Assembly: GCA_019057385.1 (NCBI GenBank)
Contig: JAHQJS010000004.1
Span: forward strand, 805,062-869,061
Length of the DNA: 64,000 nt
DNA from: Candidatus Borrarchaeum weybense
GTDB lineage: Archaea > Asgardarchaeota > Sifarchaeia > Borrarchaeales > Borrarchaeaceae
Reading direction: 5' to 3'
Part shown: in pieces, positions 1-64,000 of the stretch
Numbering within the stretch: the stretch's first letter is position 1
Layout of the letters: every line of letters begins with the position of its first letter
The notes under the pieces: generated by a model
Databases searched by the model: none
What the model saw: only the letters and a program-made list of their open reading frames with translations
What the model was told of the DNA's origin: nothing
Position numbers and translations under genes: made by a program

Positions 1-1005
1 AATGCTGTTTCCTAATTCAGCAGTCGCCTTTGCAACTTGAAGTGTTGCATACAATGTTGGGGAACCAGCACGTGTTACCATGCTTGTTGAGCAAATACTT
101 CCTGATCCAATCCCTACTCTAAGTCCTGCAACACCATCTAGCCTGCTGAGTACATCTACTGCTGCTGCATATGTTCCAATATTCCCAACTATTAAATCTG
201 CACTTACATTGTTCAAGATTTCTTTGGCCCCTTTAAAGCAATTGACGTTATGAAAATGAGCTACATCGATTACCAAAATGTCAGCGTATTTATCAAGCAC
301 TTTAGCACGTTCTAAATCAAATGGACTTATAGCTGCTGCACATAGTAATCGCCCTTCTTCATCTCTTACTGCATGTGGATACTTACCTTTTAAGAGAATA
401 TCTTTGATTGTAATCAGTCCTTTCAACTTGCCAGTTGTAGAATCAACTATTGGCAATTTTTCAATTCGATGCTTATGGAGCAATGTTTTAGCGTCATCGA
501 GGCTTACTTCTTCAGTTGCTGTGATCACATCTTTAGTCATTACATCTTCAACTTTCAAATTGTCATCAGCAAATCGTATATCGCGCCATGTAACTATTCC
601 TATTAAATTTTCGTTATCATTTAAAACTGGTAAACCATGGACATTATATTGATTCATTAATTCAGTGGCACTTTTCACAGATTCACTAGGTCTTATGGTG
701 AAAACTTCTGAAATGATGAAGGATTCTGCACGCTTGACTTTTCGTGTCATGTTTACTGCTTCTTCTTTTGTGCAGTTTCTATGTATAACTCCAAGTCCTC
801 CAAGTCTAGCTAGTTCTATCGCCATTTCTTCTTCAGTAACTGTATCCATTGGAGACGAAACAAAAGGCAAAACTAATTTGTGGTTTAAAGTGATTCTTGA
901 TGAAATATCAGGATCTTTGGGTTCAATTGAACTCCATCCTGGCAAAAGAATGACGTCATTAAATGTGATAAGCTTTTCCATATTGTTTTCTTTCCAAAAT
1001 GACAT
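1..1005 (-). CDS. guaB: IMP dehydrogenase (3' end runs off window)
   Basis: Not in the ORF track. Manual translation from ATG at 1005 gives MSFWKENNMEKLITFNDVILLPG...PFVSSPMDTVTE...GGLGVIHRN, a CBS region and the catalytic loop RVGIGSGSICST. Confidence 0.95.
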   Translation of the reverse strand, partial: MSFWKENNMEKLITFNDVILLPGWSSIEPKDPDISSRITLNHKLVLPFVSSPMDTVTEEEMAIELARLGGLGVIHRNCTKEEAVNMTRKVKRAESFIISEVFTIRPSESVKSATELMNQYNVHGLPVLNDNENLIGIVTWRDIRFADDNLKVEDVMTKDVITATEEVSLDDAKTLLHKHRIEKLPIVDSTTGKLKGLITIKDILLKGKYPHAVRDEEGRLLCAAAISPFDLERAKVLDKYADILVIDVAHFHNVNCFKGAKEILNNVSADLIVGNIGTYAAAVDVLSRLDGVAGLRVGIGSGSICSTSMVTRAGSPTLYATLQVAKATAELGNSI

Positions 1006-1068
1006 TTAGTGTCCCTCACCGACCAGGTTAATTTGGCGTGAAAAGTTACTTTAAAACCTTACAATTAT

Positions 1069-2598
1069 TTATAAAACAACGGAATGGTTGATATTATTCC
1101 ACGTTTTATGATAATTATTAATCTTTCTCTTGGAAAAGGAAAGACCAGCCCTAAGGTTATCAGGCTGTACGCTCGTCACCGAGTTCAAGACATATTCCAT
1201 CAATATCGTTTTTTTCAATATTTCGATAGTCTTGAAGGATGTTATCCCGCTGTGCTCAAAAAGGTCATGGATCCTCGACCATGTACGGTAAGGACTGCCC
1301 TGTTTCACACGGGGCTCTAAATAATCCCCGACGTGTGAGAGCACCCAATTGTAAACGGGTGGAATTGCTTCCTTGAATCCCAGCCCTCTTCGAGCTATTA
1401 CATAACTTGCTAAGTGATGGACTGACAAATTATGTAATCCTGAATACTTGTATTTCCCAATGAGGGAAGTATATCCGGGAAATACCTTTTGAATTGATAC
1501 ACCACGCTTTTCACACTTTCGCTCCAATAATTGCAGCGCAGTAGTCTTTAAATTACTTATTTTTCGATTACGTTTCGTATTATATGAAAATTCTTGGTCG
1601 AATTGTAAGTCCTCAACCACGATTCCTTTGCCTTTATTGATGCAATAATTAACGACTTTATCCATCTTATAGGAGATATAATCCTTACGTTTATCTTTTC
1701 TATAGGTGTGAAGGTTGCCAAACGATATACTATGATAGGAAAGTAATTTACCGTTCTTGTCCACATTTGTTAGTGCTAGAAAGTTATAATTGAAATCTAA
1801 GCCGATAGCGCCATCTTTGTATCTGTAAAATGTCGTCGGGTTTGGGATATCAAAAGACACATGGACAAAGTAACGTATTTTTCCCTTAAAGATGTTCCGT
1901 TTCACTGTTATCGTGTATTTATCGGCATTAAAAACCTTCTGAAACCACTTTTCCTGTACAGAATTTACGGATATGGGAATGACCAACCATTTGCGTCCTT
2001 TTTGCTTAGAGAAAGTGCGTATCTTAACTGTTTTATTAGGTAAAACCTTAATGTTATGGTTTTGTATACCATTTTGTTTCTTTCCGATACAACCAAAGGA
2101 GGAATCCCTTCGTATCCTGAATTCTTCCCTGCTTATATTACTGCGTAATCTGTCTCTAAATAATTTCTTTGTCCCAAATACAATGGGTTCTAGTTGCAAA
2201 TTATGTAGTTTAGCTATTATCGAGGATCTGCGGGCGAATAAGCCTTTTAATCGCCTATCATGCGTATCTTGTTCCTTTATTATGTTTATTTTCTTGTTAA
2301 TGACTTCTAGCTGCTTGCTCATGTATTTCCGTCTTTTTTCAAGCCAAGTTTCTTGTGCTTCCAGTTTCGCCCTATTATTAATAATGATGGTATTGACATA
2401 GGGATTGTTTTGACAAATGGACATTAAACACTGCTGGATGCTTTTATCCTCGCCAAAGCGTTTAGCAATATATTCCTCACCATAAAAAAGAAGGTTATAG
2501 CAGATTCGTTTCACACGATTATAGATTGTAAATATTTCATGTAGCGCATCTTCATGTAGTTTGTCAGGATAGATCTTGAATTTAATGGTTTGAATCAT
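1069..2598 (-). CDS. IS200/IS605/IS607 accessory TnpB-related RuvC protein
   Basis: N-terminal MIQTIKFKIYPD, RuvC-I GAIGLDFN, RuvC-II IVVEDL, and the family signature GYTSLIGKYKY...HHLASYVIARRGLG. Confidence 0.85.
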   Translation of the reverse strand: MIQTIKFKIYPDKLHEDALHEIFTIYNRVKRICYNLLFYGEEYIAKRFGEDKSIQQCLMSICQNNPYVNTIIINNRAKLEAQETWLEKRRKYMSKQLEVINKKINIIKEQDTHDRRLKGLFARRSSIIAKLHNLQLEPIVFGTKKLFRDRLRSNISREEFRIRRDSSFGCIGKKQNGIQNHNIKVLPNKTVKIRTFSKQKGRKWLVIPISVNSVQEKWFQKVFNADKYTITVKRNIFKGKIRYFVHVSFDIPNPTTFYRYKDGAIGLDFNYNFLALTNVDKNGKLLSYHSISFGNLHTYRKDKRKDYISYKMDKVVNYCINKGKGIVVEDLQFDQEFSYNTKRNRKISNLKTTALQLLERKCEKRGVSIQKVFPGYTSLIGKYKYSGLHNLSVHHLASYVIARRGLGFKEAIPPVYNWVLSHVGDYLEPRVKQGSPYRTWSRIHDLFEHSGITSFKTIEILKKTILMEYVLNSVTSVQPDNLRAGLSFSKRKINNYHKTWNNINHSVVL

Positions 2599-2625
2599 TC
2601 TTTGTTTTCCCCTACCTCTCTTCTT

Positions 2626-3408
2626 CTAGTTCAAGTTTGTTTTTGATAACTGTTTCCTAATATCTTCAAAATACAGCTTTAATCTTTGAATTTCCTTACT
2701 TGGTAATGGATTATTATGTGCAATAATATTTCTTGAAAGTTCAATCTCATCTAGCCTTGCTTTAATCCATCCTTGATTTGGAAAACGCTCTTTAAAGTCA
2801 TCCCAGTTTTTAGTAATTATTGAATGTAAATCACCAAAATCTGTGTAGGAAATCCTGTCTGAACCCCTCTGGCTATGCCATCTATTCTTTCCCTCTCTAT
2901 TTAACCTTGTATTGACTTTTCTGTTTATTGATGAGGAAACTCGTTGCTCCCACCACTTCTCTCCATAGTTTGCTTTAAGTACATTCGTAATAAAATATCT
3001 AAGTGCATTTTCAAGCAAATACAACATTGGATAGACGTCTGCCATTCGCTTTGCTTCGTTAGCCAAATTCTTGGGTATTAAAAAACCTTGGAGCAACTTT
3101 TCCCCAAATTTAATAGAGACTATTGGCGCTGTTTTTCTTTTGGTTTGCTTCGCCTTTGTCAAGGGTGTAGTTGCAGCTTGCGTTTTTCTTAACGTTATTA
3201 ATTCATCTATTTCTTCCTTCTTAAGATATTTAGAGACATCTATTTTCATTTGTGCAGCTAGAAGATTAGCAGCTGTCTTATTTGAGATCGTGTAATCATG
3301 TTCTTTCCTCTTTTCTTGTATTATTTTGTAAATGCGGCTTTTGCTCTTTCCAGTTTTTTTTAAAAGAGCATTAAACACGTCTTTATTAATTCTAGTCAGT
3401 AAATTCAC
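2626..3408 (-). CDS. Swt1-family HEPN domain protein (predicted RNase) with N-terminal helical domain
   Basis: YxxLYLLENALRxFI...WW...YTDFGDLxxII..NW..F and an intact Rx4H motif RNIIAH. Confidence 0.85.
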   Translation of the reverse strand: MNLLTRINKDVFNALLKKTGKSKSRIYKIIQEKRKEHDYTISNKTAANLLAAQMKIDVSKYLKKEEIDELITLRKTQAATTPLTKAKQTKRKTAPIVSIKFGEKLLQGFLIPKNLANEAKRMADVYPMLYLLENALRYFITNVLKANYGEKWWEQRVSSSINRKVNTRLNREGKNRWHSQRGSDRISYTDFGDLHSIITKNWDDFKERFPNQGWIKARLDEIELSRNIIAHNNPLPSKEIQRLKLYFEDIRKQLSKTNLN

Positions 3409-3649
3409 CTGGGTTAGTTTCTTCTTTCAACTTTTTTGACTCTTCTTTTCTAATCTTGTGTAACGTGACATTGACATAGTTCTGAGTCTTTCCAAGTATT
3501 CGTGCAATATCGCTTGGTTTGATTCCTAAATCATCAAGTAGTTGAACTTGTTCCTTCACTTTCATATCTTTAACAACGTATAAAGCAGTCAGTTTGATGA
3601 TTATATCTAATTTCTCTATTAATTTCTCAAACTGGTTATTATCCATCAT
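3392..3649 (-). CDS. Small HTH protein
   Basis: GIKPSDIARILGKTQNYVNVTL HTH; overlaps the HEPN start by 17 nt. Confidence 0.75.
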   Translation of the reverse strand: MMDNNQFEKLIEKLDIIIKLTALYVVKDMKVKEQVQLLDDLGIKPSDIARILGKTQNYVNVTLHKIRKEESKKLKEETNPGEFTD

Positions 3650-3727
3650 TACTCTACCTATCTGTATTATTTAGCATAGTGTATACTTTGTATCACACTT
3701 CTAATAAGATCTCAATTAACAACCAAT

Positions 3728-4051
3728 TCAGTCATATAATCCAGTAGATTGATAGTAAACTTTTCCTTCTTTTTTTATTCCACGAATCGCTCCTTTTTCG
3801 GACAACTCAGATATTCTTCCCTTTGCAGTTCTATTACTTTTACCTGTAGCTTGTGATACTTCTTCTGCTAATGTCGTATAGTCTCTTGATCCATCAGCTA
3901 AATCCAAAATTTTTCTCGAAATAGGATCCTTTGTAATTTCTTCCTTGAATTTCTGAATAATTGACCTATTAGCCAGTTTCCAAAGGATTATTAACTGATC
4001 TAATCTATTAACAACATCTTTAAGCGATACCTTTTCACTCATTAATTTCAA
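3728..4051 (-). CDS. Small winged-HTH protein (likely start ATG 4042)
   Basis: KILDLADGSRDYTTLAEEV...RISELSEKGAI...GKVYY; close paralogue of the next gene. Confidence 0.75.
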   Translation of the reverse strand: MKLMSEKVSLKDVVNRLDQLIILWKLANRSIIQKFKEEITKDPISRKILDLADGSRDYTTLAEEVSQATGKSNRTAKGRISELSEKGAIRGIKKEGKVYYQSTGLYD

Positions 4052-4171
4052 CCTGTGAGTTCATTTGATCTTTTAATCTATATTTCAACTTCGCTTCTGA
4101 AAATATTCTCTTATATCTATCTCCACGATGCACATAATTCCTTGCGTCTTATTTTTGCTCATCTAAGCCGC

Positions 4172-4492
4172 CTACTCGAACAGACCTGAATTTTCATAGT
4201 ATACTTCCCTCCCTTCCCTCCTTGTTATTAAAAATCCCATTTCTCTCAACGTTGAAATTTTCTTTTTAACCGTTATTTCTGCCACTTTCATCTCTTCAGC
4301 TATTTTCTTTGATAAATTCGAATAAGTAAGCGTTCCATCCGCCAGTTCCAAGATTCTTGAGGATACTTTATCCCTCTTTATCTCTTTTTCAAATGCCTTC
4401 AATTCATTTCGATTGCTCAGTTTCAAAAGAATTATCATCTGATCCATTTTATTAGAAATTTCCTCAAGAAGTTCTATTTCGTCTCTCTTCAC
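4172..4492 (-). CDS. ArsR-like winged-HTH protein
   Basis: RILELADGTLTYSNL...KISTLREMGFLITRREGREVYY. GTG start at 4492 chosen because a GGAGTGA RBS precedes it; the ORF track extends to 4537. Confidence 0.75.
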   Translation of the reverse strand: MKRDEIELLEEISNKMDQMIILLKLSNRNELKAFEKEIKRDKVSSRILELADGTLTYSNLSKKIAEEMKVAEITVKKKISTLREMGFLITRREGREVYYENSGLFE

Positions 4493-4496
4493 GTTA

Positions 4497-4817
4497 TCAC
4501 TCCATTTCAATGTGCCAATCTGAAGGAATATAGTCAAATCGTCTTTTGGGATATCCTCTTCTTTCGTTTTTGATTAAGTCTGCTTCTCGTAATTCCTTGA
4601 CAAACCTCTGAACACTTCTCTGACTGACATTCACCTTTTGTGCAATTTCTTCTGTATTTAACGATCCGTCACAGTGAGTCCATATTCTCTGTCTATCAAC
4701 TGTAGTCGCAATATCCTCTAAGTCTTTCCGTATTGTTTCTTTCGCTAATAACTCGACAAGTTTCCTGATTTCAGTGACTTCATCTATAAGTTTCATAAAA
4801 GATTTTTCACTAATCAT
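4497..4817 (-). CDS. Winged-HTH protein
   Basis: CDGSLNTEEIAQKVNVSQRSVQRFVKELREADLI; probable start ATG 4817 (ORF track extends to 4907). Confidence 0.75.
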   Translation of the reverse strand: MISEKSFMKLIDEVTEIRKLVELLAKETIRKDLEDIATTVDRQRIWTHCDGSLNTEEIAQKVNVSQRSVQRFVKELREADLIKNERRGYPKRRFDYIPSDWHIEME

Positions 4818-5388
4818 AACAATCATATAAAATACGACATTAAAATTTATAAATAATTTTCGTTTTTCGATATCTTGTTTAGAATAAGTGAAATTTATGA
4901 AAAACATCTCTGTAAAATCTTACTTAAATTTTGACAGATAAATATTTAATATTCATGAAATATTCTTCAAAAATAACAAATTAATGATAAAAACATTATA
5001 TATAAAAATCTCAATGATTGTTTTGAAATCTTTCACACCTAAAAAATTTTCACGCATTAATAGTATTTTGATTTGTTGGCAAAGCTACAATGAGATATCG
5101 CGAAAACTAAAACTTTTTCTTGAAAACGAGGAGTGTTTATAAATCTCCTTTAATTGCATGTATGCAAGACGAATAATTGTATTCAAACTCATTTTAAAGT
5201 CTCAATAGAAATAACATCTGAGATAAACTCATCTAGCGCCCTGTTTCCCCAATTTTATTAGTTTAATTGAGTTTTTTGAATGGTGTGTAGCGGAAAGAAT
5301 GAGGATATTTTAGGCGACGGTTGGGGAAATTTAAAATACTATCTAGTAACACCATTTATAAAATTCCATTAAAAAATCCTGTTTCGAG

Positions 5389-6048
5389 TTGGAAATTTTG
5401 ATGTCTAAGATAAGAACTGAAGATCTTATTAATGATCTTCAGAAGTTATGTGATTATGCTATTGAAAATGGTGCCTCTAGGGCAAAGTTCTTTGATACAG
5501 ATGCCGTTGTCGTAGATGAGAGAGTCCGTCTTAAGTGTCAGGTGCCATTATGCCCATCTTTCGGAATAAATCTCTGTTGCCCACCTAAAAATACTCCTTC
5601 CGTTGATGAATTTCGGGCTATGTTGGCAAACTATAATTATGCTATACTAATCCAAGTAGATACTCCCCTGAGTGAAGAACTTGCAACGATTATTAAAAGT
5701 AATGAAAGTGTGGGCGAAATTTACGAAAATCAATCATATTTTGAAAACCGAAAAGATACTCTTGACAAGGGCCAAATAAATCTACATAAAATTGTGAATA
5801 AAGTAGAAGCAAAAGCGTATTCAATGGGCTTTTATTTTGCGACAGGATTTATTGGTGGAAGTTGTAAACTATGCTCTAAATGTGTAACACAACAATCAGG
5901 AGAAGCGTGTCAGCATCCATTTCAAGCTCGCCCATCAATAGAAGCTGTTGGCATTGACGCCTTTAAAACTGCAAAGAACATTGGCTTCGAACTAAGCCCA
6001 CCAAAGGATAATTTAGTTAGATGGACAGGGTTGATTTTGGTAGACTAA
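5389..6048 (+). CDS. DUF2284-family Cys-rich metal-binding protein
   Basis: VRLKCQVPLCPSFGINLCCPP, GGSCKLCSKC, CQHPFQARPSIEAVGID. Confidence 0.85.
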   Translation: MEILMSKIRTEDLINDLQKLCDYAIENGASRAKFFDTDAVVVDERVRLKCQVPLCPSFGINLCCPPKNTPSVDEFRAMLANYNYAILIQVDTPLSEELATIIKSNESVGEIYENQSYFENRKDTLDKGQINLHKIVNKVEAKAYSMGFYFATGFIGGSCKLCSKCVTQQSGEACQHPFQARPSIEAVGIDAFKTAKNIGFELSPPKDNLVRWTGLILVD

Positions 6049-6140
6049 TTTAAATCGATTGAGTCCTCTTCGTCTACCAGTTTTTAAATTCGTTTCCAAA
6101 TGTTGATCTATTTAGATTTCATTTTTTAAAATATTAATGG

Positions 6141-6175
6141 AAAAAAAGAAAGGTGCTTCTTTTAAAAACGCACCC
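6141..6175 (-). terminator. Hairpin plus U-tract terminator of the mtmB homologue
   Basis: Minus strand GGTGC-loop-GCACC followed by TTTCTTTTTTT just after the stop codon. Confidence 0.5.
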
Positions 6176-6193
6176 TCTGTGTAGAGAGCGCTA

Positions 6194-7594
6194 TTAAATC
6201 GAAATACCTAATGTATCTTCTGCCTGCATTTTTACGCTCTTATATAGGTTATAATATTCGTCATTGGGCTTAATTGTCCTTATATCAAAGCACTCTTTGA
6301 ATGCCTTACCCTCTGGTGCTGCCTTTCCATCGTAAATTGAAAACTTTTCATTAAGAATACTATTAACGAGATCATTCGCATTTTCACGTGTTATTTGTGC
6401 CTTAGATATTGCATGAGCCAGTTCAGCTGTAAATCGGGCTTCTAATACACCAGGATGATCTTGATATTTATTAAATGCAGCAAAACAGCTTTCTATAAAT
6501 GCACATCCAGAAACTGTATGCATTAGCGTGACAGGAACTATCTCCCAGAATAACATTTCTGTACAAGGACCTGCAGCACCGCCCGCTGTTCCACCAATTA
6601 ATAACTTCGAATTTCTGCTTAAAGCTTGCATTGCGATAGAGTGTGCCCATAGCATTTTCCTTAATTGTGAAATCTCTGGTACTATGTCAACATAACGCAT
6701 ATTGTATGGCGTGCCAGTGATTGCAAAAGAATGTCTATGAACTAATTGTCCTAATATTGATCCTGCTACCCTTGCAATAGCTACTCCTTCTGGTCCTCCT
6801 GCATAACCTCCCATAATAGCGGTATATAAACCGCAAATAAGAGCATCATATCCAACAAGATGGACTACCTTTGAAAGTACCTGATAGTCTGTTTTTAAAT
6901 CAGATGCAATTGCAACCAGATGTGAGTCAGTCCTGCGAAGGCCACCTTCTGTAGAACTTGCTGCAATTTCTGCTAAACATGTAACGCTTGTTTCGGTGCC
7001 AAGAATAGACAATCCAGGTCTTCCTACTCTTCTAAGGGCCTCGTGAACTAGTGCAATTTCGTATTTTCCAGCCTCCACTTCCAAAGGCGCGCCAGCTTTA
7101 ATTGGTCTGCCATATACTGTTGTAAGAGAACCTTGATTGAAATAATCAGTTAAAGGATCTTGTGCGAAGGCAACTGCTTCTTCCAGAAAGATATCTTCAC
7201 TAGTGGGCTGACCTAATCCACCTGTTTGCATGAGTGGAGGTAATGAATCGCTTATGGCTCTCCATCTCATAACACGTGTATCCTTTTCTTCCCCCATTAC
7301 GACTTCGCCAGGTAATCTTTTTAGCATTTCTTTTATTTCAGCCTCTTCAAAAATGATCCGTCGAGATGTTGAAGTACATAGCATGCCAACCTCAAGTGCT
7401 AACTCTAATCCTGCCTCAAAAACTTCATCAGCCAATGTGTTGTCATTTGGGATAGGCTCTTCTGGAGTGCATTTGAGGTTATGTTCACTCACCAACCTGT
7501 TTACGGTCGCTGAGAATATATTTAAATCAAAATCAGTTTCCTTACAGGCTGGACCTTCTTCAACTCGATCTAAGATTTCCCAAATCGTAACCAA
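6194..7594 (-). CDS. mtmB: MtmB-family methyltransferase, pyrrolysine-free
   Basis: GRPGLSILGTETS, GGYAGGPEG, AGPCTEM, GKAFKECFD motifs. TTG 7594 follows a GGAGGT RBS (ORF track start 7639). Confidence 0.9.
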   Translation of the reverse strand: MVTIWEILDRVEEGPACKETDFDLNIFSATVNRLVSEHNLKCTPEEPIPNDNTLADEVFEAGLELALEVGMLCTSTSRRIIFEEAEIKEMLKRLPGEVVMGEEKDTRVMRWRAISDSLPPLMQTGGLGQPTSEDIFLEEAVAFAQDPLTDYFNQGSLTTVYGRPIKAGAPLEVEAGKYEIALVHEALRRVGRPGLSILGTETSVTCLAEIAASSTEGGLRRTDSHLVAIASDLKTDYQVLSKVVHLVGYDALICGLYTAIMGGYAGGPEGVAIARVAGSILGQLVHRHSFAITGTPYNMRYVDIVPEISQLRKMLWAHSIAMQALSRNSKLLIGGTAGGAAGPCTEMLFWEIVPVTLMHTVSGCAFIESCFAAFNKYQDHPGVLEARFTAELAHAISKAQITRENANDLVNSILNEKFSIYDGKAAPEGKAFKECFDIRTIKPNDEYYNLYKSVKMQAEDTLGISI

Positions 7595-7713
7595 TAATAC
7601 GACCTCCAATTGAATGTACATTCGAAATAATGTATCCATTTTATAAATGATGCATAAAAAACGAAATGAAATAATATCGTTTCTAATATTTATAAGAACT
7701 ATAGGGTGAGTTT

Positions 7714-8352
7714 ATGTCTGCTGAGGAATTAAAAAATCTAGAAGAGGCAATAATTAACGGAAATAAAGAAACTGCAATTCAAACAATAGAAAAAGCAATA
7801 GTTAATGAAATCGCTACTGAAGAGATTCTTAAACACGCAACAAAAGCCATTCAACTAGTTGGTGAAAAATTTGCATTGATGGAGCTCTTCCTCTCAGACA
7901 TGATGCATTCTGCCGAGGTAATGAAAGCCGTTTTTAAGCTTCTAAGGCCACACCTATTACAAGACGAAACACAAACTGAAAAAGGTACTGTTGTGATTGG
8001 AACGGTAAAAGGTGATATCCATGATATTGGCAAAAATATTGTTGTTGCCATGCTGGAGGGAAATGGTTTCAAAGTATACGACATTGGAGTTGATGTACCT
8101 CCAATGACCTTCGTTGAGAAAGCAGAAGAAGTTAAGGCAGATGTGATCGCAGCTTCATCTTTGCTATCAACTACAATGCCCTACCAGCAGGATATTATAC
8201 GCTTTTTAGATGATCTTGGAACACGCTCAAGTTATAAAGTTATCGTTGGTGGTGCACCAGTCACAGCTGAATGGGCAAACAAAATCGGTGCAGACGGTTA
8301 CGCTGATAATGCTATGAAAGCGGTCGACATGGTTACAAATTTGTTAATATAA
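7714..8352 (+). CDS. Methyltransferase cognate corrinoid protein (MtmC/MtbC family)
   Basis: GTVKGDIHDIGKNIV B12-binding motif, SSLLSTTM, VGGAPVT. Confidence 0.93.
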   Translation: MSAEELKNLEEAIINGNKETAIQTIEKAIVNEIATEEILKHATKAIQLVGEKFALMELFLSDMMHSAEVMKAVFKLLRPHLLQDETQTEKGTVVIGTVKGDIHDIGKNIVVAMLEGNGFKVYDIGVDVPPMTFVEKAEEVKADVIAASSLLSTTMPYQQDIIRFLDDLGTRSSYKVIVGGAPVTAEWANKIGADGYADNAMKAVDMVTNLLI

Positions 8353-8764
8353 AATAACTGTTTTCCTGAGCATTCAAAATGAAAGCAAATTTCAATGCCG
8401 ACATAAAAGCTTAGTTAATTTTTTACCCCTACTCAGAAGAAGAATCGACTTTTCGGGAAATTTTTTGCTGACTAAATCGAGATCCTCACTAAAATGTTAG
8501 AATTTTGTTTTAAACGAAATCAAGGTAAGATGATTTCAACTCATATGTTCAGAAAGTCATGATAACTCATTGTTAGTCAATAAGACATTCATACAGTCCA
8601 TAAGGATTCCTAAACTTAGCAGGAAATTATTCAATTTTTTAACATGATCGTGTCAATTATATAAATCTTGTCTCGACAAAATTAACATAAAGTATTTAAG
8701 TCTGAGATACATACCTCATTGCGGTTGAAATACTATTGAAAGTGAGCGCACGAGGTGAATTGAT

Positions 8765-9358
8765 ATGGGGCTTCAACCACATGAGTGGTTAATGCGGTTA
8801 ATTCTTGCTGGTGTAGTATCTGGTGTTTGCACGGTCTTAGCTATATTTGCAGTCATTACAGTGCCTGTGCCTGTTGCACCGGGTGTGAGTGCATTCTATA
8901 TTGCAGCGGCGGTATATGTTCCCTTTGCACTTTGGTTTGGGATATGGGGTGGACCAATTGCAGGTTTTGTCAGTTGTTTCATTCTAGGGATTTATAGCGG
9001 ATTCCCCTTATGGTTTAGTGCTTTATGGGCAGTAGCTGATATCATTGAAGGTGCTGTTCCCTTGATAGCGTTTAGAACCTTTAGAGCCGATCCCGATTTA
9101 CGTGAGAGTGAAAACAAAGGGAAATCATGGGCAATGTATTTAATCTTTGGTGTAATCCTTTCCTCTCTTCTCTCTGCATTGTGGGGTGGCTATACCCTTG
9201 CATGGTTCCTAGGCTTACCACCTGCAGCAGCGTATATTGTCTTCCTTGGATGGTTCTTAGGAGATATCATTGTTTTAGCTGTGATTGCTACGCCCATGTT
9301 GTACTTCTTAACTAAGCCAATAAAAAGAAGCCAGATCTATATCGAGGGCTATATTTAA
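8765..9358 (+). CDS. Probable ECF transporter substrate-binding (S) component
   Basis: 197-aa, roughly 6-TM protein heading an operon with EcfT and EcfAA; GAGGTGA RBS. Confidence 0.7.
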   Translation: MGLQPHEWLMRLILAGVVSGVCTVLAIFAVITVPVPVAPGVSAFYIAAAVYVPFALWFGIWGGPIAGFVSCFILGIYSGFPLWFSALWAVADIIEGAVPLIAFRTFRADPDLRESENKGKSWAMYLIFGVILSSLLSALWGGYTLAWFLGLPPAAAYIVFLGWFLGDIIVLAVIATPMLYFLTKPIKRSQIYIEGYI

Positions 9359-9360
9359 AA

Positions 9361-9380
9361 CCCCCTCTACCTTTTTTTTT
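9361..9380 (+). terminator. Oligo-T internal terminator after the ECF S gene
   Basis: CCCCCTCTACCTTTTTTTTT directly after the stop codon. Confidence 0.4.
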
Positions 9381-9395
9381 AGAGGAGATACAAAA

Positions 9396-10301
9396 ATGTC
9401 ATCACGTTCATTCTTCTTGTATATCTCAAAAGATTCGTTTATGCATAAACTGAACCCTTTAACGAAGCTAGCATTAGTACTTGTCATTAGCTTAGTTCCC
9501 TATCTTATTGAAGATTTACTTGGACGACTTGTTGTTGTGCTACTTGGAATATTTTTATTGGGTGTTTCAAAAGTACAGATAGGTGTTATGAAAAAATTCC
9601 TTGTAGGACTAGTTTTAATGCTCAATACAATTTTTCTCGGCTTTCTTTTGTTTAGTCATATTGAGGGCTCAATAATTTTAGTGGATACAACCGTCATAGA
9701 TACTGTTTTCTTGTTGTGGCCACTTGAATGGGCGATCTTTATAACAGAGAACACAATTATTCATTCTATAAAAATTTATTTAAGGGTTCTAGCTATGTCT
9801 ATCCTCACTATTTTCTTTTTCACAACAACAAAAGATCGAGATATCATCTATAGTTTACGGTTATTGAAGATACCTTACGCTATAATATTTGTTCTTGTGG
9901 TTACACTTCGATCGATGAGTATGTTTGTCGATGACTTCTTTACGATTCGAGATGCAAATATTTGCAAAGGCGTTGATTTTAACAGAGGAAACCCAATCTC
10001 TCGTATAAAGAAATATTTATCTTTAATCAATCCTTTAGTGATGTTCCTCATCAAACGGATCGAAGAAATGACCTTTGCAGCAACAAGTAAGGGCTATATA
10101 ATTAAGGGACAACGTTCTTATTATTGGACTTATCCTTTTAAGAAAGCAGATTATTTTATTCTTGTTCTCGTTGTTACTTTCTTCGGAATCTTTTTCTTTG
10201 GATTTCTCTTCGATATAACAGTCACTCAGATTTTGCTTATGGTATCTGAGCGCGTATCATGGCTAAATGGTGGTATACCGTGGTTAAAGAAATTATCATA
10301 G
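9396..10301 (+). CDS. ecfT: ECF transporter transmembrane T component
   Basis: DSFMHKLNPLTKL, FFFTTT, LRLLKIP CbiQ/EcfT motifs. Confidence 0.88.
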   Translation: MSSRSFFLYISKDSFMHKLNPLTKLALVLVISLVPYLIEDLLGRLVVVLLGIFLLGVSKVQIGVMKKFLVGLVLMLNTIFLGFLLFSHIEGSIILVDTTVIDTVFLLWPLEWAIFITENTIIHSIKIYLRVLAMSILTIFFFTTTKDRDIIYSLRLLKIPYAIIFVLVVTLRSMSMFVDDFFTIRDANICKGVDFNRGNPISRIKKYLSLINPLVMFLIKRIEEMTFAATSKGYIIKGQRSYYWTYPFKKADYFILVLVVTFFGIFFFGFLFDITVTQILLMVSERVSWLNGGIPWLKKLS

Positions 10302-11974
10302 AAGATGTCTGGTGGAAATATAAAGCAAGTGAAGACTGGGTTCTCAAAGGTATTTCACTTCAAGTTGAAAAAGGTCAATTTTATGGTATTATGGGACCTT
10401 CAGGTGTTGGAAAATCTACTCTTTGCCTTTGCCTTAATGGAATAATACCACAAGCTGCAAAAGGTGAGTTCAAGGGTCGAGTGAAAATCGGGGAGATGGA
10501 TACCTCTGAGGACTATATCTCTGAATTTATTGGAAAGGTTGGTCTAGTTTCACAGGATCCTGATTCACAATTTATAATGATGTCCGTTGAGGATGAATTA
10601 GTTTCTCCACTTGAAAATTTAAACCTCTCACGCGATGAAATCGCAGAAAGAATCGAATGGGTTGCAGATTTAGTGGATATAAAACATTTGCTCAAAAAAT
10701 ACCCTCATGAACTCTCTGGAGGACAAAAGCAACGAATTGCAATCGCTTCATTTCTTGCAATGCGACCTGAAATATTGGTTCTAGACGAACCAACGTCTGA
10801 TTTAGACCCAGTTGGGAAGGAATCCGTGTTTTCAATTGTGGAATCTTTGAGAACGGAAACTGATCTCACTATTGTAATGGTTGAGCATGATAGCGAAAAA
10901 CTAGCAAAATTTGCTGATCGAATTGCAGTTATTAATGATGGAACGATTATTTTAGATGATGATACGGATCACGTCTTTCAAGAATATGAAAAACTACGTC
11001 ACAATGGCATAGTGCTACCTCAAGCTGCTGATGCCTATCTACAAACCTTTGGTCTAAAAGAAGATCGTCTTCTTGTTGAATACGATAGGATTCTTAATGA
11101 ATTCAGAAATGCTTTTAGCCAAGGCAAATTAAGTTTTACTGCTCCTTGCAATACTATTCTCGAAAAAAGTGGAAATGAAGTAATTGATTTCAATGATGTA
11201 GATTTCCACTATCCCGATGGCACAAAAGCTGCAGAGCAGATAAACCTGCAGATACATGATGGAGAATATGTTGCGATTATAGGTCAAAATGGATCTGGGA
11301 AAACAACCTTAGCAAAGCTTTTGAAAGGTTTGCTAAAACCCACTAACGGAAAGGTAACTGTCTTTGGCACAGATACCTCGAAAGTTTCTGCGACTAAGAT
11401 TACACAGGTTGGTTACTGTTTTCAGAATCCAGATCACCAATTATCACGATATGATGTTCGTGAAGAACTTGAATTTGGTCCTAAGAATCTAAAACTTGAA
11501 AAAGATGAAATAGAAAGACGTGTTGATGATGTTTTGAATGTTATTGGGCTACAAAACTTTGCAAATGAATATCCCTTTTTCCTAGGGAAGGGACAAAGAA
11601 GAAGGCTTGCTGTTGGCACAATTCTGACAATGCAGCCAAAAGTAGTGATAGTCGACGAACCGACTACTGGCCAAGATTTTCTTCAATCTAAGGAAATCAT
11701 GGAATTGCTCGATAGACTTAATGAAAAAGGGCGTACGATTATTGTTATAACTCATAATATGCGACTGGTCGCCGAACACGCAAAACGAACAATCATCATG
11801 CATGAAGGAAAAATTATTGCAGATGGTCCCACTTCTGAAGTCTTCTCCAAAAGAGCTATCTTAGAACAGACACATTTGAATGTTCCCGAAATTACAAATT
11901 TAGCCATAGATTTGACATCTTGTGCAAATGTTATGACAGTAGAACAATTCCTTTCCGGATTAGTGCAATCGTAA
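10259..11974 (+). CDS. ecfA: ECF transporter duplicated ATPase
   Basis: Two ABC cassettes: GPSGVGKS/LSGGQ/LDEPT and GQNGSGKT/LGKGQ/VDEPT, with QDPDSQ and QNPDHQ Q-loops. Confidence 0.93.
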   Translation: MAKWWYTVVKEIIIEDVWWKYKASEDWVLKGISLQVEKGQFYGIMGPSGVGKSTLCLCLNGIIPQAAKGEFKGRVKIGEMDTSEDYISEFIGKVGLVSQDPDSQFIMMSVEDELVSPLENLNLSRDEIAERIEWVADLVDIKHLLKKYPHELSGGQKQRIAIASFLAMRPEILVLDEPTSDLDPVGKESVFSIVESLRTETDLTIVMVEHDSEKLAKFADRIAVINDGTIILDDDTDHVFQEYEKLRHNGIVLPQAADAYLQTFGLKEDRLLVEYDRILNEFRNAFSQGKLSFTAPCNTILEKSGNEVIDFNDVDFHYPDGTKAAEQINLQIHDGEYVAIIGQNGSGKTTLAKLLKGLLKPTNGKVTVFGTDTSKVSATKITQVGYCFQNPDHQLSRYDVREELEFGPKNLKLEKDEIERRVDDVLNVIGLQNFANEYPFFLGKGQRRRLAVGTILTMQPKVVIVDEPTTGQDFLQSKEIMELLDRLNEKGRTIIVITHNMRLVAEHAKRTIIMHEGKIIADGPTSEVFSKRAILEQTHLNVPEITNLAIDLTSCANVMTVEQFLSGLVQS

Positions 11975-12121
11975 ATGTTTTGGAAAACGGACTTCTAAAG
12001 ATATTAAAATGGAACTACAGCACTTGACGCAAGCGCTATGTAAAAGTTACCTCGTTGTGCTCTATTTCTACAATAGAAGTGTAAATAAGCAACTGATTTT
12101 CTAAAAAGTAAGAGAATGATA

Positions 12122-12163
12122 GTGACATCCTCCCCACCCTTTCGGATGGGGACTTCCCGCCGC
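12122..12163 (-). mobile_element. 42-bp IS200/IS605-derived palindromic mini-element (PATE-like)
   Basis: Minus strand TTAT|GCGGCGGGAAGTCCCCATCCGAAAGGGTGGGGAGGATGTCAC: single hairpin, TTAT 5' flank, TCAC end. Confidence 0.7.
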
Positions 12164-12213
12164 ATAAGTTAAAATCCTTCAAAAACTAACTGAAAAAAGG
12201 AGATACAAAATAA

Positions 12214-12642
12214 ATGAGGGAAATCTTTTCTGAAATAGAAATAAAGGCAAAACCCGCAAAAGTATGGGAGATTCTCGTTGATTTTGCATCGTATCCAGAA
12301 TGGAACCCATTTGTGCGCAAGATTGAAGGTGAACTGGCCGTTGGTTCTACACTTGAAGTCACTATACAAGTACCAAACAGAGATATCATGACCTTTAATC
12401 CAGTAGTGGTCAAAGCAAATCCCAATGAAGAATTTCGTTGGAAGAGCAAAATGTGGGCTAGATTCCTATTTGCAGGCGAGCATTATTTTATTCTAGAACC
12501 CGTCGGGGAAGAATCTACAAAATTGATACAAGGTGAAAAGTTTACTGGCATTTTGGTGCCATTTCTTGCGAAACCGTCAAATGAGGCTCCACTCGGCTTT
12601 ATTGAGTTTAACAGAGCAATAAAAGAGAGAAGTGAAAAATAA
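12214..12642 (+). CDS. SRPBCC (START/polyketide cyclase-like) protein
   Basis: IEIKAKPAKVWEILVDFASYPEWNPF, FAGEHYF, QGEKFTG. Confidence 0.88.
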   Translation: MREIFSEIEIKAKPAKVWEILVDFASYPEWNPFVRKIEGELAVGSTLEVTIQVPNRDIMTFNPVVVKANPNEEFRWKSKMWARFLFAGEHYFILEPVGEESTKLIQGEKFTGILVPFLAKPSNEAPLGFIEFNRAIKERSEK

Positions 12643-12984
12643 TTATTCTAGTAAAATTCTGTCATCAATTCTGCCTGAAAATAAGGTTTTCAAAATATTT
12701 CAAGTAGAATCTTGTATATGAAAGATAACCCGAGAGGTTCATCACCTTCGATGATGAGGATGGAAAATTGATCTACGCAACTATATAGTCACTTTTAAAT
12801 GAATGGGTTGCAGATTTAGTTTGAATAAAACATTTGACTTTGCGTATTGAAACAGGTCTATTTTTGATGATTTATAGTATTATGAATACTTCTTGAAAAG
12901 ATTAATTAGCAAGTTTTGCGACGTATTGCTTAAGATAGATTTTCATAACACCTATGATATAAATATGGATCGAGGATGTAATCT

Positions 12985-14133
12985 ATGGAAGGAGAAGGAG
13001 AAGAAGCCCAGTCGCCAAATAAACGTGCAAAAACGGAATTAGAAGATGTAATTAATCCAGTCCTAGAGAAAATCAAAAGAGGAAGTTTTGTAGAAGAATC
13101 GGTGTCAGATTTAGAAAAGGAAAAATTAATATCGGATCTCCCAGAAAAAGGATTAATAGAGGTAGATCATGCAGAAATATGCAAGGAACTTATGAAAGTA
13201 CGCGGAATTGGTCAAAAAACCGCTAAAAAACTAGTAAAATTAAATATTAATTCAATTGAAGAATTAGCCGCGCTTAAAGAAGATAAGATATCTAAGACAA
13301 TGAAAGTTTCAATAAAATCGTTTAATGATTTAATCAAAAATGCACGAAAACATCTTGGAAGAGAAATTAAAGAAGAACTAAAGAAAAAATTGGAAAAAGT
13401 AAAGCTAGAATCACTAGAGGAAGAATATTCAGAAGTAATAATGATATCACCCTTAAAAGAAAAATTAGACCAAGTTAAAATGACTATGAAAGAAGATGGT
13501 GAATTCTTTTATGATGAACTTGCAAAATATTTGGGTGAAATTACTAAATTAAAGAATGATTCTAAGACACTTAAAGATTGGGTTCACAAAATTGATAAGA
13601 AATTAAATGATATTTTAGCAGAAAAGGACTACAAAAGCGATCTTGATCTTGCAGAAATTGAAATGGTTGAGTCAGACAATACACCTTCTGGGTCAATATC
13701 TATCGATACCTTAGAAACTGCACGTTCGAATGCAAAAGAATTAAATTCACTCGATCAAGAGGACGATAACGCAGTAATAATTATAGATACTTCAGAAAAA
13801 TCGAGTTCAAGTTCAGTGGTCTCAACCGATCAGACTGGTTCCGAAACAGGGTCAGTGTTAAATGAGCAACCAGAACCCAAGTTAATTTCGCATAATGAAA
13901 TCATGGAAAGATTAGACGATGTGGGAATAATTCGAGGGGTCAATGAATATTATTATAGAGTCTGCGAAATCCTAGTTGACCAAAATCCACAAGAAATAAA
14001 ATATGACGCTCTTGTGGATAAATCAAATTTATATCCTCATGCATTTTCACAAATTATTTTTGATTTAACGACTAAAAAGATTATAGATTTCGATGTAAAA
14101 ACGGAAATAATTCGCTTTTGGACTGAAAAATAA
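12985..14133 (+). CDS. Helix-hairpin-helix domain protein with coiled coil and possible C-terminal wHTH
   Basis: LMKVRGIGQKTAKKLVKLNINSIEELA HhH motif. Confidence 0.65.
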   Translation: MEGEGEEAQSPNKRAKTELEDVINPVLEKIKRGSFVEESVSDLEKEKLISDLPEKGLIEVDHAEICKELMKVRGIGQKTAKKLVKLNINSIEELAALKEDKISKTMKVSIKSFNDLIKNARKHLGREIKEELKKKLEKVKLESLEEEYSEVIMISPLKEKLDQVKMTMKEDGEFFYDELAKYLGEITKLKNDSKTLKDWVHKIDKKLNDILAEKDYKSDLDLAEIEMVESDNTPSGSISIDTLETARSNAKELNSLDQEDDNAVIIIDTSEKSSSSSVVSTDQTGSETGSVLNEQPEPKLISHNEIMERLDDVGIIRGVNEYYYRVCEILVDQNPQEIKYDALVDKSNLYPHAFSQIIFDLTTKKIIDFDVKTEIIRFWTEK

Positions 14134-14287
14134 TAGATATCAACGCTTTTTAATTAAAAGACTCTTTTGTGAAAATAGATCTATCTCAAGAGTATTGTTA
14201 GTCACTAAAAAGTAACTTATAAAATCCGAGAGGTCCTACGCTTTCGAAGATTTGAATGAATGACAGATACAGGGAAGATAAAGGTGA

Positions 14288-14680
14288 TCAAATAGAAATC
14301 TTCAAATTCATATCTTTCTCAAGCAGTTTCCCTATTTCTTTTAGCCACTCATAAGCAGTTGTTTGTGCTTCTTCAAAACTACCAGCATCAAGATTTCGAG
14401 AAGTTCTTATTATAAGATTATAAGGTGCTCCCTCTTCAATTTTCTTTAATATACCTGAAAGAGAGCCGAACATATCGATATTACCATTAATTTCAGTCCA
14501 ATTGCCGTAGTAAGATTTCCGATTCTTAGTGGAGATGTTTTCAAGTTCAGGAACTTTGTTTAAAATGTTAATTAACTGTTTAGTATGCTTTTCGAGATCT
14601 AGTTCTTCATTTAGTTTTCCTTTCAGTGTTACTGTTGTCTCATAAATTGGCATAAGAATCCCCATAGCTATATTTTTCAA
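14288..14680 (-). CDS. Hypothetical protein (likely start MPIYE at 14653)
   Basis: 130-aa ORF with normal composition; no firm motif. Confidence 0.55.
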   Translation of the reverse strand: MKNIAMGILMPIYETTVTLKGKLNEELDLEKHTKQLINILNKVPELENISTKNRKSYYGNWTEINGNIDMFGSLSGILKKIEEGAPYNLIIRTSRNLDAGSFEEAQTTAYEWLKEIGKLLEKDMNLKISI

Positions 14681-14855
14681 AATATGAAGGTCTCACCTAA
14701 AGAGAAAGACGTACTAACCAAGGAGATATATACACCTTCTTATTAATGTATTTCATTTGTTACTAAAATTGTTTTGCGAAACTTTATCAATTTTATATGA
14801 AAACCTGATATAGCTAGTACGTTATCAGTGATTTTGAAGACGCTTAAGACAAGAA

Positions 14856-16940
14856 CTATATTTTAACGAGAACATACTTCTTTCTTATGTAAATTAATTC
14901 AACAAGAACAACAGTAAATGCAATAGTAGTTCCTGCGAGAACCCAAGAATGAATAAGTACGTTTTGATTTAAGTGAAGCACGTTTGAAGTTCCATAAATT
15001 TCATTGTAATTACTACTGTATACTTCAACTGGTGGTAGATCATAACCTTCAACATGGTATTTAAAAGGTATTTCTAGCTTATAACTAAGTGTTAGACTTT
15101 CTCTAGGTCCTAATTGTAATTTCTCCCATTTCAAGTCCTTTGAACCAATTATACTTGGAATTCGATCAATAACATTGAAGGTTGGCGTTGGTTCTATGCC
15201 TGAATTGTAAATTGTGACATTTATGAATATTGTTTGTCCTGGCATAACTGTAGAAGGAAAAGCGTTTTTCTCAATTTCAAGATGGTACGTCCATGTTAAC
15301 TCGTTTGCAAATGTCTGATCGAACTTAAGTGAAATTTCATTTGACTTAAGTGATATATCTCCATAAGATATTGTAGTAAAGGATACAGCATCATTTTTTA
15401 TAGCTACAACATATTCAATGGTAGCAGATTCTCCAGGAGTAAGCTTCGGGAGTGTAGTTCTTAAAATAGTTCCACTAGTAGTTGAATTCTCGGGAGTTCT
15501 TACGATAGTACCATACCATAAATCTTCAGAAATTTCAATATCTTTAATTTCGGTGTTTCCAACATTCTTTACATTCAGTCTTATTGTTGTCGTAGTGTTA
15601 CTGATGATCGATGCCTCACTTTCTTTTGTTATAACAAGCAAGGACGCATTTTCTCTTGTTGAGACTAAAATTTCATTTGAATATATCCTTTCTTCTGTCT
15701 GATCGTTGCTTTTATTTGTGCTTGCATAAGTAATTTGATCTGGTTTTATTAGAGTATCTATTCTTTGTTTTGAAAGTTTAAGAATATAAGAATATGTAAC
15801 ATTGTCTCCAGGCAATATTTTCTTCCAAGATTGCTCTGATGTAAAATTAGAATGAAGTTTTACTCCCTCTGGAATCTTGATGTCAATTTCGACATCATAA
15901 GCTGTATCTATCCCAACATTTTCTATCACTGTTTCCACAATAATTTGGTCACTAGATTCTACCAAATATTGATTGACAGTCTTTGTTGCTCTGAGAATTG
16001 GAAACTTCTTCATTGTATAATTAGCTTTTAGATACGAGATTGATTTAATTTTTTCAGGAAAAGAAAAACTATAGATGTTTTCAGTTTTCGTACCTGGATA
16101 TTTTGGAAGAATTTCATCTTCAACTATTTTACCTGGAAAGAAAATAGAGATGGTTGATTTGTCCGACTGTTCATATCTGTAAATCTGATCATCTAGTTGC
16201 ATTACTTCTCCTAAATCGAATAAATGTTTCCCCTCAATGACTGGTATCGCTTTGGAATCTAATAACGATGTAATTTCTATAAATGATTGAAAATAAGGAG
16301 ACGCATCAGATTTAGGTCGTAAGAAAAGATGTATTTGAGAAAAACGAGCTGTTTGGATCATTTCTTCTGTAAATAGTGCTCCAAAAGACGTGTCTGGAAG
16401 AATCTCTTGAAACGTTTTTAGAACGGCAGAATAGTCAACGTTGGTTACATTAAAAGAGGAAAATATCAGTGTTCCACCTGATTGTTTTGTATTTCCATGA
16501 ATTTCTACTTCCACACCAAATTGTTGCTCAATTAAGTAGTTAATTATTCGTGCCCTGTCTTTTGCCTCATCATCTTCTATTGATGAATAAGCAACTTCAC
16601 TCCATAAACCTAATGTTGGACCTAGTCCTTCACCACCCTCTTTTCCACCTTGATTAGTTGAGAAGTAAATATGCAAATCACGCATTTTATAAAGTGACGT
16701 TATTTGAGGATCAAAACCAGAAATTGCCAATCTATTACTATCAAAGGATGCAGAAATTCTTATTGAGTCTCTATAGAGATTTACTTGAAGATTTTCATAA
16801 TAATAAAACGAATCTGAGGTTGCTAAAGTCGGCTCTGGAATTACTAATGGAACAAGAAGAAGAATACATATTACAAAGAGAATTCTTTTTCTTATCACTA
16901 TCACGTCCATCAAGTAAGAATCATTACTTTGCCACAGCAA
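14856..16940 (-). CDS. Membrane-anchored surface protein with DUF11/Ig-like repeats
   Basis: Signal peptide, three K...V.V.N.G...L.PGE Ig-like repeats, C-terminal TM helix plus basic tail. Confidence 0.75.
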   Translation of the reverse strand: MLWQSNDSYLMDVIVIRKRILFVICILLLVPLVIPEPTLATSDSFYYYENLQVNLYRDSIRISASFDSNRLAISGFDPQITSLYKMRDLHIYFSTNQGGKEGGEGLGPTLGLWSEVAYSSIEDDEAKDRARIINYLIEQQFGVEVEIHGNTKQSGGTLIFSSFNVTNVDYSAVLKTFQEILPDTSFGALFTEEMIQTARFSQIHLFLRPKSDASPYFQSFIEITSLLDSKAIPVIEGKHLFDLGEVMQLDDQIYRYEQSDKSTISIFFPGKIVEDEILPKYPGTKTENIYSFSFPEKIKSISYLKANYTMKKFPILRATKTVNQYLVESSDQIIVETVIENVGIDTAYDVEIDIKIPEGVKLHSNFTSEQSWKKILPGDNVTYSYILKLSKQRIDTLIKPDQITYASTNKSNDQTEERIYSNEILVSTRENASLLVITKESEASIISNTTTTIRLNVKNVGNTEIKDIEISEDLWYGTIVRTPENSTTSGTILRTTLPKLTPGESATIEYVVAIKNDAVSFTTISYGDISLKSNEISLKFDQTFANELTWTYHLEIEKNAFPSTVMPGQTIFINVTIYNSGIEPTPTFNVIDRIPSIIGSKDLKWEKLQLGPRESLTLSYKLEIPFKYHVEGYDLPPVEVYSSNYNEIYGTSNVLHLNQNVLIHSWVLAGTTIAFTVVLVELIYIRKKYVLVKI

Positions 16941-17560
16941 CTCGTCTTAGTTATTTAAACGTTTTTCTTCTACATTTTTAACATCTTAAAGTATATACTC
17001 AACGTTTTATTAGGTGCAAATAGGATATGCGCAATGAGTTTTATTTTCATCTTTTATAAATCCACTTTTAGCTTTTATGTACGTAAAGCTGTGAATTTTT
17101 AACTGAGTATGTTTATTATATATTCAGACTCAACAATCAACTGGTGTTATATATGATCTGTCGGAGGGTACATGAACTCCAACAATTTGGAGATTCATTT
17201 AGATTGTGAAATAATAAGAGATGGATCATGTATCATCATCTTACGCATTCTTTGGATTTTTGGTAAGCGAGGAGCGTTCAAAACCTCTGATGACGCTGGT
17301 AAACAAAACCGCTGTAAGAAATTTTAGAGACTTTTGTCTAGTCTTTCCACATCTAAAGGAGGCTCTTAAACTTGGCTAAAAAAAACAGCACAAAGAGAAA
17401 TCGTAAAAGAGTTGGATTCCATGATTTCGTGGCAGAAATGTTAGACGGTAGTTTTATAGAGTCTGAGAAGGAAGAGGATAACTAAAAATTCCCTTCTTCT
17501 TTTTATTTAATCTTTAGTTTTCTTAGTCGCATATTTCATATATACCAAAACTGTTGCTGC

Positions 17561-18472
17561 TTAAAACATACACATTTCTTTATACGCGCTATATCGCTGC
17601 TCTATTTCCTCCAGAGTAAGATCTAATAATTTCTTTACACTGAATTCTTCCACTACAAAACTGCCAATTATATGTCCGTACGCCATCGCCTCTTTTATCT
17701 TATTAATAGAAATACTTTTTTCGTTCTTAGTACTCCGTGCAATATGTCCTAAAAAGCCTCCAGCAAAAGCGTCGCCGGCTCCTGTTGGATCTACAATCTC
17801 CTCTAAGGGATAACCTGATGAGGGAAATATTCCATCTTTTGATACCAGTAATGCCCCATGTTCTCCTTTTTTAATAATAACATGTTTTGTGTTTGTTCCC
17901 CATTCCAAAAGGGTTTTACCGCCCTTTAACAGATTAGGAGTGCCACACAACAATCTTGTTTCTTCATCATTCAAAATAACAACATCAACTTTAGACATCA
18001 CTTCGAGGGTTTCATCCTTCATGGTTTCAATCCATAACTCAATGGTATCACAGGCTGTAAGTCTCGGCGATTTTATTTTCTTCAACAATTCTAAATTCTG
18101 AGTGGGTTCATTTGTTCCTAAATAGACAAACTCAGCGTCCTTATATGCTTCTGGTAGTGAGGGGGTGAAATCTTCCATAACTCCAAGGTGTGTTTTTGTA
18201 TTATAACGTTTGCAAAGACTGTAATCATAGGTCGATTCAAACCGAAACGTCTTACCTTCCTCTATTTTCAAACCGCGAAGATCTAAACGCTCGTCTAAAA
18301 TATCATAATAATCCTTTGGGAAATCTGTCCCAATAACTCCAACAATCCCTGTCTCCTCAAAAAGACTAGAAGCGAGAGAAAAATTCACTATAGCTCCACC
18401 TAACACCTCTTGAACTGTATCGAATGGCGTTGTGGTCGTATCCAGTGCTAGCGATCCAATTCCAACTATCAT
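17561..18472 (-). CDS. PfkB-family sugar/nucleoside kinase
   Basis: GSLALD, LGGA, DPTGAGDAFAGG signature. Confidence 0.92.
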   Translation of the reverse strand: MIVGIGSLALDTTTTPFDTVQEVLGGAIVNFSLASSLFEETGIVGVIGTDFPKDYYDILDERLDLRGLKIEEGKTFRFESTYDYSLCKRYNTKTHLGVMEDFTPSLPEAYKDAEFVYLGTNEPTQNLELLKKIKSPRLTACDTIELWIETMKDETLEVMSKVDVVILNDEETRLLCGTPNLLKGGKTLLEWGTNTKHVIIKKGEHGALLVSKDGIFPSSGYPLEEIVDPTGAGDAFAGGFLGHIARSTKNEKSISINKIKEAMAYGHIIGSFVVEEFSVKKLLDLTLEEIEQRYSAYKEMCMF

Positions 18473-18606
18473 CTTATACTACCAAAGAATGCTACCTGTA
18501 AAAAGGTGGGGAATACGAGAATAAACTATCCTATATATATACCTTTTTTTGTATGTATTTTAAAGGACGTTTTATTTTAAATTAATTAAAAGTGATCTTA
18601 TATTTT

Positions 18607-19440
18607 TCAGAAACAGAACTCACACGGGATATTAAAATCTGATTGAAATCTAAGAAGCGTTTTCTTAATATTTGTGAAATAATTATTGTTTTTTTGCTTA
18701 TCAAAGAGTAAATCGCTCACCTGGCTTAATTTCTCCGGAAAATTTTCTCTTAAGGTATCTCTGATAAGAGGCCAGTTTCCTGCCTTTATATTGAGTTTAT
18801 CGATCGAGAGACGATCGATGACCCCCTCGCTAAATACATCTAATAATTGACTTAATGATTGTTCGGTTAGAACTGGAATAATTGGACCCAGAAAAACATA
18901 AGTTGCAATGCCTTGATCGTGTAGTTTCCGTAATGTAGAAATTCTTTGTTCTATTGGTGATGCTTCTGGCTCAAAAACCTCTCTTATCTTATCATTATAA
19001 GTGGTAATCGTGAAACCTACTTCGCACTCACTAAATTGACTTAAGAGATCGATATCTCGTGTAACTAATGCAGATTTTGTTAAAATTGAAATTGTTCGAT
19101 CATATCTCAATAAACGTTGTAGACATTTTCTTGTGAGTTCATATTTTTCCTCAACGGGCTGATAGGGATCTGTCACACTACTCAACAATATAAGCCCTTT
19201 TCCTTTTTTACGGGCGAGTTCCCCAGAAAGAAGATTCGCAATATTGGTTTTTATATCTACAAATTCGCCCCAAGGCTCTTTATGCTTCGTATATCGTTTC
19301 ATAAACCGAGCATAACAGTACTTACAACCGTGAGTGCACCCAATGTAAGGATTGATCACATAATCAACATCATAGATCCGACTCTTTACCAAAGCTGACT
19401 TTACAATAATCTCTTGAATTAGCGACATTAGAAAACCCAT
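18607..19440 (-). CDS. Radical SAM protein, spore-photoproduct-lyase-like family
   Basis: INPYIGCTHGCKYCYA, SSVTDPYQP, ILTKS, FEPEASP. Confidence 0.9.
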   Translation of the reverse strand: MGFLMSLIQEIIVKSALVKSRIYDVDYVINPYIGCTHGCKYCYARFMKRYTKHKEPWGEFVDIKTNIANLLSGELARKKGKGLILLSSVTDPYQPVEEKYELTRKCLQRLLRYDRTISILTKSALVTRDIDLLSQFSECEVGFTITTYNDKIREVFEPEASPIEQRISTLRKLHDQGIATYVFLGPIIPVLTEQSLSQLLDVFSEGVIDRLSIDKLNIKAGNWPLIRDTLRENFPEKLSQVSDLLFDKQKNNNYFTNIKKTLLRFQSDFNIPCEFCF

Positions 19441-19708
19441 AAAAATTGATTTAACTTCAATTTAACATGTTAAAGAAAGTTATAAGAAAATATAACTGTT
19501 TTTCTGTAAGCAACCGATAGTTTTTCAAGGACAAAAACAAAATTTTTTGCGCCTAAATAAACTTGTCAAACACTTGAGAATCAAAAAGATATTTTGGCAT
19601 AAGAAATGCATCGGTGTTGTTTGAGGTCCATTCTTATTTATCAAAATATCTAAAATATAGCTAAATTTAAATAACCATATATCAAGTATAAAACTAAAAA
19701 ATATATTC

Positions 19709-20335
19709 GTGTCAAGGTACTTTCTGCATCCAGTGATGACGATGACTTCCCGTAAGCAAACTATCAACAATACAACAAATCTAACACGCGTCATCATGCA
19801 AATGAAACATAAATTCGATATAATCTTAGAAGTGATTGCCACTGGAAAACCATTGATTGTATGTACCGAATCTCGTAAAGATACTGAGCTATATGTACAC
19901 ACTCTAGCAAAACTTCGACCTGGAGTAAGTATTATCCCTTGGACGGAGGATGAGAATACTATCTTTTCCTTACAAGATAGAAATAATATAGTTGCAGGAG
20001 TTCCAATACAATATTTGATGAAACTTTCTGAAGAAGAAAATCTTACAATCATAAATTTAGTTTTTCTACGAATACATAGCAAGGTGCTCACTACTAAGAA
20101 ATGGAAAGATATCGCAAAATACGCAAATAAAAACATCAAAGACCTAGGCGATGAAAGAATTTATACTTACATTCAATCCCAGATGGAACCCCCTGCAGAC
20201 GTAATTCAACCCCAGATGGTACCCACTGCAGACATTAAATGTTCAAAGTGTGGTGGCCCAATAAAAGTCCGCAAAATTTCGTTAGATAAAGTACAATTGA
20301 GTTGTGAGAACTGTGGTTCAATATGGGTAGAGTGA
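19709..20335 (+). CDS. Paralogue of the C-terminal (cDENN-like) domain of 21941..22765, fused to a Zn ribbon
   Basis: Near-colinear identity with the 21941 gene (QMKxKFxIxLEVIAxGKPL; GxPxQYLMKL); C-terminal CSKC...CENC. Confidence 0.7.
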   Translation: MSRYFLHPVMTMTSRKQTINNTTNLTRVIMQMKHKFDIILEVIATGKPLIVCTESRKDTELYVHTLAKLRPGVSIIPWTEDENTIFSLQDRNNIVAGVPIQYLMKLSEEENLTIINLVFLRIHSKVLTTKKWKDIAKYANKNIKDLGDERIYTYIQSQMEPPADVIQPQMVPTADIKCSKCGGPIKVRKISLDKVQLSCENCGSIWVE

Positions 20336-20456
20336 AGAGAAAAGAAGAACTGCTACTACCTCACTGTTTTTAAATGTCAATATTTTATAATTCTACGGAA
20401 AAATACTATCCACAAAAGACTCGACAACGGGCATTCCTGATTTGGTGTGCTAAATT

Positions 20457-21815
20457 ATGCCTCGACAAAACCCACAAAAGATAGTTAAAAGGTTTCAAAA
20501 GAAGGTTCCTTGGTTATCCGAAGTGGTTAATACTGCTGAAATAGCATCTGATCTTAATATAGCTGATTTTCGAGTAACAGCTACTTCTTCAAGCAGATGC
20601 AGTATTTGCAAAGGAGGAAAAATGCTTTGTGGCAAAATAAGATGTCCACTTCTTGCTAGAATTCGTTCCTATCTGAAAATAAAACCACTTTATGATCAAG
20701 AGGTCTTAGAAGGGGCTTCACCTCCTGGGGTCTTTGTTGGGAGAATAGGATATCCTTATGTATATGCAGGTCCACTTGTTCCTCCTATTCAGGGTGACAC
20801 CAGTCTTTTAGATGTGCCAGAACTTTGGTTTGGCAAATCAATAGAAGATATAGTTGATATGCGATTCAAGCTGGTGCGAGGGAAGTATCGTGTGAATGTC
20901 AAGAAGCCTGATGAAGGAGGACGAATTTTAGATGATACACGGCTTTTAGGACTTGCTGGACGTTCTGTAGACATTGATCTGTCCTTAAAAACAAAACCTA
21001 GTTCCACTTTTACATTAAGTTCTGAAGTACAGCCTATGGGTCCTTCTGCATTAATTAACAATTTAGAAGTTGAAGGAAACATTAAAACTGAACGTCATCT
21101 TGAGAAAGCCTATAATGATACCGATCTTAAGGCGGCAAATGCTGTTGTTGATCTTTACAACAGCGACGTAAGAGTCTCATCGATCCAGAAGGCTTTTTCT
21201 GTTGGATCATTCGGTCTGGAAGGTCAAAGGAAGTTGGTGCCAACTCGATGGAGTATAACGGCGGTCGACTCAATCCTGTCAAAGGAACTTATGAAGGACG
21301 TAAAGCGAAATCCAACTATTAATGAATTTCGTGTCTATGAATCTAATTATCTTGATAACTGTTTTCAAATTCTATTTCTTCCTGAGAACTGGAGATACGA
21401 GACCATGGAAGCGTGGTACCCAGGCACAATTTGGAATCCTGCAGATCAGAATATACATATGTTTAGCGACCATGAAGGTTATCATGGGCGTACCACTTAT
21501 GCAAAAATTGGTGGATGTTATTACGCAGCTAGACTGGCAGTTAATGAACTTCTTGAGAAGGAAAGACGCCAGGCAAGTGTTATTATACTTAGAGAAATTC
21601 GACCGGGCTATATTATGCCTGTAGGCGTGTGGAATGTCAGAGAAAACGTCAGAAACGCTTTGAAACAAAAACCTCTAAAATTCGAAACTCTAAAAGAGGC
21701 ATTAGATCATGTGCGAGCTCGGTTACACATCGATCTCGATGTTTGGATAAATAATAGCCAACTTTTGAAGGATGTACTAGTCCAGAAGAAAATTTCGGAT
21801 TTCTTTCCTACTTGA
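20457..21815 (+). CDS. nreA: Nre-family archaeal DNA repair protein
   Basis: CSICKGGKMLCGKIRCP, SPPGVFVGRIGYP, LVPTRWSITAVD, GGCYYAARL, PVGVWNVRE and C-terminal PIP box QKKISDFF. Confidence 0.92.
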   Translation: MPRQNPQKIVKRFQKKVPWLSEVVNTAEIASDLNIADFRVTATSSSRCSICKGGKMLCGKIRCPLLARIRSYLKIKPLYDQEVLEGASPPGVFVGRIGYPYVYAGPLVPPIQGDTSLLDVPELWFGKSIEDIVDMRFKLVRGKYRVNVKKPDEGGRILDDTRLLGLAGRSVDIDLSLKTKPSSTFTLSSEVQPMGPSALINNLEVEGNIKTERHLEKAYNDTDLKAANAVVDLYNSDVRVSSIQKAFSVGSFGLEGQRKLVPTRWSITAVDSILSKELMKDVKRNPTINEFRVYESNYLDNCFQILFLPENWRYETMEAWYPGTIWNPADQNIHMFSDHEGYHGRTTYAKIGGCYYAARLAVNELLEKERRQASVIILREIRPGYIMPVGVWNVRENVRNALKQKPLKFETLKEALDHVRARLHIDLDVWINNSQLLKDVLVQKKISDFFPT

Positions 21816-21940
21816 GATTTATGTCTAGTTGAATGGAATATAATCATTAATGAAAAGAAATACAGTATACTTTTACTACAAAATTTATATCTCATTCTTT
21901 CAATTTTCTATTTTGAGATTACTGTTTAGAAGGGATACTT

Positions 21941-22765
21941 TTGCTTCATAATGTGTACATATTTAAAGCAGATGGGGTCTGTCTTTTCACAAGAAAATAT
22001 GGAAGTCTAGAGACTGATGAAGCAATTGTGACGGGCTTCTTAAGTGCGATTTCAAATTTTGGAGAGCAAATTGGAACGACTTCACTTCAAAGGCTTGATT
22101 TCGGTAATTATCGCATAATTCTTGTTAATACAGGAGAGAATTTAATAACAGCAGGTGTTATTGACAAGGATGATGACGTTTTTGTCATGGAACATGGCTT
22201 GAAGCGATTAACTTTAGATTTTAAGAGTCACTATGAAAATATCAAAGATAGTGCAATCAGCAATACTCTTTTTGAATCCTATACTGAAAATGCAGACAAG
22301 ATTTTACAATTTATTTCTGATTCAAATAAAGAAATTAAAAAATTAAGGAATCTATCAAAGGTCATTAAACAAATGAAAAGTAAATTCGAGATACTACTAG
22401 AAGTTATTGCCTCAGGCAAACCTCTATTTATTTGTTCAGAAAGTCGCGAAATAACGGAACTTTACTGTCATAGTTTGGCAGCCCTCCGCCCTGATATTGA
22501 ACTCATTCCTTGGATCGACAATGAGAATGCAGTATATATATTAAAACATCACAAAAACGTAATCGTTGGAATACCGTTACAGTATTTGATGAAACTTGCT
22601 GAAGATAAAGAAGTCACCATTGCTAACCTAACCCACTTTCGTATTCATGGCGCTGTGAAACCTTCAAAAAAATGGAAAGAAGTTGCAAAATATGCAACTA
22701 AACAAATCGAAGAATTAGGCGATGAGGGAATAACAAAATATATTCAGTCACGGATGGACAACTAA
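21941..22765 (+). CDS. Longin-domain protein with cDENN-like C-terminal domain
   Basis: N-terminal VYIFKADGVCLF...VTGFLSAISNF longin pattern; C-terminal alpha/beta pattern resembling cDENN. Confidence 0.65.
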   Translation: MLHNVYIFKADGVCLFTRKYGSLETDEAIVTGFLSAISNFGEQIGTTSLQRLDFGNYRIILVNTGENLITAGVIDKDDDVFVMEHGLKRLTLDFKSHYENIKDSAISNTLFESYTENADKILQFISDSNKEIKKLRNLSKVIKQMKSKFEILLEVIASGKPLFICSESREITELYCHSLAALRPDIELIPWIDNENAVYILKHHKNVIVGIPLQYLMKLAEDKEVTIANLTHFRIHGAVKPSKKWKEVAKYATKQIEELGDEGITKYIQSRMDN

Positions 22766-23028
22766 TAGTGGTTTCGTTACTCTAAATGCTCTCGTGCGGA
22801 AAAGAATTACAGGCCTTTTTTAACCTAATTGTCACTTAATTAATCATCCTTTGCGCAGAGAGGAATTTGCGATATTTAAATGACATCAGGTAAAGAGTTT
22901 TGTCACAAAACAAATAAATATAAGGAAACCATGCGAATATCGCATAAGTACAGTTTTAATTCATTGAAAAACTCACAGAAATCATGATAACATGGGAACT
23001 ATGCTAAGTTGATAAGAGGTGAACTATA

Positions 23029-23271
23029 ATGGAAGAATCTACTCATGATGATGACCTTGTAAAACAGTTGAAAGAACTTCAAAACATTATAAACGACTTC
23101 GTTGAAGACAAATGTGAACGCAATGAAGTCTTCAAAAAAATTATGTTGGTCTATAAATTCATGCAAAAGGACATAGCTTCTACCATGGGTGCTATTGCAA
23201 GCCCTTGTGGTGGATGTGGCAAGAATATACCCACAAAGACAAAAGAAGCGGAAAAGAGCATCTATAGTTAA
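23029..23271 (+). CDS. Small hypothetical protein with CGGCG motif
   Basis: GAGGTGA RBS, 80 aa. Confidence 0.6.
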   Translation: MEESTHDDDLVKQLKELQNIINDFVEDKCERNEVFKKIMLVYKFMQKDIASTMGAIASPCGGCGKNIPTKTKEAEKSIYS

Positions 23272-23496
23272 GGAAAAAAATATACAATCATATTCTAAAA
23301 TATTTTCTAATTTTCCTCTTTCATTCTTGATACAAGCTTTAATTATTGTTGCGCGCACCCAGTCTCCTTTTAAGTTTTGATTTTCCCGAAAGTTTTAAAT
23401 ACTTAATGCGCCTATTTATTTTTTGTACGTTTTAGAAAATTAAAACGTATTATATGATTAAATGATAACGATCACACAAATTATGGAGGTTGAAAG

Positions 23497-24213
23497 ATGA
23501 GCGAAATGACAACAACAGAAAAAACCAAAGCAGTACTTCAAACAGTAGCAGAGAATCTTAAAGTTTTGTATCAACGAGCATATCGAGCATTAACTTTTGA
23601 CAAAAGTGTATACAATGAAGTCAAGGATGACCCAGAAGCAACTATTCCGTCAGCGATAATGCCTTTTCTAATTGAGATCGCATTTCTTTTCATTGTGGGA
23701 ATTGCAACGATTCCACTCTGGCTCATGTACGGCTCTAATGCACAAATTCAAGGAAATATTACCCCTGCACATTGGGCTGCTGGAATCGGAATCGCTATTT
23801 CAGCGTCGGTAGTATTTTTCTTAGGCACATTTCTTATATGGGTTATATCACAAGCGATCATTGCGCGATTTGCGGGAGTTAAAGAACTTCAGATAAAGCA
23901 AGTATTAAGGAGCTCAGCGTTTGCTTTTGTTCCGTTATTCTTTGCACCCTTTGTCGTTGTAGCTACAATGTATGCTGCAGTGGCGGGAGCTGAAATTGGA
24001 GCAGCTGCAATCTTCTTGATCGGTGGCGGAATTATTTTCATTCTTGTCGTGATCAATAATATCCTAGCATTCAGAGAAATAACCGGTGTTACCACTGGAG
24101 TCTCAATTATGTCGAATACATTTGCCTTTGTATTAGCTAGCATTCTAGGTATCCTGATGACTGTTGCCTATGGGTTTTCATTAGCAGGTATCGCTTGGCT
24201 TGTTTTGGCTTAG
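23497..24213 (+). CDS. Yip1-family membrane protein
   Basis: RALTFDKSVYNEVKDDPEAT followed by 5 TM helices; paralogue at 62118..62804. Confidence 0.75.
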   Translation: MSEMTTTEKTKAVLQTVAENLKVLYQRAYRALTFDKSVYNEVKDDPEATIPSAIMPFLIEIAFLFIVGIATIPLWLMYGSNAQIQGNITPAHWAAGIGIAISASVVFFLGTFLIWVISQAIIARFAGVKELQIKQVLRSSAFAFVPLFFAPFVVVATMYAAVAGAEIGAAAIFLIGGGIIFILVVINNILAFREITGVTTGVSIMSNTFAFVLASILGILMTVAYGFSLAGIAWLVLA

Positions 24214-24303
24214 ATTGTTGCAGTGAATTTGACAAACAATTCTTCCCCATTTTTTTTCAATTTTTTTTCTGAAGTAACGAATTTAATGTATGGAGGCATA
24301 AAA

Positions 24304-25080
24304 TTGGCTGAAAAGGATGATATAGTAGTAGAGGCAGTCAATTTAAACAAAGAATATTATTTAGGAGAAATAACAGTTCCCGCTTTGAGAGAAATCAACA
24401 TGAAGGTGAAAAAGGGAGAATTCATCGTTATCATGGGACCTTCAGGAAGTGGGAAATCAACGTTACTAAACATAATAGGTGGTCTAGATAATCCTACCTC
24501 AGGAAAAGTCTACATTAATGGGCAGGACATTTCAGAAATGTCGGATGGAACCTTAACTGAACTGAGAGCGCAGGAGATTGGTTTTATCTTTCAATTTTAT
24601 AATCTTGTTCCCGTACTGAGTGCGTTTGAAAATGTGGAATTACCAATGATGGTAAATGGGATTTCAGAAAAACAAGGAAAGAAACGGGCTAAAGAACTTT
24701 TAGAAATGGTTGGGCTCGCTGATCGAATGCATCACCGACCAGATGAACTCAGCGGTGGACAACGACAGCGGGTGTCCATTGCACGCGCACTTGCGAACAA
24801 ACCATCAATTGTAGTGGCAGATGAACCTACAGGTGATGTCGATACACGCACCGGTGATGAGATTTTGGAATTGATGCATGACTTAAACAAAAACATGGGC
24901 GTGACATTCATTGTTATCACTCACGATCCCAACATTGCAGAACATTGTGATAGACTCATTCGAATAGTTGATGGGCAAATTGCATCAGATAAGCCGACAG
25001 TGCATGAAATACTATCCATTACCAATGAGGAACTGAGAGCCTACAAAGGTTTCACCGGGTATATCAGTGATTCTAGATGA
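24304..25080 (+). CDS. LolD/MacB-type ABC ATPase
   Basis: [35 protein letters not shown] 24304 follows GGAGG (ORF track start 24223). Confidence 0.93.
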   Translation: MAEKDDIVVEAVNLNKEYYLGEITVPALREINMKVKKGEFIVIMGPSGSGKSTLLNIIGGLDNPTSGKVYINGQDISEMSDGTLTELRAQEIGFIFQFYNLVPVLSAFENVELPMMVNGISEKQGKKRAKELLEMVGLADRMHHRPDELSGGQRQRVSIARALANKPSIVVADEPTGDVDTRTGDEILELMHDLNKNMGVTFIVITHDPNIAEHCDRLIRIVDGQIASDKPTVHEILSITNEELRAYKGFTGYISDSR

Positions 25081-25105
25081 GTATACTAAATGAAGGGGGT
25101 ATTTT

Positions 25106-28060
25106 ATGCAACTAGGAATCTTAGGAGCAAATGTGATCGTATTAGTCATTCCCGTGATTATTGTTATACTCGTGTTTCTTCTTTGGAAAGATAAGCGCTT
25201 AGTTAAGATGGCATTTCGCAACCTAGGGCGAAGAAAGACTCGTAATTTTCTCACTGTGGTAGGAGTGATGGCCTCTGTCAGTTTGTATGTAGCATTTAAC
25301 ATAGCTAGTGATAATACGTATCAAATTGTTTACAACGTGGTTGAACTTCTGGGAGGCAACGTAGATTTCGAAGTCAGTCGAGTTGATGGTGAACCCTTTA
25401 ATGAAGACCTTCTCGAGGACATCTTGCAGGTGGAGGGAGTGAAAGCAGCAGCCCCTCGGATACAGCGATATAGTGTGATCTATGTCAAAGCTGATGGAAA
25501 CTCGACCACGGCAGTTGTTGTTGGCATAGATCCACAGTACGATAACGAGTTTGGAGAGCTCTTTGATTACAACACTAGCGAATCCATCGATACCAGTGAA
25601 GTCCTTACTGGAAAGGTCGCCATAGTGAGTGAATCGCTGATGGATGGCATTAATTGGCAGGAAGAAGTCAATGATGATGAGTTTGAGATCGTCAATGCCA
25701 CCGTTGGAGATAGCATGATGATTAAATACCGAGGTGGAAGCACAATAAAGAAGGAGCGTTGGGAGATCGCCTCTTTTGCAGAAGTTACTGGTAAAGCCCA
25801 ACAAGTGGGTTGGGGTTCGTGCGTCTTTATATCATTAGAAAGCGCCCAAAAGTTCTTTCCCAAGTGTAAGGGAAAGGTTGATCAGATTATAGTAGAAATG
25901 GATCCAGCGTACGGAACTGAATGGCAAGAAGTGCAGCAAAGAATTAAGGATGTAGTAGGAGAGGATCTTGAGGTCTTTGCACCAAAACAAGCGACTTTGG
26001 AAGCTAACCAAGCTGTCATTTCATTTATTCAATTAGGTATCTTTTTCGCTGGAGCGGCAACATTGCTTGCGATGTTATTTCTGATATTTAATACAGCAAA
26101 TATGACCATAGCCGAGCGTAAGTATGAAATAGGAGTCCTTCGATCCACTGGGTTTAAGAAAAGGCATGTCTTTAGGATCTTTCTTTACGAAATTCTTGCA
26201 TTCGGCATAGCGGGATCCGCAATTGGTATATTCGCCGGTATATGGCTATCAGATGGACTAACGTGGTACTTCAAAACTCTAATACAAATACCTATCGATG
26301 TGCCCTTTGAAGAGATGAAAGGCGTTGCTATTAATCCAGGATATCTCATAGAAGGTTTTGTTCTTGGCGTCATCTTCACACTACTTGGAGGCTTGTATCC
26401 GCTTTTCAGTATAACTAATTTGAACGTCATAAACGCACTGCGACCAGAAGCCCGATCAAGCAAGAAACTCACTTTGAAACATAGGATTCGATGGGTCGCT
26501 AGTGGGAGCGTACTCCTCGGTGTTGGTTTGAGTCTTATATTCGTTTTACCGTTTGTTCTGGGACTTGAAATTTCATTTCTTACGAGTATATTCCTGTTAA
26601 TGGTGGCAACTGGAATAATACTCCTATTGGGTGGTCTTAAACGAAAATACCTAACGATTGGTGCAGGCGTAGTACTACTAGCAGTCGGTCTTTTTGATGT
26701 GTTCTTCGGTGGTTCAATTATTTCGATTTTTGCTCTCATGATAGGCTCTATCATCTTTACTGCAGGCATCCTCAGAGGTGTAGGAGGTGCGTTCGATTTC
26801 ATCGTTGGACGTATTCCAGGGTTAAAGTATGTAAGCAATTTGGCGTCTAAGAACATAGCAAGAAAGCGGACCAGATCTACTCTTACCTTTGGAATTTTTA
26901 CGATTTGTTTAGCGCTTGTAATTGCAATAGCTTCAATCATGACAGCACTCGAAATTGGAATTTTGGATTTCGTTGACCAAAGCTTAGAAGGTAACCTGAT
27001 CGTTGGTACTGATGTTGGAGCACCCCCTACTCTCAGCGGAAATATTACAAGAAATATTGAAGGTATTCACTGGGCAAATACAAGTGAAGGAATGATTCCA
27101 GCCTGCACTGTCTTGGAAGGAGCGGGTGCACGTTTCGAACTGTGGGATGAAGATTACGATTCGCTGCTTATAGGTATCAATAGCACTAATTATGTTGTCG
27201 TGAATGAACAAACTCTACCGTCTAAAATCATTGATCCAAATGGTACAGATACTTTCAAGTTATTTAAGCGACTTAAGAATCCACACGAAAATGCTTGTAT
27301 CATAAGTGATAGACTTGCCTATGAACTCAATGTCAAAGTGGGACAAAAAACACCGATACAAATCTCAGCACATGGAAACACAACGGAGTTCAAAGTTATT
27401 GGGATAATGCATGAAGATTTATTCGGCTATCCGCAACCGGGTTACTTCTGCTTAATTGACATTGATCGTTTCTATGAATTTGGCGTTGATAAAACGGTCC
27501 ATACTTTCTTCATTAAATTAGACCGACGCTATATGAACGGCACAGCAGTTGATCCGCAAGTCGTGGCAGACCAGATCGACGAAAGGTGGGGCGACGAATA
27601 CAAACTAGAATTTGTAATGAAAGAAGACATCAAACAGGAAGTTCACGAACAAGCCAAACAAATAGGGACATTCTTCAATATCATAACCTATTCCAGTATC
27701 GTTGTTGGCTTGCTAGTTTTGGCAACCACTATGATCAAAATAGTCAGTGAGAGACGGCGCGAAATTGGCTTACTCCGAACAATAGGCATAAAAAAACAGG
27801 GCGTGATAATGCTTATCCTTTCTGAGTCGATATTCCTGGCTCTTATCGGGCTTTTGCTTGGGATTATCGATGGATACATCTTAGGATATACACTTGTTCA
27901 GGCATTGGGTGACGTAGGTCCTATGCAGTTTGTAATGCCGTGGGACGCTATTGTCCAAACTACTGTAGTGGCACTCGCAATTGCAGTCATCGGTGCGATA
28001 TTTCCCGCGTGGAAAGCCAGTCGGATACCTCCAGCTGAGTCATTGAGATATACAGGATAG
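25106..28060 (+). CDS. FtsX/MacB-type ABC permease (duplicated domains)
   Basis: RNLGRRKTRNFLT, ERKYEIGVLRSTG, ERRREIGLLRTIG, PAESLRY. Confidence 0.92.
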   Translation: MQLGILGANVIVLVIPVIIVILVFLLWKDKRLVKMAFRNLGRRKTRNFLTVVGVMASVSLYVAFNIASDNTYQIVYNVVELLGGNVDFEVSRVDGEPFNEDLLEDILQVEGVKAAAPRIQRYSVIYVKADGNSTTAVVVGIDPQYDNEFGELFDYNTSESIDTSEVLTGKVAIVSESLMDGINWQEEVNDDEFEIVNATVGDSMMIKYRGGSTIKKERWEIASFAEVTGKAQQVGWGSCVFISLESAQKFFPKCKGKVDQIIVEMDPAYGTEWQEVQQRIKDVVGEDLEVFAPKQATLEANQAVISFIQLGIFFAGAATLLAMLFLIFNTANMTIAERKYEIGVLRSTGFKKRHVFRIFLYEILAFGIAGSAIGIFAGIWLSDGLTWYFKTLIQIPIDVPFEEMKGVAINPGYLIEGFVLGVIFTLLGGLYPLFSITNLNVINALRPEARSSKKLTLKHRIRWVASGSVLLGVGLSLIFVLPFVLGLEISFLTSIFLLMVATGIILLLGGLKRKYLTIGAGVVLLAVGLFDVFFGGSIISIFALMIGSIIFTAGILRGVGGAFDFIVGRIPGLKYVSNLASKNIARKRTRSTLTFGIFTICLALVIAIASIMTALEIGILDFVDQSLEGNLIVGTDVGAPPTLSGNITRNIEGIHWANTSEGMIPACTVLEGAGARFELWDEDYDSLLIGINSTNYVVVNEQTLPSKIIDPNGTDTFKLFKRLKNPHENACIISDRLAYELNVKVGQKTPIQISAHGNTTEFKVIGIMHEDLFGYPQPGYFCLIDIDRFYEFGVDKTVHTFFIKLDRRYMNGTAVDPQVVADQIDERWGDEYKLEFVMKEDIKQEVHEQAKQIGTFFNIITYSSIVVGLLVLATTMIKIVSERRREIGLLRTIGIKKQGVIMLILSESIFLALIGLLLGIIDGYILGYTLVQALGDVGPMQFVMPWDAIVQTTVVALAIAVIGAIFPAWKASRIPPAESLRYTG

Positions 28061-28429
28061 TCTGTGTACACTTCTTCTATCCTTTTCTTTCCTTTATTCA
28101 ATAACAAACAAAAAACGACAAAAAAGAGGAGATAAATATGCCAAGTCTTATGAACGAAAATATTTGTTGGACTCTGCTATTGCTCTGTTTATGTGTATTG
28201 GTCATCTTATATGGCCTAATTTAGAAAGGATGTCTAAACTTAGGAGGAATTTTGACCATAACCAATTCGTACATGATAGATTTCTTGACCATAAGCTATA
28301 CAGGTTGTGTCATTACAAGAGTCCTAACAATCAAAGGAAGAAATAAAACCTTATATAATAAGGAATATCCACATTTATCTGTTATCGTGCTTGATGTATG
28401 GATGGTTATCACCGGAGGTTTTAGATAAG

Positions 28430-29299
28430 ATGAATGAGATCTCAGTTATTGGACGGATAAAAGAAGGATTCAAGATCTGGAGAAAAGGATGGTTAAGCTT
28501 CATACTTGCTGTAATTTTGCTATCATTTGTTTTTATAATCGTATTGATCCCAGTGAGTTTTGGCATTGCGGGTATTGCGGGTATTGGAGTTTATTTTGAA
28601 GAAAGTTTGATTTCAGTAGCGATAACAGCTTTTACGGTAACAGTTTTTGGCATCGCATTTAATTTCATTGTTATCGGAACGATGTGCGGTCTAGGAAAAG
28701 AACTCATCGAGATCGAAGATACCCGAGCCGAAAACACTCTGCACTACATTAAAAGTTTTGGTTTAAGATTTGCTGCGATAGGTATCATAATCGGAGCTGT
28801 AGTTATTGGACCGTTTATGGTTGTAGGTATCACCTTCGCCTTCATAAACATCTTACCTGCTCTCTCATTAAATCTGTGGGCAGGTATTGCAGTTAGCATT
28901 TTATCGTTTATTGTTGCCTTTTTCCTCTTCGTTCCTTTCGCCCTCTCGATACCAGCATGCCTTATAGAGGATATAGGGCCAATTGAATCAATAAAAACCA
29001 GTTTTCACGCTTTCAGAAAGAATCCTAAGACAATATCAGTATTGCTAGCGTCATTTATTGTAATTTTCGTTGCTTTACTTGCGCTTCCTATCATAGGTTT
29101 AATAATCGGATTTGTTCAAACACCCTTTGCTGTGATATTAGCCGGTGTTCTTGGCACATTTGCTGTTATAGCATTCTTTGTTTGTATTTTTGTGATTCTC
29201 CCGGTAATGTGCGTCACGTTTACAAAATTTTACTATGATTACAAACTCCCAGAAAAGGAGGAGGTTTCTGAAGAAGATCTGCCAATAAGGCTACTTTAA
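28430..29299 (+). CDS. Integral membrane protein (copy 1)
   Basis: About 6 TM helices; GLGKELIE.EDTRAEN shared with copy 2; ATG 28430 after GGAGGT. Confidence 0.8.
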   Translation: MNEISVIGRIKEGFKIWRKGWLSFILAVILLSFVFIIVLIPVSFGIAGIAGIGVYFEESLISVAITAFTVTVFGIAFNFIVIGTMCGLGKELIEIEDTRAENTLHYIKSFGLRFAAIGIIIGAVVIGPFMVVGITFAFINILPALSLNLWAGIAVSILSFIVAFFLFVPFALSIPACLIEDIGPIESIKTSFHAFRKNPKTISVLLASFIVIFVALLALPIIGLIIGFVQTPFAVILAGVLGTFAVIAFFVCIFVILPVMCVTFTKFYYDYKLPEKEEVSEEDLPIRLL

Positions 29300-29342
29300 C
29301 GAAGATATTTTGCAAACGATCCAATACAAAAAAGCGACTTAG

Positions 29343-29954
29343 GTGAAACCTGAAATGCAACAAACTATGGTTGTAAGAGATAAGGAAGTTCTGAAATCAC
29401 TTATATCACCGATCCGATCGAAGATCTTACAACTTCTTATCAACGAAGAACTTGCAGTTCAACAATTGGCAAATAAGTTAGAAACATCTGCCGGCTCAGC
29501 ATATTATCATGTAAAAGGTTTACAGGACGCTGGACTCGTTGAAGAAACGCGTACAGAAATGGAAAAGAATATCATGATGCGGTTTTACCGTGCGGTAGCG
29601 AGGCAGTTCAAGGTTGATTTTAGTATAATTACTGACGAGGCTGATGAAGAGGTTACCAAATGGGTCAAGAGCCGTGTAGAAAGCATAATTACTGGTTTGC
29701 AAGCGTATAATATTGTAATCCCAAAAGAAAAATTTCCTGATGCTGTAAAGTATTTAACAGAGTTAGTTAACCTCGAAAACAAGATAAAGGAAGAGATCTC
29801 ACCTACGAGTCCTGAACTATTGAATAATATTGCACCCTCCATACGTGAAGATATTTCTTCCCTCATGGAAATGTATCATCAAAATCAAGACAATGATTTA
29901 ATCAATGCGCGAGAAAAACTGATCTCTTTTCTAAGGAAATATGAAAAAACCTGA
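29343..29954 (+). CDS. ArsR-family transcription regulator (copy 1)
   Basis: RSKILQLL...YYHVKGLQDAGLVE...FYRAVA. Confidence 0.88.
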   Translation: MKPEMQQTMVVRDKEVLKSLISPIRSKILQLLINEELAVQQLANKLETSAGSAYYHVKGLQDAGLVEETRTEMEKNIMMRFYRAVARQFKVDFSIITDEADEEVTKWVKSRVESIITGLQAYNIVIPKEKFPDAVKYLTELVNLENKIKEEISPTSPELLNNIAPSIREDISSLMEMYHQNQDNDLINAREKLISFLRKYEKT

Positions 29955-30219
29955 AAGATTTCAGCACTGTTTTTACCGAAAACTAGATTTTTTATCTTTT
30001 TTTCATAAAAAGATTTTTATATATTGATGTTCATTGTACGTTTGATTTATTTCAAACGTATGAATTATTTATAAATAATTAAAAAAAATGGAGATTAAAA
30101 GATTAGTGAGAAGACAGCATTAGAAAGGATTAAGACAGTGTACTAGCGTGCAAACACTTTTTTTGAAAATCGAATGTAAACAAATCTTACTAGAAGACTT
30201 CATGGAGGTTATTGATGAT

Positions 30220-31059
30220 ATGGCAACGACCTCAATAACAGAGTTGCTAAAAGAAGGCTTTAGAATTTGGAAACAAGGATGGTTAAGCTTCATTCTGTCA
30301 GAGATTTTGTTGTTTTTTGCTTTGGCAATCTTATTAGTTCCCACGATGGCTACAGCGAATTATCTTGGAATCGTGAGAGAAACTTCGCCAGCCTTCTTAA
30401 ACCCAATATTAGTTTCAATAATGGCAATAATCGGTATAACCTTCAATAGCGTCGTTATGGGAAGTTTCTGTGGACTGGGAAAAGAACTAATTGAATTCGA
30501 AGATACTAGGGCAGAAAACGCGCTCTATTATTTAAAAAAACAAGGCTTAAGTTTTATAGGAGTTGGTCTCGTAATCGCAATCCTAATCGTTGTCCCATTG
30601 ACACTGATACGCCTCTTCTTGGGTGTAGGCACAAACTTTGAACTTTTAAGAGGTCTTACTATTATCGTTTTTATAATTATATTTTTCCTACTAGCTCCAT
30701 TTGTTATCTCAATACCTGCTGCTGTCATTGATGAGTCAAATGCTATTGAATCAATTAAAACAAGCTTAAATTTCTTACGAGAAGATCCAAAAATGGTCTT
30801 GGGAGTGCTTGGATTTTTTACTATACTATACTTCTTACTTCTTAGCCCAACCTTGGCATTAACGACCAGAAACGCTATTTTGACACATAGATTCATACCT
30901 GTATTCACTCCAGCTATTCTAGCAGTGATAGCCTTCGTTTGTTTCCTTTTTGTGCTGTTCCCGATGATGTCAATCACCTTCACAAAGCTTTACTACAATT
31001 GCAGAATCCCAAAGAAGAAACAGGTTTCAGAAGAGGAGTCACCAATTAGTCTGTTCTAA
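30220..31059 (+). CDS. Integral membrane protein (copy 2)
   Basis: Paralogue of 28430..29299; ATG 30220 after GGAGGT. Confidence 0.8.
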   Translation: MATTSITELLKEGFRIWKQGWLSFILSEILLFFALAILLVPTMATANYLGIVRETSPAFLNPILVSIMAIIGITFNSVVMGSFCGLGKELIEFEDTRAENALYYLKKQGLSFIGVGLVIAILIVVPLTLIRLFLGVGTNFELLRGLTIIVFIIIFFLLAPFVISIPAAVIDESNAIESIKTSLNFLREDPKMVLGVLGFFTILYFLLLSPTLALTTRNAILTHRFIPVFTPAILAVIAFVCFLFVLFPMMSITFTKLYYNCRIPKKKQVSEEESPISLF

Positions 31060-31084
31060 AAAAGTTCGTAGGAGTAGAAACAAG

Positions 31085-31708
31085 TTGAAACAACTTATGG
31101 TTTTGAGAAATATAGAAGTTTTGAAAGCACTCCTCTCTAGCTGGAGATCGAAAATACTGCAGCTTCTTATTGTCCAAGAATATACGGTGCAACAATTGAC
31201 AAAAATGTTGATAGAGATGACAGGAGAGAAGATTAACCCTGGTACGGTATACCATCATATAAAAGTCTTGCAGGAGGCAGGACTAGTTGAAGAAACACGC
31301 CAAGAAATTGAAAAAAATATAGTTATGAAGTTTTACCGCGCCGTAGCCAGAGATTTTAGAGTTGATTTTAGTGTATTAACAGGCAAAGATGAGACTCATA
31401 GAGATGTTACTCAATGGCTTGAAAGCCGTGTAACAGGTTTAATAGACACGTTAAAAGCTTATAATATCAATATTGATCCTGAAAATTACGTCGAAGCAGC
31501 AGAGCATATAAAAGAATTCATCAACCTTGAAAATAAACTAAAAGAAGAGATTTCATCAAAAAATCCTGAACTCTTAAAAAATAAAGATCCTTCGATAATA
31601 AAAGACGCCTTCTCGCTCATGACCCTTTATCTCCTAAACCAAAATGAAGAATACGTTATGTTACGAGAAAAATTGTTAGATTTCCTAAAAATGCATGAAA
31701 GTTCATGA
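31085..31708 (+). CDS. ArsR-family transcription regulator (copy 2)
   Basis: RSKILQLL...YHHIKVLQEAGLVE...FYRAVA. Confidence 0.88.
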   Translation: MKQLMVLRNIEVLKALLSSWRSKILQLLIVQEYTVQQLTKMLIEMTGEKINPGTVYHHIKVLQEAGLVEETRQEIEKNIVMKFYRAVARDFRVDFSVLTGKDETHRDVTQWLESRVTGLIDTLKAYNINIDPENYVEAAEHIKEFINLENKLKEEISSKNPELLKNKDPSIIKDAFSLMTLYLLNQNEEYVMLREKLLDFLKMHESS

Positions 31709-31789
31709 AGTAAAAAGGTGTTGGATTAGAAAGATTTATTTGCTAATAAATATCTTTCAAAAACTCCACTCCAAAAGAGGTAGAAAAAG

Positions 31790-32506
31790 TTGAATAAAGA
31801 AAATTCGACGATGGTAAAGACAATCAACCTTCACAAAACATACGTCTCAGGTTCACTTGCCGTACAGGCGGTTCGTGGCATAGATTTAGAAGTTAAAAAA
31901 GGCGAATTTATAGCAATCATGGGTCCTAGTGGCTCGGGAAAATCGACTTTGATAAACTGTTTAGCCGCTATAGACACGCCAACAATGGGAGACATTTTCA
32001 TTGAAGGGCGAAATATCGCCGCACTTAGTGACGATGAATTAGCTGAGATCCGTTTACGTAAAATTGGCCTTGTTTTTCAGACATTTCAGTTATTTGAATT
32101 ATTGACCGCATTAGAAAACGTAGAAATGCCTATGACTTTCCTGAAGATGCCCAAAAAGAAAAGACAAGAGCGAGCTTTAGAATTATTACGAATGGTAGGT
32201 CTTAAAGCCCGTGCAAAACATCTACCCTCCGAATTGAGTGGAGGAGAGCAACAACGAATTGCTGTTGCCAGAGCTCTTGCAAACGATCCACCGATTCTCT
32301 TCTTGGATGAGCCAACTGGTGATCTTGACTCCAAAAATGGGCAGATGGTCATGGAACTACTCGCCTCGATTCATGACAAGGGTGAAACATTAGTTATGGT
32401 CACTCACGACCCCGAAATGGCCACCTATGCAGATCGTGTAATTAATATGCTCGATGGAAAAGTTCTAAATGAAGAAATCAATAACAAGACCAAAAAAACT
32501 AACTAG
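31790..32506 (+). CDS. LolD/MacB-type ABC ATPase
   Basis: [29 protein letters not shown]. Confidence 0.93.
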   Translation: MNKENSTMVKTINLHKTYVSGSLAVQAVRGIDLEVKKGEFIAIMGPSGSGKSTLINCLAAIDTPTMGDIFIEGRNIAALSDDELAEIRLRKIGLVFQTFQLFELLTALENVEMPMTFLKMPKKKRQERALELLRMVGLKARAKHLPSELSGGEQQRIAVARALANDPPILFLDEPTGDLDSKNGQMVMELLASIHDKGETLVMVTHDPEMATYADRVINMLDGKVLNEEINNKTKKTN

Positions 32507-32521
32507 TAAGAGGATATAACA

Positions 32522-35410
32522 ATGAGTTATTTGCGATACTTGTTCACTGGAATGCGTCGTAAAAAAGCCCGTACTATTCTGGGTATATTAGGTATTATTG
32601 TCTCAGTTGCGTTGCTTACAGGTATGAATGCGACAGTTGATTCATACAGTTATTCTTACATTGACCAGGCTGAACAAAACGAAGGCATTATCGACTTTAT
32701 GATTACTCGAAACACGTATGACAAAGTAAATCCGGGTTTCGAGGACGCTATATTCCTAGAAGCAAAGCCACGTTCACTTGCGGAAAGTGTGGATGGCGTT
32801 CAGGGTGTTTCACCTCGCCTTAGGGCACTCGTAGAGGTTGAAGTAATTAAGAAAGGTACAGAACAATTAGAAATCGACCTTGAACTGATCGGTATGGATT
32901 TTGATAGAGAACAAGAACTTGGAATTGGACAAATTCGCATAATTGAGGGTGAGTTCGACCTGGTAGGCAAAAAGGTGTTTATACAGCGAAGAACAGCTGA
33001 TCTTCTAAGTGTAGAAGTCGGGGATAAAATTAGATTTAATCCAGTGGAGTGGAACAAAGATGCTGGCGGCCGAAAAGGGCAATTTTTTGAAGTCAGTGCA
33101 ATCATCGAAGATGAAAATCGTTTGGCAGATTCTGATAATAATGCAATGATATGCGGATTATGGAGTGCGAGAGATCTATTAAGATCTTCAAAATACGTTA
33201 CTGAATTAGTAGGTGTTTTTGAAAACAGAGATTTCCTATACGATATTCGTGAAATTGACGCGACAGTTTCAAGGATTGTAAAATTGGGAACACGAATACA
33301 AGACGCAGTGGGTATTGAATACAACGTGGAATTACCGATTACTGAAGAATTGCAGCAGCTCGATCAACAAGGGGTCTTTATTAGAATCATCCTTGGAATG
33401 GTAGCAGTAATCTCACTGGTCATTTCTTGTGTGCTAATGTACAGTCTTTTAACAATCTCGGTTGAAGAGAAGACGCATGATTTTGGTCTATTTATGGCTA
33501 TCGGAGCAAAGAAGAAGCACATATATCGACTTGTCATATTGGAAGCGGTGATAATAGCTGTTTTAGGTACAGTTGTCGGAGTCGTTCTTGGATTTCTGTT
33601 GAGTTTAGGACTTCTCTATCTATTAACGGCGGGAGGTCTTCAATTTCTGGTAGGATCTGTAACATTGCAGATTATTGTCACACCCACGACCATAGCAATG
33701 AGTATAGTCGCAGGAATTGCAGTAGGTCTAATTAGTTCCATTTATCCCGCGATGAAAGTCACTCGGGTTAACATTGTCGATTCCCTTACGCCTATGCGGG
33801 GAACCCCTACCTATCAACGTGTAGTAAGAGAGAGGGGCGTCAGTTCGAAGTTAATTACATATGGGTTTATTATTTCAGGTGTCTCGGGATTTGTTTTCTT
33901 CATATTTCCTACAGCTTTTATTACTATGGATCTGTCTGTGATCGGTACATTATTCCTTGGAATGATGCTTGCCTTGCTATTAGGATTTGACCTGATTGGC
34001 CTTGGTGGCTTAGTTCCAAGCGTAGAAAAGTTACTTGTACGAATAATTCGCCCGTTTACCCGCCGAATTAATGACGTTGTCGCAATGTATCTTAAAAAAC
34101 ACCGCAGAAGAAATACATTAACCGCTATTATGTACAGTGTTTCAATTGCATTCATTTTATTCCTTTCAACGATGCTAACGGTACAGACACTGTACAATAT
34201 AGATGCTGTACGAGCTGAAGTTGGAACGGATTTAGCTCTTGTCTCAACCACAAGTTCAGTGCGAGGTGCAGGATTTGGCGGAGGATTTGGACCCGGTACT
34301 ACAAGCGATATTCCAATCTGGATAAACGATACAGATCTTGTCCCTAAGATTAAAGAGATAAACGGTGTAGTAGCTATTACGCGAGTAAGTCCAGAAAATC
34401 ATCCAAATGGGTCTTCAACGGTTAGAATGGGTGACCTGATAATGTTTGAAGATGTAAGCGCTAGCGTATATGCAGTAGATGCTGATTTCCCTAACGTCAC
34501 GTTCTTTGATATTGCCAGATTTACAGAAGGGGACGTTCAAGCTTTTAAGACAATTAATGAGGTGGAAAATACTACAATTATCTCCGAGGGTGCAGCAAAA
34601 AGACTTCAGGTTCATGTTGGAGACAAAGTCCGCATTCAATCCACTAGAAATCTAGCTACAGGAAGAGAAGTTTTAACTACTGAGCTTACTGTTGTTGCGC
34701 TTGCTAGTGATATGCCTGCCTTCTCGGGCTTTCAAGAGAGAGAGTCAGGTTTTAGTGACGTTTTGGTATCTCAAACTACTTACGCTTTGATCTTTAACCT
34801 CTATGAGGAACAAGATATCGATAGAACCCATAGCGGGGAACTAGAAGACTATGTCGAACCAGTCGATAGACTATTAATACAAACGACTACTTCTGAGGCT
34901 TCAAGAAGTGTCGCTCTTAACCTTAGACGATCTTATTCAGCAAGGGAAGGATTAAACGTCATAGTCGTTGTGGAAGAAATAGAAGAGGTGCAACGAAGTC
35001 TTCTTACTCTCCAATTGTTCTTTACGATAGCACTAGGATTTGGTATGGTTATTGCTCTATTTGGCCTCACAGCTAGTTGCTATACGACCATCCAAGAATC
35101 AATAAGGGAGATAGGAATCATGAAAAGTGTAGGACTTAAACGCAAACACATAACAAACATTTTTATGTTTGAGTCCATAATCCTGACGATGGCAGCTGGC
35201 CTATCAGGTACTTTTGTAGGATATTTCACAGGACTTTCGTTAATTGCACAACAGTCCATATTCACTGAACAACCGTTGCCGCTGTATATCCCTTGGCTGG
35301 AACTAGGATTAGTGATCGTTGCATCAATTATAATAGGTGCTATTGGAGCATGGATTCCATCTCGTATAATCTCGAAGAAAAATACTGCTGAAATTCTTAG
35401 AATGCGGTAA
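32522..35410 (+). CDS. FtsX/MacB-type ABC permease (duplicated domains)
   Basis: RRKKARTILG, EEKTHDFGLFMAIGA, ESIREIGIMKSVG, AEILR. Confidence 0.9.
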   Translation: MSYLRYLFTGMRRKKARTILGILGIIVSVALLTGMNATVDSYSYSYIDQAEQNEGIIDFMITRNTYDKVNPGFEDAIFLEAKPRSLAESVDGVQGVSPRLRALVEVEVIKKGTEQLEIDLELIGMDFDREQELGIGQIRIIEGEFDLVGKKVFIQRRTADLLSVEVGDKIRFNPVEWNKDAGGRKGQFFEVSAIIEDENRLADSDNNAMICGLWSARDLLRSSKYVTELVGVFENRDFLYDIREIDATVSRIVKLGTRIQDAVGIEYNVELPITEELQQLDQQGVFIRIILGMVAVISLVISCVLMYSLLTISVEEKTHDFGLFMAIGAKKKHIYRLVILEAVIIAVLGTVVGVVLGFLLSLGLLYLLTAGGLQFLVGSVTLQIIVTPTTIAMSIVAGIAVGLISSIYPAMKVTRVNIVDSLTPMRGTPTYQRVVRERGVSSKLITYGFIISGVSGFVFFIFPTAFITMDLSVIGTLFLGMMLALLLGFDLIGLGGLVPSVEKLLVRIIRPFTRRINDVVAMYLKKHRRRNTLTAIMYSVSIAFILFLSTMLTVQTLYNIDAVRAEVGTDLALVSTTSSVRGAGFGGGFGPGTTSDIPIWINDTDLVPKIKEINGVVAITRVSPENHPNGSSTVRMGDLIMFEDVSASVYAVDADFPNVTFFDIARFTEGDVQAFKTINEVENTTIISEGAAKRLQVHVGDKVRIQSTRNLATGREVLTTELTVVALASDMPAFSGFQERESGFSDVLVSQTTYALIFNLYEEQDIDRTHSGELEDYVEPVDRLLIQTTTSEASRSVALNLRRSYSAREGLNVIVVVEEIEEVQRSLLTLQLFFTIALGFGMVIALFGLTASCYTTIQESIREIGIMKSVGLKRKHITNIFMFESIILTMAAGLSGTFVGYFTGLSLIAQQSIFTEQPLPLYIPWLELGLVIVASIIIGAIGAWIPSRIISKKNTAEILRMR

Positions 35411-35436
35411 CTTTCTTTACTTTTTTTTATTCTAAT

Positions 35437-35505
35437 TAGTTTTTTTCCATATTATAGATTTGTCTCTCTCTAGTTTTTTTCCATATTATAGATTTGTCTC
35501 TCTCT
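35437..35505. repeat. Perfect 34-bp tandem duplication
   Basis: TAGTTTTTTTCCATATTATAGATTTGTCTCTCTC x2. Confidence 0.9.
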
Positions 35506-35796
35506 TTGTACCAAGTATTGGAATTATATGCTATACATGATCTTATTGAATTTTGAGAATTGAAGAATGACGCACAACTTATCATAAACATGTAATAATG
35601 ATAGAAACAGTAACATATAATAGTCACGAGTTAATAAAATTAACATTATTGTAATTGCTGTTGCTCGAAGTGTACCTATAGTAAATCTAAAAATCAGATG
35701 AAGGTTATATATAACAGAAAACAGTAGTTGCCTTTTTCAATGTATTGAAAAAGAAGAATTGATAAAATTAGTAGTTGACTAAGGATATAGACTGAA

Positions 35797-36489
35797 ATGA
35801 CTCGTGGGATTATCTTTACACACTCTGAATTGAAAGGAAACCTAAAGCCGTTATACATTTACCCCTCGACATTAGAGGAGAATCTAATTCATAAAATAAT
35901 TATAAAATCATCAACGCTGGTTTTAACGACATTAGATCTTTCCATAGATTATGAAGGGGCATCAATACTTCAATTTCCTGAACTTACAGTCCTCGTTTAC
36001 TATTTCCTGCACCCACATGAAGAAAATGGAACAAAAAGTCAGATACCCACAACTATTTCCGTTTTTGTTGAATCAGAGTTCGAATGGTTTTTCTTTAAAG
36101 AGGTCGAACCTTTAGTTCAACGAATTAAAAGCTTAGTTCAACGAATTAGAAATACAGGTCAAATAATGGAAGAGGAATTCAAAGAACTATACAACTTTCT
36201 TGATTCGGTTTTGCAGACAGACGAAATGAATGAAAATAAGCAGACCATTCAAACACAAGCAATTATGAAACCTGTTTATATATCTGATCAACAAGGATTT
36301 CTCGACTATTACCCATTTATTAATTTGGATTTAAGAGAGGAGATTGTTTCGCGACTTATTGAGGGTGATTCTTCTTTAGATGAACTTTCAAAAGACCTCA
36401 AAACGTCCTCTTTTGAAGTGTTTCCACTATTGCAGCGCCTTCTTCGTTACAAACTAATTTCATTGCAAAATAGTGCTATTAGTGACTGA
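35797..36489 (+). CDS. uDENN/longin-like domain plus C-terminal winged-HTH protein
   Basis: GIIFTHSELKGNLKPLYIYP...SILQFP..VLVYYF...TISVFV; C-terminal SLDELSKDL...LQRLLRYKLI. Confidence 0.55.
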   Translation: MTRGIIFTHSELKGNLKPLYIYPSTLEENLIHKIIIKSSTLVLTTLDLSIDYEGASILQFPELTVLVYYFLHPHEENGTKSQIPTTISVFVESEFEWFFFKEVEPLVQRIKSLVQRIRNTGQIMEEEFKELYNFLDSVLQTDEMNENKQTIQTQAIMKPVYISDQQGFLDYYPFINLDLREEIVSRLIEGDSSLDELSKDLKTSSFEVFPLLQRLLRYKLISLQNSAISD

Positions 36490-36517
36490 TTTTTGCTAGG
36501 TGCGTCTTTAACTTTAT

Positions 36518-36553
36518 CGGCAGGATGCTCCATCCGTAAGAGAGGTAGTTCAC
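36518..36553 (+). mobile_element. Degenerate IS200/IS605 palindromic mini-element
   Basis: TTAT|CGGCAGGATGCTCCATCCGTAAGAGAGGTAGTTCAC. Confidence 0.6.
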
Positions 36554-36611
36554 CGAGATGTTAAAAATTAAAGAAGGAATAAAAAAGAGTAATAGGGCTA
36601 TGGATGGAATT

Positions 36612-36953
36612 TTATTCAAGATATGGAATTAAACAGACGAATTTGAGCCCTTTTTCACCAGCTTTGAAATTGTGTTTCTCGTTCCCTGGAACCCAGACGA
36701 TGTCCCAAGGTTTTAGTGTTTTTTCAGTCCCGTCAGGAAACGTAACGGTACCATCGCCTTCTAAAATAAATACTTCGTGCTCCCAACTATGGTCATGAAA
36801 TGGCGAATGGCCCCCAGGTTCCAATTCAAATAATCGCATCGCAAAATTCTCTGCACCGTCTTTTTCTTTCGTGATTAGCCAGCGTACGTATGTATCTTTT
36901 GCACCTGCTTCTGCCTTTTCTTTTGTAACATCAGTCCAGTGGAATAATTTCAT
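36612..36953 (-). CDS. Cupin domain protein
   Basis: FAMRLFELEPGGHSPFHDHSWEHEVFILEG...PGNEKH. Confidence 0.92.
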   Translation of the reverse strand: MKLFHWTDVTKEKAEAGAKDTYVRWLITKEKDGAENFAMRLFELEPGGHSPFHDHSWEHEVFILEGDGTVTFPDGTEKTLKPWDIVWVPGNEKHNFKAGEKGLKFVCLIPYLE

Positions 36954-37015
36954 TCAATACCCTCCATAAGTATTTCACGTGTCCTTAGTATCAGAAATTT
37001 TCTTTTTAACTTTAT

Positions 37016-37054
37016 CGGCGGGAAATCCCCTTCCGACAGCTGGAGGTAGTTCAC
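37016..37054 (+). mobile_element. Degenerate IS200/IS605 palindromic mini-element
   Basis: TTAT|CGGCGGGAAATCCCCTTCCGACAGCTGGAGGTAGTTCAC. Confidence 0.65.
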
Positions 37055-37144
37055 TCTTGTTGTTTCGAATTGAAAGAACAATTTACTGAAGCAATTCAAA
37101 GGCAGTTTTCGAAATTCATTCACTTTTCATTCAATTTGGTTTGA

Positions 37145-37231
37145 GTATTACTGATTTATCATTGCGTAATATCCAACGTGTCTGTAGATGTAACTACCTT
37201 AAGTATTACGCAATCTTATAATCCGTAATAT
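37145..37231. promoter_or_regulatory. Two dyad operators GTATTA-N16/17-TAATAT (NikR-like geometry)
   Basis: 37145-37172 (N16) and 37203-37231 (N17). Confidence 0.5.
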
Positions 37232-37316
37232 TGAAAAGTGGCGTTTTACAAAACTTTTTAAAGAAAAAGCGCTTTATAGATACAAACAATAAATTATAGT
37301 TTTTTTGGTGACTATT

Positions 37317-37373
37317 ATGAAAAAGATCAGAAAGAAAACAGCAACTGCTTGCAAATGCGGAGCAAGCTGCTAA
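37317..37373 (+). CDS. 18-aa Cys-rich micropeptide MKKIRKKTATACKCGASC
   Basis: TTTATA box at 37273, GGTGA RBS at 37307, ATG...TAA, T-tract at 37411-37426; below the ORF-track cutoff. Confidence 0.6.
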   Translation: MKKIRKKTATACKCGASC

Positions 37374-37462
37374 AATCTAAAACAATAATACATGTGAAAA
37401 ATTCACCAATTTCTTTTTTATTTTTCTAAATTTCGAGGAAAAACAAGAGTTTTTGATGCAAA

Positions 37463-39820
37463 TCATTTTTCTAATAACTTTTTCTTTGACTTAGTTACTG
37501 CAGGACAAGATGGGCAGAAATCTGTCAAAAATCTGTAGATCCGTTCAATTTCCAATGAATTAAGATCGTAAAGCGTAAATAATAATGTATTAATTCTCTT
37601 TAGGTGGTTTTGGATATCAGAATCATTAGCGTTAGCTTCAAGAATTTTGTTAACATTTTTTACAATTTCATCAATGATATTTTCTTCTGTTGAGGTTTCT
37701 GGTAATTTAAGGGGAAGATATCTCAGAATTTCCCTATATTTTATACTTCCTCCAGGAATTACTAATCCCCAAAACATTGCTCGATAGTAAAATTCGGCTA
37801 ATGGGGAATTTAAATAGGCCAAGGCGTATTTTGTTAAAAGATTCTCACGATCCTCATTGTATTTGTCCTTTAAAAAAAGTAGATAAAGTGTATTGAGGGC
37901 GTAAAAAAACTTTGCATGGTCTGGTTTTGAATCATCCCCACCATCATAGGCTACTGTTAGGAATTTGCTTGTATTTCTGAAAAATAGTTTTTTTCTATTA
38001 AAAATAGACGGTTTTTTGGATAGATAGAGCCTTTCATGATCTGTTTCTGGCTTATATTTAAGATATATATGCCTCCAGTTAATTCTGTATCGATCTATAT
38101 CTAAACCATCAATAATTCTTCGATGGCGTTTTTGTTGTAATGATGACAAGGATTTGTATTGTTCTTCACTGATTAGAACTAATTTTCGCGTCTCTGGGCT
38201 TCCAATTCGTATGCATTGCTCAATCTTAAAGACATCTCCCAATAAAGATACCTCATCTTCCATCTTTTTAATAATCGAATAATATTTTTTGCCTAAAAAT
38301 GGAGAAAAGATGTTTTCTTGCGTCATAAAAAAGTAAGATTGGGGGAACATCATTACAATATGTTTTGGTGTTTCTTTCTCAGGAGAGGGTATAGAACTTA
38401 ACGAGTGTAAATCGTTTGTCTTGAGAACAACTGAAGTTATCGGATCGACCTTTTTATTAGTCTTTGTCTTTTGAAAAATGTAAATTCCTACACTAACGTC
38501 CTGTTTAAATACTGATTCATATAATGCGAGGTTAATCATTTTTTTGATGCGACACTTTTCTAATATGTATTCACGCAATGCTCTCCCATATCCACTATAA
38601 ACCATAAAAGCGGTTGGTAAAAGAAATCCAAGCATTCCATCAGATTTTAAAAGATCGATCGATCGTTCTATAAAGAGAACATATAGATTTAGACGTCCTT
38701 TTGCAGTTCTAAATTTTTTCTGATAAGACTCTCTCTTTTCTTTTGATATTTGTGTAACACCAACGTATGGGGGATTTCCTATGATGTAATCAAAAGAATC
38801 GTCGTCAAGTCCTGATTCGGTCAGAAAATCAGAACAGAATATCGGAGTTTTAGGAAGTACGAATGATGGTTTCTCTTGAAGAGCTTTTTTGTAATAAGGC
38901 AATAATTCGAGTACAAACCTTAGTTTTGTCATAAGACAAGAAAAGGGATAGATATCGAGACCTAAAATCTTTGAGCTATTGAATAACTCCTCTAAAACTT
39001 GAGACCATCCGAATAATTCGGCATCTTCTGTCACATCTGAGATATATCGTTTCAAAGCCTCTATTAGAAAAACTCCACTACCACATGAAGGATCTAACAG
39101 TTTCTTTTTGTTCAGTTGATTTCCTTTTAGATAACCAACACTATCTAGAATAATTTTAACTACAGATAATGGTGTATAAAACTCTCCTAAGTTTTTTCGA
39201 ATCTGTCTATCTATTATATGTTGATAAAGTTCACCAAAAATGTCAGTTTCTTGAGATAAAGATGTTTCTTCTAAGAACTTCATCATGTTACTTAAACCAG
39301 TTCTCAATTTCTCTAAATGAGATAACATTCTTTCGGGTACGGCTTTTTCGTTTTCGAATTTTTCAAAAGGTTCAAACCACCAATCGAATTGTTTTTCGTA
39401 GGGTTCACTATAGAGAAGATGAGTATCTATTTCGAAAATGAATTGCACGATATCAGTTAAAGATTGCTTTTTAGAAGCGAAAGCTGCTTGAGAAAAAGGT
39501 AATTTGTATTTCTGTGAGAAAATCGCTAGAATGGATTTGAATAACATAACCAGTAAGGTTTCAATACAAAAAAGTGTTTTTTGCGTACTTTCATTCTTCA
39601 AACCCACATCGTTTATTATATTTTTCCATGTGCGAGGTATTATTTTGGGTAGTTTTCCTTTGGAATACAGTTTCCATTCAGTAAAAATGATTTGAAGTTT
39701 TTTTGAATCATAAAGATGATATTCAAACAAAGCAAGCAAAGATTGAACGACAATGTAAAAAGAAGAATCCTCTTTTAGAGCAAATATTTTTAAAACTTTG
39801 TCCTTTGCAATAGAGTCCAT
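37463..39820 (-). CDS. N6-adenine DNA methyltransferase (Eco57I/TaqI-like) with C-terminal TRD
   Basis: LGEFYTP, LLDPSCGSGVFL (motif I), IIGNPPY (motif IV), LAYLNS. Confidence 0.9.
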   Translation of the reverse strand: MDSIAKDKVLKIFALKEDSSFYIVVQSLLALFEYHLYDSKKLQIIFTEWKLYSKGKLPKIIPRTWKNIINDVGLKNESTQKTLFCIETLLVMLFKSILAIFSQKYKLPFSQAAFASKKQSLTDIVQFIFEIDTHLLYSEPYEKQFDWWFEPFEKFENEKAVPERMLSHLEKLRTGLSNMMKFLEETSLSQETDIFGELYQHIIDRQIRKNLGEFYTPLSVVKIILDSVGYLKGNQLNKKKLLDPSCGSGVFLIEALKRYISDVTEDAELFGWSQVLEELFNSSKILGLDIYPFSCLMTKLRFVLELLPYYKKALQEKPSFVLPKTPIFCSDFLTESGLDDDSFDYIIGNPPYVGVTQISKEKRESYQKKFRTAKGRLNLYVLFIERSIDLLKSDGMLGFLLPTAFMVYSGYGRALREYILEKCRIKKMINLALYESVFKQDVSVGIYIFQKTKTNKKVDPITSVVLKTNDLHSLSSIPSPEKETPKHIVMMFPQSYFFMTQENIFSPFLGKKYYSIIKKMEDEVSLLGDVFKIEQCIRIGSPETRKLVLISEEQYKSLSSLQQKRHRRIIDGLDIDRYRINWRHIYLKYKPETDHERLYLSKKPSIFNRKKLFFRNTSKFLTVAYDGGDDSKPDHAKFFYALNTLYLLFLKDKYNEDRENLLTKYALAYLNSPLAEFYYRAMFWGLVIPGGSIKYREILRYLPLKLPETSTEENIIDEIVKNVNKILEANANDSDIQNHLKRINTLLFTLYDLNSLEIERIYRFLTDFCPSCPAVTKSKKKLLEK

Positions 39821-40029
39821 AGTCTTCCATCACGAATACGATTTGAATCACAGAAACGGTATTTGAACATCTATACTGATAACTAAACCGTATTTTGACT
39901 TATAACTTAACTGGCGAGTAGACTCGTAAAAAAGATAATCTTATAAGGCAAAATATAGAAATATGAGTTCAAAACTCGACCTTAGGCGGTTGATACTAAG
40001 AAACAAGGTGAACGAAAATAGCTTTTGAA

Positions 40030-40317
40030 ATGGATGATATTCTAGCAGAATTAGATAAAGAAAAACAGGCATTGAGAATTAGCATAGTTAGACGCAAATA
40101 TGGGAAAAAGGTCACTCTCCTTTCTGGTTTTGGAATTTCAAAAAGTAAGCTCAAACAAATAGCTAAAAAATTGAAAAAGACGCTTGGTTGCGGAGGTACA
40201 GTAACCGAAGTTAATCAAGAACTTATTATTGAACTTCAAGGCGATTGGCGTAATGATCTTCCAGAGCTTCTAGAAGCTGAGGGGTATAATGCAGAGGAAA
40301 TAACCATCAGAAAATAG
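40030..40317 (+). CDS. sui1: Translation initiation factor SUI1/aIF1
   Basis: RRKYGKKVT, LKKTLGCGGTV, IELQGD. Confidence 0.93.
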   Translation: MDDILAELDKEKQALRISIVRRKYGKKVTLLSGFGISKSKLKQIAKKLKKTLGCGGTVTEVNQELIIELQGDWRNDLPELLEAEGYNAEEITIRK

Positions 40318-40700
40318 ATCTAAAAACTTGTTTGCGTTCAGATCAAGAAATCTGTATGTGCTCAAATATATCAATATTTGAAGTTAAATTGATCCGTTAT
40401 GAGCTGAACTTTAGTAAATAAGCTGGTGAAGGGTCAGCAGGTTAAATTTCGTGCAACTACGATATTCTCCTCTTTTTCCAATTTTTAAACTCTTTAAACC
40501 TCTATTACGTGCATGAGTTATCAATTATATTATATTATATTGAACGTCAAAGTTGTATACTAATTTTAGTGGTATTCGTGATCATATAAGGTATTTTTTT
40601 ATAGAAGGATTTGCAATAAAAAGCAGTATTATACTATTTTTTGATGACGAAAAAGGATGTCATGTTTCTGTAAAAATCGTTTAAGAGAATGATAGGTGAA

Positions 40701-40970
40701 GTCAATTACCCCACCCTGACGGATGGGGCTTGTTCCGTGAGGAGCAAGAGCAATTAGTTGATTAGCCTAAGAGAGGTCGTGGTAAAACATGGCGGTATCT
40801 ACGTTATCAGGAGTGTTAAAGAACACACCAAGGGATGCTTCTCTAGTCCCTTGCTCTGTAAATGGTGGTTTAAACAGAGAGGAAACTCTCAGTGATCATC
40901 GTACAGTACTGACTGATAACCTTGGCGAAGAGAACCAACCTACTTTAATATTCGTTAAAGGAGGAGATAG
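40701..40970 (+). ncRNA. IscB omegaRNA scaffold (HEARO-type); guide is the flank at about 40681-40700
   Basis: GTCAA...GTTGATTAG, CTACGTTATCAG, GGGATGCTTCTCTAGTCCC, CTGATAACCTTGGCGAAGAG hallmarks directly upstream of iscB. Confidence 0.85.
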
Positions 40971-40973
40971 GAC

Positions 40974-42185
40974 TTGAGAGTACCTATCTATGTCTTAAAC
41001 ATGAGAGGGCAACCGCTCATGCCTACCACACAACCCAAAGGAAAGAAATTATTACACGAAGGCAAGGCAAAGGTTGTTCAGCGATGCCCTTTTACCATTC
41101 AGTTGAACTATGCAACCGGAGAAACCAAACAACCGATTACACTCGGATTGGACATCGGATATACGAACATCGGATTTAGTGCCAAGACCGAAAAATTAGA
41201 AGTCATCAGCGGCACGTTAATCTTACGACAAGACGTCTCTAACAAGCTAGACGAAAAACGGAGGTACCGCAAAACTCGTAGAGGTAGACTAGGGTATCGA
41301 CCACCTCGCTTTAATAACCGAACACGACCTGAAGGCTGGTTAACCCCTAGTACTCAGCATCGACTTGACTCACATATTCGATTAGTTGAAAAACTTGAAA
41401 CACTGCTGCCGATCAGCTACAAGAAGGGAGAAGTGGCTAATTTCGACGCTCACAAAATGCAGCAGCCAGAAATTACAGGAGTCGCATATCAGCAGGGCAC
41501 ACTTCAAGGCTATGAAGTCAAAGAATATCTGTTAGACAAGTGGGGACGTGCATGTGCTTATTGTGGTAAAACAAACATCCCCTTAGAAGTCGAGCATATC
41601 GTCCCGAAAAGCCGAGGTGGAACAGACCGAGTGTCGAATTTGACGTTATCATGTAGGAAATGTAACCTTAAAAAAGGAGATCAGACCGCCGAGGAGTTTG
41701 GCTATCCTACCATTCAGAAACAGGCAAAGCAGCCTCTTAAAGCACCGGCATGTCTGAATACTATTCGTTGGAGGATCGTGGAGCAGTTAGGGGCAGAGTA
41801 TACTTACGGATACGTAACAAAATACCACCGCAATAAGTTAGGGCTGGAAAAGTCGCATGTTAATGACGCATTTGTCATTGCCGGCGGCAAAAACCAAGAA
41901 CGATGCCTACCTTATGAGGTCATGCAAGTGAGGCGTAATAATCGTTCTATACAGACGAATCGAAAGGGATTTAAACCGTCAATTAGGAGACAGAGGTATC
42001 AGTTGCAACCCCACGATGTGGTAAGCTGTAATGGAAAACCATACAAAGTCAAAGGCGTATTCAATTATGGAAGATGGGTACGATTATGCGATTCACAGGG
42101 AGCAATCGTCAACGCCACGATCAAACACGTGGTGTTGTTGAAATACGGAAAAGGATTAGTATTTACGTTTGAAAATAACAACTAA
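40974..42185 (+). CDS. iscB: IscB RNA-guided endonuclease
   Basis: PLMP, RuvC-I LGLDIG, Arg-rich bridge helix, RuvC-II GEVANFD, HNH CAYC..EHIVPKSRGG..NL...CRKCN, RuvC-III SHVNDA. Confidence 0.96.
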   Translation: MRVPIYVLNMRGQPLMPTTQPKGKKLLHEGKAKVVQRCPFTIQLNYATGETKQPITLGLDIGYTNIGFSAKTEKLEVISGTLILRQDVSNKLDEKRRYRKTRRGRLGYRPPRFNNRTRPEGWLTPSTQHRLDSHIRLVEKLETLLPISYKKGEVANFDAHKMQQPEITGVAYQQGTLQGYEVKEYLLDKWGRACAYCGKTNIPLEVEHIVPKSRGGTDRVSNLTLSCRKCNLKKGDQTAEEFGYPTIQKQAKQPLKAPACLNTIRWRIVEQLGAEYTYGYVTKYHRNKLGLEKSHVNDAFVIAGGKNQERCLPYEVMQVRRNNRSIQTNRKGFKPSIRRQRYQLQPHDVVSCNGKPYKVKGVFNYGRWVRLCDSQGAIVNATIKHVVLLKYGKGLVFTFENNN

Positions 42186-42242
42186 AATACCGCAATTCAA
42201 CTCCACCCTTGTGGATGGAGTCTTCTTGCGGAGGTGAAATAA

Positions 42243-42602
42243 ATGGATGAAGAAAATTCTAATGAAAATGAAGATAAAATGAAATATGTTAAATATGTTG
42301 AATTTTTAGATCTTGATAACATGATTAGAGCAATGGTAAGTTCTAGAGCGCCGTTACTTTTGCATATAGACTTTAATGGAAGGCATATATATTTCCAATC
42401 CCAACCAGGATTCAAGGAGACAATTTTTTACTATGTTGAATTACCTGAAGCAATTAATGAAAACTTTGTTGTGTATGACTTAATGACTGGAAAGATTAGT
42501 TTTTCAGACCAGCTACAAATAGACCCAAACCGGAGATCAATTCCGATCGTCGAAATATCGAAACAAAACATTTTTCCTAAGGAGATCTTAGATTCAAAGT
42601 AG
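42243..42602 (+). CDS. Conserved archaeal hypothetical protein
   Basis: 119 aa, GGAGGTGA RBS, globular beta-rich pattern. Confidence 0.7.
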   Translation: MDEENSNENEDKMKYVKYVEFLDLDNMIRAMVSSRAPLLLHIDFNGRHIYFQSQPGFKETIFYYVELPEAINENFVVYDLMTGKISFSDQLQIDPNRRSIPIVEISKQNIFPKEILDSK

Positions 42603-44034
42603 ATAAGGGTTTTTGATAGACTTTATACAATGTAGAACTAATTAGTATTATTGCTGGAAGAATTATAGCGAATCCTAGCAGTGGCGAAATATTCCAGACA
42701 AAACTGTGTATTTGTCCTGCAAATAATAGACGTAAATTGTAGTCCAAATATTCTACATTTGTTGGATGGACATTTGTAAGAGCACCAAGTCCATTTACTG
42801 CAATACTAACAAAGGTCAACAAACTAAAGACAGTCCAAAATGCATATACACCATATTTTTTCACAATTGAGTTATTCTGTAAATACTCACCAAAGAAGAT
42901 TTTTCTAGGGTCAGTCAAGATTCTCCCTATTGGGATACAGAGCAGTGGTAATACTGGATCTAAACGTCTCGATCCAAATACGTATCCACTTGAATAGGCA
43001 AGAGGGGCAAAAAAGAACAGAATGATTAAAAAAATAGAGAGGAAGAGAATACCTTCTTTTCTATCTTGCGAATCCCTTATCATTAAAATGAAACCTGGAA
43101 TTGAAAATAATAAAACAGATGAATAGAAAAAGAGCCCACGACGAGGTGTCAATAAAAATCTGAGCAAACCAAGATGTAACGGACGTGAATAGCTCCAATC
43201 AAATGCATTTTTAGGATATATTGCATACGTATAAGTTGTTACAAAAGGACTTCCGAAGCATACATAATGATATGTTAATAGAACAAGCAACCAGAGGATA
43301 GCAGGCAGGATAAAAGAGAAAACAAGTCGTCGATTCTCTCTAAATAATATATAACCGATAAAGGGCAGGAAGAATACAACATTTGAATAGTCTAATAAGA
43401 GAAGATATCCCGCTAAAGTTCCTGAAAGTAAGTATCGAATCATCTGGTTTTTTACATCCTCATCTTTATTCCTTGAAATTAGAAAATAGACTGCTGAAAG
43501 TACAAAGAATGCAGAGAAGGAATTGGCATATAAGGTGACTGCGTGAGGAAAGGCAAAGGTAGCAAAACCATATATTGAACTTACCAACAAGCCTGTCTTT
43601 TCTGACATTCCTAAAGAGTTGACACATAGTAAATATAAGAGAGTAACAGTGGCAGATGTAAAGACACATGTTAATGAAATAAGAATGATTCCATCAAGAG
43701 GATATGGGATCCCTAGCACCTTGGTAATAAAAAGAACTGGAACACCCAAAAATGTGAGACCTGGGGGTTTGTTTGGGTAAAAATGCCCTGAGGGGGCAAG
43801 GACAAGATCCCACATATCATTTCTAAGAAATGTTGGTACAAAACGATCAATATACAAAACATTGTCTTCTACAATTGCTTTAATCTGTACATATCTTGTT
43901 CTTTCACTCGCAGAGTCCCAGTATAGACCGTTATTAAAGAAAACATAAACCAAAAATGTTCCAAGAAACAGTTTGAGAGAATTTAACTCCTTAAGGGAAC
44001 GTATTCTAATACGCCATGTGCTTTGGTTATCCAA
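42577..44034 (-). CDS. GT-C/ArnT-PMT-like membrane glycosyltransferase
   Basis: Multi-TM; NKPPG loop, FGSPF.T.Y, RGLFFYS, FGSRRL. Confidence 0.7.
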   Translation of the reverse strand: MDNQSTWRIRIRSLKELNSLKLFLGTFLVYVFFNNGLYWDSASERTRYVQIKAIVEDNVLYIDRFVPTFLRNDMWDLVLAPSGHFYPNKPPGLTFLGVPVLFITKVLGIPYPLDGIILISLTCVFTSATVTLLYLLCVNSLGMSEKTGLLVSSIYGFATFAFPHAVTLYANSFSAFFVLSAVYFLISRNKDEDVKNQMIRYLLSGTLAGYLLLLDYSNVVFFLPFIGYILFRENRRLVFSFILPAILWLLVLLTYHYVCFGSPFVTTYTYAIYPKNAFDWSYSRPLHLGLLRFLLTPRRGLFFYSSVLLFSIPGFILMIRDSQDRKEGILFLSIFLIILFFFAPLAYSSGYVFGSRRLDPVLPLLCIPIGRILTDPRKIFFGEYLQNNSIVKKYGVYAFWTVFSLLTFVSIAVNGLGALTNVHPTNVEYLDYNLRLLFAGQIHSFVWNISPLLGFAIILPAIILISSTLYKVYQKPLSTLNLRSP

Positions 44035-44094
44035 CAGATCACCTATATATAATATCTTGTGCTAACAATCTCGGCTAAAACTGACTCATGTGAG

Positions 44095-44520
44095 TTAGAA
44101 TGAAAAAATTTCTTTTTCATTCATCTTTAAGACTTGTTCAGCAATGTTATGCATATTAAACCGATCTACATCTTTAATTTGTTTCTTAATGTGCTCTAAA
44201 AATTCTGGGAGAACCTTAATTTCAAATTTGTTACCAGATTGTGTCTTAAAAACTCCAAAAATATCTCCATTTCTAGAGTATTTTATTTCAAGATTACCTT
44301 TTCCAATTGTACACCCTGTCGAAAATTGGATTCCATCAAGTAGACATCGATAGGGAGGCCTCTCCCTTGTTTGAATAAAGGCCTCTAGTTCGAAATGTCC
44401 TTTAGAATTTAAGTATTCGAGGGCTAAGAGACCCATGCGGATACCTATAGCTAAGAAAACACCTGGATGACCATGAAATCGAACAGAGTGATCATATATT
44501 GTCTTCAGTTCTGTATCCAT
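44095..44520 (-). CDS. FmdE-family protein
   Basis: RFHGHPGVFLAIGIRMG, CLLDGIQFSTGCTIGKGN. Confidence 0.9.
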   Translation of the reverse strand: MDTELKTIYDHSVRFHGHPGVFLAIGIRMGLLALEYLNSKGHFELEAFIQTRERPPYRCLLDGIQFSTGCTIGKGNLEIKYSRNGDIFGVFKTQSGNKFEIKVLPEFLEHIKKQIKDVDRFNMHNIAEQVLKMNEKEIFSF

Positions 44521-44656
44521 TTTTTACCACACATATAAGTCTGAAAAGATTGAATCTTGCGGATTATTTTTCGAGAAAATTTATTTATTTATTGTTTGAT
44601 TTTTTAATTGTACAAGTAGAAGTACTCAAAGATATTAAAAACAATTATGTCGCGCA

Positions 44657-45139
44657 GTGGGTCACCTAGAACGGGGGTCTTTTTTGATCGATGAACTTAT
44701 CATAATGAATCAACAAGGCACAATTTTATTTTACACTAATTACACGGATGAGAAATGTGATAATAACTTTATATCGAACCTCATTCTAGCAATACAACAA
44801 TTCGCCGAAATAGTTCTTAGTAGTAATTTGGAAGCAATCAGACTTAAGGATAGTAAATATATTTTTTTAAAAGATGATGATTTGTCAGTTGCCATTAGAA
44901 CAAATGAACAGCAAGTCACCGAAAAAATGCAAGAACTTATCTATTTAATAAGAAATCGATTTTTGGAAAAATTTGGATTGCTTAAAAACTTCTCTGGCGA
45001 CGTTTCGATTTTTAATACATTTGAAAATGAATTGTTAGAGATATTACCAAATGAGAAGCCAAAAATAACAAGCCAAGAGCTTCTTACAGAACTTTTTGGA
45101 ATCAAAATAAACAGCAAAAAGATACTAAATGAACTATAA
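44657..45139 (+). CDS. Longin/roadblock-like protein
   Basis: LIIMNQQGTILF...ISNLILAIQQFAE...FSGDVSIFNTFE. Confidence 0.7.
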   Translation: MGHLERGSFLIDELIIMNQQGTILFYTNYTDEKCDNNFISNLILAIQQFAEIVLSSNLEAIRLKDSKYIFLKDDDLSVAIRTNEQQVTEKMQELIYLIRNRFLEKFGLLKNFSGDVSIFNTFENELLEILPNEKPKITSQELLTELFGIKINSKKILNEL

Positions 45140-45150
45140 ATTATAAGGAG

Positions 45151-45486
45151 ATGATTAGAATACAGGAAATTTCTACGGTATTATTGGGTACAATATTTTC
45201 AGTATTAGGACTGATTTTGTTCCTTTATTGTTTACTAGTTGTTAGAAAAATACTGCAGCTCTTTCCACAGGCAAAAATGCGTAAAGATTGGATGATAATA
45301 GGAATTTTGATCGGATTTTTCGCGATTGGGTATGCAGTCAATATTTGGGCACTTCTCACAGAAAATCTTCTCGTTCAAAGCTTCATGCAATCATTCGTGT
45401 ACTTGTTTGGTGCCATATTTGTGGTAGTTGTCATCCAGCTGAGTTATAGAACATATAAACTCATTCTAAAATCTGCTAAAGAATGA
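45151..45486 (+). CDS. Small 3-TM membrane protein
   Basis: AGGAG RBS, three hydrophobic helices. Confidence 0.7.
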   Translation: MIRIQEISTVLLGTIFSVLGLILFLYCLLVVRKILQLFPQAKMRKDWMIIGILIGFFAIGYAVNIWALLTENLLVQSFMQSFVYLFGAIFVVVVIQLSYRTYKLILKSAKE

Positions 45487-45640
45487 TGGCAATAGTTTGA
45501 AGACCTAGTAGATTCAAAAAACGAATCTACTAGCATTTTCTTATTCAATACGCAAGAACACATTTTTTTCAAAGGATAGAACATGGATACATGCCAATAT
45601 GTCCATAACATCATGTTTATATCTAAGTTGAAACATTAAA

Positions 45641-46147
45641 TTGATGCTCAATTTTGATGATCGCATTATTTACGAAAGGAGTGGTAATCACATGCAAAAG
45701 ATTGAATTTGATAGTGAACCATTATTACAGGAATTTCAATTCGCACTCTTATGTTCCCTTAAAGATCCCAAAAGAGAATTAAATAAAGCATGCAGCGTTA
45801 TTGGTGAACGTTTTGGAGATATTGATATAAAATTTTCATCCTTAGATGAGTTCGCAAATTATTTTCAAAACTTCCTAAAAGATTATCTCAATATAGCAGA
45901 TGGCGTTTCTGTGAAGTATGAAAATCATGTATTAACAATTGATATAGAAGGATGTAAATTCTGTCCAGCGAACACTAAATTTAAAATTGAAAAGAAGCAG
46001 GGTGCAGTATGTCCCCTAGGAGGGCTACTTCGAGGTGCTCTCAAAAATGTTGATGGGAAAATGAAGTTATTTCGCTGGAAAGCCACAGAAAAACCTCCAG
46101 AAACTATTGGGATTTGTACTACCACTTACGAAGTTAAAATCGAATGA
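45641..46147 (+). CDS. V4R-like small-ligand-binding protein (likely start ATG 45672)
   Basis: IEGCKFCP...AVCPLGGLLRGAL...IC pattern. Confidence 0.6.
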   Translation: MMLNFDDRIIYERSGNHMQKIEFDSEPLLQEFQFALLCSLKDPKRELNKACSVIGERFGDIDIKFSSLDEFANYFQNFLKDYLNIADGVSVKYENHVLTIDIEGCKFCPANTKFKIEKKQGAVCPLGGLLRGALKNVDGKMKLFRWKATEKPPETIGICTTTYEVKIE

Positions 46148-46192
46148 AACAAATCAAGAAAGACTTACTTTCTTCATATACTTCTTTTTTAC

Positions 46193-46512
46193 GAGTAGCT
46201 AAGCAAGAAAGCACCACCGCTTCAGCGTAGTGATGAATGGCGGTAGGGTGTGTTCACTTTCATCACGTGCATCGAGGGGTCTCCCTAACGTTATATAGGT
46301 GGAATGAGGAAGGTATCAATACCAATTGGAGGGATCATACGCACACTTGCCAACAAGGTGCATACTCCGATTCGATTGCCTCACCATCGTTAGCCGTACC
46401 TACGGGGCGTAGGGATGTTAAGCCTGTGGAGATAAGACCTCCGTAACCCGCAAGGGGATCGAGTCTGTCGTTGAAGCAGGAAGCCTTGTGGCTTTAGCAC
46501 GAGGTAGCTCAC
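46193..46512 (+). mobile_element. Protein-less IS605 mini-element with TnpB-type omegaRNA/right end
   Basis: TTAC flank, left-end GCAAGAAAGCACCACCGCTTCAGCG..GATGAATGGCG, and right-end GTACCTACGGGGCGTAGGGA..AAGCCTGTGGAGA...TGAAGCAGGAAGCC...GGTAGCTCAC. Confidence 0.8.
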
Positions 46513-46590
46513 TATAATTTAGTGTCTCAAAGTCTATAAATGATCCAGAACTCTCAGGATTTTATTTCTGGTAAAAACTCTCATTTTTTT

Positions 46591-46620
46591 AAAAAAAGGT
46601 AGGGGATCTGAGCCCCTTAC
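46591..46620 (-). terminator. Hairpin plus U-tract terminator of the formamidase gene
   Basis: Minus strand AGGGG-loop-CCCCT followed by ACCTTTTTTT. Confidence 0.55.
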
Positions 46621-46629
46621 GAAAAAAGT

Positions 46630-47925
46630 CTACAAACCGTATTGCTCTTTTACAAGATTAGCGATTCCCATCTGTTCCAGACGTGCCATTGGGACGAGAC
46701 TAGAGATGTGAACGACACCTGGAAGTCGACCGATTTCAATGCCGCCGGTGATAGTTACACGGTTCTTCACTTCGTTTATGTCCATAGAGCATAACTGTGC
46801 CATTCGTTCGAGACCGTTCATTGTTGCAGCATTGAGATCTCCACCTGTGCCCACTACAGATATAGGGGCAACTGCGGTTTGAAGTTCAAGGTTATATTTC
46901 TTAGCTACGGATCGCGCGATCTCCAGTTCATTACTAGAAGGCAATCTTGCTAATGGCGGTAGATCTTCCATCTTTGGTATCAATATCGGACCATCATTCC
47001 CCAATTTCTTAATAACTTCAACACCCATAGTGACCTCAGCAGAAACGTCCGTCGTGTGACCAGAAATCTCTCCATCACCCTGCATCGCATGTACATCGCC
47101 TACAACTATGCCAGCTCTATCCACTTTAACAGGTGCGATAACAATTGTTCCTTCACCAACTGTATCAACGTCCATGTGTGAATCGCTACGTAACGCTAGC
47201 TCTTCTGCTGTAATAGCATGGTCGTGAGGAGCTCCTATAAGAAACGTACCAAAGTCCCCGGCGTTATGACTGCTGGGCATTTCAACACCAGGTAATGTTC
47301 CAAAGTTTCCTAGCATTGGTCGTACCTTAGATATAATGCCGGCTGGTGTATCTGCCAAAGCTAAAAGCAATATCGAATGGCATGTAAAACCTGCAGGTGC
47401 TGCTGCATATTCTTTTGCGTTTCTAGCTATATCTTCCGCTGTGGCTTTGTCAACAGTCACTCCAACAGTACGACCATCGTCAAACACCATAGTATAGCCA
47501 TTTGTTACATCAAATGCAGATACAGGCGTATCACAATCGGCACATCGAATTGCATCCTTACCAGTTCCCTTCACAACGGTGTTAGGGTTTACTTTTCCAC
47601 ATCCCGGACATTTCTTAGCTACAAAGGGATCACCAACATAACTTCCTTCTCGAGCAGTTTCTGTACCAGAAGCTGCTGCCTTAGAAGTGATCGAGATTTT
47701 CTTAATTTTGAGAACTAAGCCGTCTCCAACAGCTGCACCCTCAACAGCTACGGGTCGTGAAATTGTATGACCACTTCTGATTTCTGGCGTGATCATGGGT
47801 CCATAACAGGCTGGTTCAGTACCCGTTGTTAAAACGCCTCCATCCCTCACGGGGCCAAGCATATCAGTTTTAGGTCCGATCAAGTCTACAAATTCACTAA
47901 CATAAACGGTATCTGATGCGACCAT
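46630..47925 (-). CDS. Acetamidase/formamidase family protein
   Basis: GPMITP, PVAVEGA, SHNAGDFG, GDVHAMQGDGEISGHTTD. Confidence 0.9.
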   Translation of the reverse strand: MVASDTVYVSEFVDLIGPKTDMLGPVRDGGVLTTGTEPACYGPMITPEIRSGHTISRPVAVEGAAVGDGLVLKIKKISITSKAAASGTETAREGSYVGDPFVAKKCPGCGKVNPNTVVKGTGKDAIRCADCDTPVSAFDVTNGYTMVFDDGRTVGVTVDKATAEDIARNAKEYAAAPAGFTCHSILLLALADTPAGIISKVRPMLGNFGTLPGVEMPSSHNAGDFGTFLIGAPHDHAITAEELALRSDSHMDVDTVGEGTIVIAPVKVDRAGIVVGDVHAMQGDGEISGHTTDVSAEVTMGVEVIKKLGNDGPILIPKMEDLPPLARLPSSNELEIARSVAKKYNLELQTAVAPISVVGTGGDLNAATMNGLERMAQLCSMDINEVKNRVTITGGIEIGRLPGVVHISSLVPMARLEQMGIANLVKEQYGL

Positions 47926-48043
47926 TTAGTTTCCTCCTACATTTTTCTTTTTAAATCACCTAAAAAACGAGGTGTGAAGTATTACTATGGCATATCAGAT
48001 ATATAACACCAACATCTGTTGCATGTGGTTATTTTTTGTAGTA

Positions 48044-48301
48044 GTGAACTACCACCCTACAAGTAAGCTGGCTTCCTGAATCATCCATTCCCCAGCGGGA
48101 CATGTCAAACAGTCTCTACGGGCAGTCCCTGCCCTGAACGTGATATGAATGTGAGAACTGGCGAGTGTTATCTCAGTTCAATTCTACTTAGAATCTCTGC
48201 AAAACCGTATTTGAAGATTAGGGAGTATCGTGAAAGTGAAAAAAGTAACACACGCAATTCATCCCCCCAACACGTTGAGGGGGTCTTCTTGCGGAGACAT
48301 G
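48044..48301 (-). mobile_element. Protein-less IS605 mini-element with TnpB-type omegaRNA/right end
   Basis: Minus strand TTAT|CATGTCTCCGCAAGAAGACCCCC..GGGGGGATGAATTGCG left end; GGGCAGGGACTGCCCGTAGAGAC...TCAGGAAGCC...GGTAGTTCAC right end. Confidence 0.8.
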
Positions 48302-48566
48302 ATAATCCCGAATAAACGTGAGATTCTTTACGTGGTACAAATAGAAGTTTTTACAGAAACCGAAATATTTTTTAATTCATTATGTTTTTCGATAATAGAC
48401 AGAATTAAAAAAATTACTCACACGAATAGTAATTGTTGTAACGCAAATTTTAAATTGCGTTCAGAAATTGCCTACTAGAAATGAGAGGTTGATTCATAGA
48501 AATCAAATGAAACATCTCTTAAATACTTATAATTGAAGTCAATATAATGACAAAAGAGGTATACAA

Positions 48567-49781
48567 ATGGCGAAATTTCCTGAAGTTTTAGACGTTACAT
48601 ATGCTAATAGTTTACCAGTTTCAAAGATACCGACAGAAATTGTGGAAAGAAAAGGTGCAGGGCATCCAGATGTACTTTGTGATAAAGCATCAGAAGAATT
48701 GAGTATTAAACTCTCTGAATGGTATCTGGATACTTTTGGAGCAATTATGCATCACAATGTTGATAAATGCGTCCTTAGCGGCGGACAGTCGAATGCACGG
48801 TTTGGAGGTGGAGAAGTTATTGAACCAATCTACCTACTGCTTGTTGGCAGGGCTGTCGGAATTGTTGGCGGTGATCGAGCTAATCAAGTGCCGATTGGTA
48901 AGCTGGCGGTACGACATACAAAGCGATGGCTCGCTGATACGCTTCCGCATTTAGATGTTGATGGCGATATCATTATTGATTATAAAATTCGAAGTGGAAG
49001 CACTGACTTGGTGGGGAACTTTGAAGAAGGCGTGGACGTCCCACGTTCGAATGATACTTCTATTGGAGTTGGTTATGCTCCTTTTACTGATTTAGAGCGC
49101 TTAACATACGAGTCTGAAATGCTTCTTAACTCACGAAAAGTTAAGTATCGATTCCCTGAAATTGGCGAGGATATCAAGGTCATGGGAGTTCGTAGAAACG
49201 ATAAAATACAACTTACCGTTGCAAATGCTATCATCTCAAGTGTATGTCCTGATGCAGATCACTATATGAGCGTAAAGGATGATATTAAGGAACTCGTCTT
49301 GAGACAATCTGCTGATATTACTGACAAGGAAGTTATTGTAAAAGTGAATACCGCTGATGATCCCAGCGCAGGAATCTACTATCTGACGTGCACAGGTACG
49401 AGTGCTGAACATGGAGATGACGGTCAAGTTGGCAGGGGTAATCGCTCAAATGGCTTGATTACTCCAAAACGTCCTATGACACTAGAAGCTGCTGCTGGTA
49501 AGAACCCTATAAGTCATGTTGGCAAAACGTATAATGTAGCAGCACGCAGAATTTGTAATAAAATAGTGGATGAACTTACAGAAGTCACAGACGCTTCGTG
49601 TTGCATCGTTTCAGAAATCGGGTGCCCCATCACAGAGCCTCAGGTTCTTGAAGTAGAACTACATGCAGGGAATTCAAGTCCCGAAATCAATTCCACAGTT
49701 GCCTCAATTGCTGAAGAAGTTATGAATGAATTGCCAACAATCTGGCGTGGATTCCTTAATCGTCAATATGAACTTTATTGA
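48567..49781 (+). CDS. mat: Archaeal-type S-adenosylmethionine synthetase
   Basis: EIVERKGAGHPD, HHNVDK, NDTSIGVGYAP, GEDIKVMG, GRGNR, EAAAGKNP.SHVGK. Confidence 0.96.
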   Translation: MAKFPEVLDVTYANSLPVSKIPTEIVERKGAGHPDVLCDKASEELSIKLSEWYLDTFGAIMHHNVDKCVLSGGQSNARFGGGEVIEPIYLLLVGRAVGIVGGDRANQVPIGKLAVRHTKRWLADTLPHLDVDGDIIIDYKIRSGSTDLVGNFEEGVDVPRSNDTSIGVGYAPFTDLERLTYESEMLLNSRKVKYRFPEIGEDIKVMGVRRNDKIQLTVANAIISSVCPDADHYMSVKDDIKELVLRQSADITDKEVIVKVNTADDPSAGIYYLTCTGTSAEHGDDGQVGRGNRSNGLITPKRPMTLEAAAGKNPISHVGKTYNVAARRICNKIVDELTEVTDASCCIVSEIGCPITEPQVLEVELHAGNSSPEINSTVASIAEEVMNELPTIWRGFLNRQYELY

Positions 49782-49928
49782 AGACCGAAATTAAATTTCT
49801 TAGCGAGAGCATTTTTCCCTCTATTTTTTCTTATTTCTTTTAAAATTTCACTATGGTACTTGTCATAGCCTCATTTGAGTTTTTAAGGTAGTCAAAACTC
49901 TTTAAGCCGTCTTTTCTATAGGTGCAAA

Positions 49929-49972
49929 AGTTTTTTATTAAAGATATACAGTTTTTTATTAAAGATATACAG
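49929..49972. repeat. Perfect 21-bp tandem duplication
   Basis: AGTTTTTTATTAAAGATATAC x2. Confidence 0.9.
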
Positions 49973-50073
49973 CGTAATGAATGATATAGAAATTGAAACT
50001 AGACTTAATTGCGTAAAACTAAGTTTAAATTTTTAAACTTGGATTGTCTAACTGTATCGTTGAGGTTCTATTT

Positions 50074-50589
50074 ATGAGCACGCGTTATACATTCAAGTGT
50101 ATTGTAGCAGGCGATGGGGGTACAGGAAAAACAACATTGATTAACAGATATATTACCAAAACATTCTCAGTTGATACAAAGGTCACAATTGGTGCTGGTT
50201 TCTATACAAAGACTCTAGAGATAAATGATTCAATTTTGAAACTTCAAATATGGGACTTCGGAGGCGAAAAACGGTTTCGGTTCATCCTACCCACATACTG
50301 CAAAGGCGCACATGGAGTAATTATGGCTTTTGATCTTACGCGGCTTCCAACATTAATAGGTCTCGACGAATGGATAGATATCATTAAGAAAAATGCAGCA
50401 ACAAATCCAAAGATCATTCTTATCGGAACAAAGAGTGACTTAGGACAAATAGTAGATGAGGAAATAATCAACGAGTTCCTCGCAAGAAATAAAGACGTTT
50501 CTTCATTCTATAAAACAAGTTCAAAGACTGGAGAAAACATTGAGGTTGTTTTCGAACAAATGGGACAACTATTGCTTGACAGAGTTTAA
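50074..50589 (+). CDS. Rab-like small GTPase
   Basis: G1 GDGGTGKTT, G2 TIG, G3 WDFGGE, G4 TKSD, G5 TSSK; no C-terminal prenylation motif. ATG 50074 follows GAGGT. Confidence 0.92.
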   Translation: MSTRYTFKCIVAGDGGTGKTTLINRYITKTFSVDTKVTIGAGFYTKTLEINDSILKLQIWDFGGEKRFRFILPTYCKGAHGVIMAFDLTRLPTLIGLDEWIDIIKKNAATNPKIILIGTKSDLGQIVDEEIINEFLARNKDVSSFYKTSSKTGENIEVVFEQMGQLLLDRV

Positions 50590-50599
50590 GGTAATAAAA

Positions 50600-50875
50600 A
50601 TGCCTGAAAACGAAAAAAAGGTCGTTGTCTTTTGCAAGATATGTGATTGCTTTGTTTCCATTATATTTTCAAAAAAAGAATTTCTCGAAAAGGCAAAGTT
50701 TGATGGTGGACTTGTTTCAGGCACATTTTTGCATAAATCAAAGAATAAAGAAGATCCCGCGCATGCTCTCTTAGTTTATTTCGATAAGAATTTCAATCAT
50801 CGTGGTACAGTATGCTCAAAAGTAATTAAGACAAAAAGTACAAAACGTACAAAGGGAGAGGAAATGAAGAGGTAG
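50600..50875 (+). CDS. Small putative Zn-binding protein downstream of the GTPase
   Basis: CKIC...H...HALLVYFDKNF; ATG 10 nt after the GTPase stop. Confidence 0.65.
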   Translation: MPENEKKVVVFCKICDCFVSIIFSKKEFLEKAKFDGGLVSGTFLHKSKNKEDPAHALLVYFDKNFNHRGTVCSKVIKTKSTKRTKGEEMKR

Positions 50876-51028
50876 TCTTCACCGCCCTAAGGTTCCCTAT
50901 GTTTTCAAAACTTGTTTACTGCAAGCTGAGTTATTTATGTCTTTTTCTATGTGTTGATGAGAAGGTTTTTAATTTTTTAAGTTTATTGAAGCCGCATAAA
51001 AGAAATATATTTTACAATCGATAAGGGA

Positions 51029-52447
51029 TTGCTTTTGAAAATACTTTTAATCAACCCACCTGTTTTTCACGCAAAAGAAGTACGTATCAAATCACGTCTT
51101 TTTACCACTGAGAAATATATGAATGTGTTTGGAGAGCCGATAGGTCTTATGTATCTTGCAAATTATTTGCAAGCAAATGGGCATGAAGTACAAATTGTTG
51201 ATGTATCTAATGATAAAATTTGGAACAATTTACCTGATATAATCCGTAAATCAGGTGAAGATTTAATTGGAATTTCCAGTATGACGACTGGCATTATCGA
51301 AGCACTAGAAACTGCTCAAATATGTAAAGAAGAGCTTAATGTACCAGTTGTTTTTGGTGGGGCTCATGCCTCTGGGACTCCTGAAACTCTTACTAAACAC
51401 CCAGCTGTTGATATATCCGTTATAGGAGAAGGAGAACAAACATTTGTAGAGTTACTATCCACAATTGAACAAGGGACTTCACTAAAAGAAGTCGATGGAA
51501 TTTGTTTTAAACACAATGGATCTATTGTACGAACCGCCCCAAGGCAGTTGATTGGTGATTTAGACAGTATCCCTTGGCCAGCTCGTGATCTTGTTGATAT
51601 GAAAAACTATTACATGGACATCTCGTCACATCGAGGCATCTGGCCTGCTTATACAGTGTTTGCATCACGCGGCTGTCCTTTTAATTGCTCCTTTTGTACC
51701 TCTAATATCTGGGGTAGACGTTGGAGAAAGCGCGACCCAAAAAAGGTAGTAGATGAAATAGAAGCAGTATATGAACAATTTCGTAGACCTGGCATCAAAT
51801 TTGGAGATTTTGTTTTTAATGTTGATAAGAATTGGGTAAAGCAAATCTGCAATGAGATATTGAGTAGAGGACTTGATATTAAATGGAGCGCTAAAACAAG
51901 CATACATGGGGTTACACCTGAACTTCTTGATTTGATGAACCGTTCAGGATGCGTTTTACTGAAATATGGTGGAGAAAGTGCAGATCAAGAGATTTTATCA
52001 CTTCTAAATAAAAAACAAACTAACGATGAAGTCGAAAACGCAATAAAATGGACAAGAGAGGCGGATATTTCACCTCACTTATATTTTCTTGTAGGTGTTC
52101 CACAAGAAACAGAAGAATCAAAAAAACGAACATTTGAATTTGCGAAACGACTTTTTCACAAATATGATGCAAAAATTAAGTTCAGCACTTTGTATGTGTT
52201 TCCAGGAACAGAAATTGAAGAAATGGCTGGATTAAAGGGGTATGATTATTATACTCCTTTACCCGAAATTGAATCTACTTCACGTGCTCCTTTATACAGT
52301 GTTGTTACAGGAATGTACTCTGAAAACGAAATTAATCGAATACGTGAACGTTACGATAAATATTTCGCAATTCGTTCGGCATGGAGATACGTACGTAGAA
52401 ATCCTTTTAGTTTACGTAGCTGGAAGTATATATTCCGCAATCTTTAA
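51029..52447 (+). CDS. B12-binding radical SAM protein
   Basis: LLINPP, PIGLMYLA, VFGGAHAS, SRGCPFNCSFC, YGGES. Confidence 0.92.
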   Translation: MLLKILLINPPVFHAKEVRIKSRLFTTEKYMNVFGEPIGLMYLANYLQANGHEVQIVDVSNDKIWNNLPDIIRKSGEDLIGISSMTTGIIEALETAQICKEELNVPVVFGGAHASGTPETLTKHPAVDISVIGEGEQTFVELLSTIEQGTSLKEVDGICFKHNGSIVRTAPRQLIGDLDSIPWPARDLVDMKNYYMDISSHRGIWPAYTVFASRGCPFNCSFCTSNIWGRRWRKRDPKKVVDEIEAVYEQFRRPGIKFGDFVFNVDKNWVKQICNEILSRGLDIKWSAKTSIHGVTPELLDLMNRSGCVLLKYGGESADQEILSLLNKKQTNDEVENAIKWTREADISPHLYFLVGVPQETEESKKRTFEFAKRLFHKYDAKIKFSTLYVFPGTEIEEMAGLKGYDYYTPLPEIESTSRAPLYSVVTGMYSENEINRIRERYDKYFAIRSAWRYVRRNPFSLRSWKYIFRNL

Positions 52448-52559
52448 AAAAAGGTATTCTTTCTTGATCTATATCTCGTATTCTACAAAGGTCTAAAACA
52501 CTAGGCAAACTTTTGTTTTATCAGCCTACGGAACTTTATCATTATTTTGGCGAAATATC

Positions 52560-53864
52560 ATGGAATCTTCAGCTGGTTTCAAAGAAAGCGTATACACGGT
52601 CAGCACATGCACTCTTGCTATTTCATCATTTGTAGTAAATCTTGGCTTTGGATTAACGTTGCCCTATTTCCCATTATTTGCTATTGAGTTGGGCGCGAAA
52701 GTCTGGCACGTAGGTTTTCTTGTTACCTCTTTCATTGTGGGGCGTGTTCTATTTAATGACAGGGCCGGAAGGTTTTCAGATAAATACGGGAGGAAACTTA
52801 TCATCAACCTCGGTGCCCTTGGGTATGCATTAATTTCGATCGTCATGTTCTTCATCACACACTGGTTACACATGCTGGTACTGAATTTCTTCTGGGGAAT
52901 GGCTTCCGCTTTTGTTTGGTCGCCGAGTGAGGCGTGTTTGGTAGATCAGGTCTCACCTAAGAAAAGAGGAGAAGCACTTAGCATGTTTTTCACACTTACT
53001 AACTTCGGATGGGTTGGCGGACCGGCAATAGGGGGTTTAGCGCAACATTATGCTTTCACTACCCTCAATATGTCGATCGCAGACTCGTTTCGCTTCCCAT
53101 TCTATATAGTCTTTGTACTTTCTTTACTTTCACTTGTCATTGTGCGTCTTTGTGTCCAAGAAACGCGTGGAAAAGGAACTGCATGCGAAATTTCTGGCCC
53201 ATCCTTGAAGATTGACAATCCCGGTGAAGGAAACTCAAAATTACCTAAATATTTGAAAAGAAACCTCTACGTATTTTTCTTCGCTGCATTTGCAAATGGG
53301 TTCAGCTGGGCATTCCTTGAGCCTTTATTGCCCATTTACTTGACCGATAAAATTGGAGCTATTCCTCTTGAGATCGGTATAATCTTTACTACAGCAGGTT
53401 TGTGTGGTATATTTGTGAATTATCCCTCTGGACGAATGAGTGACAAATTTGGTAGAAAACCACTTATCAGCGTTGGGATGGTCTGCTCGCGAACAGCGAC
53501 TTTATTAATACCAGCGTTCTCTCAAACAGCTGCAAATGTAATCGGTGTAATGGGCGTCAGATCTGTCGGTTTTAATGTAAGTCAGCCAGCTCTACGCGCT
53601 CTACAAGCAGATCAAGTTCCACATGCTCGACGAGGACAATTATTTGGACGAATTGAAATGTTCTTTGATGTCGGAATGATTATAGGTTCTCTTATCTCCC
53701 CCCCTCTCTATTCTGCATTTGGATCTGTCCCGTTGTTTACTTTATTTGGACATGTCATTCTTGGAGAAATTATACCCTTTGCGATTCCAGCTATTATGGG
53801 GATAACGGCATTGGTATGCATTTTGGTGTTTATCCTTACAAAAAAAGAAAGTGAGGAATGTTAG
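52560..53864 (+). CDS. MFS transporter
   Basis: GRFSDKYGRK and GRMSDKFGRK motif A, 12 TM. Confidence 0.92.
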   Translation: MESSAGFKESVYTVSTCTLAISSFVVNLGFGLTLPYFPLFAIELGAKVWHVGFLVTSFIVGRVLFNDRAGRFSDKYGRKLIINLGALGYALISIVMFFITHWLHMLVLNFFWGMASAFVWSPSEACLVDQVSPKKRGEALSMFFTLTNFGWVGGPAIGGLAQHYAFTTLNMSIADSFRFPFYIVFVLSLLSLVIVRLCVQETRGKGTACEISGPSLKIDNPGEGNSKLPKYLKRNLYVFFFAAFANGFSWAFLEPLLPIYLTDKIGAIPLEIGIIFTTAGLCGIFVNYPSGRMSDKFGRKPLISVGMVCSRTATLLIPAFSQTAANVIGVMGVRSVGFNVSQPALRALQADQVPHARRGQLFGRIEMFFDVGMIIGSLISPPLYSAFGSVPLFTLFGHVILGEIIPFAIPAIMGITALVCILVFILTKKESEEC

Positions 53865-53938
53865 GTTATTATTCTTCATTTTTCATTGCTAAGACGCTGA
53901 TTTTTCTAAAAAACTCTATTAATAATAGAAAAAATCTG

Positions 53939-54946
53939 TTAAGTTTCCTTCGTTTTTATCCCTCGATTAATAACAACCTCAGCAATATCTGCAGAATAAT
54001 CGACGATTCTTTCTAAACTTGCAGCGATCGCTGCAAGATTTACCGCCAACTTAGTAGTAGAAGAAGATATTATGGGCTCAATCTTTTCATTGATCATATG
54101 CCGAATTTCTTCTTTCTTAAGAATCTGCCCATTCGCTTCTTTTAAGTCTCGAGAAAACAATGATTTAAATGCAGTTGAGTAGATCTCTAGCGTTTCTTGA
54201 CCTAGTTCATACAGCTGTTCCGTAGGACATTCCAATTCTTCTTGAAGTATTGTATCCCAATTTCTCGCAATCATCACTAAGTGATCACTAATCCGCTCTA
54301 TAGAGCGAGTTACAGCATAAAAGTCAATAATTTCTTGTTCTCGGATTCCGATCTGCTTAAGTACCATAGGGTTCCTTAAACCACCCTTCAATTGTTTGAT
54401 CGCAAGAAAGTATAATCTGTCTACAACCTCTTCTTGATTCGTAACTTCCTCCAGAGGTGATTTATTATCAATCATTGATGTCATAATAGTCTTATGCATA
54501 GAAGAGGTGAGCAAGAATAAGCGTCGAATCACTTTCCCTATTGAAAGTTCTTCGAATGACGTTAAATCTTGAAGAACAATTTTGTTCTCGTATTCTTCAA
54601 TAATTTCAACACCTAAAAGGCGATGTACGCGTTTAAGTGTCCTTTTTCTATATTCTGGCGAGATAGGACCTTTAGAATTAATTCGAATTATTTTTGGTCC
54701 ATTTAAATATTTGGCAATGAGTACACGTTCGTATAGATCAATATCCTTAAAATCATCAACATTAATAGACTCTTCGAAAAAATAGTTGTTGCCTGATGTA
54801 TTAGGTGATAATAAGAGCGACCCATCAAGCTTGTCTACAATTGAAACCTCATCTCCTGCTTTTAACCCAATTTTCTTCGCCCAATTTTTTGGAAGTGAAA
54901 CGATATATGTAGAAGTTCCTGTCAGCTGAACTTTCCTTCGTTCCAA
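53939..54946 (-). CDS. phoU: Archaeal phosphate uptake regulator (AbrB plus PhoU domains)
   Basis: RKVQLTGTSTYIVSLPKNW, VDRLYFL, IERISDH, LERIVDY. Confidence 0.92.
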   Translation of the reverse strand: MERRKVQLTGTSTYIVSLPKNWAKKIGLKAGDEVSIVDKLDGSLLLSPNTSGNNYFFEESINVDDFKDIDLYERVLIAKYLNGPKIIRINSKGPISPEYRKRTLKRVHRLLGVEIIEEYENKIVLQDLTSFEELSIGKVIRRLFLLTSSMHKTIMTSMIDNKSPLEEVTNQEEVVDRLYFLAIKQLKGGLRNPMVLKQIGIREQEIIDFYAVTRSIERISDHLVMIARNWDTILQEELECPTEQLYELGQETLEIYSTAFKSLFSRDLKEANGQILKKEEIRHMINEKIEPIISSSTTKLAVNLAAIAASLERIVDYSADIAEVVINRGIKTKET

Positions 54947-55296
54947 TAATCACACCCCAGAATGTAATCTTGATATTGCCTAAATAGACTAAATAGATGC
55001 CTTAGATCACAAGAATCTTATACAAATATATAGATTTTGGAGATGGTATATATATTATACTATAGGTCTATATTTTCTATATACTATTAATAAAGAATCT
55101 TGACTCAATCTAGCTTACAATCTATTGAAAAATCTATGGTATAGATAGAGGCTGAATTTAATAAAAAAGGCCCATTTGAGACTTTTTGCCCATTTCAAAT
55201 TGATAAAAGATAATTTCACTTTTATGTCGCTTCTATATATTCTATATAGGGGTAAAAAAACTAACAAGGGAAATTTGAAATAGTTTAGCCTTTGAT

Positions 55297-56220
55297 GTGG
55301 GGGCAAAACATCAAAAAAATCATACAGAGAGTGAATACTTGAAGCTTAACAAAAAGATAATCGGAGGAGTTGCGATCATCGTTATTTTGATGATCAGTCT
55401 CGGCGTTGTCTTTGGCACAGGATACGACAAACCACACCGCACAATTAATATCACGGGCTCAACAACAGTTCTTCCAATCTCACAACGATGCGCAGAAGAA
55501 TGGACTACGACGAAGAATCCAGATCGAAACTATCCTTATTATGACGAGATTAACGTTGCTGGAGGCGGCTCTGGTGTGGGCAAAAAGGATCTAATTGATG
55601 GAAACAATGATATCGCTGATTCTTCTTCACCTATGAAACCTGAAGAGTATGCAGATGCATACGCAAATGGCGTTAACCCTGTAGAACATGTTATTGCCCT
55701 TGACGGTCTCTCAATAGCGGTACATCCGACAAATGGACTCACTGATATTAGCATGGCTGAAATAAAAGCTATCTATGACGGAACAATTACCGACTGGAGC
55801 GAACTTGGACAACCCGCTGGCACTATCGTGGTATATAACCGTGAGAGTTCGTCTGGATCCTTCGAAACATTCGAAAAGAAAGTAATGGATGAAGAACCCA
55901 TTCGTGCTGACGCCATTGAAAAGACTTCGAACGGCGCTATGAAGCAAGCAGTATCTGGCGATCCACTTGGTATCGCTTATATTGGTATTGGCTACGTAGA
56001 TGGAACAGTAAAGGCATTAACAGTTGACGGTATCGTCGCCTCAGAAGACACTGTTCGCGCTGGAAAATATCCTATTGCGCGTGAATTATACATGTACACA
56101 GACGGCACCTTAGCGGAACAAGAAAACACCTTAGTAACAGACTTTATTAATTTCGTCTTATCCACGCAAGGGCAAGAACTTGTAGTAGAGGTCGGATTTA
56201 TCTCTGTTCATGCACTCTAG
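55297..56220 (+). CDS. pstS: Phosphate ABC transporter binding protein
   Basis: ITGSTTVLP, GGGSGVG, RESSSGS, YPIARELY. Confidence 0.95.
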   Translation: MGAKHQKNHTESEYLKLNKKIIGGVAIIVILMISLGVVFGTGYDKPHRTINITGSTTVLPISQRCAEEWTTTKNPDRNYPYYDEINVAGGGSGVGKKDLIDGNNDIADSSSPMKPEEYADAYANGVNPVEHVIALDGLSIAVHPTNGLTDISMAEIKAIYDGTITDWSELGQPAGTIVVYNRESSSGSFETFEKKVMDEEPIRADAIEKTSNGAMKQAVSGDPLGIAYIGIGYVDGTVKALTVDGIVASEDTVRAGKYPIARELYMYTDGTLAEQENTLVTDFINFVLSTQGQELVVEVGFISVHAL

Positions 56221-56262
56221 CAACTGAACCACGACAACTCCGAATAAATAGAACTCTATCAA

Positions 56263-56289
56263 TCCCCTTCTTTTTTTGTTTTTTTGTTT
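56263..56289 (+). terminator. Oligo-T terminator after pstS
   Basis: CCCCTTCTTTTTTTGTTTTTTTGTTT. Confidence 0.55.
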
Positions 56290-56363
56290 AATTTGGCAAT
56301 AACGGATTTTTATCTCATTTTCATTACGCTAGTCTTCTAACATGAGTGCTCCTAATAATAAAC

Positions 56364-56440
56364 TATATAGTTTATATAGTTATATAGAGCCGTGTATAGG
56401 GCAATATAGTGAAATATATAGGGATATAGAGCGCTATAGT
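56364..56440 (+). promoter_or_regulatory. Phased TATAG repeat array upstream of pstC (candidate archaeal pho box)
   Basis: Eight TATAG copies at about 10-bp mean spacing. Confidence 0.6.
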
Positions 56441-56535
56441 TTATGGACATCGGATCCAGCGCCTTCATAGAAAACTTTATAACCTAAGACCTATCTAGAG
56501 CAACTTAGAAGGTAACAGATTTAATATGGAATCAG

Positions 56536-57510
56536 ATGATGATGTCCGATAGTGCAAGTTATAAATCAAAATCTAAAAATTTATTCTCAAAAATCATTGA
56601 TCCACAGTATCTTTGGAAAACAATCAAAACTTTTGGAATAAAGGAATTTCTCCTGATTTGTGCATCAATTTCTGTCTTTGCAGTCCTTTTTATCTTTGTT
56701 TTTCTTTTCATAGAGGGTATTCAAGTATTCTTTGAAGTTAGCCCAATTGAATTCTTCTTTGGAACGACTTGGCGGCCAGCAGCTATTCCCAAATACAGAG
56801 CGTGGGGTATCGCTCCAATGATTATCGGCTCTCTAATGGTCTCTTTCGGTGCATTAGCCGTAGCCATTGTTTTCGGTATAATGGCGGCAATCTATATAGC
56901 TGAAGTTGCCCCTCCACAAATAAGAGATTTCGTAAAGCCGATAATAGAAATCCTTGCAGGAATTCCATCAGTTGTGTACGGATTTTTTGGTCTCGTAATT
57001 TTAGTTCCTTGGATTAGGGAAACATTCAATGTTGTTGTTGGTGAAACTGCATTCACTGGTTCGCTCATTTTATCGGTGATGATACTACCAACGATTGTAA
57101 GTGTTTCTGAAGATGCAATCTCAGCAGTTCCAAGACACCTTAAAGAGGGTTCTCTTGCATTAGGAGCAAATGAATTTCAAACACTTAAAGCGGTTGTTCT
57201 TCCTGCAGCATTATCTGGGATTCTAGCAGCGATAGTTTTGGCTTTTGGAAGAGCGATTGGCGAAACAATGGCTGTCTTAATGGTTACAGGTGGTTCTCCA
57301 ATAATTCCATCTCCATTTTGGAATTACTTAAGCCCGGTGAGAGTAATGACGGCATCTATTGCGGCAGAAATGGGAGAAGCAGTCCAAGGTGGCACACATT
57401 ATCATGCACTTTTTGCTATTGGAATTGTTTTATTTGCCATCACATTTGTTCTTAATAATGTTTCCCGGAGAGTTGTTCGAAAACGAATAAAGATGCTTAA
57501 AAGACTTTAG
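56536..57510 (+). CDS. pstC: Phosphate ABC permease
   Basis: LAGIPSVVYG, GRAIGETMAV. Confidence 0.95.
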   Translation: MMMSDSASYKSKSKNLFSKIIDPQYLWKTIKTFGIKEFLLICASISVFAVLFIFVFLFIEGIQVFFEVSPIEFFFGTTWRPAAIPKYRAWGIAPMIIGSLMVSFGALAVAIVFGIMAAIYIAEVAPPQIRDFVKPIIEILAGIPSVVYGFFGLVILVPWIRETFNVVVGETAFTGSLILSVMILPTIVSVSEDAISAVPRHLKEGSLALGANEFQTLKAVVLPAALSGILAAIVLAFGRAIGETMAVLMVTGGSPIIPSPFWNYLSPVRVMTASIAAEMGEAVQGGTHYHALFAIGIVLFAITFVLNNVSRRVVRKRIKMLKRL

Positions 57511-57527
57511 GAGGCTTAAACACAACA

Positions 57528-58391
57528 ATGCCACCACTTTCAGCAAACAAATACGTGCAAAAAATATTTTTCACCCTCACTGGAATCGCAGTCGTAATTA
57601 TTATGGGTGTATTATTCTTCCTACTGGGTTTAATATTCATTAGAGGTGCACCAGTTATCAATTTGGAATTTCTAACACAAGCGCCTAGAAAAGGCATGAC
57701 TGAAGGCGGAATCATGCCCGCTATTATTGGTACGCTGTTATTAGTAGCATTCGCAGTAGCATTCGCATTACCTGTAGGGCTATTTGGTGCTATCTATTTA
57801 GTGGAATATGCAAAGGAAGGACGAATTACAAGAATAATAAATGAAGCCATTGAAAACCTAAATGCAGTTCCATCCATTGTTTTCGGTCTTTTTGGATTAG
57901 CATTCTTTGTAACTTTCTTAGGATTTGGAAGGAGCATTCTTTCTGCTTCATTGACGCTTGCAATGATGATTTTACCCACAGTTATGGTGACTTCAGTAGA
58001 AGCTCTGAAGGCTATCCCTCAGAGTTTCAGGGAAGGAAGTTTGGCGCTGGGTGCGTCTAAATGGCGTACAATTCAAGATGTCGTCCTTCCAGAGGCATTT
58101 GCAGGGGTCTTAACAGGAGTGATACTTGCTATCGGACGTGTCGCCGGAGAAACTGCACCTATCCTGTTTACCGGCGTCGTATATTACAAATACGCTTTAC
58201 CCTCCTCACCGTTCGATCAAACTATGGCTTTAACATATCATTTATTTGTATTGGCAACTGAAAGCCCCGATATCGCAAAAACACGGCCAATACAATATGG
58301 AACTGCCTTAGTTTTAGTGGGGCTTGTTTTACTAGTAGATGCAACTGCCATCTATATTCGACGAAATATATTGAGCAAAAGAAGGTGGTAA
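57528..58391 (+). CDS. pstA: Phosphate ABC permease
   Basis: VPSIVFGLFG, GRVAGETAP. Confidence 0.95.
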   Translation: MPPLSANKYVQKIFFTLTGIAVVIIMGVLFFLLGLIFIRGAPVINLEFLTQAPRKGMTEGGIMPAIIGTLLLVAFAVAFALPVGLFGAIYLVEYAKEGRITRIINEAIENLNAVPSIVFGLFGLAFFVTFLGFGRSILSASLTLAMMILPTVMVTSVEALKAIPQSFREGSLALGASKWRTIQDVVLPEAFAGVLTGVILAIGRVAGETAPILFTGVVYYKYALPSSPFDQTMALTYHLFVLATESPDIAKTRPIQYGTALVLVGLVLLVDATAIYIRRNILSKRRW

Positions 58392-58394
58392 GAA

Positions 58395-59222
58395 ATGGAC
58401 GCTGTAGATTTCGAAACTAAAAGTGATGTCCTTGATTTAGTTCAATTACCTGAGAGTAGTATAGACGAAGAAGAAATTGTACTAGAAACGAAGAATCTAT
58501 CATTATGGTATGGGGATCTCAAGGTTTTACATAATATCTCACTCAAGGTTGTAAAAAATGCTGTGACTGCACTTATTGGACCCTCAGGGTCTGGAAAGTC
58601 CACTTTAATTCGCTGTTTCAATCGTATGAACGATCTAATTAATGGTGTACACATTGAGGGAACAGTTCTACTAGATGGTAATGATATTACTGAGCCAGAT
58701 GTAGATGTTATACAGTTAAGACGACAAGTTGGAATGATGTTTCAAAAGCCGAATCCGTTTCCAAAGTCGATCTATGATAACATCACCTATGGTCCAAAAG
58801 TTCATGGATTTAATGGAACTTTATACGATGAAATAGTGGAAAAAAATCTCAGACGCGCAGCGTTATGGGATGAAGTGCATGAGAGGCTAGAAGATAATGC
58901 TCTTGACTTATCAATTGGTCAACAACAGAGATTATGCTTAGCAAGAACGTTAGCCGTTAATCCTGAAATCATTCTCATGGATGAACCATGTTCTGCTCTT
59001 GATCCCATTTCAACAGCAAAAATCGAAGATTTAATCCAGGAACTGAAGGAAAACTATACAGTTATTATCGTAACTCACAATATGCAACAGGCAGCACGTG
59101 TAGCGGATTATACCGCCTTTATGTGCTTAGGGGAACTTGTTGAGTTTGGAGCTACTCTTCAAGTATTCGAAGCACCGAAATGCAAACAAACAGAGGATTA
59201 TGTTTGTGGACGTTTCGGCTAA
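58395..59222 (+). CDS. pstB: Phosphate ABC ATPase
   Basis: [33 protein letters not shown]. Confidence 0.96.
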
Positions 59223-59288
59223 TACGTTCACTCATTCTAGCACATTATCTCTTTACTTTTTTTTTGAATATGCTTTAGTTTTAGTATT

Positions 59289-60290
59289 TCACATGTAATT
59301 CTGTGTTAATTCATCAATTCGTGACATCTCGTCTTTTGAAAGTTTAATGTGCATTGCACCAATATTCTGTTCCATTTGACTTGTCTTTGATGCACCTGGT
59401 ATAGTTACAACTACATCGCCATGAAAATTGATAAGCCAATTTAGAGATACTTGTGCGGGAGAAGCGTTATGGGCTTGAGCAATCTCTTCTAGAGCGTCAA
59501 TCAGTGGTTGGGTACGCTCTAGTTTCTTTTTTGGGCGAAGCCCAAAGCTCATCATTTTTCGCAATCTCCCGAGTTTTTTAATCAGAGACGGGTCCTCGTG
59601 GAACCTTCCAGTAAGCAATCCTTGCTCAAGAGGAGAGTACGCAATTATTGTTATACCTAGCTCTCTAGCAGTATCTAAGATATCATTCGTCTCAATTTTA
59701 CGATCAAGTAAGCTATATTTCACTTGATTGGAAACTAGCTGTAACTCGTGTTTTTCTTCAAGTATTTCGAACCCTCTTCTCATTTTACCTGCTGACCAAT
59801 TACTAACTCCTATTGAACGAATTTTGCCATCTTTAACCAAATCAGCCATTGCATCCATCATTCCTTTAGTCGATGCTAATGCAATAGATGCATGAATCTG
59901 ATGCAAATCAATTCCAAATCCGTCCAAATAATGTAGTCGTTTATCAATTGTTTTCCGAATTGAGTTCGCTCTTCTTGGAAATGGAAACCACTTAGTAGCA
60001 ATGACAACGTCACCGTTTTTCATGCCTGCCGCGTGAAGAGCATTTGCAAGATTTCGCTCTGACTTTCCAGCACCATAAGCCTCTGCCGTATCAAACCAGT
60101 TAATACCTCCATCAAGAGCAACTTTTACGATTTCGTTTATGATTTCGGGAGATAAAGAAGGCCAATATCGTCCACCAAATCCTCCTGATCCCCCTGAAAA
60201 TTGCCAGCAACCTAGACCGATTTTAGTGATTTCAATTTCTGATTTTCCGAGATTTACTTTGTTGATTTGATTCATTTTAGTCACAACCAT
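59289..60290 (-). CDS. Aldo/keto reductase
   Basis: GLGCWQ, FDTAEAYG, IATK, IGVSN, AYSPL. Confidence 0.93.
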   Translation of the reverse strand: MVVTKMNQINKVNLGKSEIEITKIGLGCWQFSGGSGGFGGRYWPSLSPEIINEIVKVALDGGINWFDTAEAYGAGKSERNLANALHAAGMKNGDVVIATKWFPFPRRANSIRKTIDKRLHYLDGFGIDLHQIHASIALASTKGMMDAMADLVKDGKIRSIGVSNWSAGKMRRGFEILEEKHELQLVSNQVKYSLLDRKIETNDILDTARELGITIIAYSPLEQGLLTGRFHEDPSLIKKLGRLRKMMSFGLRPKKKLERTQPLIDALEEIAQAHNASPAQVSLNWLINFHGDVVVTIPGASKTSQMEQNIGAMHIKLSKDEMSRIDELTQNYM

Positions 60291-60291
60291 A

Positions 60292-61056
60292 CTAATGAAG
60301 AATAATTTTGTCTTTATCTTTGAGATATTCTGGAACTATTGAGATAACATTTTTCACAGAAAAAATCACGTCGTCACCAAATCCCTTTGAATAAAGATTT
60401 CTTGCATGTGAGGAGTTTATGGCAGCAAAATGCTCCAAACCTTCAACGAATTTCATATCTTCCTTAAGGAAATCATCAAGAATACATCCTTCATTCTCTA
60501 GAATTTTGGCAATTAGTGAGGCTGCTGCTAAATCTTCTCTAGCTTTAAGTTCCGATGGACCACCTGAAAGAACCATAACTATATTACGTTTCATCCTTTT
60601 TGCTTCCTTTAAAGATGTATAAGCAACTGCATTCGCATTTACTATAGCTCCTATAAAAATTCGAGCTGCTGCCTTGGCTTTTGATAGTCCCTTTGGAAAA
60701 TTTGTGGACGAGAAAATTATGATTTTTCCTACAATTCTATTTCTTGCTGATTCTAGATCATTCCTGTATGGAGAATTGCCGAGGTCAAAATCCTCGATCC
60801 GTTCCATGTTCCTTTCTCCAACAAGAAGAGCATCTGGAAATTTTGTTTCTTTTACATTTCTTGCTTCTTCAGGAGTGATCCGTACGTGAATTTCTTTTGC
60901 ACCATTTTTTAGAAGGACAATACAGTTAGTTGTAGCCCTCAATACATCAATAACTATAGCAACATTATTTTTGATTTGTTCAGGATCGACTGGTTTTATC
61001 TGATCGCTTTCTCGCCTCCATACAAGAAATACTCGCGGATTTTCAGAGATCGACAT
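60292..61056 (-). CDS. comB: 2-phosphosulfolactate phosphatase family protein
   Basis: VIDVLRATT, GER, FDLGNSP, STN, EDL. Confidence 0.85.
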   Translation of the reverse strand: MSISENPRVFLVWRRESDQIKPVDPEQIKNNVAIVIDVLRATTNCIVLLKNGAKEIHVRITPEEARNVKETKFPDALLVGERNMERIEDFDLGNSPYRNDLESARNRIVGKIIIFSSTNFPKGLSKAKAAARIFIGAIVNANAVAYTSLKEAKRMKRNIVMVLSGGPSELKAREDLAAASLIAKILENEGCILDDFLKEDMKFVEGLEHFAAINSSHARNLYSKGFGDDVIFSVKNVISIVPEYLKDKDKIILH

Positions 61057-61095
61057 TGTTGTACATCCTTAAGCATAGGATCTTGTTAGTCTGGC

Positions 61096-61947
61096 TCAGA
61101 GTTTTAGAATAGTCCCTGTATTAAATAATTTAAATCCTTCCAAATTGTCAGAAAAGATTTTTTGTGCAAGAAAGCCCGTGCAGTGGCATGGTGCGAGTAC
61201 TGTTGGATTCAAGGCGTTTAGAATCTCTAAAACCGCTTTTATAGTTTCTGGGTCACTTTCTACTAAATGAAAGCCTCCGATAACTCCAATGATTTCTTCA
61301 CGATTTGTAAGTTTTTGTGAATGGAAGATTGTATTTACGATTCCTGAGTGTGCACAACCAGCTATTATGACAAGTCCTTCCTTCATATTAACTATCAGAG
61401 CTTGATCGTCAAGTAATTCATCTTTCACAAGCATATCGTTTTTCTTGGTTAAAAGTTTGTTTGATAATGATGAAATTGAGGTTCGATTAATTTCCCCAGT
61501 TGTGCATGCTGACGGCGCAATTTTTACTGGAGTCTCAGATAATGTTAGGATTCCTGTGTGCTGAAGATCATCTTTGGAAAATGGAACCCCGATATATCTT
61601 AAACGTGCATGCTTTGAGTATTTCTTATCAAACATATTAGGATGTCCAATAATAGGAATTTTTTTTGGTATCTTTCGCAGGATATCTAAGAGTGCCCCAG
61701 TATGGTCATAATGGCCGTGGGAGATTACTATGGCATCAATTTCTGTTAAATCAATTTTAAGCCGTTGAACATTATTAAAAAATGCGAAAGTAGATTGACC
61801 TGCGTCCATTAGAATCTTTGTCGTGTTATCCTCCAAGATAATCTCGATTAACATGGAAAGCCCATGCTCTGCATAAAACCCCGGTTTATTTGAAGTATTT
61901 TCGACAATAGCTGTTATTGTGACCTCATCAGCAGGTTCTAGTTCCAT
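61096..61947 (-). CDS. MBL-fold metallo-hydrolase (COG1237-like)
   Basis: AEHGLS, SHGHYDHTG, DDQAL, GCAHSG, GGFHL, PCHCTG. Confidence 0.9.
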   Translation of the reverse strand: MELEPADEVTITAIVENTSNKPGFYAEHGLSMLIEIILEDNTTKILMDAGQSTFAFFNNVQRLKIDLTEIDAIVISHGHYDHTGALLDILRKIPKKIPIIGHPNMFDKKYSKHARLRYIGVPFSKDDLQHTGILTLSETPVKIAPSACTTGEINRTSISSLSNKLLTKKNDMLVKDELLDDQALIVNMKEGLVIIAGCAHSGIVNTIFHSQKLTNREEIIGVIGGFHLVESDPETIKAVLEILNALNPTVLAPCHCTGFLAQKIFSDNLEGFKLFNTGTILKL

Positions 61948-62117
61948 AAAAATTTCCTCCTGAACCTAGTAAGATAACTTTGTCTTATGGTGAAATAACG
62001 AGTTTATAAAAATGAGGCTTGTCAACAATTGCGTGAAAGTACTGTTTCACGTAATGACAGTCTATCTAAAAATGAATCATAAAAAACTTCTTCGAATAAT
62101 ATAAAAAAAGGGGTAGG

Positions 62118-62804
62118 TTAAGGGAAAATTACTCCAACTAATCCTGCAATCGCTAGACCAAAACCAACGGCTACCCCTGCAAATATTAAGCCAAAGATTA
62201 TGAATGCAAAGATATTTGCTAATATGGAAACTCCTGTAGTTGTATCAGCAACCTCTCTGAATGATAGTACATTGCTAATAAATAATAGAAGACCAATGAT
62301 TAGACCGCCTCCTACAGCGATTACAGCAACTTCGACGCCACCACCACCGACTGCAGTATATATTAGCGCTATGAAGAGAATAACATACAGGAATGCGTGT
62401 GAAAATGCAAATCCAGTAACTCTTAGGACCTGTATACCTTGAATGCCTTTGGATCCTACAAACTTACCCATTAGAAAAAGTACGAAAACCCAGATTATAA
62501 ATGGGACAAATACGAAGAAAATGGACGCCACAATGAATATAAGAATTCCCGTAGCAATTTCGATTGGGGTACCTCCAATTGTCCAGGGACCGTAAATAAA
62601 CCAGAGTGGAAGTAAAGCAATAGTTCCAATGACTAACAAGACGACCTCGATTAGAAAAGGCATAAGAACTGATTGAGTGGTTGCGGCAGGGTCATCCTTG
62701 ACTTCGCTATATACACTTTTATCAAGTTTCATTGCACGTAAAATGCGCTCAGACATTTTTCTGATTGTTTCTCCAGTTGTCATTTTCATCCTCCAAAATT
62801 TCAA
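62118..62804 (-). CDS. Yip1-family membrane protein
   Basis: RAMKLDKSVYSEVKDDPAAT; paralogue of 23497..24213. Confidence 0.75.
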   Translation of the reverse strand: MKFWRMKMTTGETIRKMSERILRAMKLDKSVYSEVKDDPAATTQSVLMPFLIEVVLLVIGTIALLPLWFIYGPWTIGGTPIEIATGILIFIVASIFFVFVPFIIWVFVLFLMGKFVGSKGIQGIQVLRVTGFAFSHAFLYVILFIALIYTAVGGGGVEVAVIAVGGGLIIGLLLFISNVLSFREVADTTTGVSILANIFAFIIFGLIFAGVAVGFGLAIAGLVGVIFP

Positions 62805-62875
62805 ATAAACTTGATGTAGGGTGTTTATTTTCTTTGTAGTATAAAAATATAGTTTGTTGTCGAGGAAAGGATTCT

Positions 62876-64000
62876 TCAGTTACTGAAATCACGAGACTGA
62901 TTATTAATAGGGATTACTACATGAAAGATGCTTCCTTTGCCGATACTACTTTCCGCCCAAATTAAACCACCGTGCATTTTAACATATTCTTTTGTGATGG
63001 CCAGACCTAGACCTGTACGTTCAAACTTAGATTGAAAATCAGCTGATACTGATAGATCAACAACATGAAACGGTTGAAATATCTTATCAATATCTTTTTC
63101 CATGATTCCGATCCCCGTATCCTTCACCATAACATGAATGGTCTCGCCTTCTTTCATTAATCTGATTGTAATTTTGCCTCCGTTAGGCGTGTATTTGACA
63201 GCGTTGGAGAGTAAGTTATTGAAGATTGTTCTCATAATTACGATATCCATGTAAATTAAAGGTAACGGCTCAGGAGTAATAAGGTCAAGCATATGTCCAT
63301 GTTTTCTTGCTAATGGCAAGATATCTTTGATAACTTGGACAACTACACTTTCAAGAGAACCTAATTCAGGTTCTAATTTTTTCGTACCAGCTTCAAGTCG
63401 TGAATAATCAAGGAAATTATTAACAAGCACTGTTAGTCTTTCAGCACTATCTGCAATAATTTCTATCCTACTCCTAATTGCCTTATGAAGATCTAAATTT
63501 TTGCTTTTCATTTCTAGAAGATCAACATTTACTTTCAAAGCACTTAATGGTGTACGCAGTTCGTGAGCTGCAGTATTAATAAATTTTGATTGTATCTGAT
63601 CAACTTTTTTCCTCAAAGTAATATCGCGGATTATTGCCATCAAAGCAGCTCTACCCTTATAGTCAATTACACTGACATTTAATTCAACAGGTATCTTTCT
63701 CCCATTCTTTGCAAGAATCTCTATTTCATATCTATTTAGTACTCCTTCACCAGACATCCTTCTTTTATACCTATTTAATACTAATTCTCTGTATTCTGGA
63801 GCAACAAAATCAATAAATTGTTTCCCAAGAGCTTCATCTCTTGAAAAGCCAGTAAGTTCGATCATCTTTGTATTTACAAATTTTAGTTCTTTATCTTGAA
63901 CAATACAAATTCCATCGTTTCCTTTTTCCACAAGCGTTGAATATTTTTTCTCCGATTCTTTTAACGCTTCTTCAGTCAACTTGTATTCAGTTATATCTTT
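62876..64000 (-). CDS. PAS-domain sensor histidine kinase (5' end outside window)
   Basis: Frame open to the window edge (KDITEY...); PAS domain, AHELRTPL, NLLSNAVKY, DTGIG, GLGL. Confidence 0.93.
   Translation of the reverse strand, partial: KDITEYKLTEEALKESEKKYSTLVEKGNDGICIVQDKELKFVNTKMIELTGFSRDEALGKQFIDFVAPEYRELVLNRYKRRMSGEGVLNRYEIEILAKNGRKIPVELNVSVIDYKGRAALMAIIRDITLRKKVDQIQSKFINTAAHELRTPLSALKVNVDLLEMKSKNLDLHKAIRSRIEIIADSAERLTVLVNNFLDYSRLEAGTKKLEPELGSLESVVVQVIKDILPLARKHGHMLDLITPEPLPLIYMDIVIMRTIFNNLLSNAVKYTPNGGKITIRLMKEGETIHVMVKDTGIGIMEKDIDKIFQPFHVVDLSVSADFQSKFERTGLGLAITKEYVKMHGGLIWAESSIGKGSIFHVVIPINNQSRDFSN

Follow-up and report, generated by a model that had tools for sequence, protein, structure and literature searches.

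The window analyzed here, a stretch of 64,000 nucleotides from the genome of Candidatus Borrarchaeum weybense (G000; 4.18 Mb in 8 contigs, 37% GC), contains an open reading frame (ORF) of only 18 codons, and the question is whether so small an ORF encodes a functional peptide and, if so, in which process this peptide takes part. The ORF is located at positions 37317–37373 on the + strand, with an ATG start codon at 37317 and a TAA stop codon at 37371–37373. It lies in a gap of 509 bp between a divergent cupin gene (113 aa, Pfam Cupin_2; 36612–36953, − strand) and the 3′ end of the next, convergent gene, which encodes an Eco57I-like methyltransferase (37463–39820, − strand). The predicted peptide has 3 cysteines in 18 aa and is built from a basic leader (residues 1–8) and a core that ends in CKCGASC directly at the stop codon. 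Genome-wide, a single copy of such a peptide gene is present.

Most of the expression signals listed in the initial annotation of this ORF hold up. The start and stop codons are as given there, a Shine-Dalgarno-like GGTGA (37307–37311, + strand) is located 5 nt before the start codon, and the ORF is indeed richer in GC (40%, with 52% in the core) than its flanks (22–24%). The downstream T-tract (37409–37426) is present as well and is preceded by a 5-bp hairpin (GTGAA-AAA-TTCAC, 37393–37405); both are conserved in the genus, and together (37393–37426, + strand) they likely form an archaeal terminator. A scan for bacterial-type promoters and terminators did not call the hairpin and T-tract, and is uninformative for an archaeon. 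The proposed promoter, however, has to be relocated. The TTTATA at 37273–37278 is not conserved in two relatives, whereas the alignment of relatives shows a better conserved element, TTTTTAAAG (37255–37263, + strand, about −62 from the start codon), which is most likely the TATA box. A TATA element is found at equal distance from the start codon in families f10 (a Loki-like family) and f25. The GGTGA(Y) sequence is invariant in all Borrarchaeum-like copies, and GGCGAT or GGTGAT occupies the same position in other families. Eight distinct DNA versions of the gene, from genomes and metagenomes, were aligned; the start codon is ATG in four of them, including G000, and TTG in four. A TTG/GTG in frame with the ORF, located four codons before the start codon, overlaps with the Shine-Dalgarno sequence, and its use as a start is unlikely. 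An Rfam scan of the window at the gathering threshold gave nothing at the peptide locus, and a tRNA scan of the window found none.

All Borrarchaeum-like relatives in which the region is present have the gene. The intergenic region is 72–79% identical in three congeneric genomes, and the ORF is nearly invariant there. Within the genus the last ten codons, which make up the core, contain four variable sites, all of them third-position and synonymous, and the leader shows two conservative replacements. The cysteines are not the only residues maintained in this way, as the K, G, T, A, and S residues are likewise held through synonymous-only change. The core is also kept in G149, which belongs to another family, with the serine encoded by TCA instead of AGC, and the Shine-Dalgarno sequence and stop codon are conserved among the DNA versions. 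The synonymous third-position pattern and the switch in serine codon argue for selection on the peptide, and not on an RNA or a DNA site. As judged from these alignments, the gene is conserved and is under selection on the peptide sequence. A conserved cysteine motif with synonymous changes is what the initial annotation had proposed to look for.

Upstream of the cupin/peptide locus, the window holds an operon encoding an ArsR/PadR-type HTH regulator (207 aa), an ABC ATPase (238 aa), and a 962-aa FtsX-type permease (31085–35410), which is conserved in the genus. On the other side, a gene for a 300-aa membrane-anchored tandem-rhodanese protein is located between the peptide and methyltransferase genes in some relatives of the genus (L015:6242–7144, − strand; L019; L026). 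Only a 135-aa single-domain rhodanese piece of it is left in Ca. B. yapensis (L018:1806–2213), and in G000 the gene is deleted altogether, leaving a gap of 89 nt. The window also has an insert of about 47 nt (37008–37054) that ends in GGTAGTTCAC, with CTT on both sides; G004 and G002 lack it in the orthologous spacer. More than 15 copies of this insert, with 80–97% identity, occur in G000 and in other Asgard families, and a copy of this type is found just downstream of the peptide gene in G004; the insert is probably a solo TnpB/IS200-IS605 right-end or reRNA remnant. At window positions 40701–40939 there is a match to HEARO, the IscB omega-RNA (134.7 bits).

Relatives of the peptide were searched for in 400 Asgard genomes with the pattern CKCGxxC followed by a stop codon, and with the reversed pattern as a control. 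The pattern gave 45 matches in 43 of the 400 genomes, against approximately 10 for the control. A MKIVKKEK-like leader is shared by the 26 matches that were inspected, and the matches in 14 genomes are due to chance. Peptides of the same build are thus carried by approximately 29 of the 400 genomes, from five families, although counts obtained with the motif itself are no proof of its invariance. A search that started from the radical-SAM gene described below found one precursor with a variant core, adjoining the enzyme gene in G150. Families f1, f18, f24, and f25 and one f10 genome have a single core unit, and most f10 peptides have three tandem units (36–43 aa, 9 cysteines). In the latter, the two variable residues of CKCGxxC are identical across the units of one peptide and different between species, which indicates that the units evolve in concert.

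Beyond the Asgard set, the exact-core pattern was searched in all GTDB species and in metagenomes, and true matches were confined to Borrarchaeum-like contigs and G149; the exact-core matches in high-GC bacteria all come without a leader and were set aside as chance. Protein-database searches with a 42-aa member returned two or three tiny relatives, next to irrelevant Cys-rich repeat proteins, and the peptide matches no family in NCBIfam. A C-terminal prenylation signal (CaaX- or Rab-like) was considered and rejected, since the C-terminus does not fit these motifs. In open-access text we found no paper on such an Asgard RiPP precursor, on a nickel-regulated RiPP or on an archaeal metallothionein. 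With open-access text as the literature searched, the peptide probably founds an undescribed family of tiny precursor peptides in Asgard archaea.

Two palindromes are present upstream of the gene, neither of them assigned to a strand: a distal box (GTATTAC-N14-GTAATAT, 37145–37172), with one mismatch to the palindrome, and a proximal box (GTATTAC-N15-GTAATAT, 37203–37231), 23 bp upstream of the TATA candidate. They are 58 bp apart. The arms of the distal box are invariant in relatives, and this box is one of only three intergenic matches of that quality in the 4.18 Mb. The two half-sites of a box are about 21 bp apart and the box measures 27–29 bp in total. The known NikR signal is an inverted repeat of 27–28 bp, with the form GTGTTAC-N13/14-GTAACAC in delta-proteobacteria and GTATGAT-N13/14-ATCATAC in enterobacteria (PMC545781). 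As RNA stem-loops, the palindromes show one possible compensatory loop pair and no consistent structure; because of this, and because they lie upstream of the TATA box, we read them as DNA operators. The divergent cupin gene, which adjoins the peptide gene in all Borrarchaeum-like loci, may share the two candidate operators. In other families the two genes are not neighbors, which means that the boxes accompany the peptide gene and not the cupin gene.

The same type of box recurs at the promoters of the nickel importer operon nikMNQO. G000 encodes two NikR proteins, each with an RHH and a NikR_C domain, and one of their genes is located 2.8 kb from nikMNQO (a cbiM/nikM-PDGLE-cbiQ-ABC operon). 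Tandem boxes precede this operon in G000, one directly next to a TATA-like element and the other a little downstream of it. NikR-type boxes precede nikM in four families, with examples in G000, G004, G149, and G142, and the peptide gene is preceded by them in f1, f18, f24, and f25. In f10 the operator has changed at both places: TCATAY-N15-TCATAY is present at 14 of the 15 peptide promoters, in many cases as two copies at a distance of 58 nt, so that the spacing of the two boxes in the window recurs, and also at the nikM promoters of G190, G033, G189, G175, and G194. The peptide gene of f10 is located 7–10 kb from nikM. In G190 and G194, the f10 motif marks the peptide and nikM promoters genome-wide, and otherwise scattered or coding sites; its extended form marks these two promoters only. 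One f10-motif match that is conserved in both genomes falls within an ORF of 543 aa and was put down to chance. This co-variation of the operator at the peptide and nikM promoters is the strongest evidence for a common regulator. The operator type held in common with the nikMNQO importer would place the peptide in a nickel regulon, and the suggestion of the initial annotation that the peptide is metal-regulated finds support, because the palindromes match the architecture of NikR boxes and recur at nikMNQO promoters. We know of no RiPP-like peptide gene reported as a NikR target.

That the regulator is NikR, that the metal is nickel rather than cobalt, and the sign of the regulation are what we infer from these promoters. 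Repression is suggested at nikM, because the boxes overlap the core promoter there; at the peptide gene, the position of the proximal box, approximately 20–25 bp upstream of the TATA element, is compatible with activation or repression. It counts against NikR that the operator of f10 is a direct repeat, which is unusual for this regulator. No NikR-type box was found upstream of either nikR gene of G000, and the transporter could be cobalt-specific, as the Pfam names CbiM and CbiQ indicate. A genome-wide scan for NikR boxes with up to two mismatches showed no enrichment over other spacings (approximately 15 matches per spacing), and the informative matches are only those with at most one mismatch or those that are tandem and intergenic. 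An exact match at C6:286495 falls within the gene for an ABC ATPase and was likewise attributed to chance. A third good box in G000, ATATTAC-N14-GTAATAT, is found outside the window (C6:919713–919740; L090), where it precedes a cluster of genes for an FmdE-like protein that has a zinc finger of the DksA type, a membrane protein of 193 aa, and a protein of the amino-acid-kinase family. This cluster, which adjoins a Nuo/Mbh-like operon, may also belong to the nickel regulon.

A modifying enzyme is not adjacent to the peptide gene in G000, as the initial annotation had observed, and its proposal to look for neighboring radical SAM genes in archaeal genomes proved fruitful. In relatives, the peptide gene is adjoined by a gene for a protein of 400–448 aa with RRE, radical-SAM, and SPASM domains. 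The two genes are less than 1 kb apart in 14 genomes and within 10.5 kb of each other in five more; the enzyme gene is downstream and co-directional in some of these (with a gap of 88 nt in G190), and upstream and divergent in G189, G142, and G150. Using a cut-off of E 1e-45 or better, an ortholog of the enzyme was found in 35 of the 400 Asgard genomes: 27 of the approximately 29 peptide-positive genomes, 8 of the approximately 370 others, and none of the 14 with chance matches to the peptide pattern, counts that overstate the significance because related genomes are not phylogenetically independent. The pattern of co-occurrence holds across five families.

The ortholog in G000 (C4:938713–939906) is located outside the window, 96 kb from the peptide gene. 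It follows an MFS transporter gene, and neither a peptide gene nor a NikR-type box was found beside it. Since the two genes are unlinked and the enzyme gene comes without such a box, it is orthology that connects peptide and enzyme in G000. An enzyme gene that is syntenic in relatives and unlinked in G000 fits modification in trans, and on this genomic pattern the view of the ORF as an archaeal RiPP precursor modified in trans, one of those put forward initially, gains support.

The CxxxCxxC motif and seven SPASM cysteines of the enzyme are invariant (alignments A2 and A4). A profile search of the PDB matched SkfB, TigE, CteB, and SuiB, the last three near full length and including the N-terminal domain. 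The AlphaFold model of the G000 enzyme (mean pLDDT 89.9) has its best structural matches in SuiB (TM 0.71), SkfB, and CteB, which points to the RRE, radical-SAM, and SPASM architecture of RiPP maturases. The enzyme does not reach any equivalog in NCBIfam (best scores 111–115 bits vs. cut-offs of 265–650), and a look-up in the ESM Atlas returned nothing beyond "radical SAM/SPASM". In f10 and f25, the enzyme gene is accompanied by a gene for a conserved protein of 81–84 aa that has three cysteines and belongs to no family in Pfam or NCBIfam (L102:9306–9551, − strand; L101:4551–4805, + strand). A distant relative of this protein in G000 (C4:960515–960718; L105:2812–3240) is part of a 142-aa ORF beside a gene for a ZIP metal transporter. 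In G190, a flavodoxin gene (L101:4864–5295, − strand) is located two genes from the radical-SAM gene, between it and nikMN; the flavodoxin is a plausible reductant for the enzyme.

Recognition of the peptide by the enzyme was modeled for G189, of another genus than G000, using its enzyme and its own 42-aa peptide, with alignments supplied for both chains. The model reached an ipSAE of 0.75, vs. 0.00 for the best of three controls; this mark was reached by 58 of 80 solved complexes and by 2 of 110 mismatched pairs. Three runs share at least 22% of the contacts, and the pLDDT of the partner is at least 36. The confident contacts are between enzyme residues 30–38 and 65–76, in the RRE domain, and peptide residues 1–13, the leader. 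This geometry, with the leader on the RRE, is known from SuiB-SuiA and CteB-CteA, so the pass of the model may partly reflect likeness to, or memory of, solved complexes. The model shows a likeness to RRE-leader complexes, and not binding as such.

The enzyme is syntenic and co-occurs with the peptide, and the operator is common to nikMNQO and co-varies with it. The mechanism that we favor combines these observations, and we consider it probable, if by no means secure: the ORF would encode the precursor peptide of an undescribed, RiPP-like system of Asgard archaea that belongs to a nickel regulon and is modified in trans. The short basic leader would be recognized by the N-terminal RRE domain of the radical-SAM/SPASM maturase, supplied in G000 from the gene 96 kb away (C4:938713–939906), and the maturase would modify the Cys-rich CKCGxxC core, for which thioether cross-linking of the sactionine or ranthionine type is the most plausible chemistry. 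Transcription would be governed by the two NikR-type operators, a signal in common with nikMNQO. The product would probably bind or handle nickel, as a chaperone, a buffer, or a metallophore. In this scheme it is inferred that the enzyme acts on the peptide and by which chemistry, which regulator is involved and whether it activates or represses, and that the product binds metal. A more specific version holds that the product is a thiol-rich RiPP, induced by nickel starvation, that captures or escorts Ni(II) for NikMNQO or for Ni-enzymes (a "nickelophore" or nickel chaperone); this is a tentative proposal, and less likely than not to be correct. Two features count against a RiPP. A leader of 8–13 residues is short for RRE-dependent RiPPs, and some three-unit forms have just one residue between units, so that protease sites would not fit and the whole more closely resembles a contiguous thiolate-rich peptide.

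Such a thiolate-rich peptide is the main rival explanation. The three or nine cysteines of an unmodified, metallothionein-like micropeptide would bind Ni(II) or another thiophilic metal by their thiolates and serve as a buffer or chaperone, and the radical-SAM enzyme would have another substrate. The CKCGxxC unit resembles a recurring motif of plant-type metallothioneins, and the three-unit forms agree with a metallothionein in composition (small size, at least approximately 20% cysteine arranged in CxC, no histidine, and few aromatic residues), with 9 cysteines in 36–43 residues. Membership of a nickel regulon would suit such a role, as would the persistence of the gene in G000 far from the radical-SAM gene. 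PF01439 is the only metal-related Pfam family with even a faint match, yet the E-values of 3.2 and 7 (9.2 and 8.1 bits) are far from its cut-off of 23 bits, so the metallothionein character raised in the initial annotation is not established by family assignment. The tight synteny and co-occurrence with an RRE-bearing RiPP maturase, and a conserved leader that is predicted to dock on the RRE and has no obvious role in a plain metallothionein, speak for a modified precursor instead, and we regard the unmodified peptide as unlikely, though it is a serious contender.

It is also conceivable that the peptide is an accessory factor, and not a substrate, of the radical-SAM enzyme or of nickel uptake, for instance as a small subunit or as an Fe-S or Ni donor. 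Synteny, co-occurrence and predicted docking show association and not catalysis, and with the 81–84-aa protein a second conserved small Cys protein travels with the enzyme. However, a leader on the RRE followed by repeated cores is the standard arrangement of substrates for enzymes of the SuiB/CteB/SkfB type, which makes this role improbable.

Still less probable is a cysteine-responsive leader peptide (attenuator), at which stalling of the ribosome on Cys codons would tune downstream sulfur genes. There is a precedent in mycobacteria, where an operon with the sulfurtransferase gene cysA2 is under the control of a poly-Cys sORF (bioRxiv 10.1101/834739), and the next co-directional gene encodes the membrane rhodanese in L015, L019, and L026 and a TauE/SafE exporter in G149. 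Yet the downstream gene varies by lineage (rhodanese, TauE, the radical-SAM gene, or none), and in G000 the next gene is convergent while ORF, promoter, and operators are intact. Moreover, the Cys codons do not follow one another directly, residues other than Cys are under constraint as well, a T-tract terminator directly follows the ORF, and the operator is held in common with a nickel importer, not with sulfur genes.

Finally, it is hardly credible that the ORF is there by chance, within an element that is conserved as a small RNA, a promoter region, or another non-coding feature: the ORF is very short, is listed by no gene caller, and has just two or three relatives in protein databases, but its substitutions are synonymous-only and third-position with a switch in serine codon family, its Shine-Dalgarno sequence, start, and stop are conserved across five families, the one- and three-unit versions remain in frame, and an Rfam match is absent.

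The precursor and maturase that we favor have counterparts among known systems. As in the SCIFF/ranthipeptide and sactipeptide systems (CteA-CteB, SkfA-SkfB, and AlbA of subtilosin), a short Cys-rich precursor starts with a basic N-terminal leader, and as in the CteB and SkfB systems the maturase has RRE, radical-SAM, and SPASM domains, with the leader predicted on the RRE. Unlike in those systems, the Asgard precursor has only 18–43 residues with a leader of just 8–13, and its core is a tandem CKCGxxC unit in which no acidic acceptor is conserved. Further differences are the Asgard hosts, the nickel-type promoter, and the separate locations of precursor and enzyme genes in G000. In contrast to the named peptide-maturase systems, such as SCIFF (TIGR03973/TIGR03974), no NCBIfam cut-off is reached.

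An archaeal comparison is with the recently described (2026) CrpA-CrpC of Methanococcus voltae, in which a repeated Cys motif is ranthionine-cross-linked by an RRE-rSAM-SPASM enzyme and which is suspected to have a role related to metals; CrpA, of approximately 29 kDa, contains ten repeats of 17 residues, and CrpC is a member of TIGR04463 (PMC13692751). Both pairs combine an archaeal substrate (a proposed one in the Asgard pair) with a repeated Cys motif and an RRE-rSAM-SPASM enzyme, but the Asgard precursors, with 18–43 residues, are far smaller than CrpA. The study of CrpA-CrpC left out proteins of less than 100 aa (PMC13692751), and therefore could not have found the Asgard family.

With methanobactin (MbnA and MbnBC), the Asgard system has in common a tiny precursor, a Lys-rich leader, a Cys-rich core, and a logic of co-regulation with metal uptake; it differs in its radical-SAM/SPASM enzyme and in its signal of nickel type instead of copper. 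The initial annotation had likened the ORF to a methanobactin-type precursor, but G000, which is 100% complete, has no match to PF05114 (MNIO/MbnB/DUF692), and this route is excluded because no gene for MNIO/MbnB was found there. With the plant-type metallothioneins (PF01439) the peptide has CKCGxxC-like units, a high cysteine content, and a small size in common, a resemblance that may reflect convergent low-complexity sequence; the conserved leader and the linked maturase set it apart. The regulatory part resembles the NikR regulons of E. coli (nikABCDE) and of delta-proteobacteria (nikMNQO; PMC545781) in having two 7-bp half-sites upstream of an ECF-type Ni/Co importer and nikR near nikM, and departs from the known NikR signals in its half-site, GTAWTAC, and in the direct repeats of TCATAY in f10. 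The type of system is therefore familiar, and what is new is the motif of the core, the very small size of the peptide, the lineage of the hosts, and the wiring to nickel; the peptide system is outside every named family that was tested.

If the product is indeed a nickelophore or nickel chaperone as tentatively proposed above, it would be the first RiPP for metal acquisition with a link to nickel, and Asgard archaea would have their first defined RiPP family. Annotation overlooks genes of this size, and protein databases of billions of entries contain two or three members; from one 18-codon ORF, a family emerges that is present in approximately 7% of the sampled Asgard genomes, together with a dedicated radical-SAM maturase. 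Besides the importer itself, the peptide gene looks like the sole target of the operator of the nickel importer, and the co-variation of this operator yields predicted NikR-type signals for several Asgard lineages. For the enzymology of radical-SAM/SPASM proteins, if the favored mechanism is correct, CKCGxxC in one or three copies would be a new minimal substrate motif. For the archaeal relatives of eukaryotes, the system would provide a first handle on RiPP chemistry, and a testable peptide natural product wired into nickel homeostasis, of relevance to anaerobes that depend on hydrogenase or CODH.
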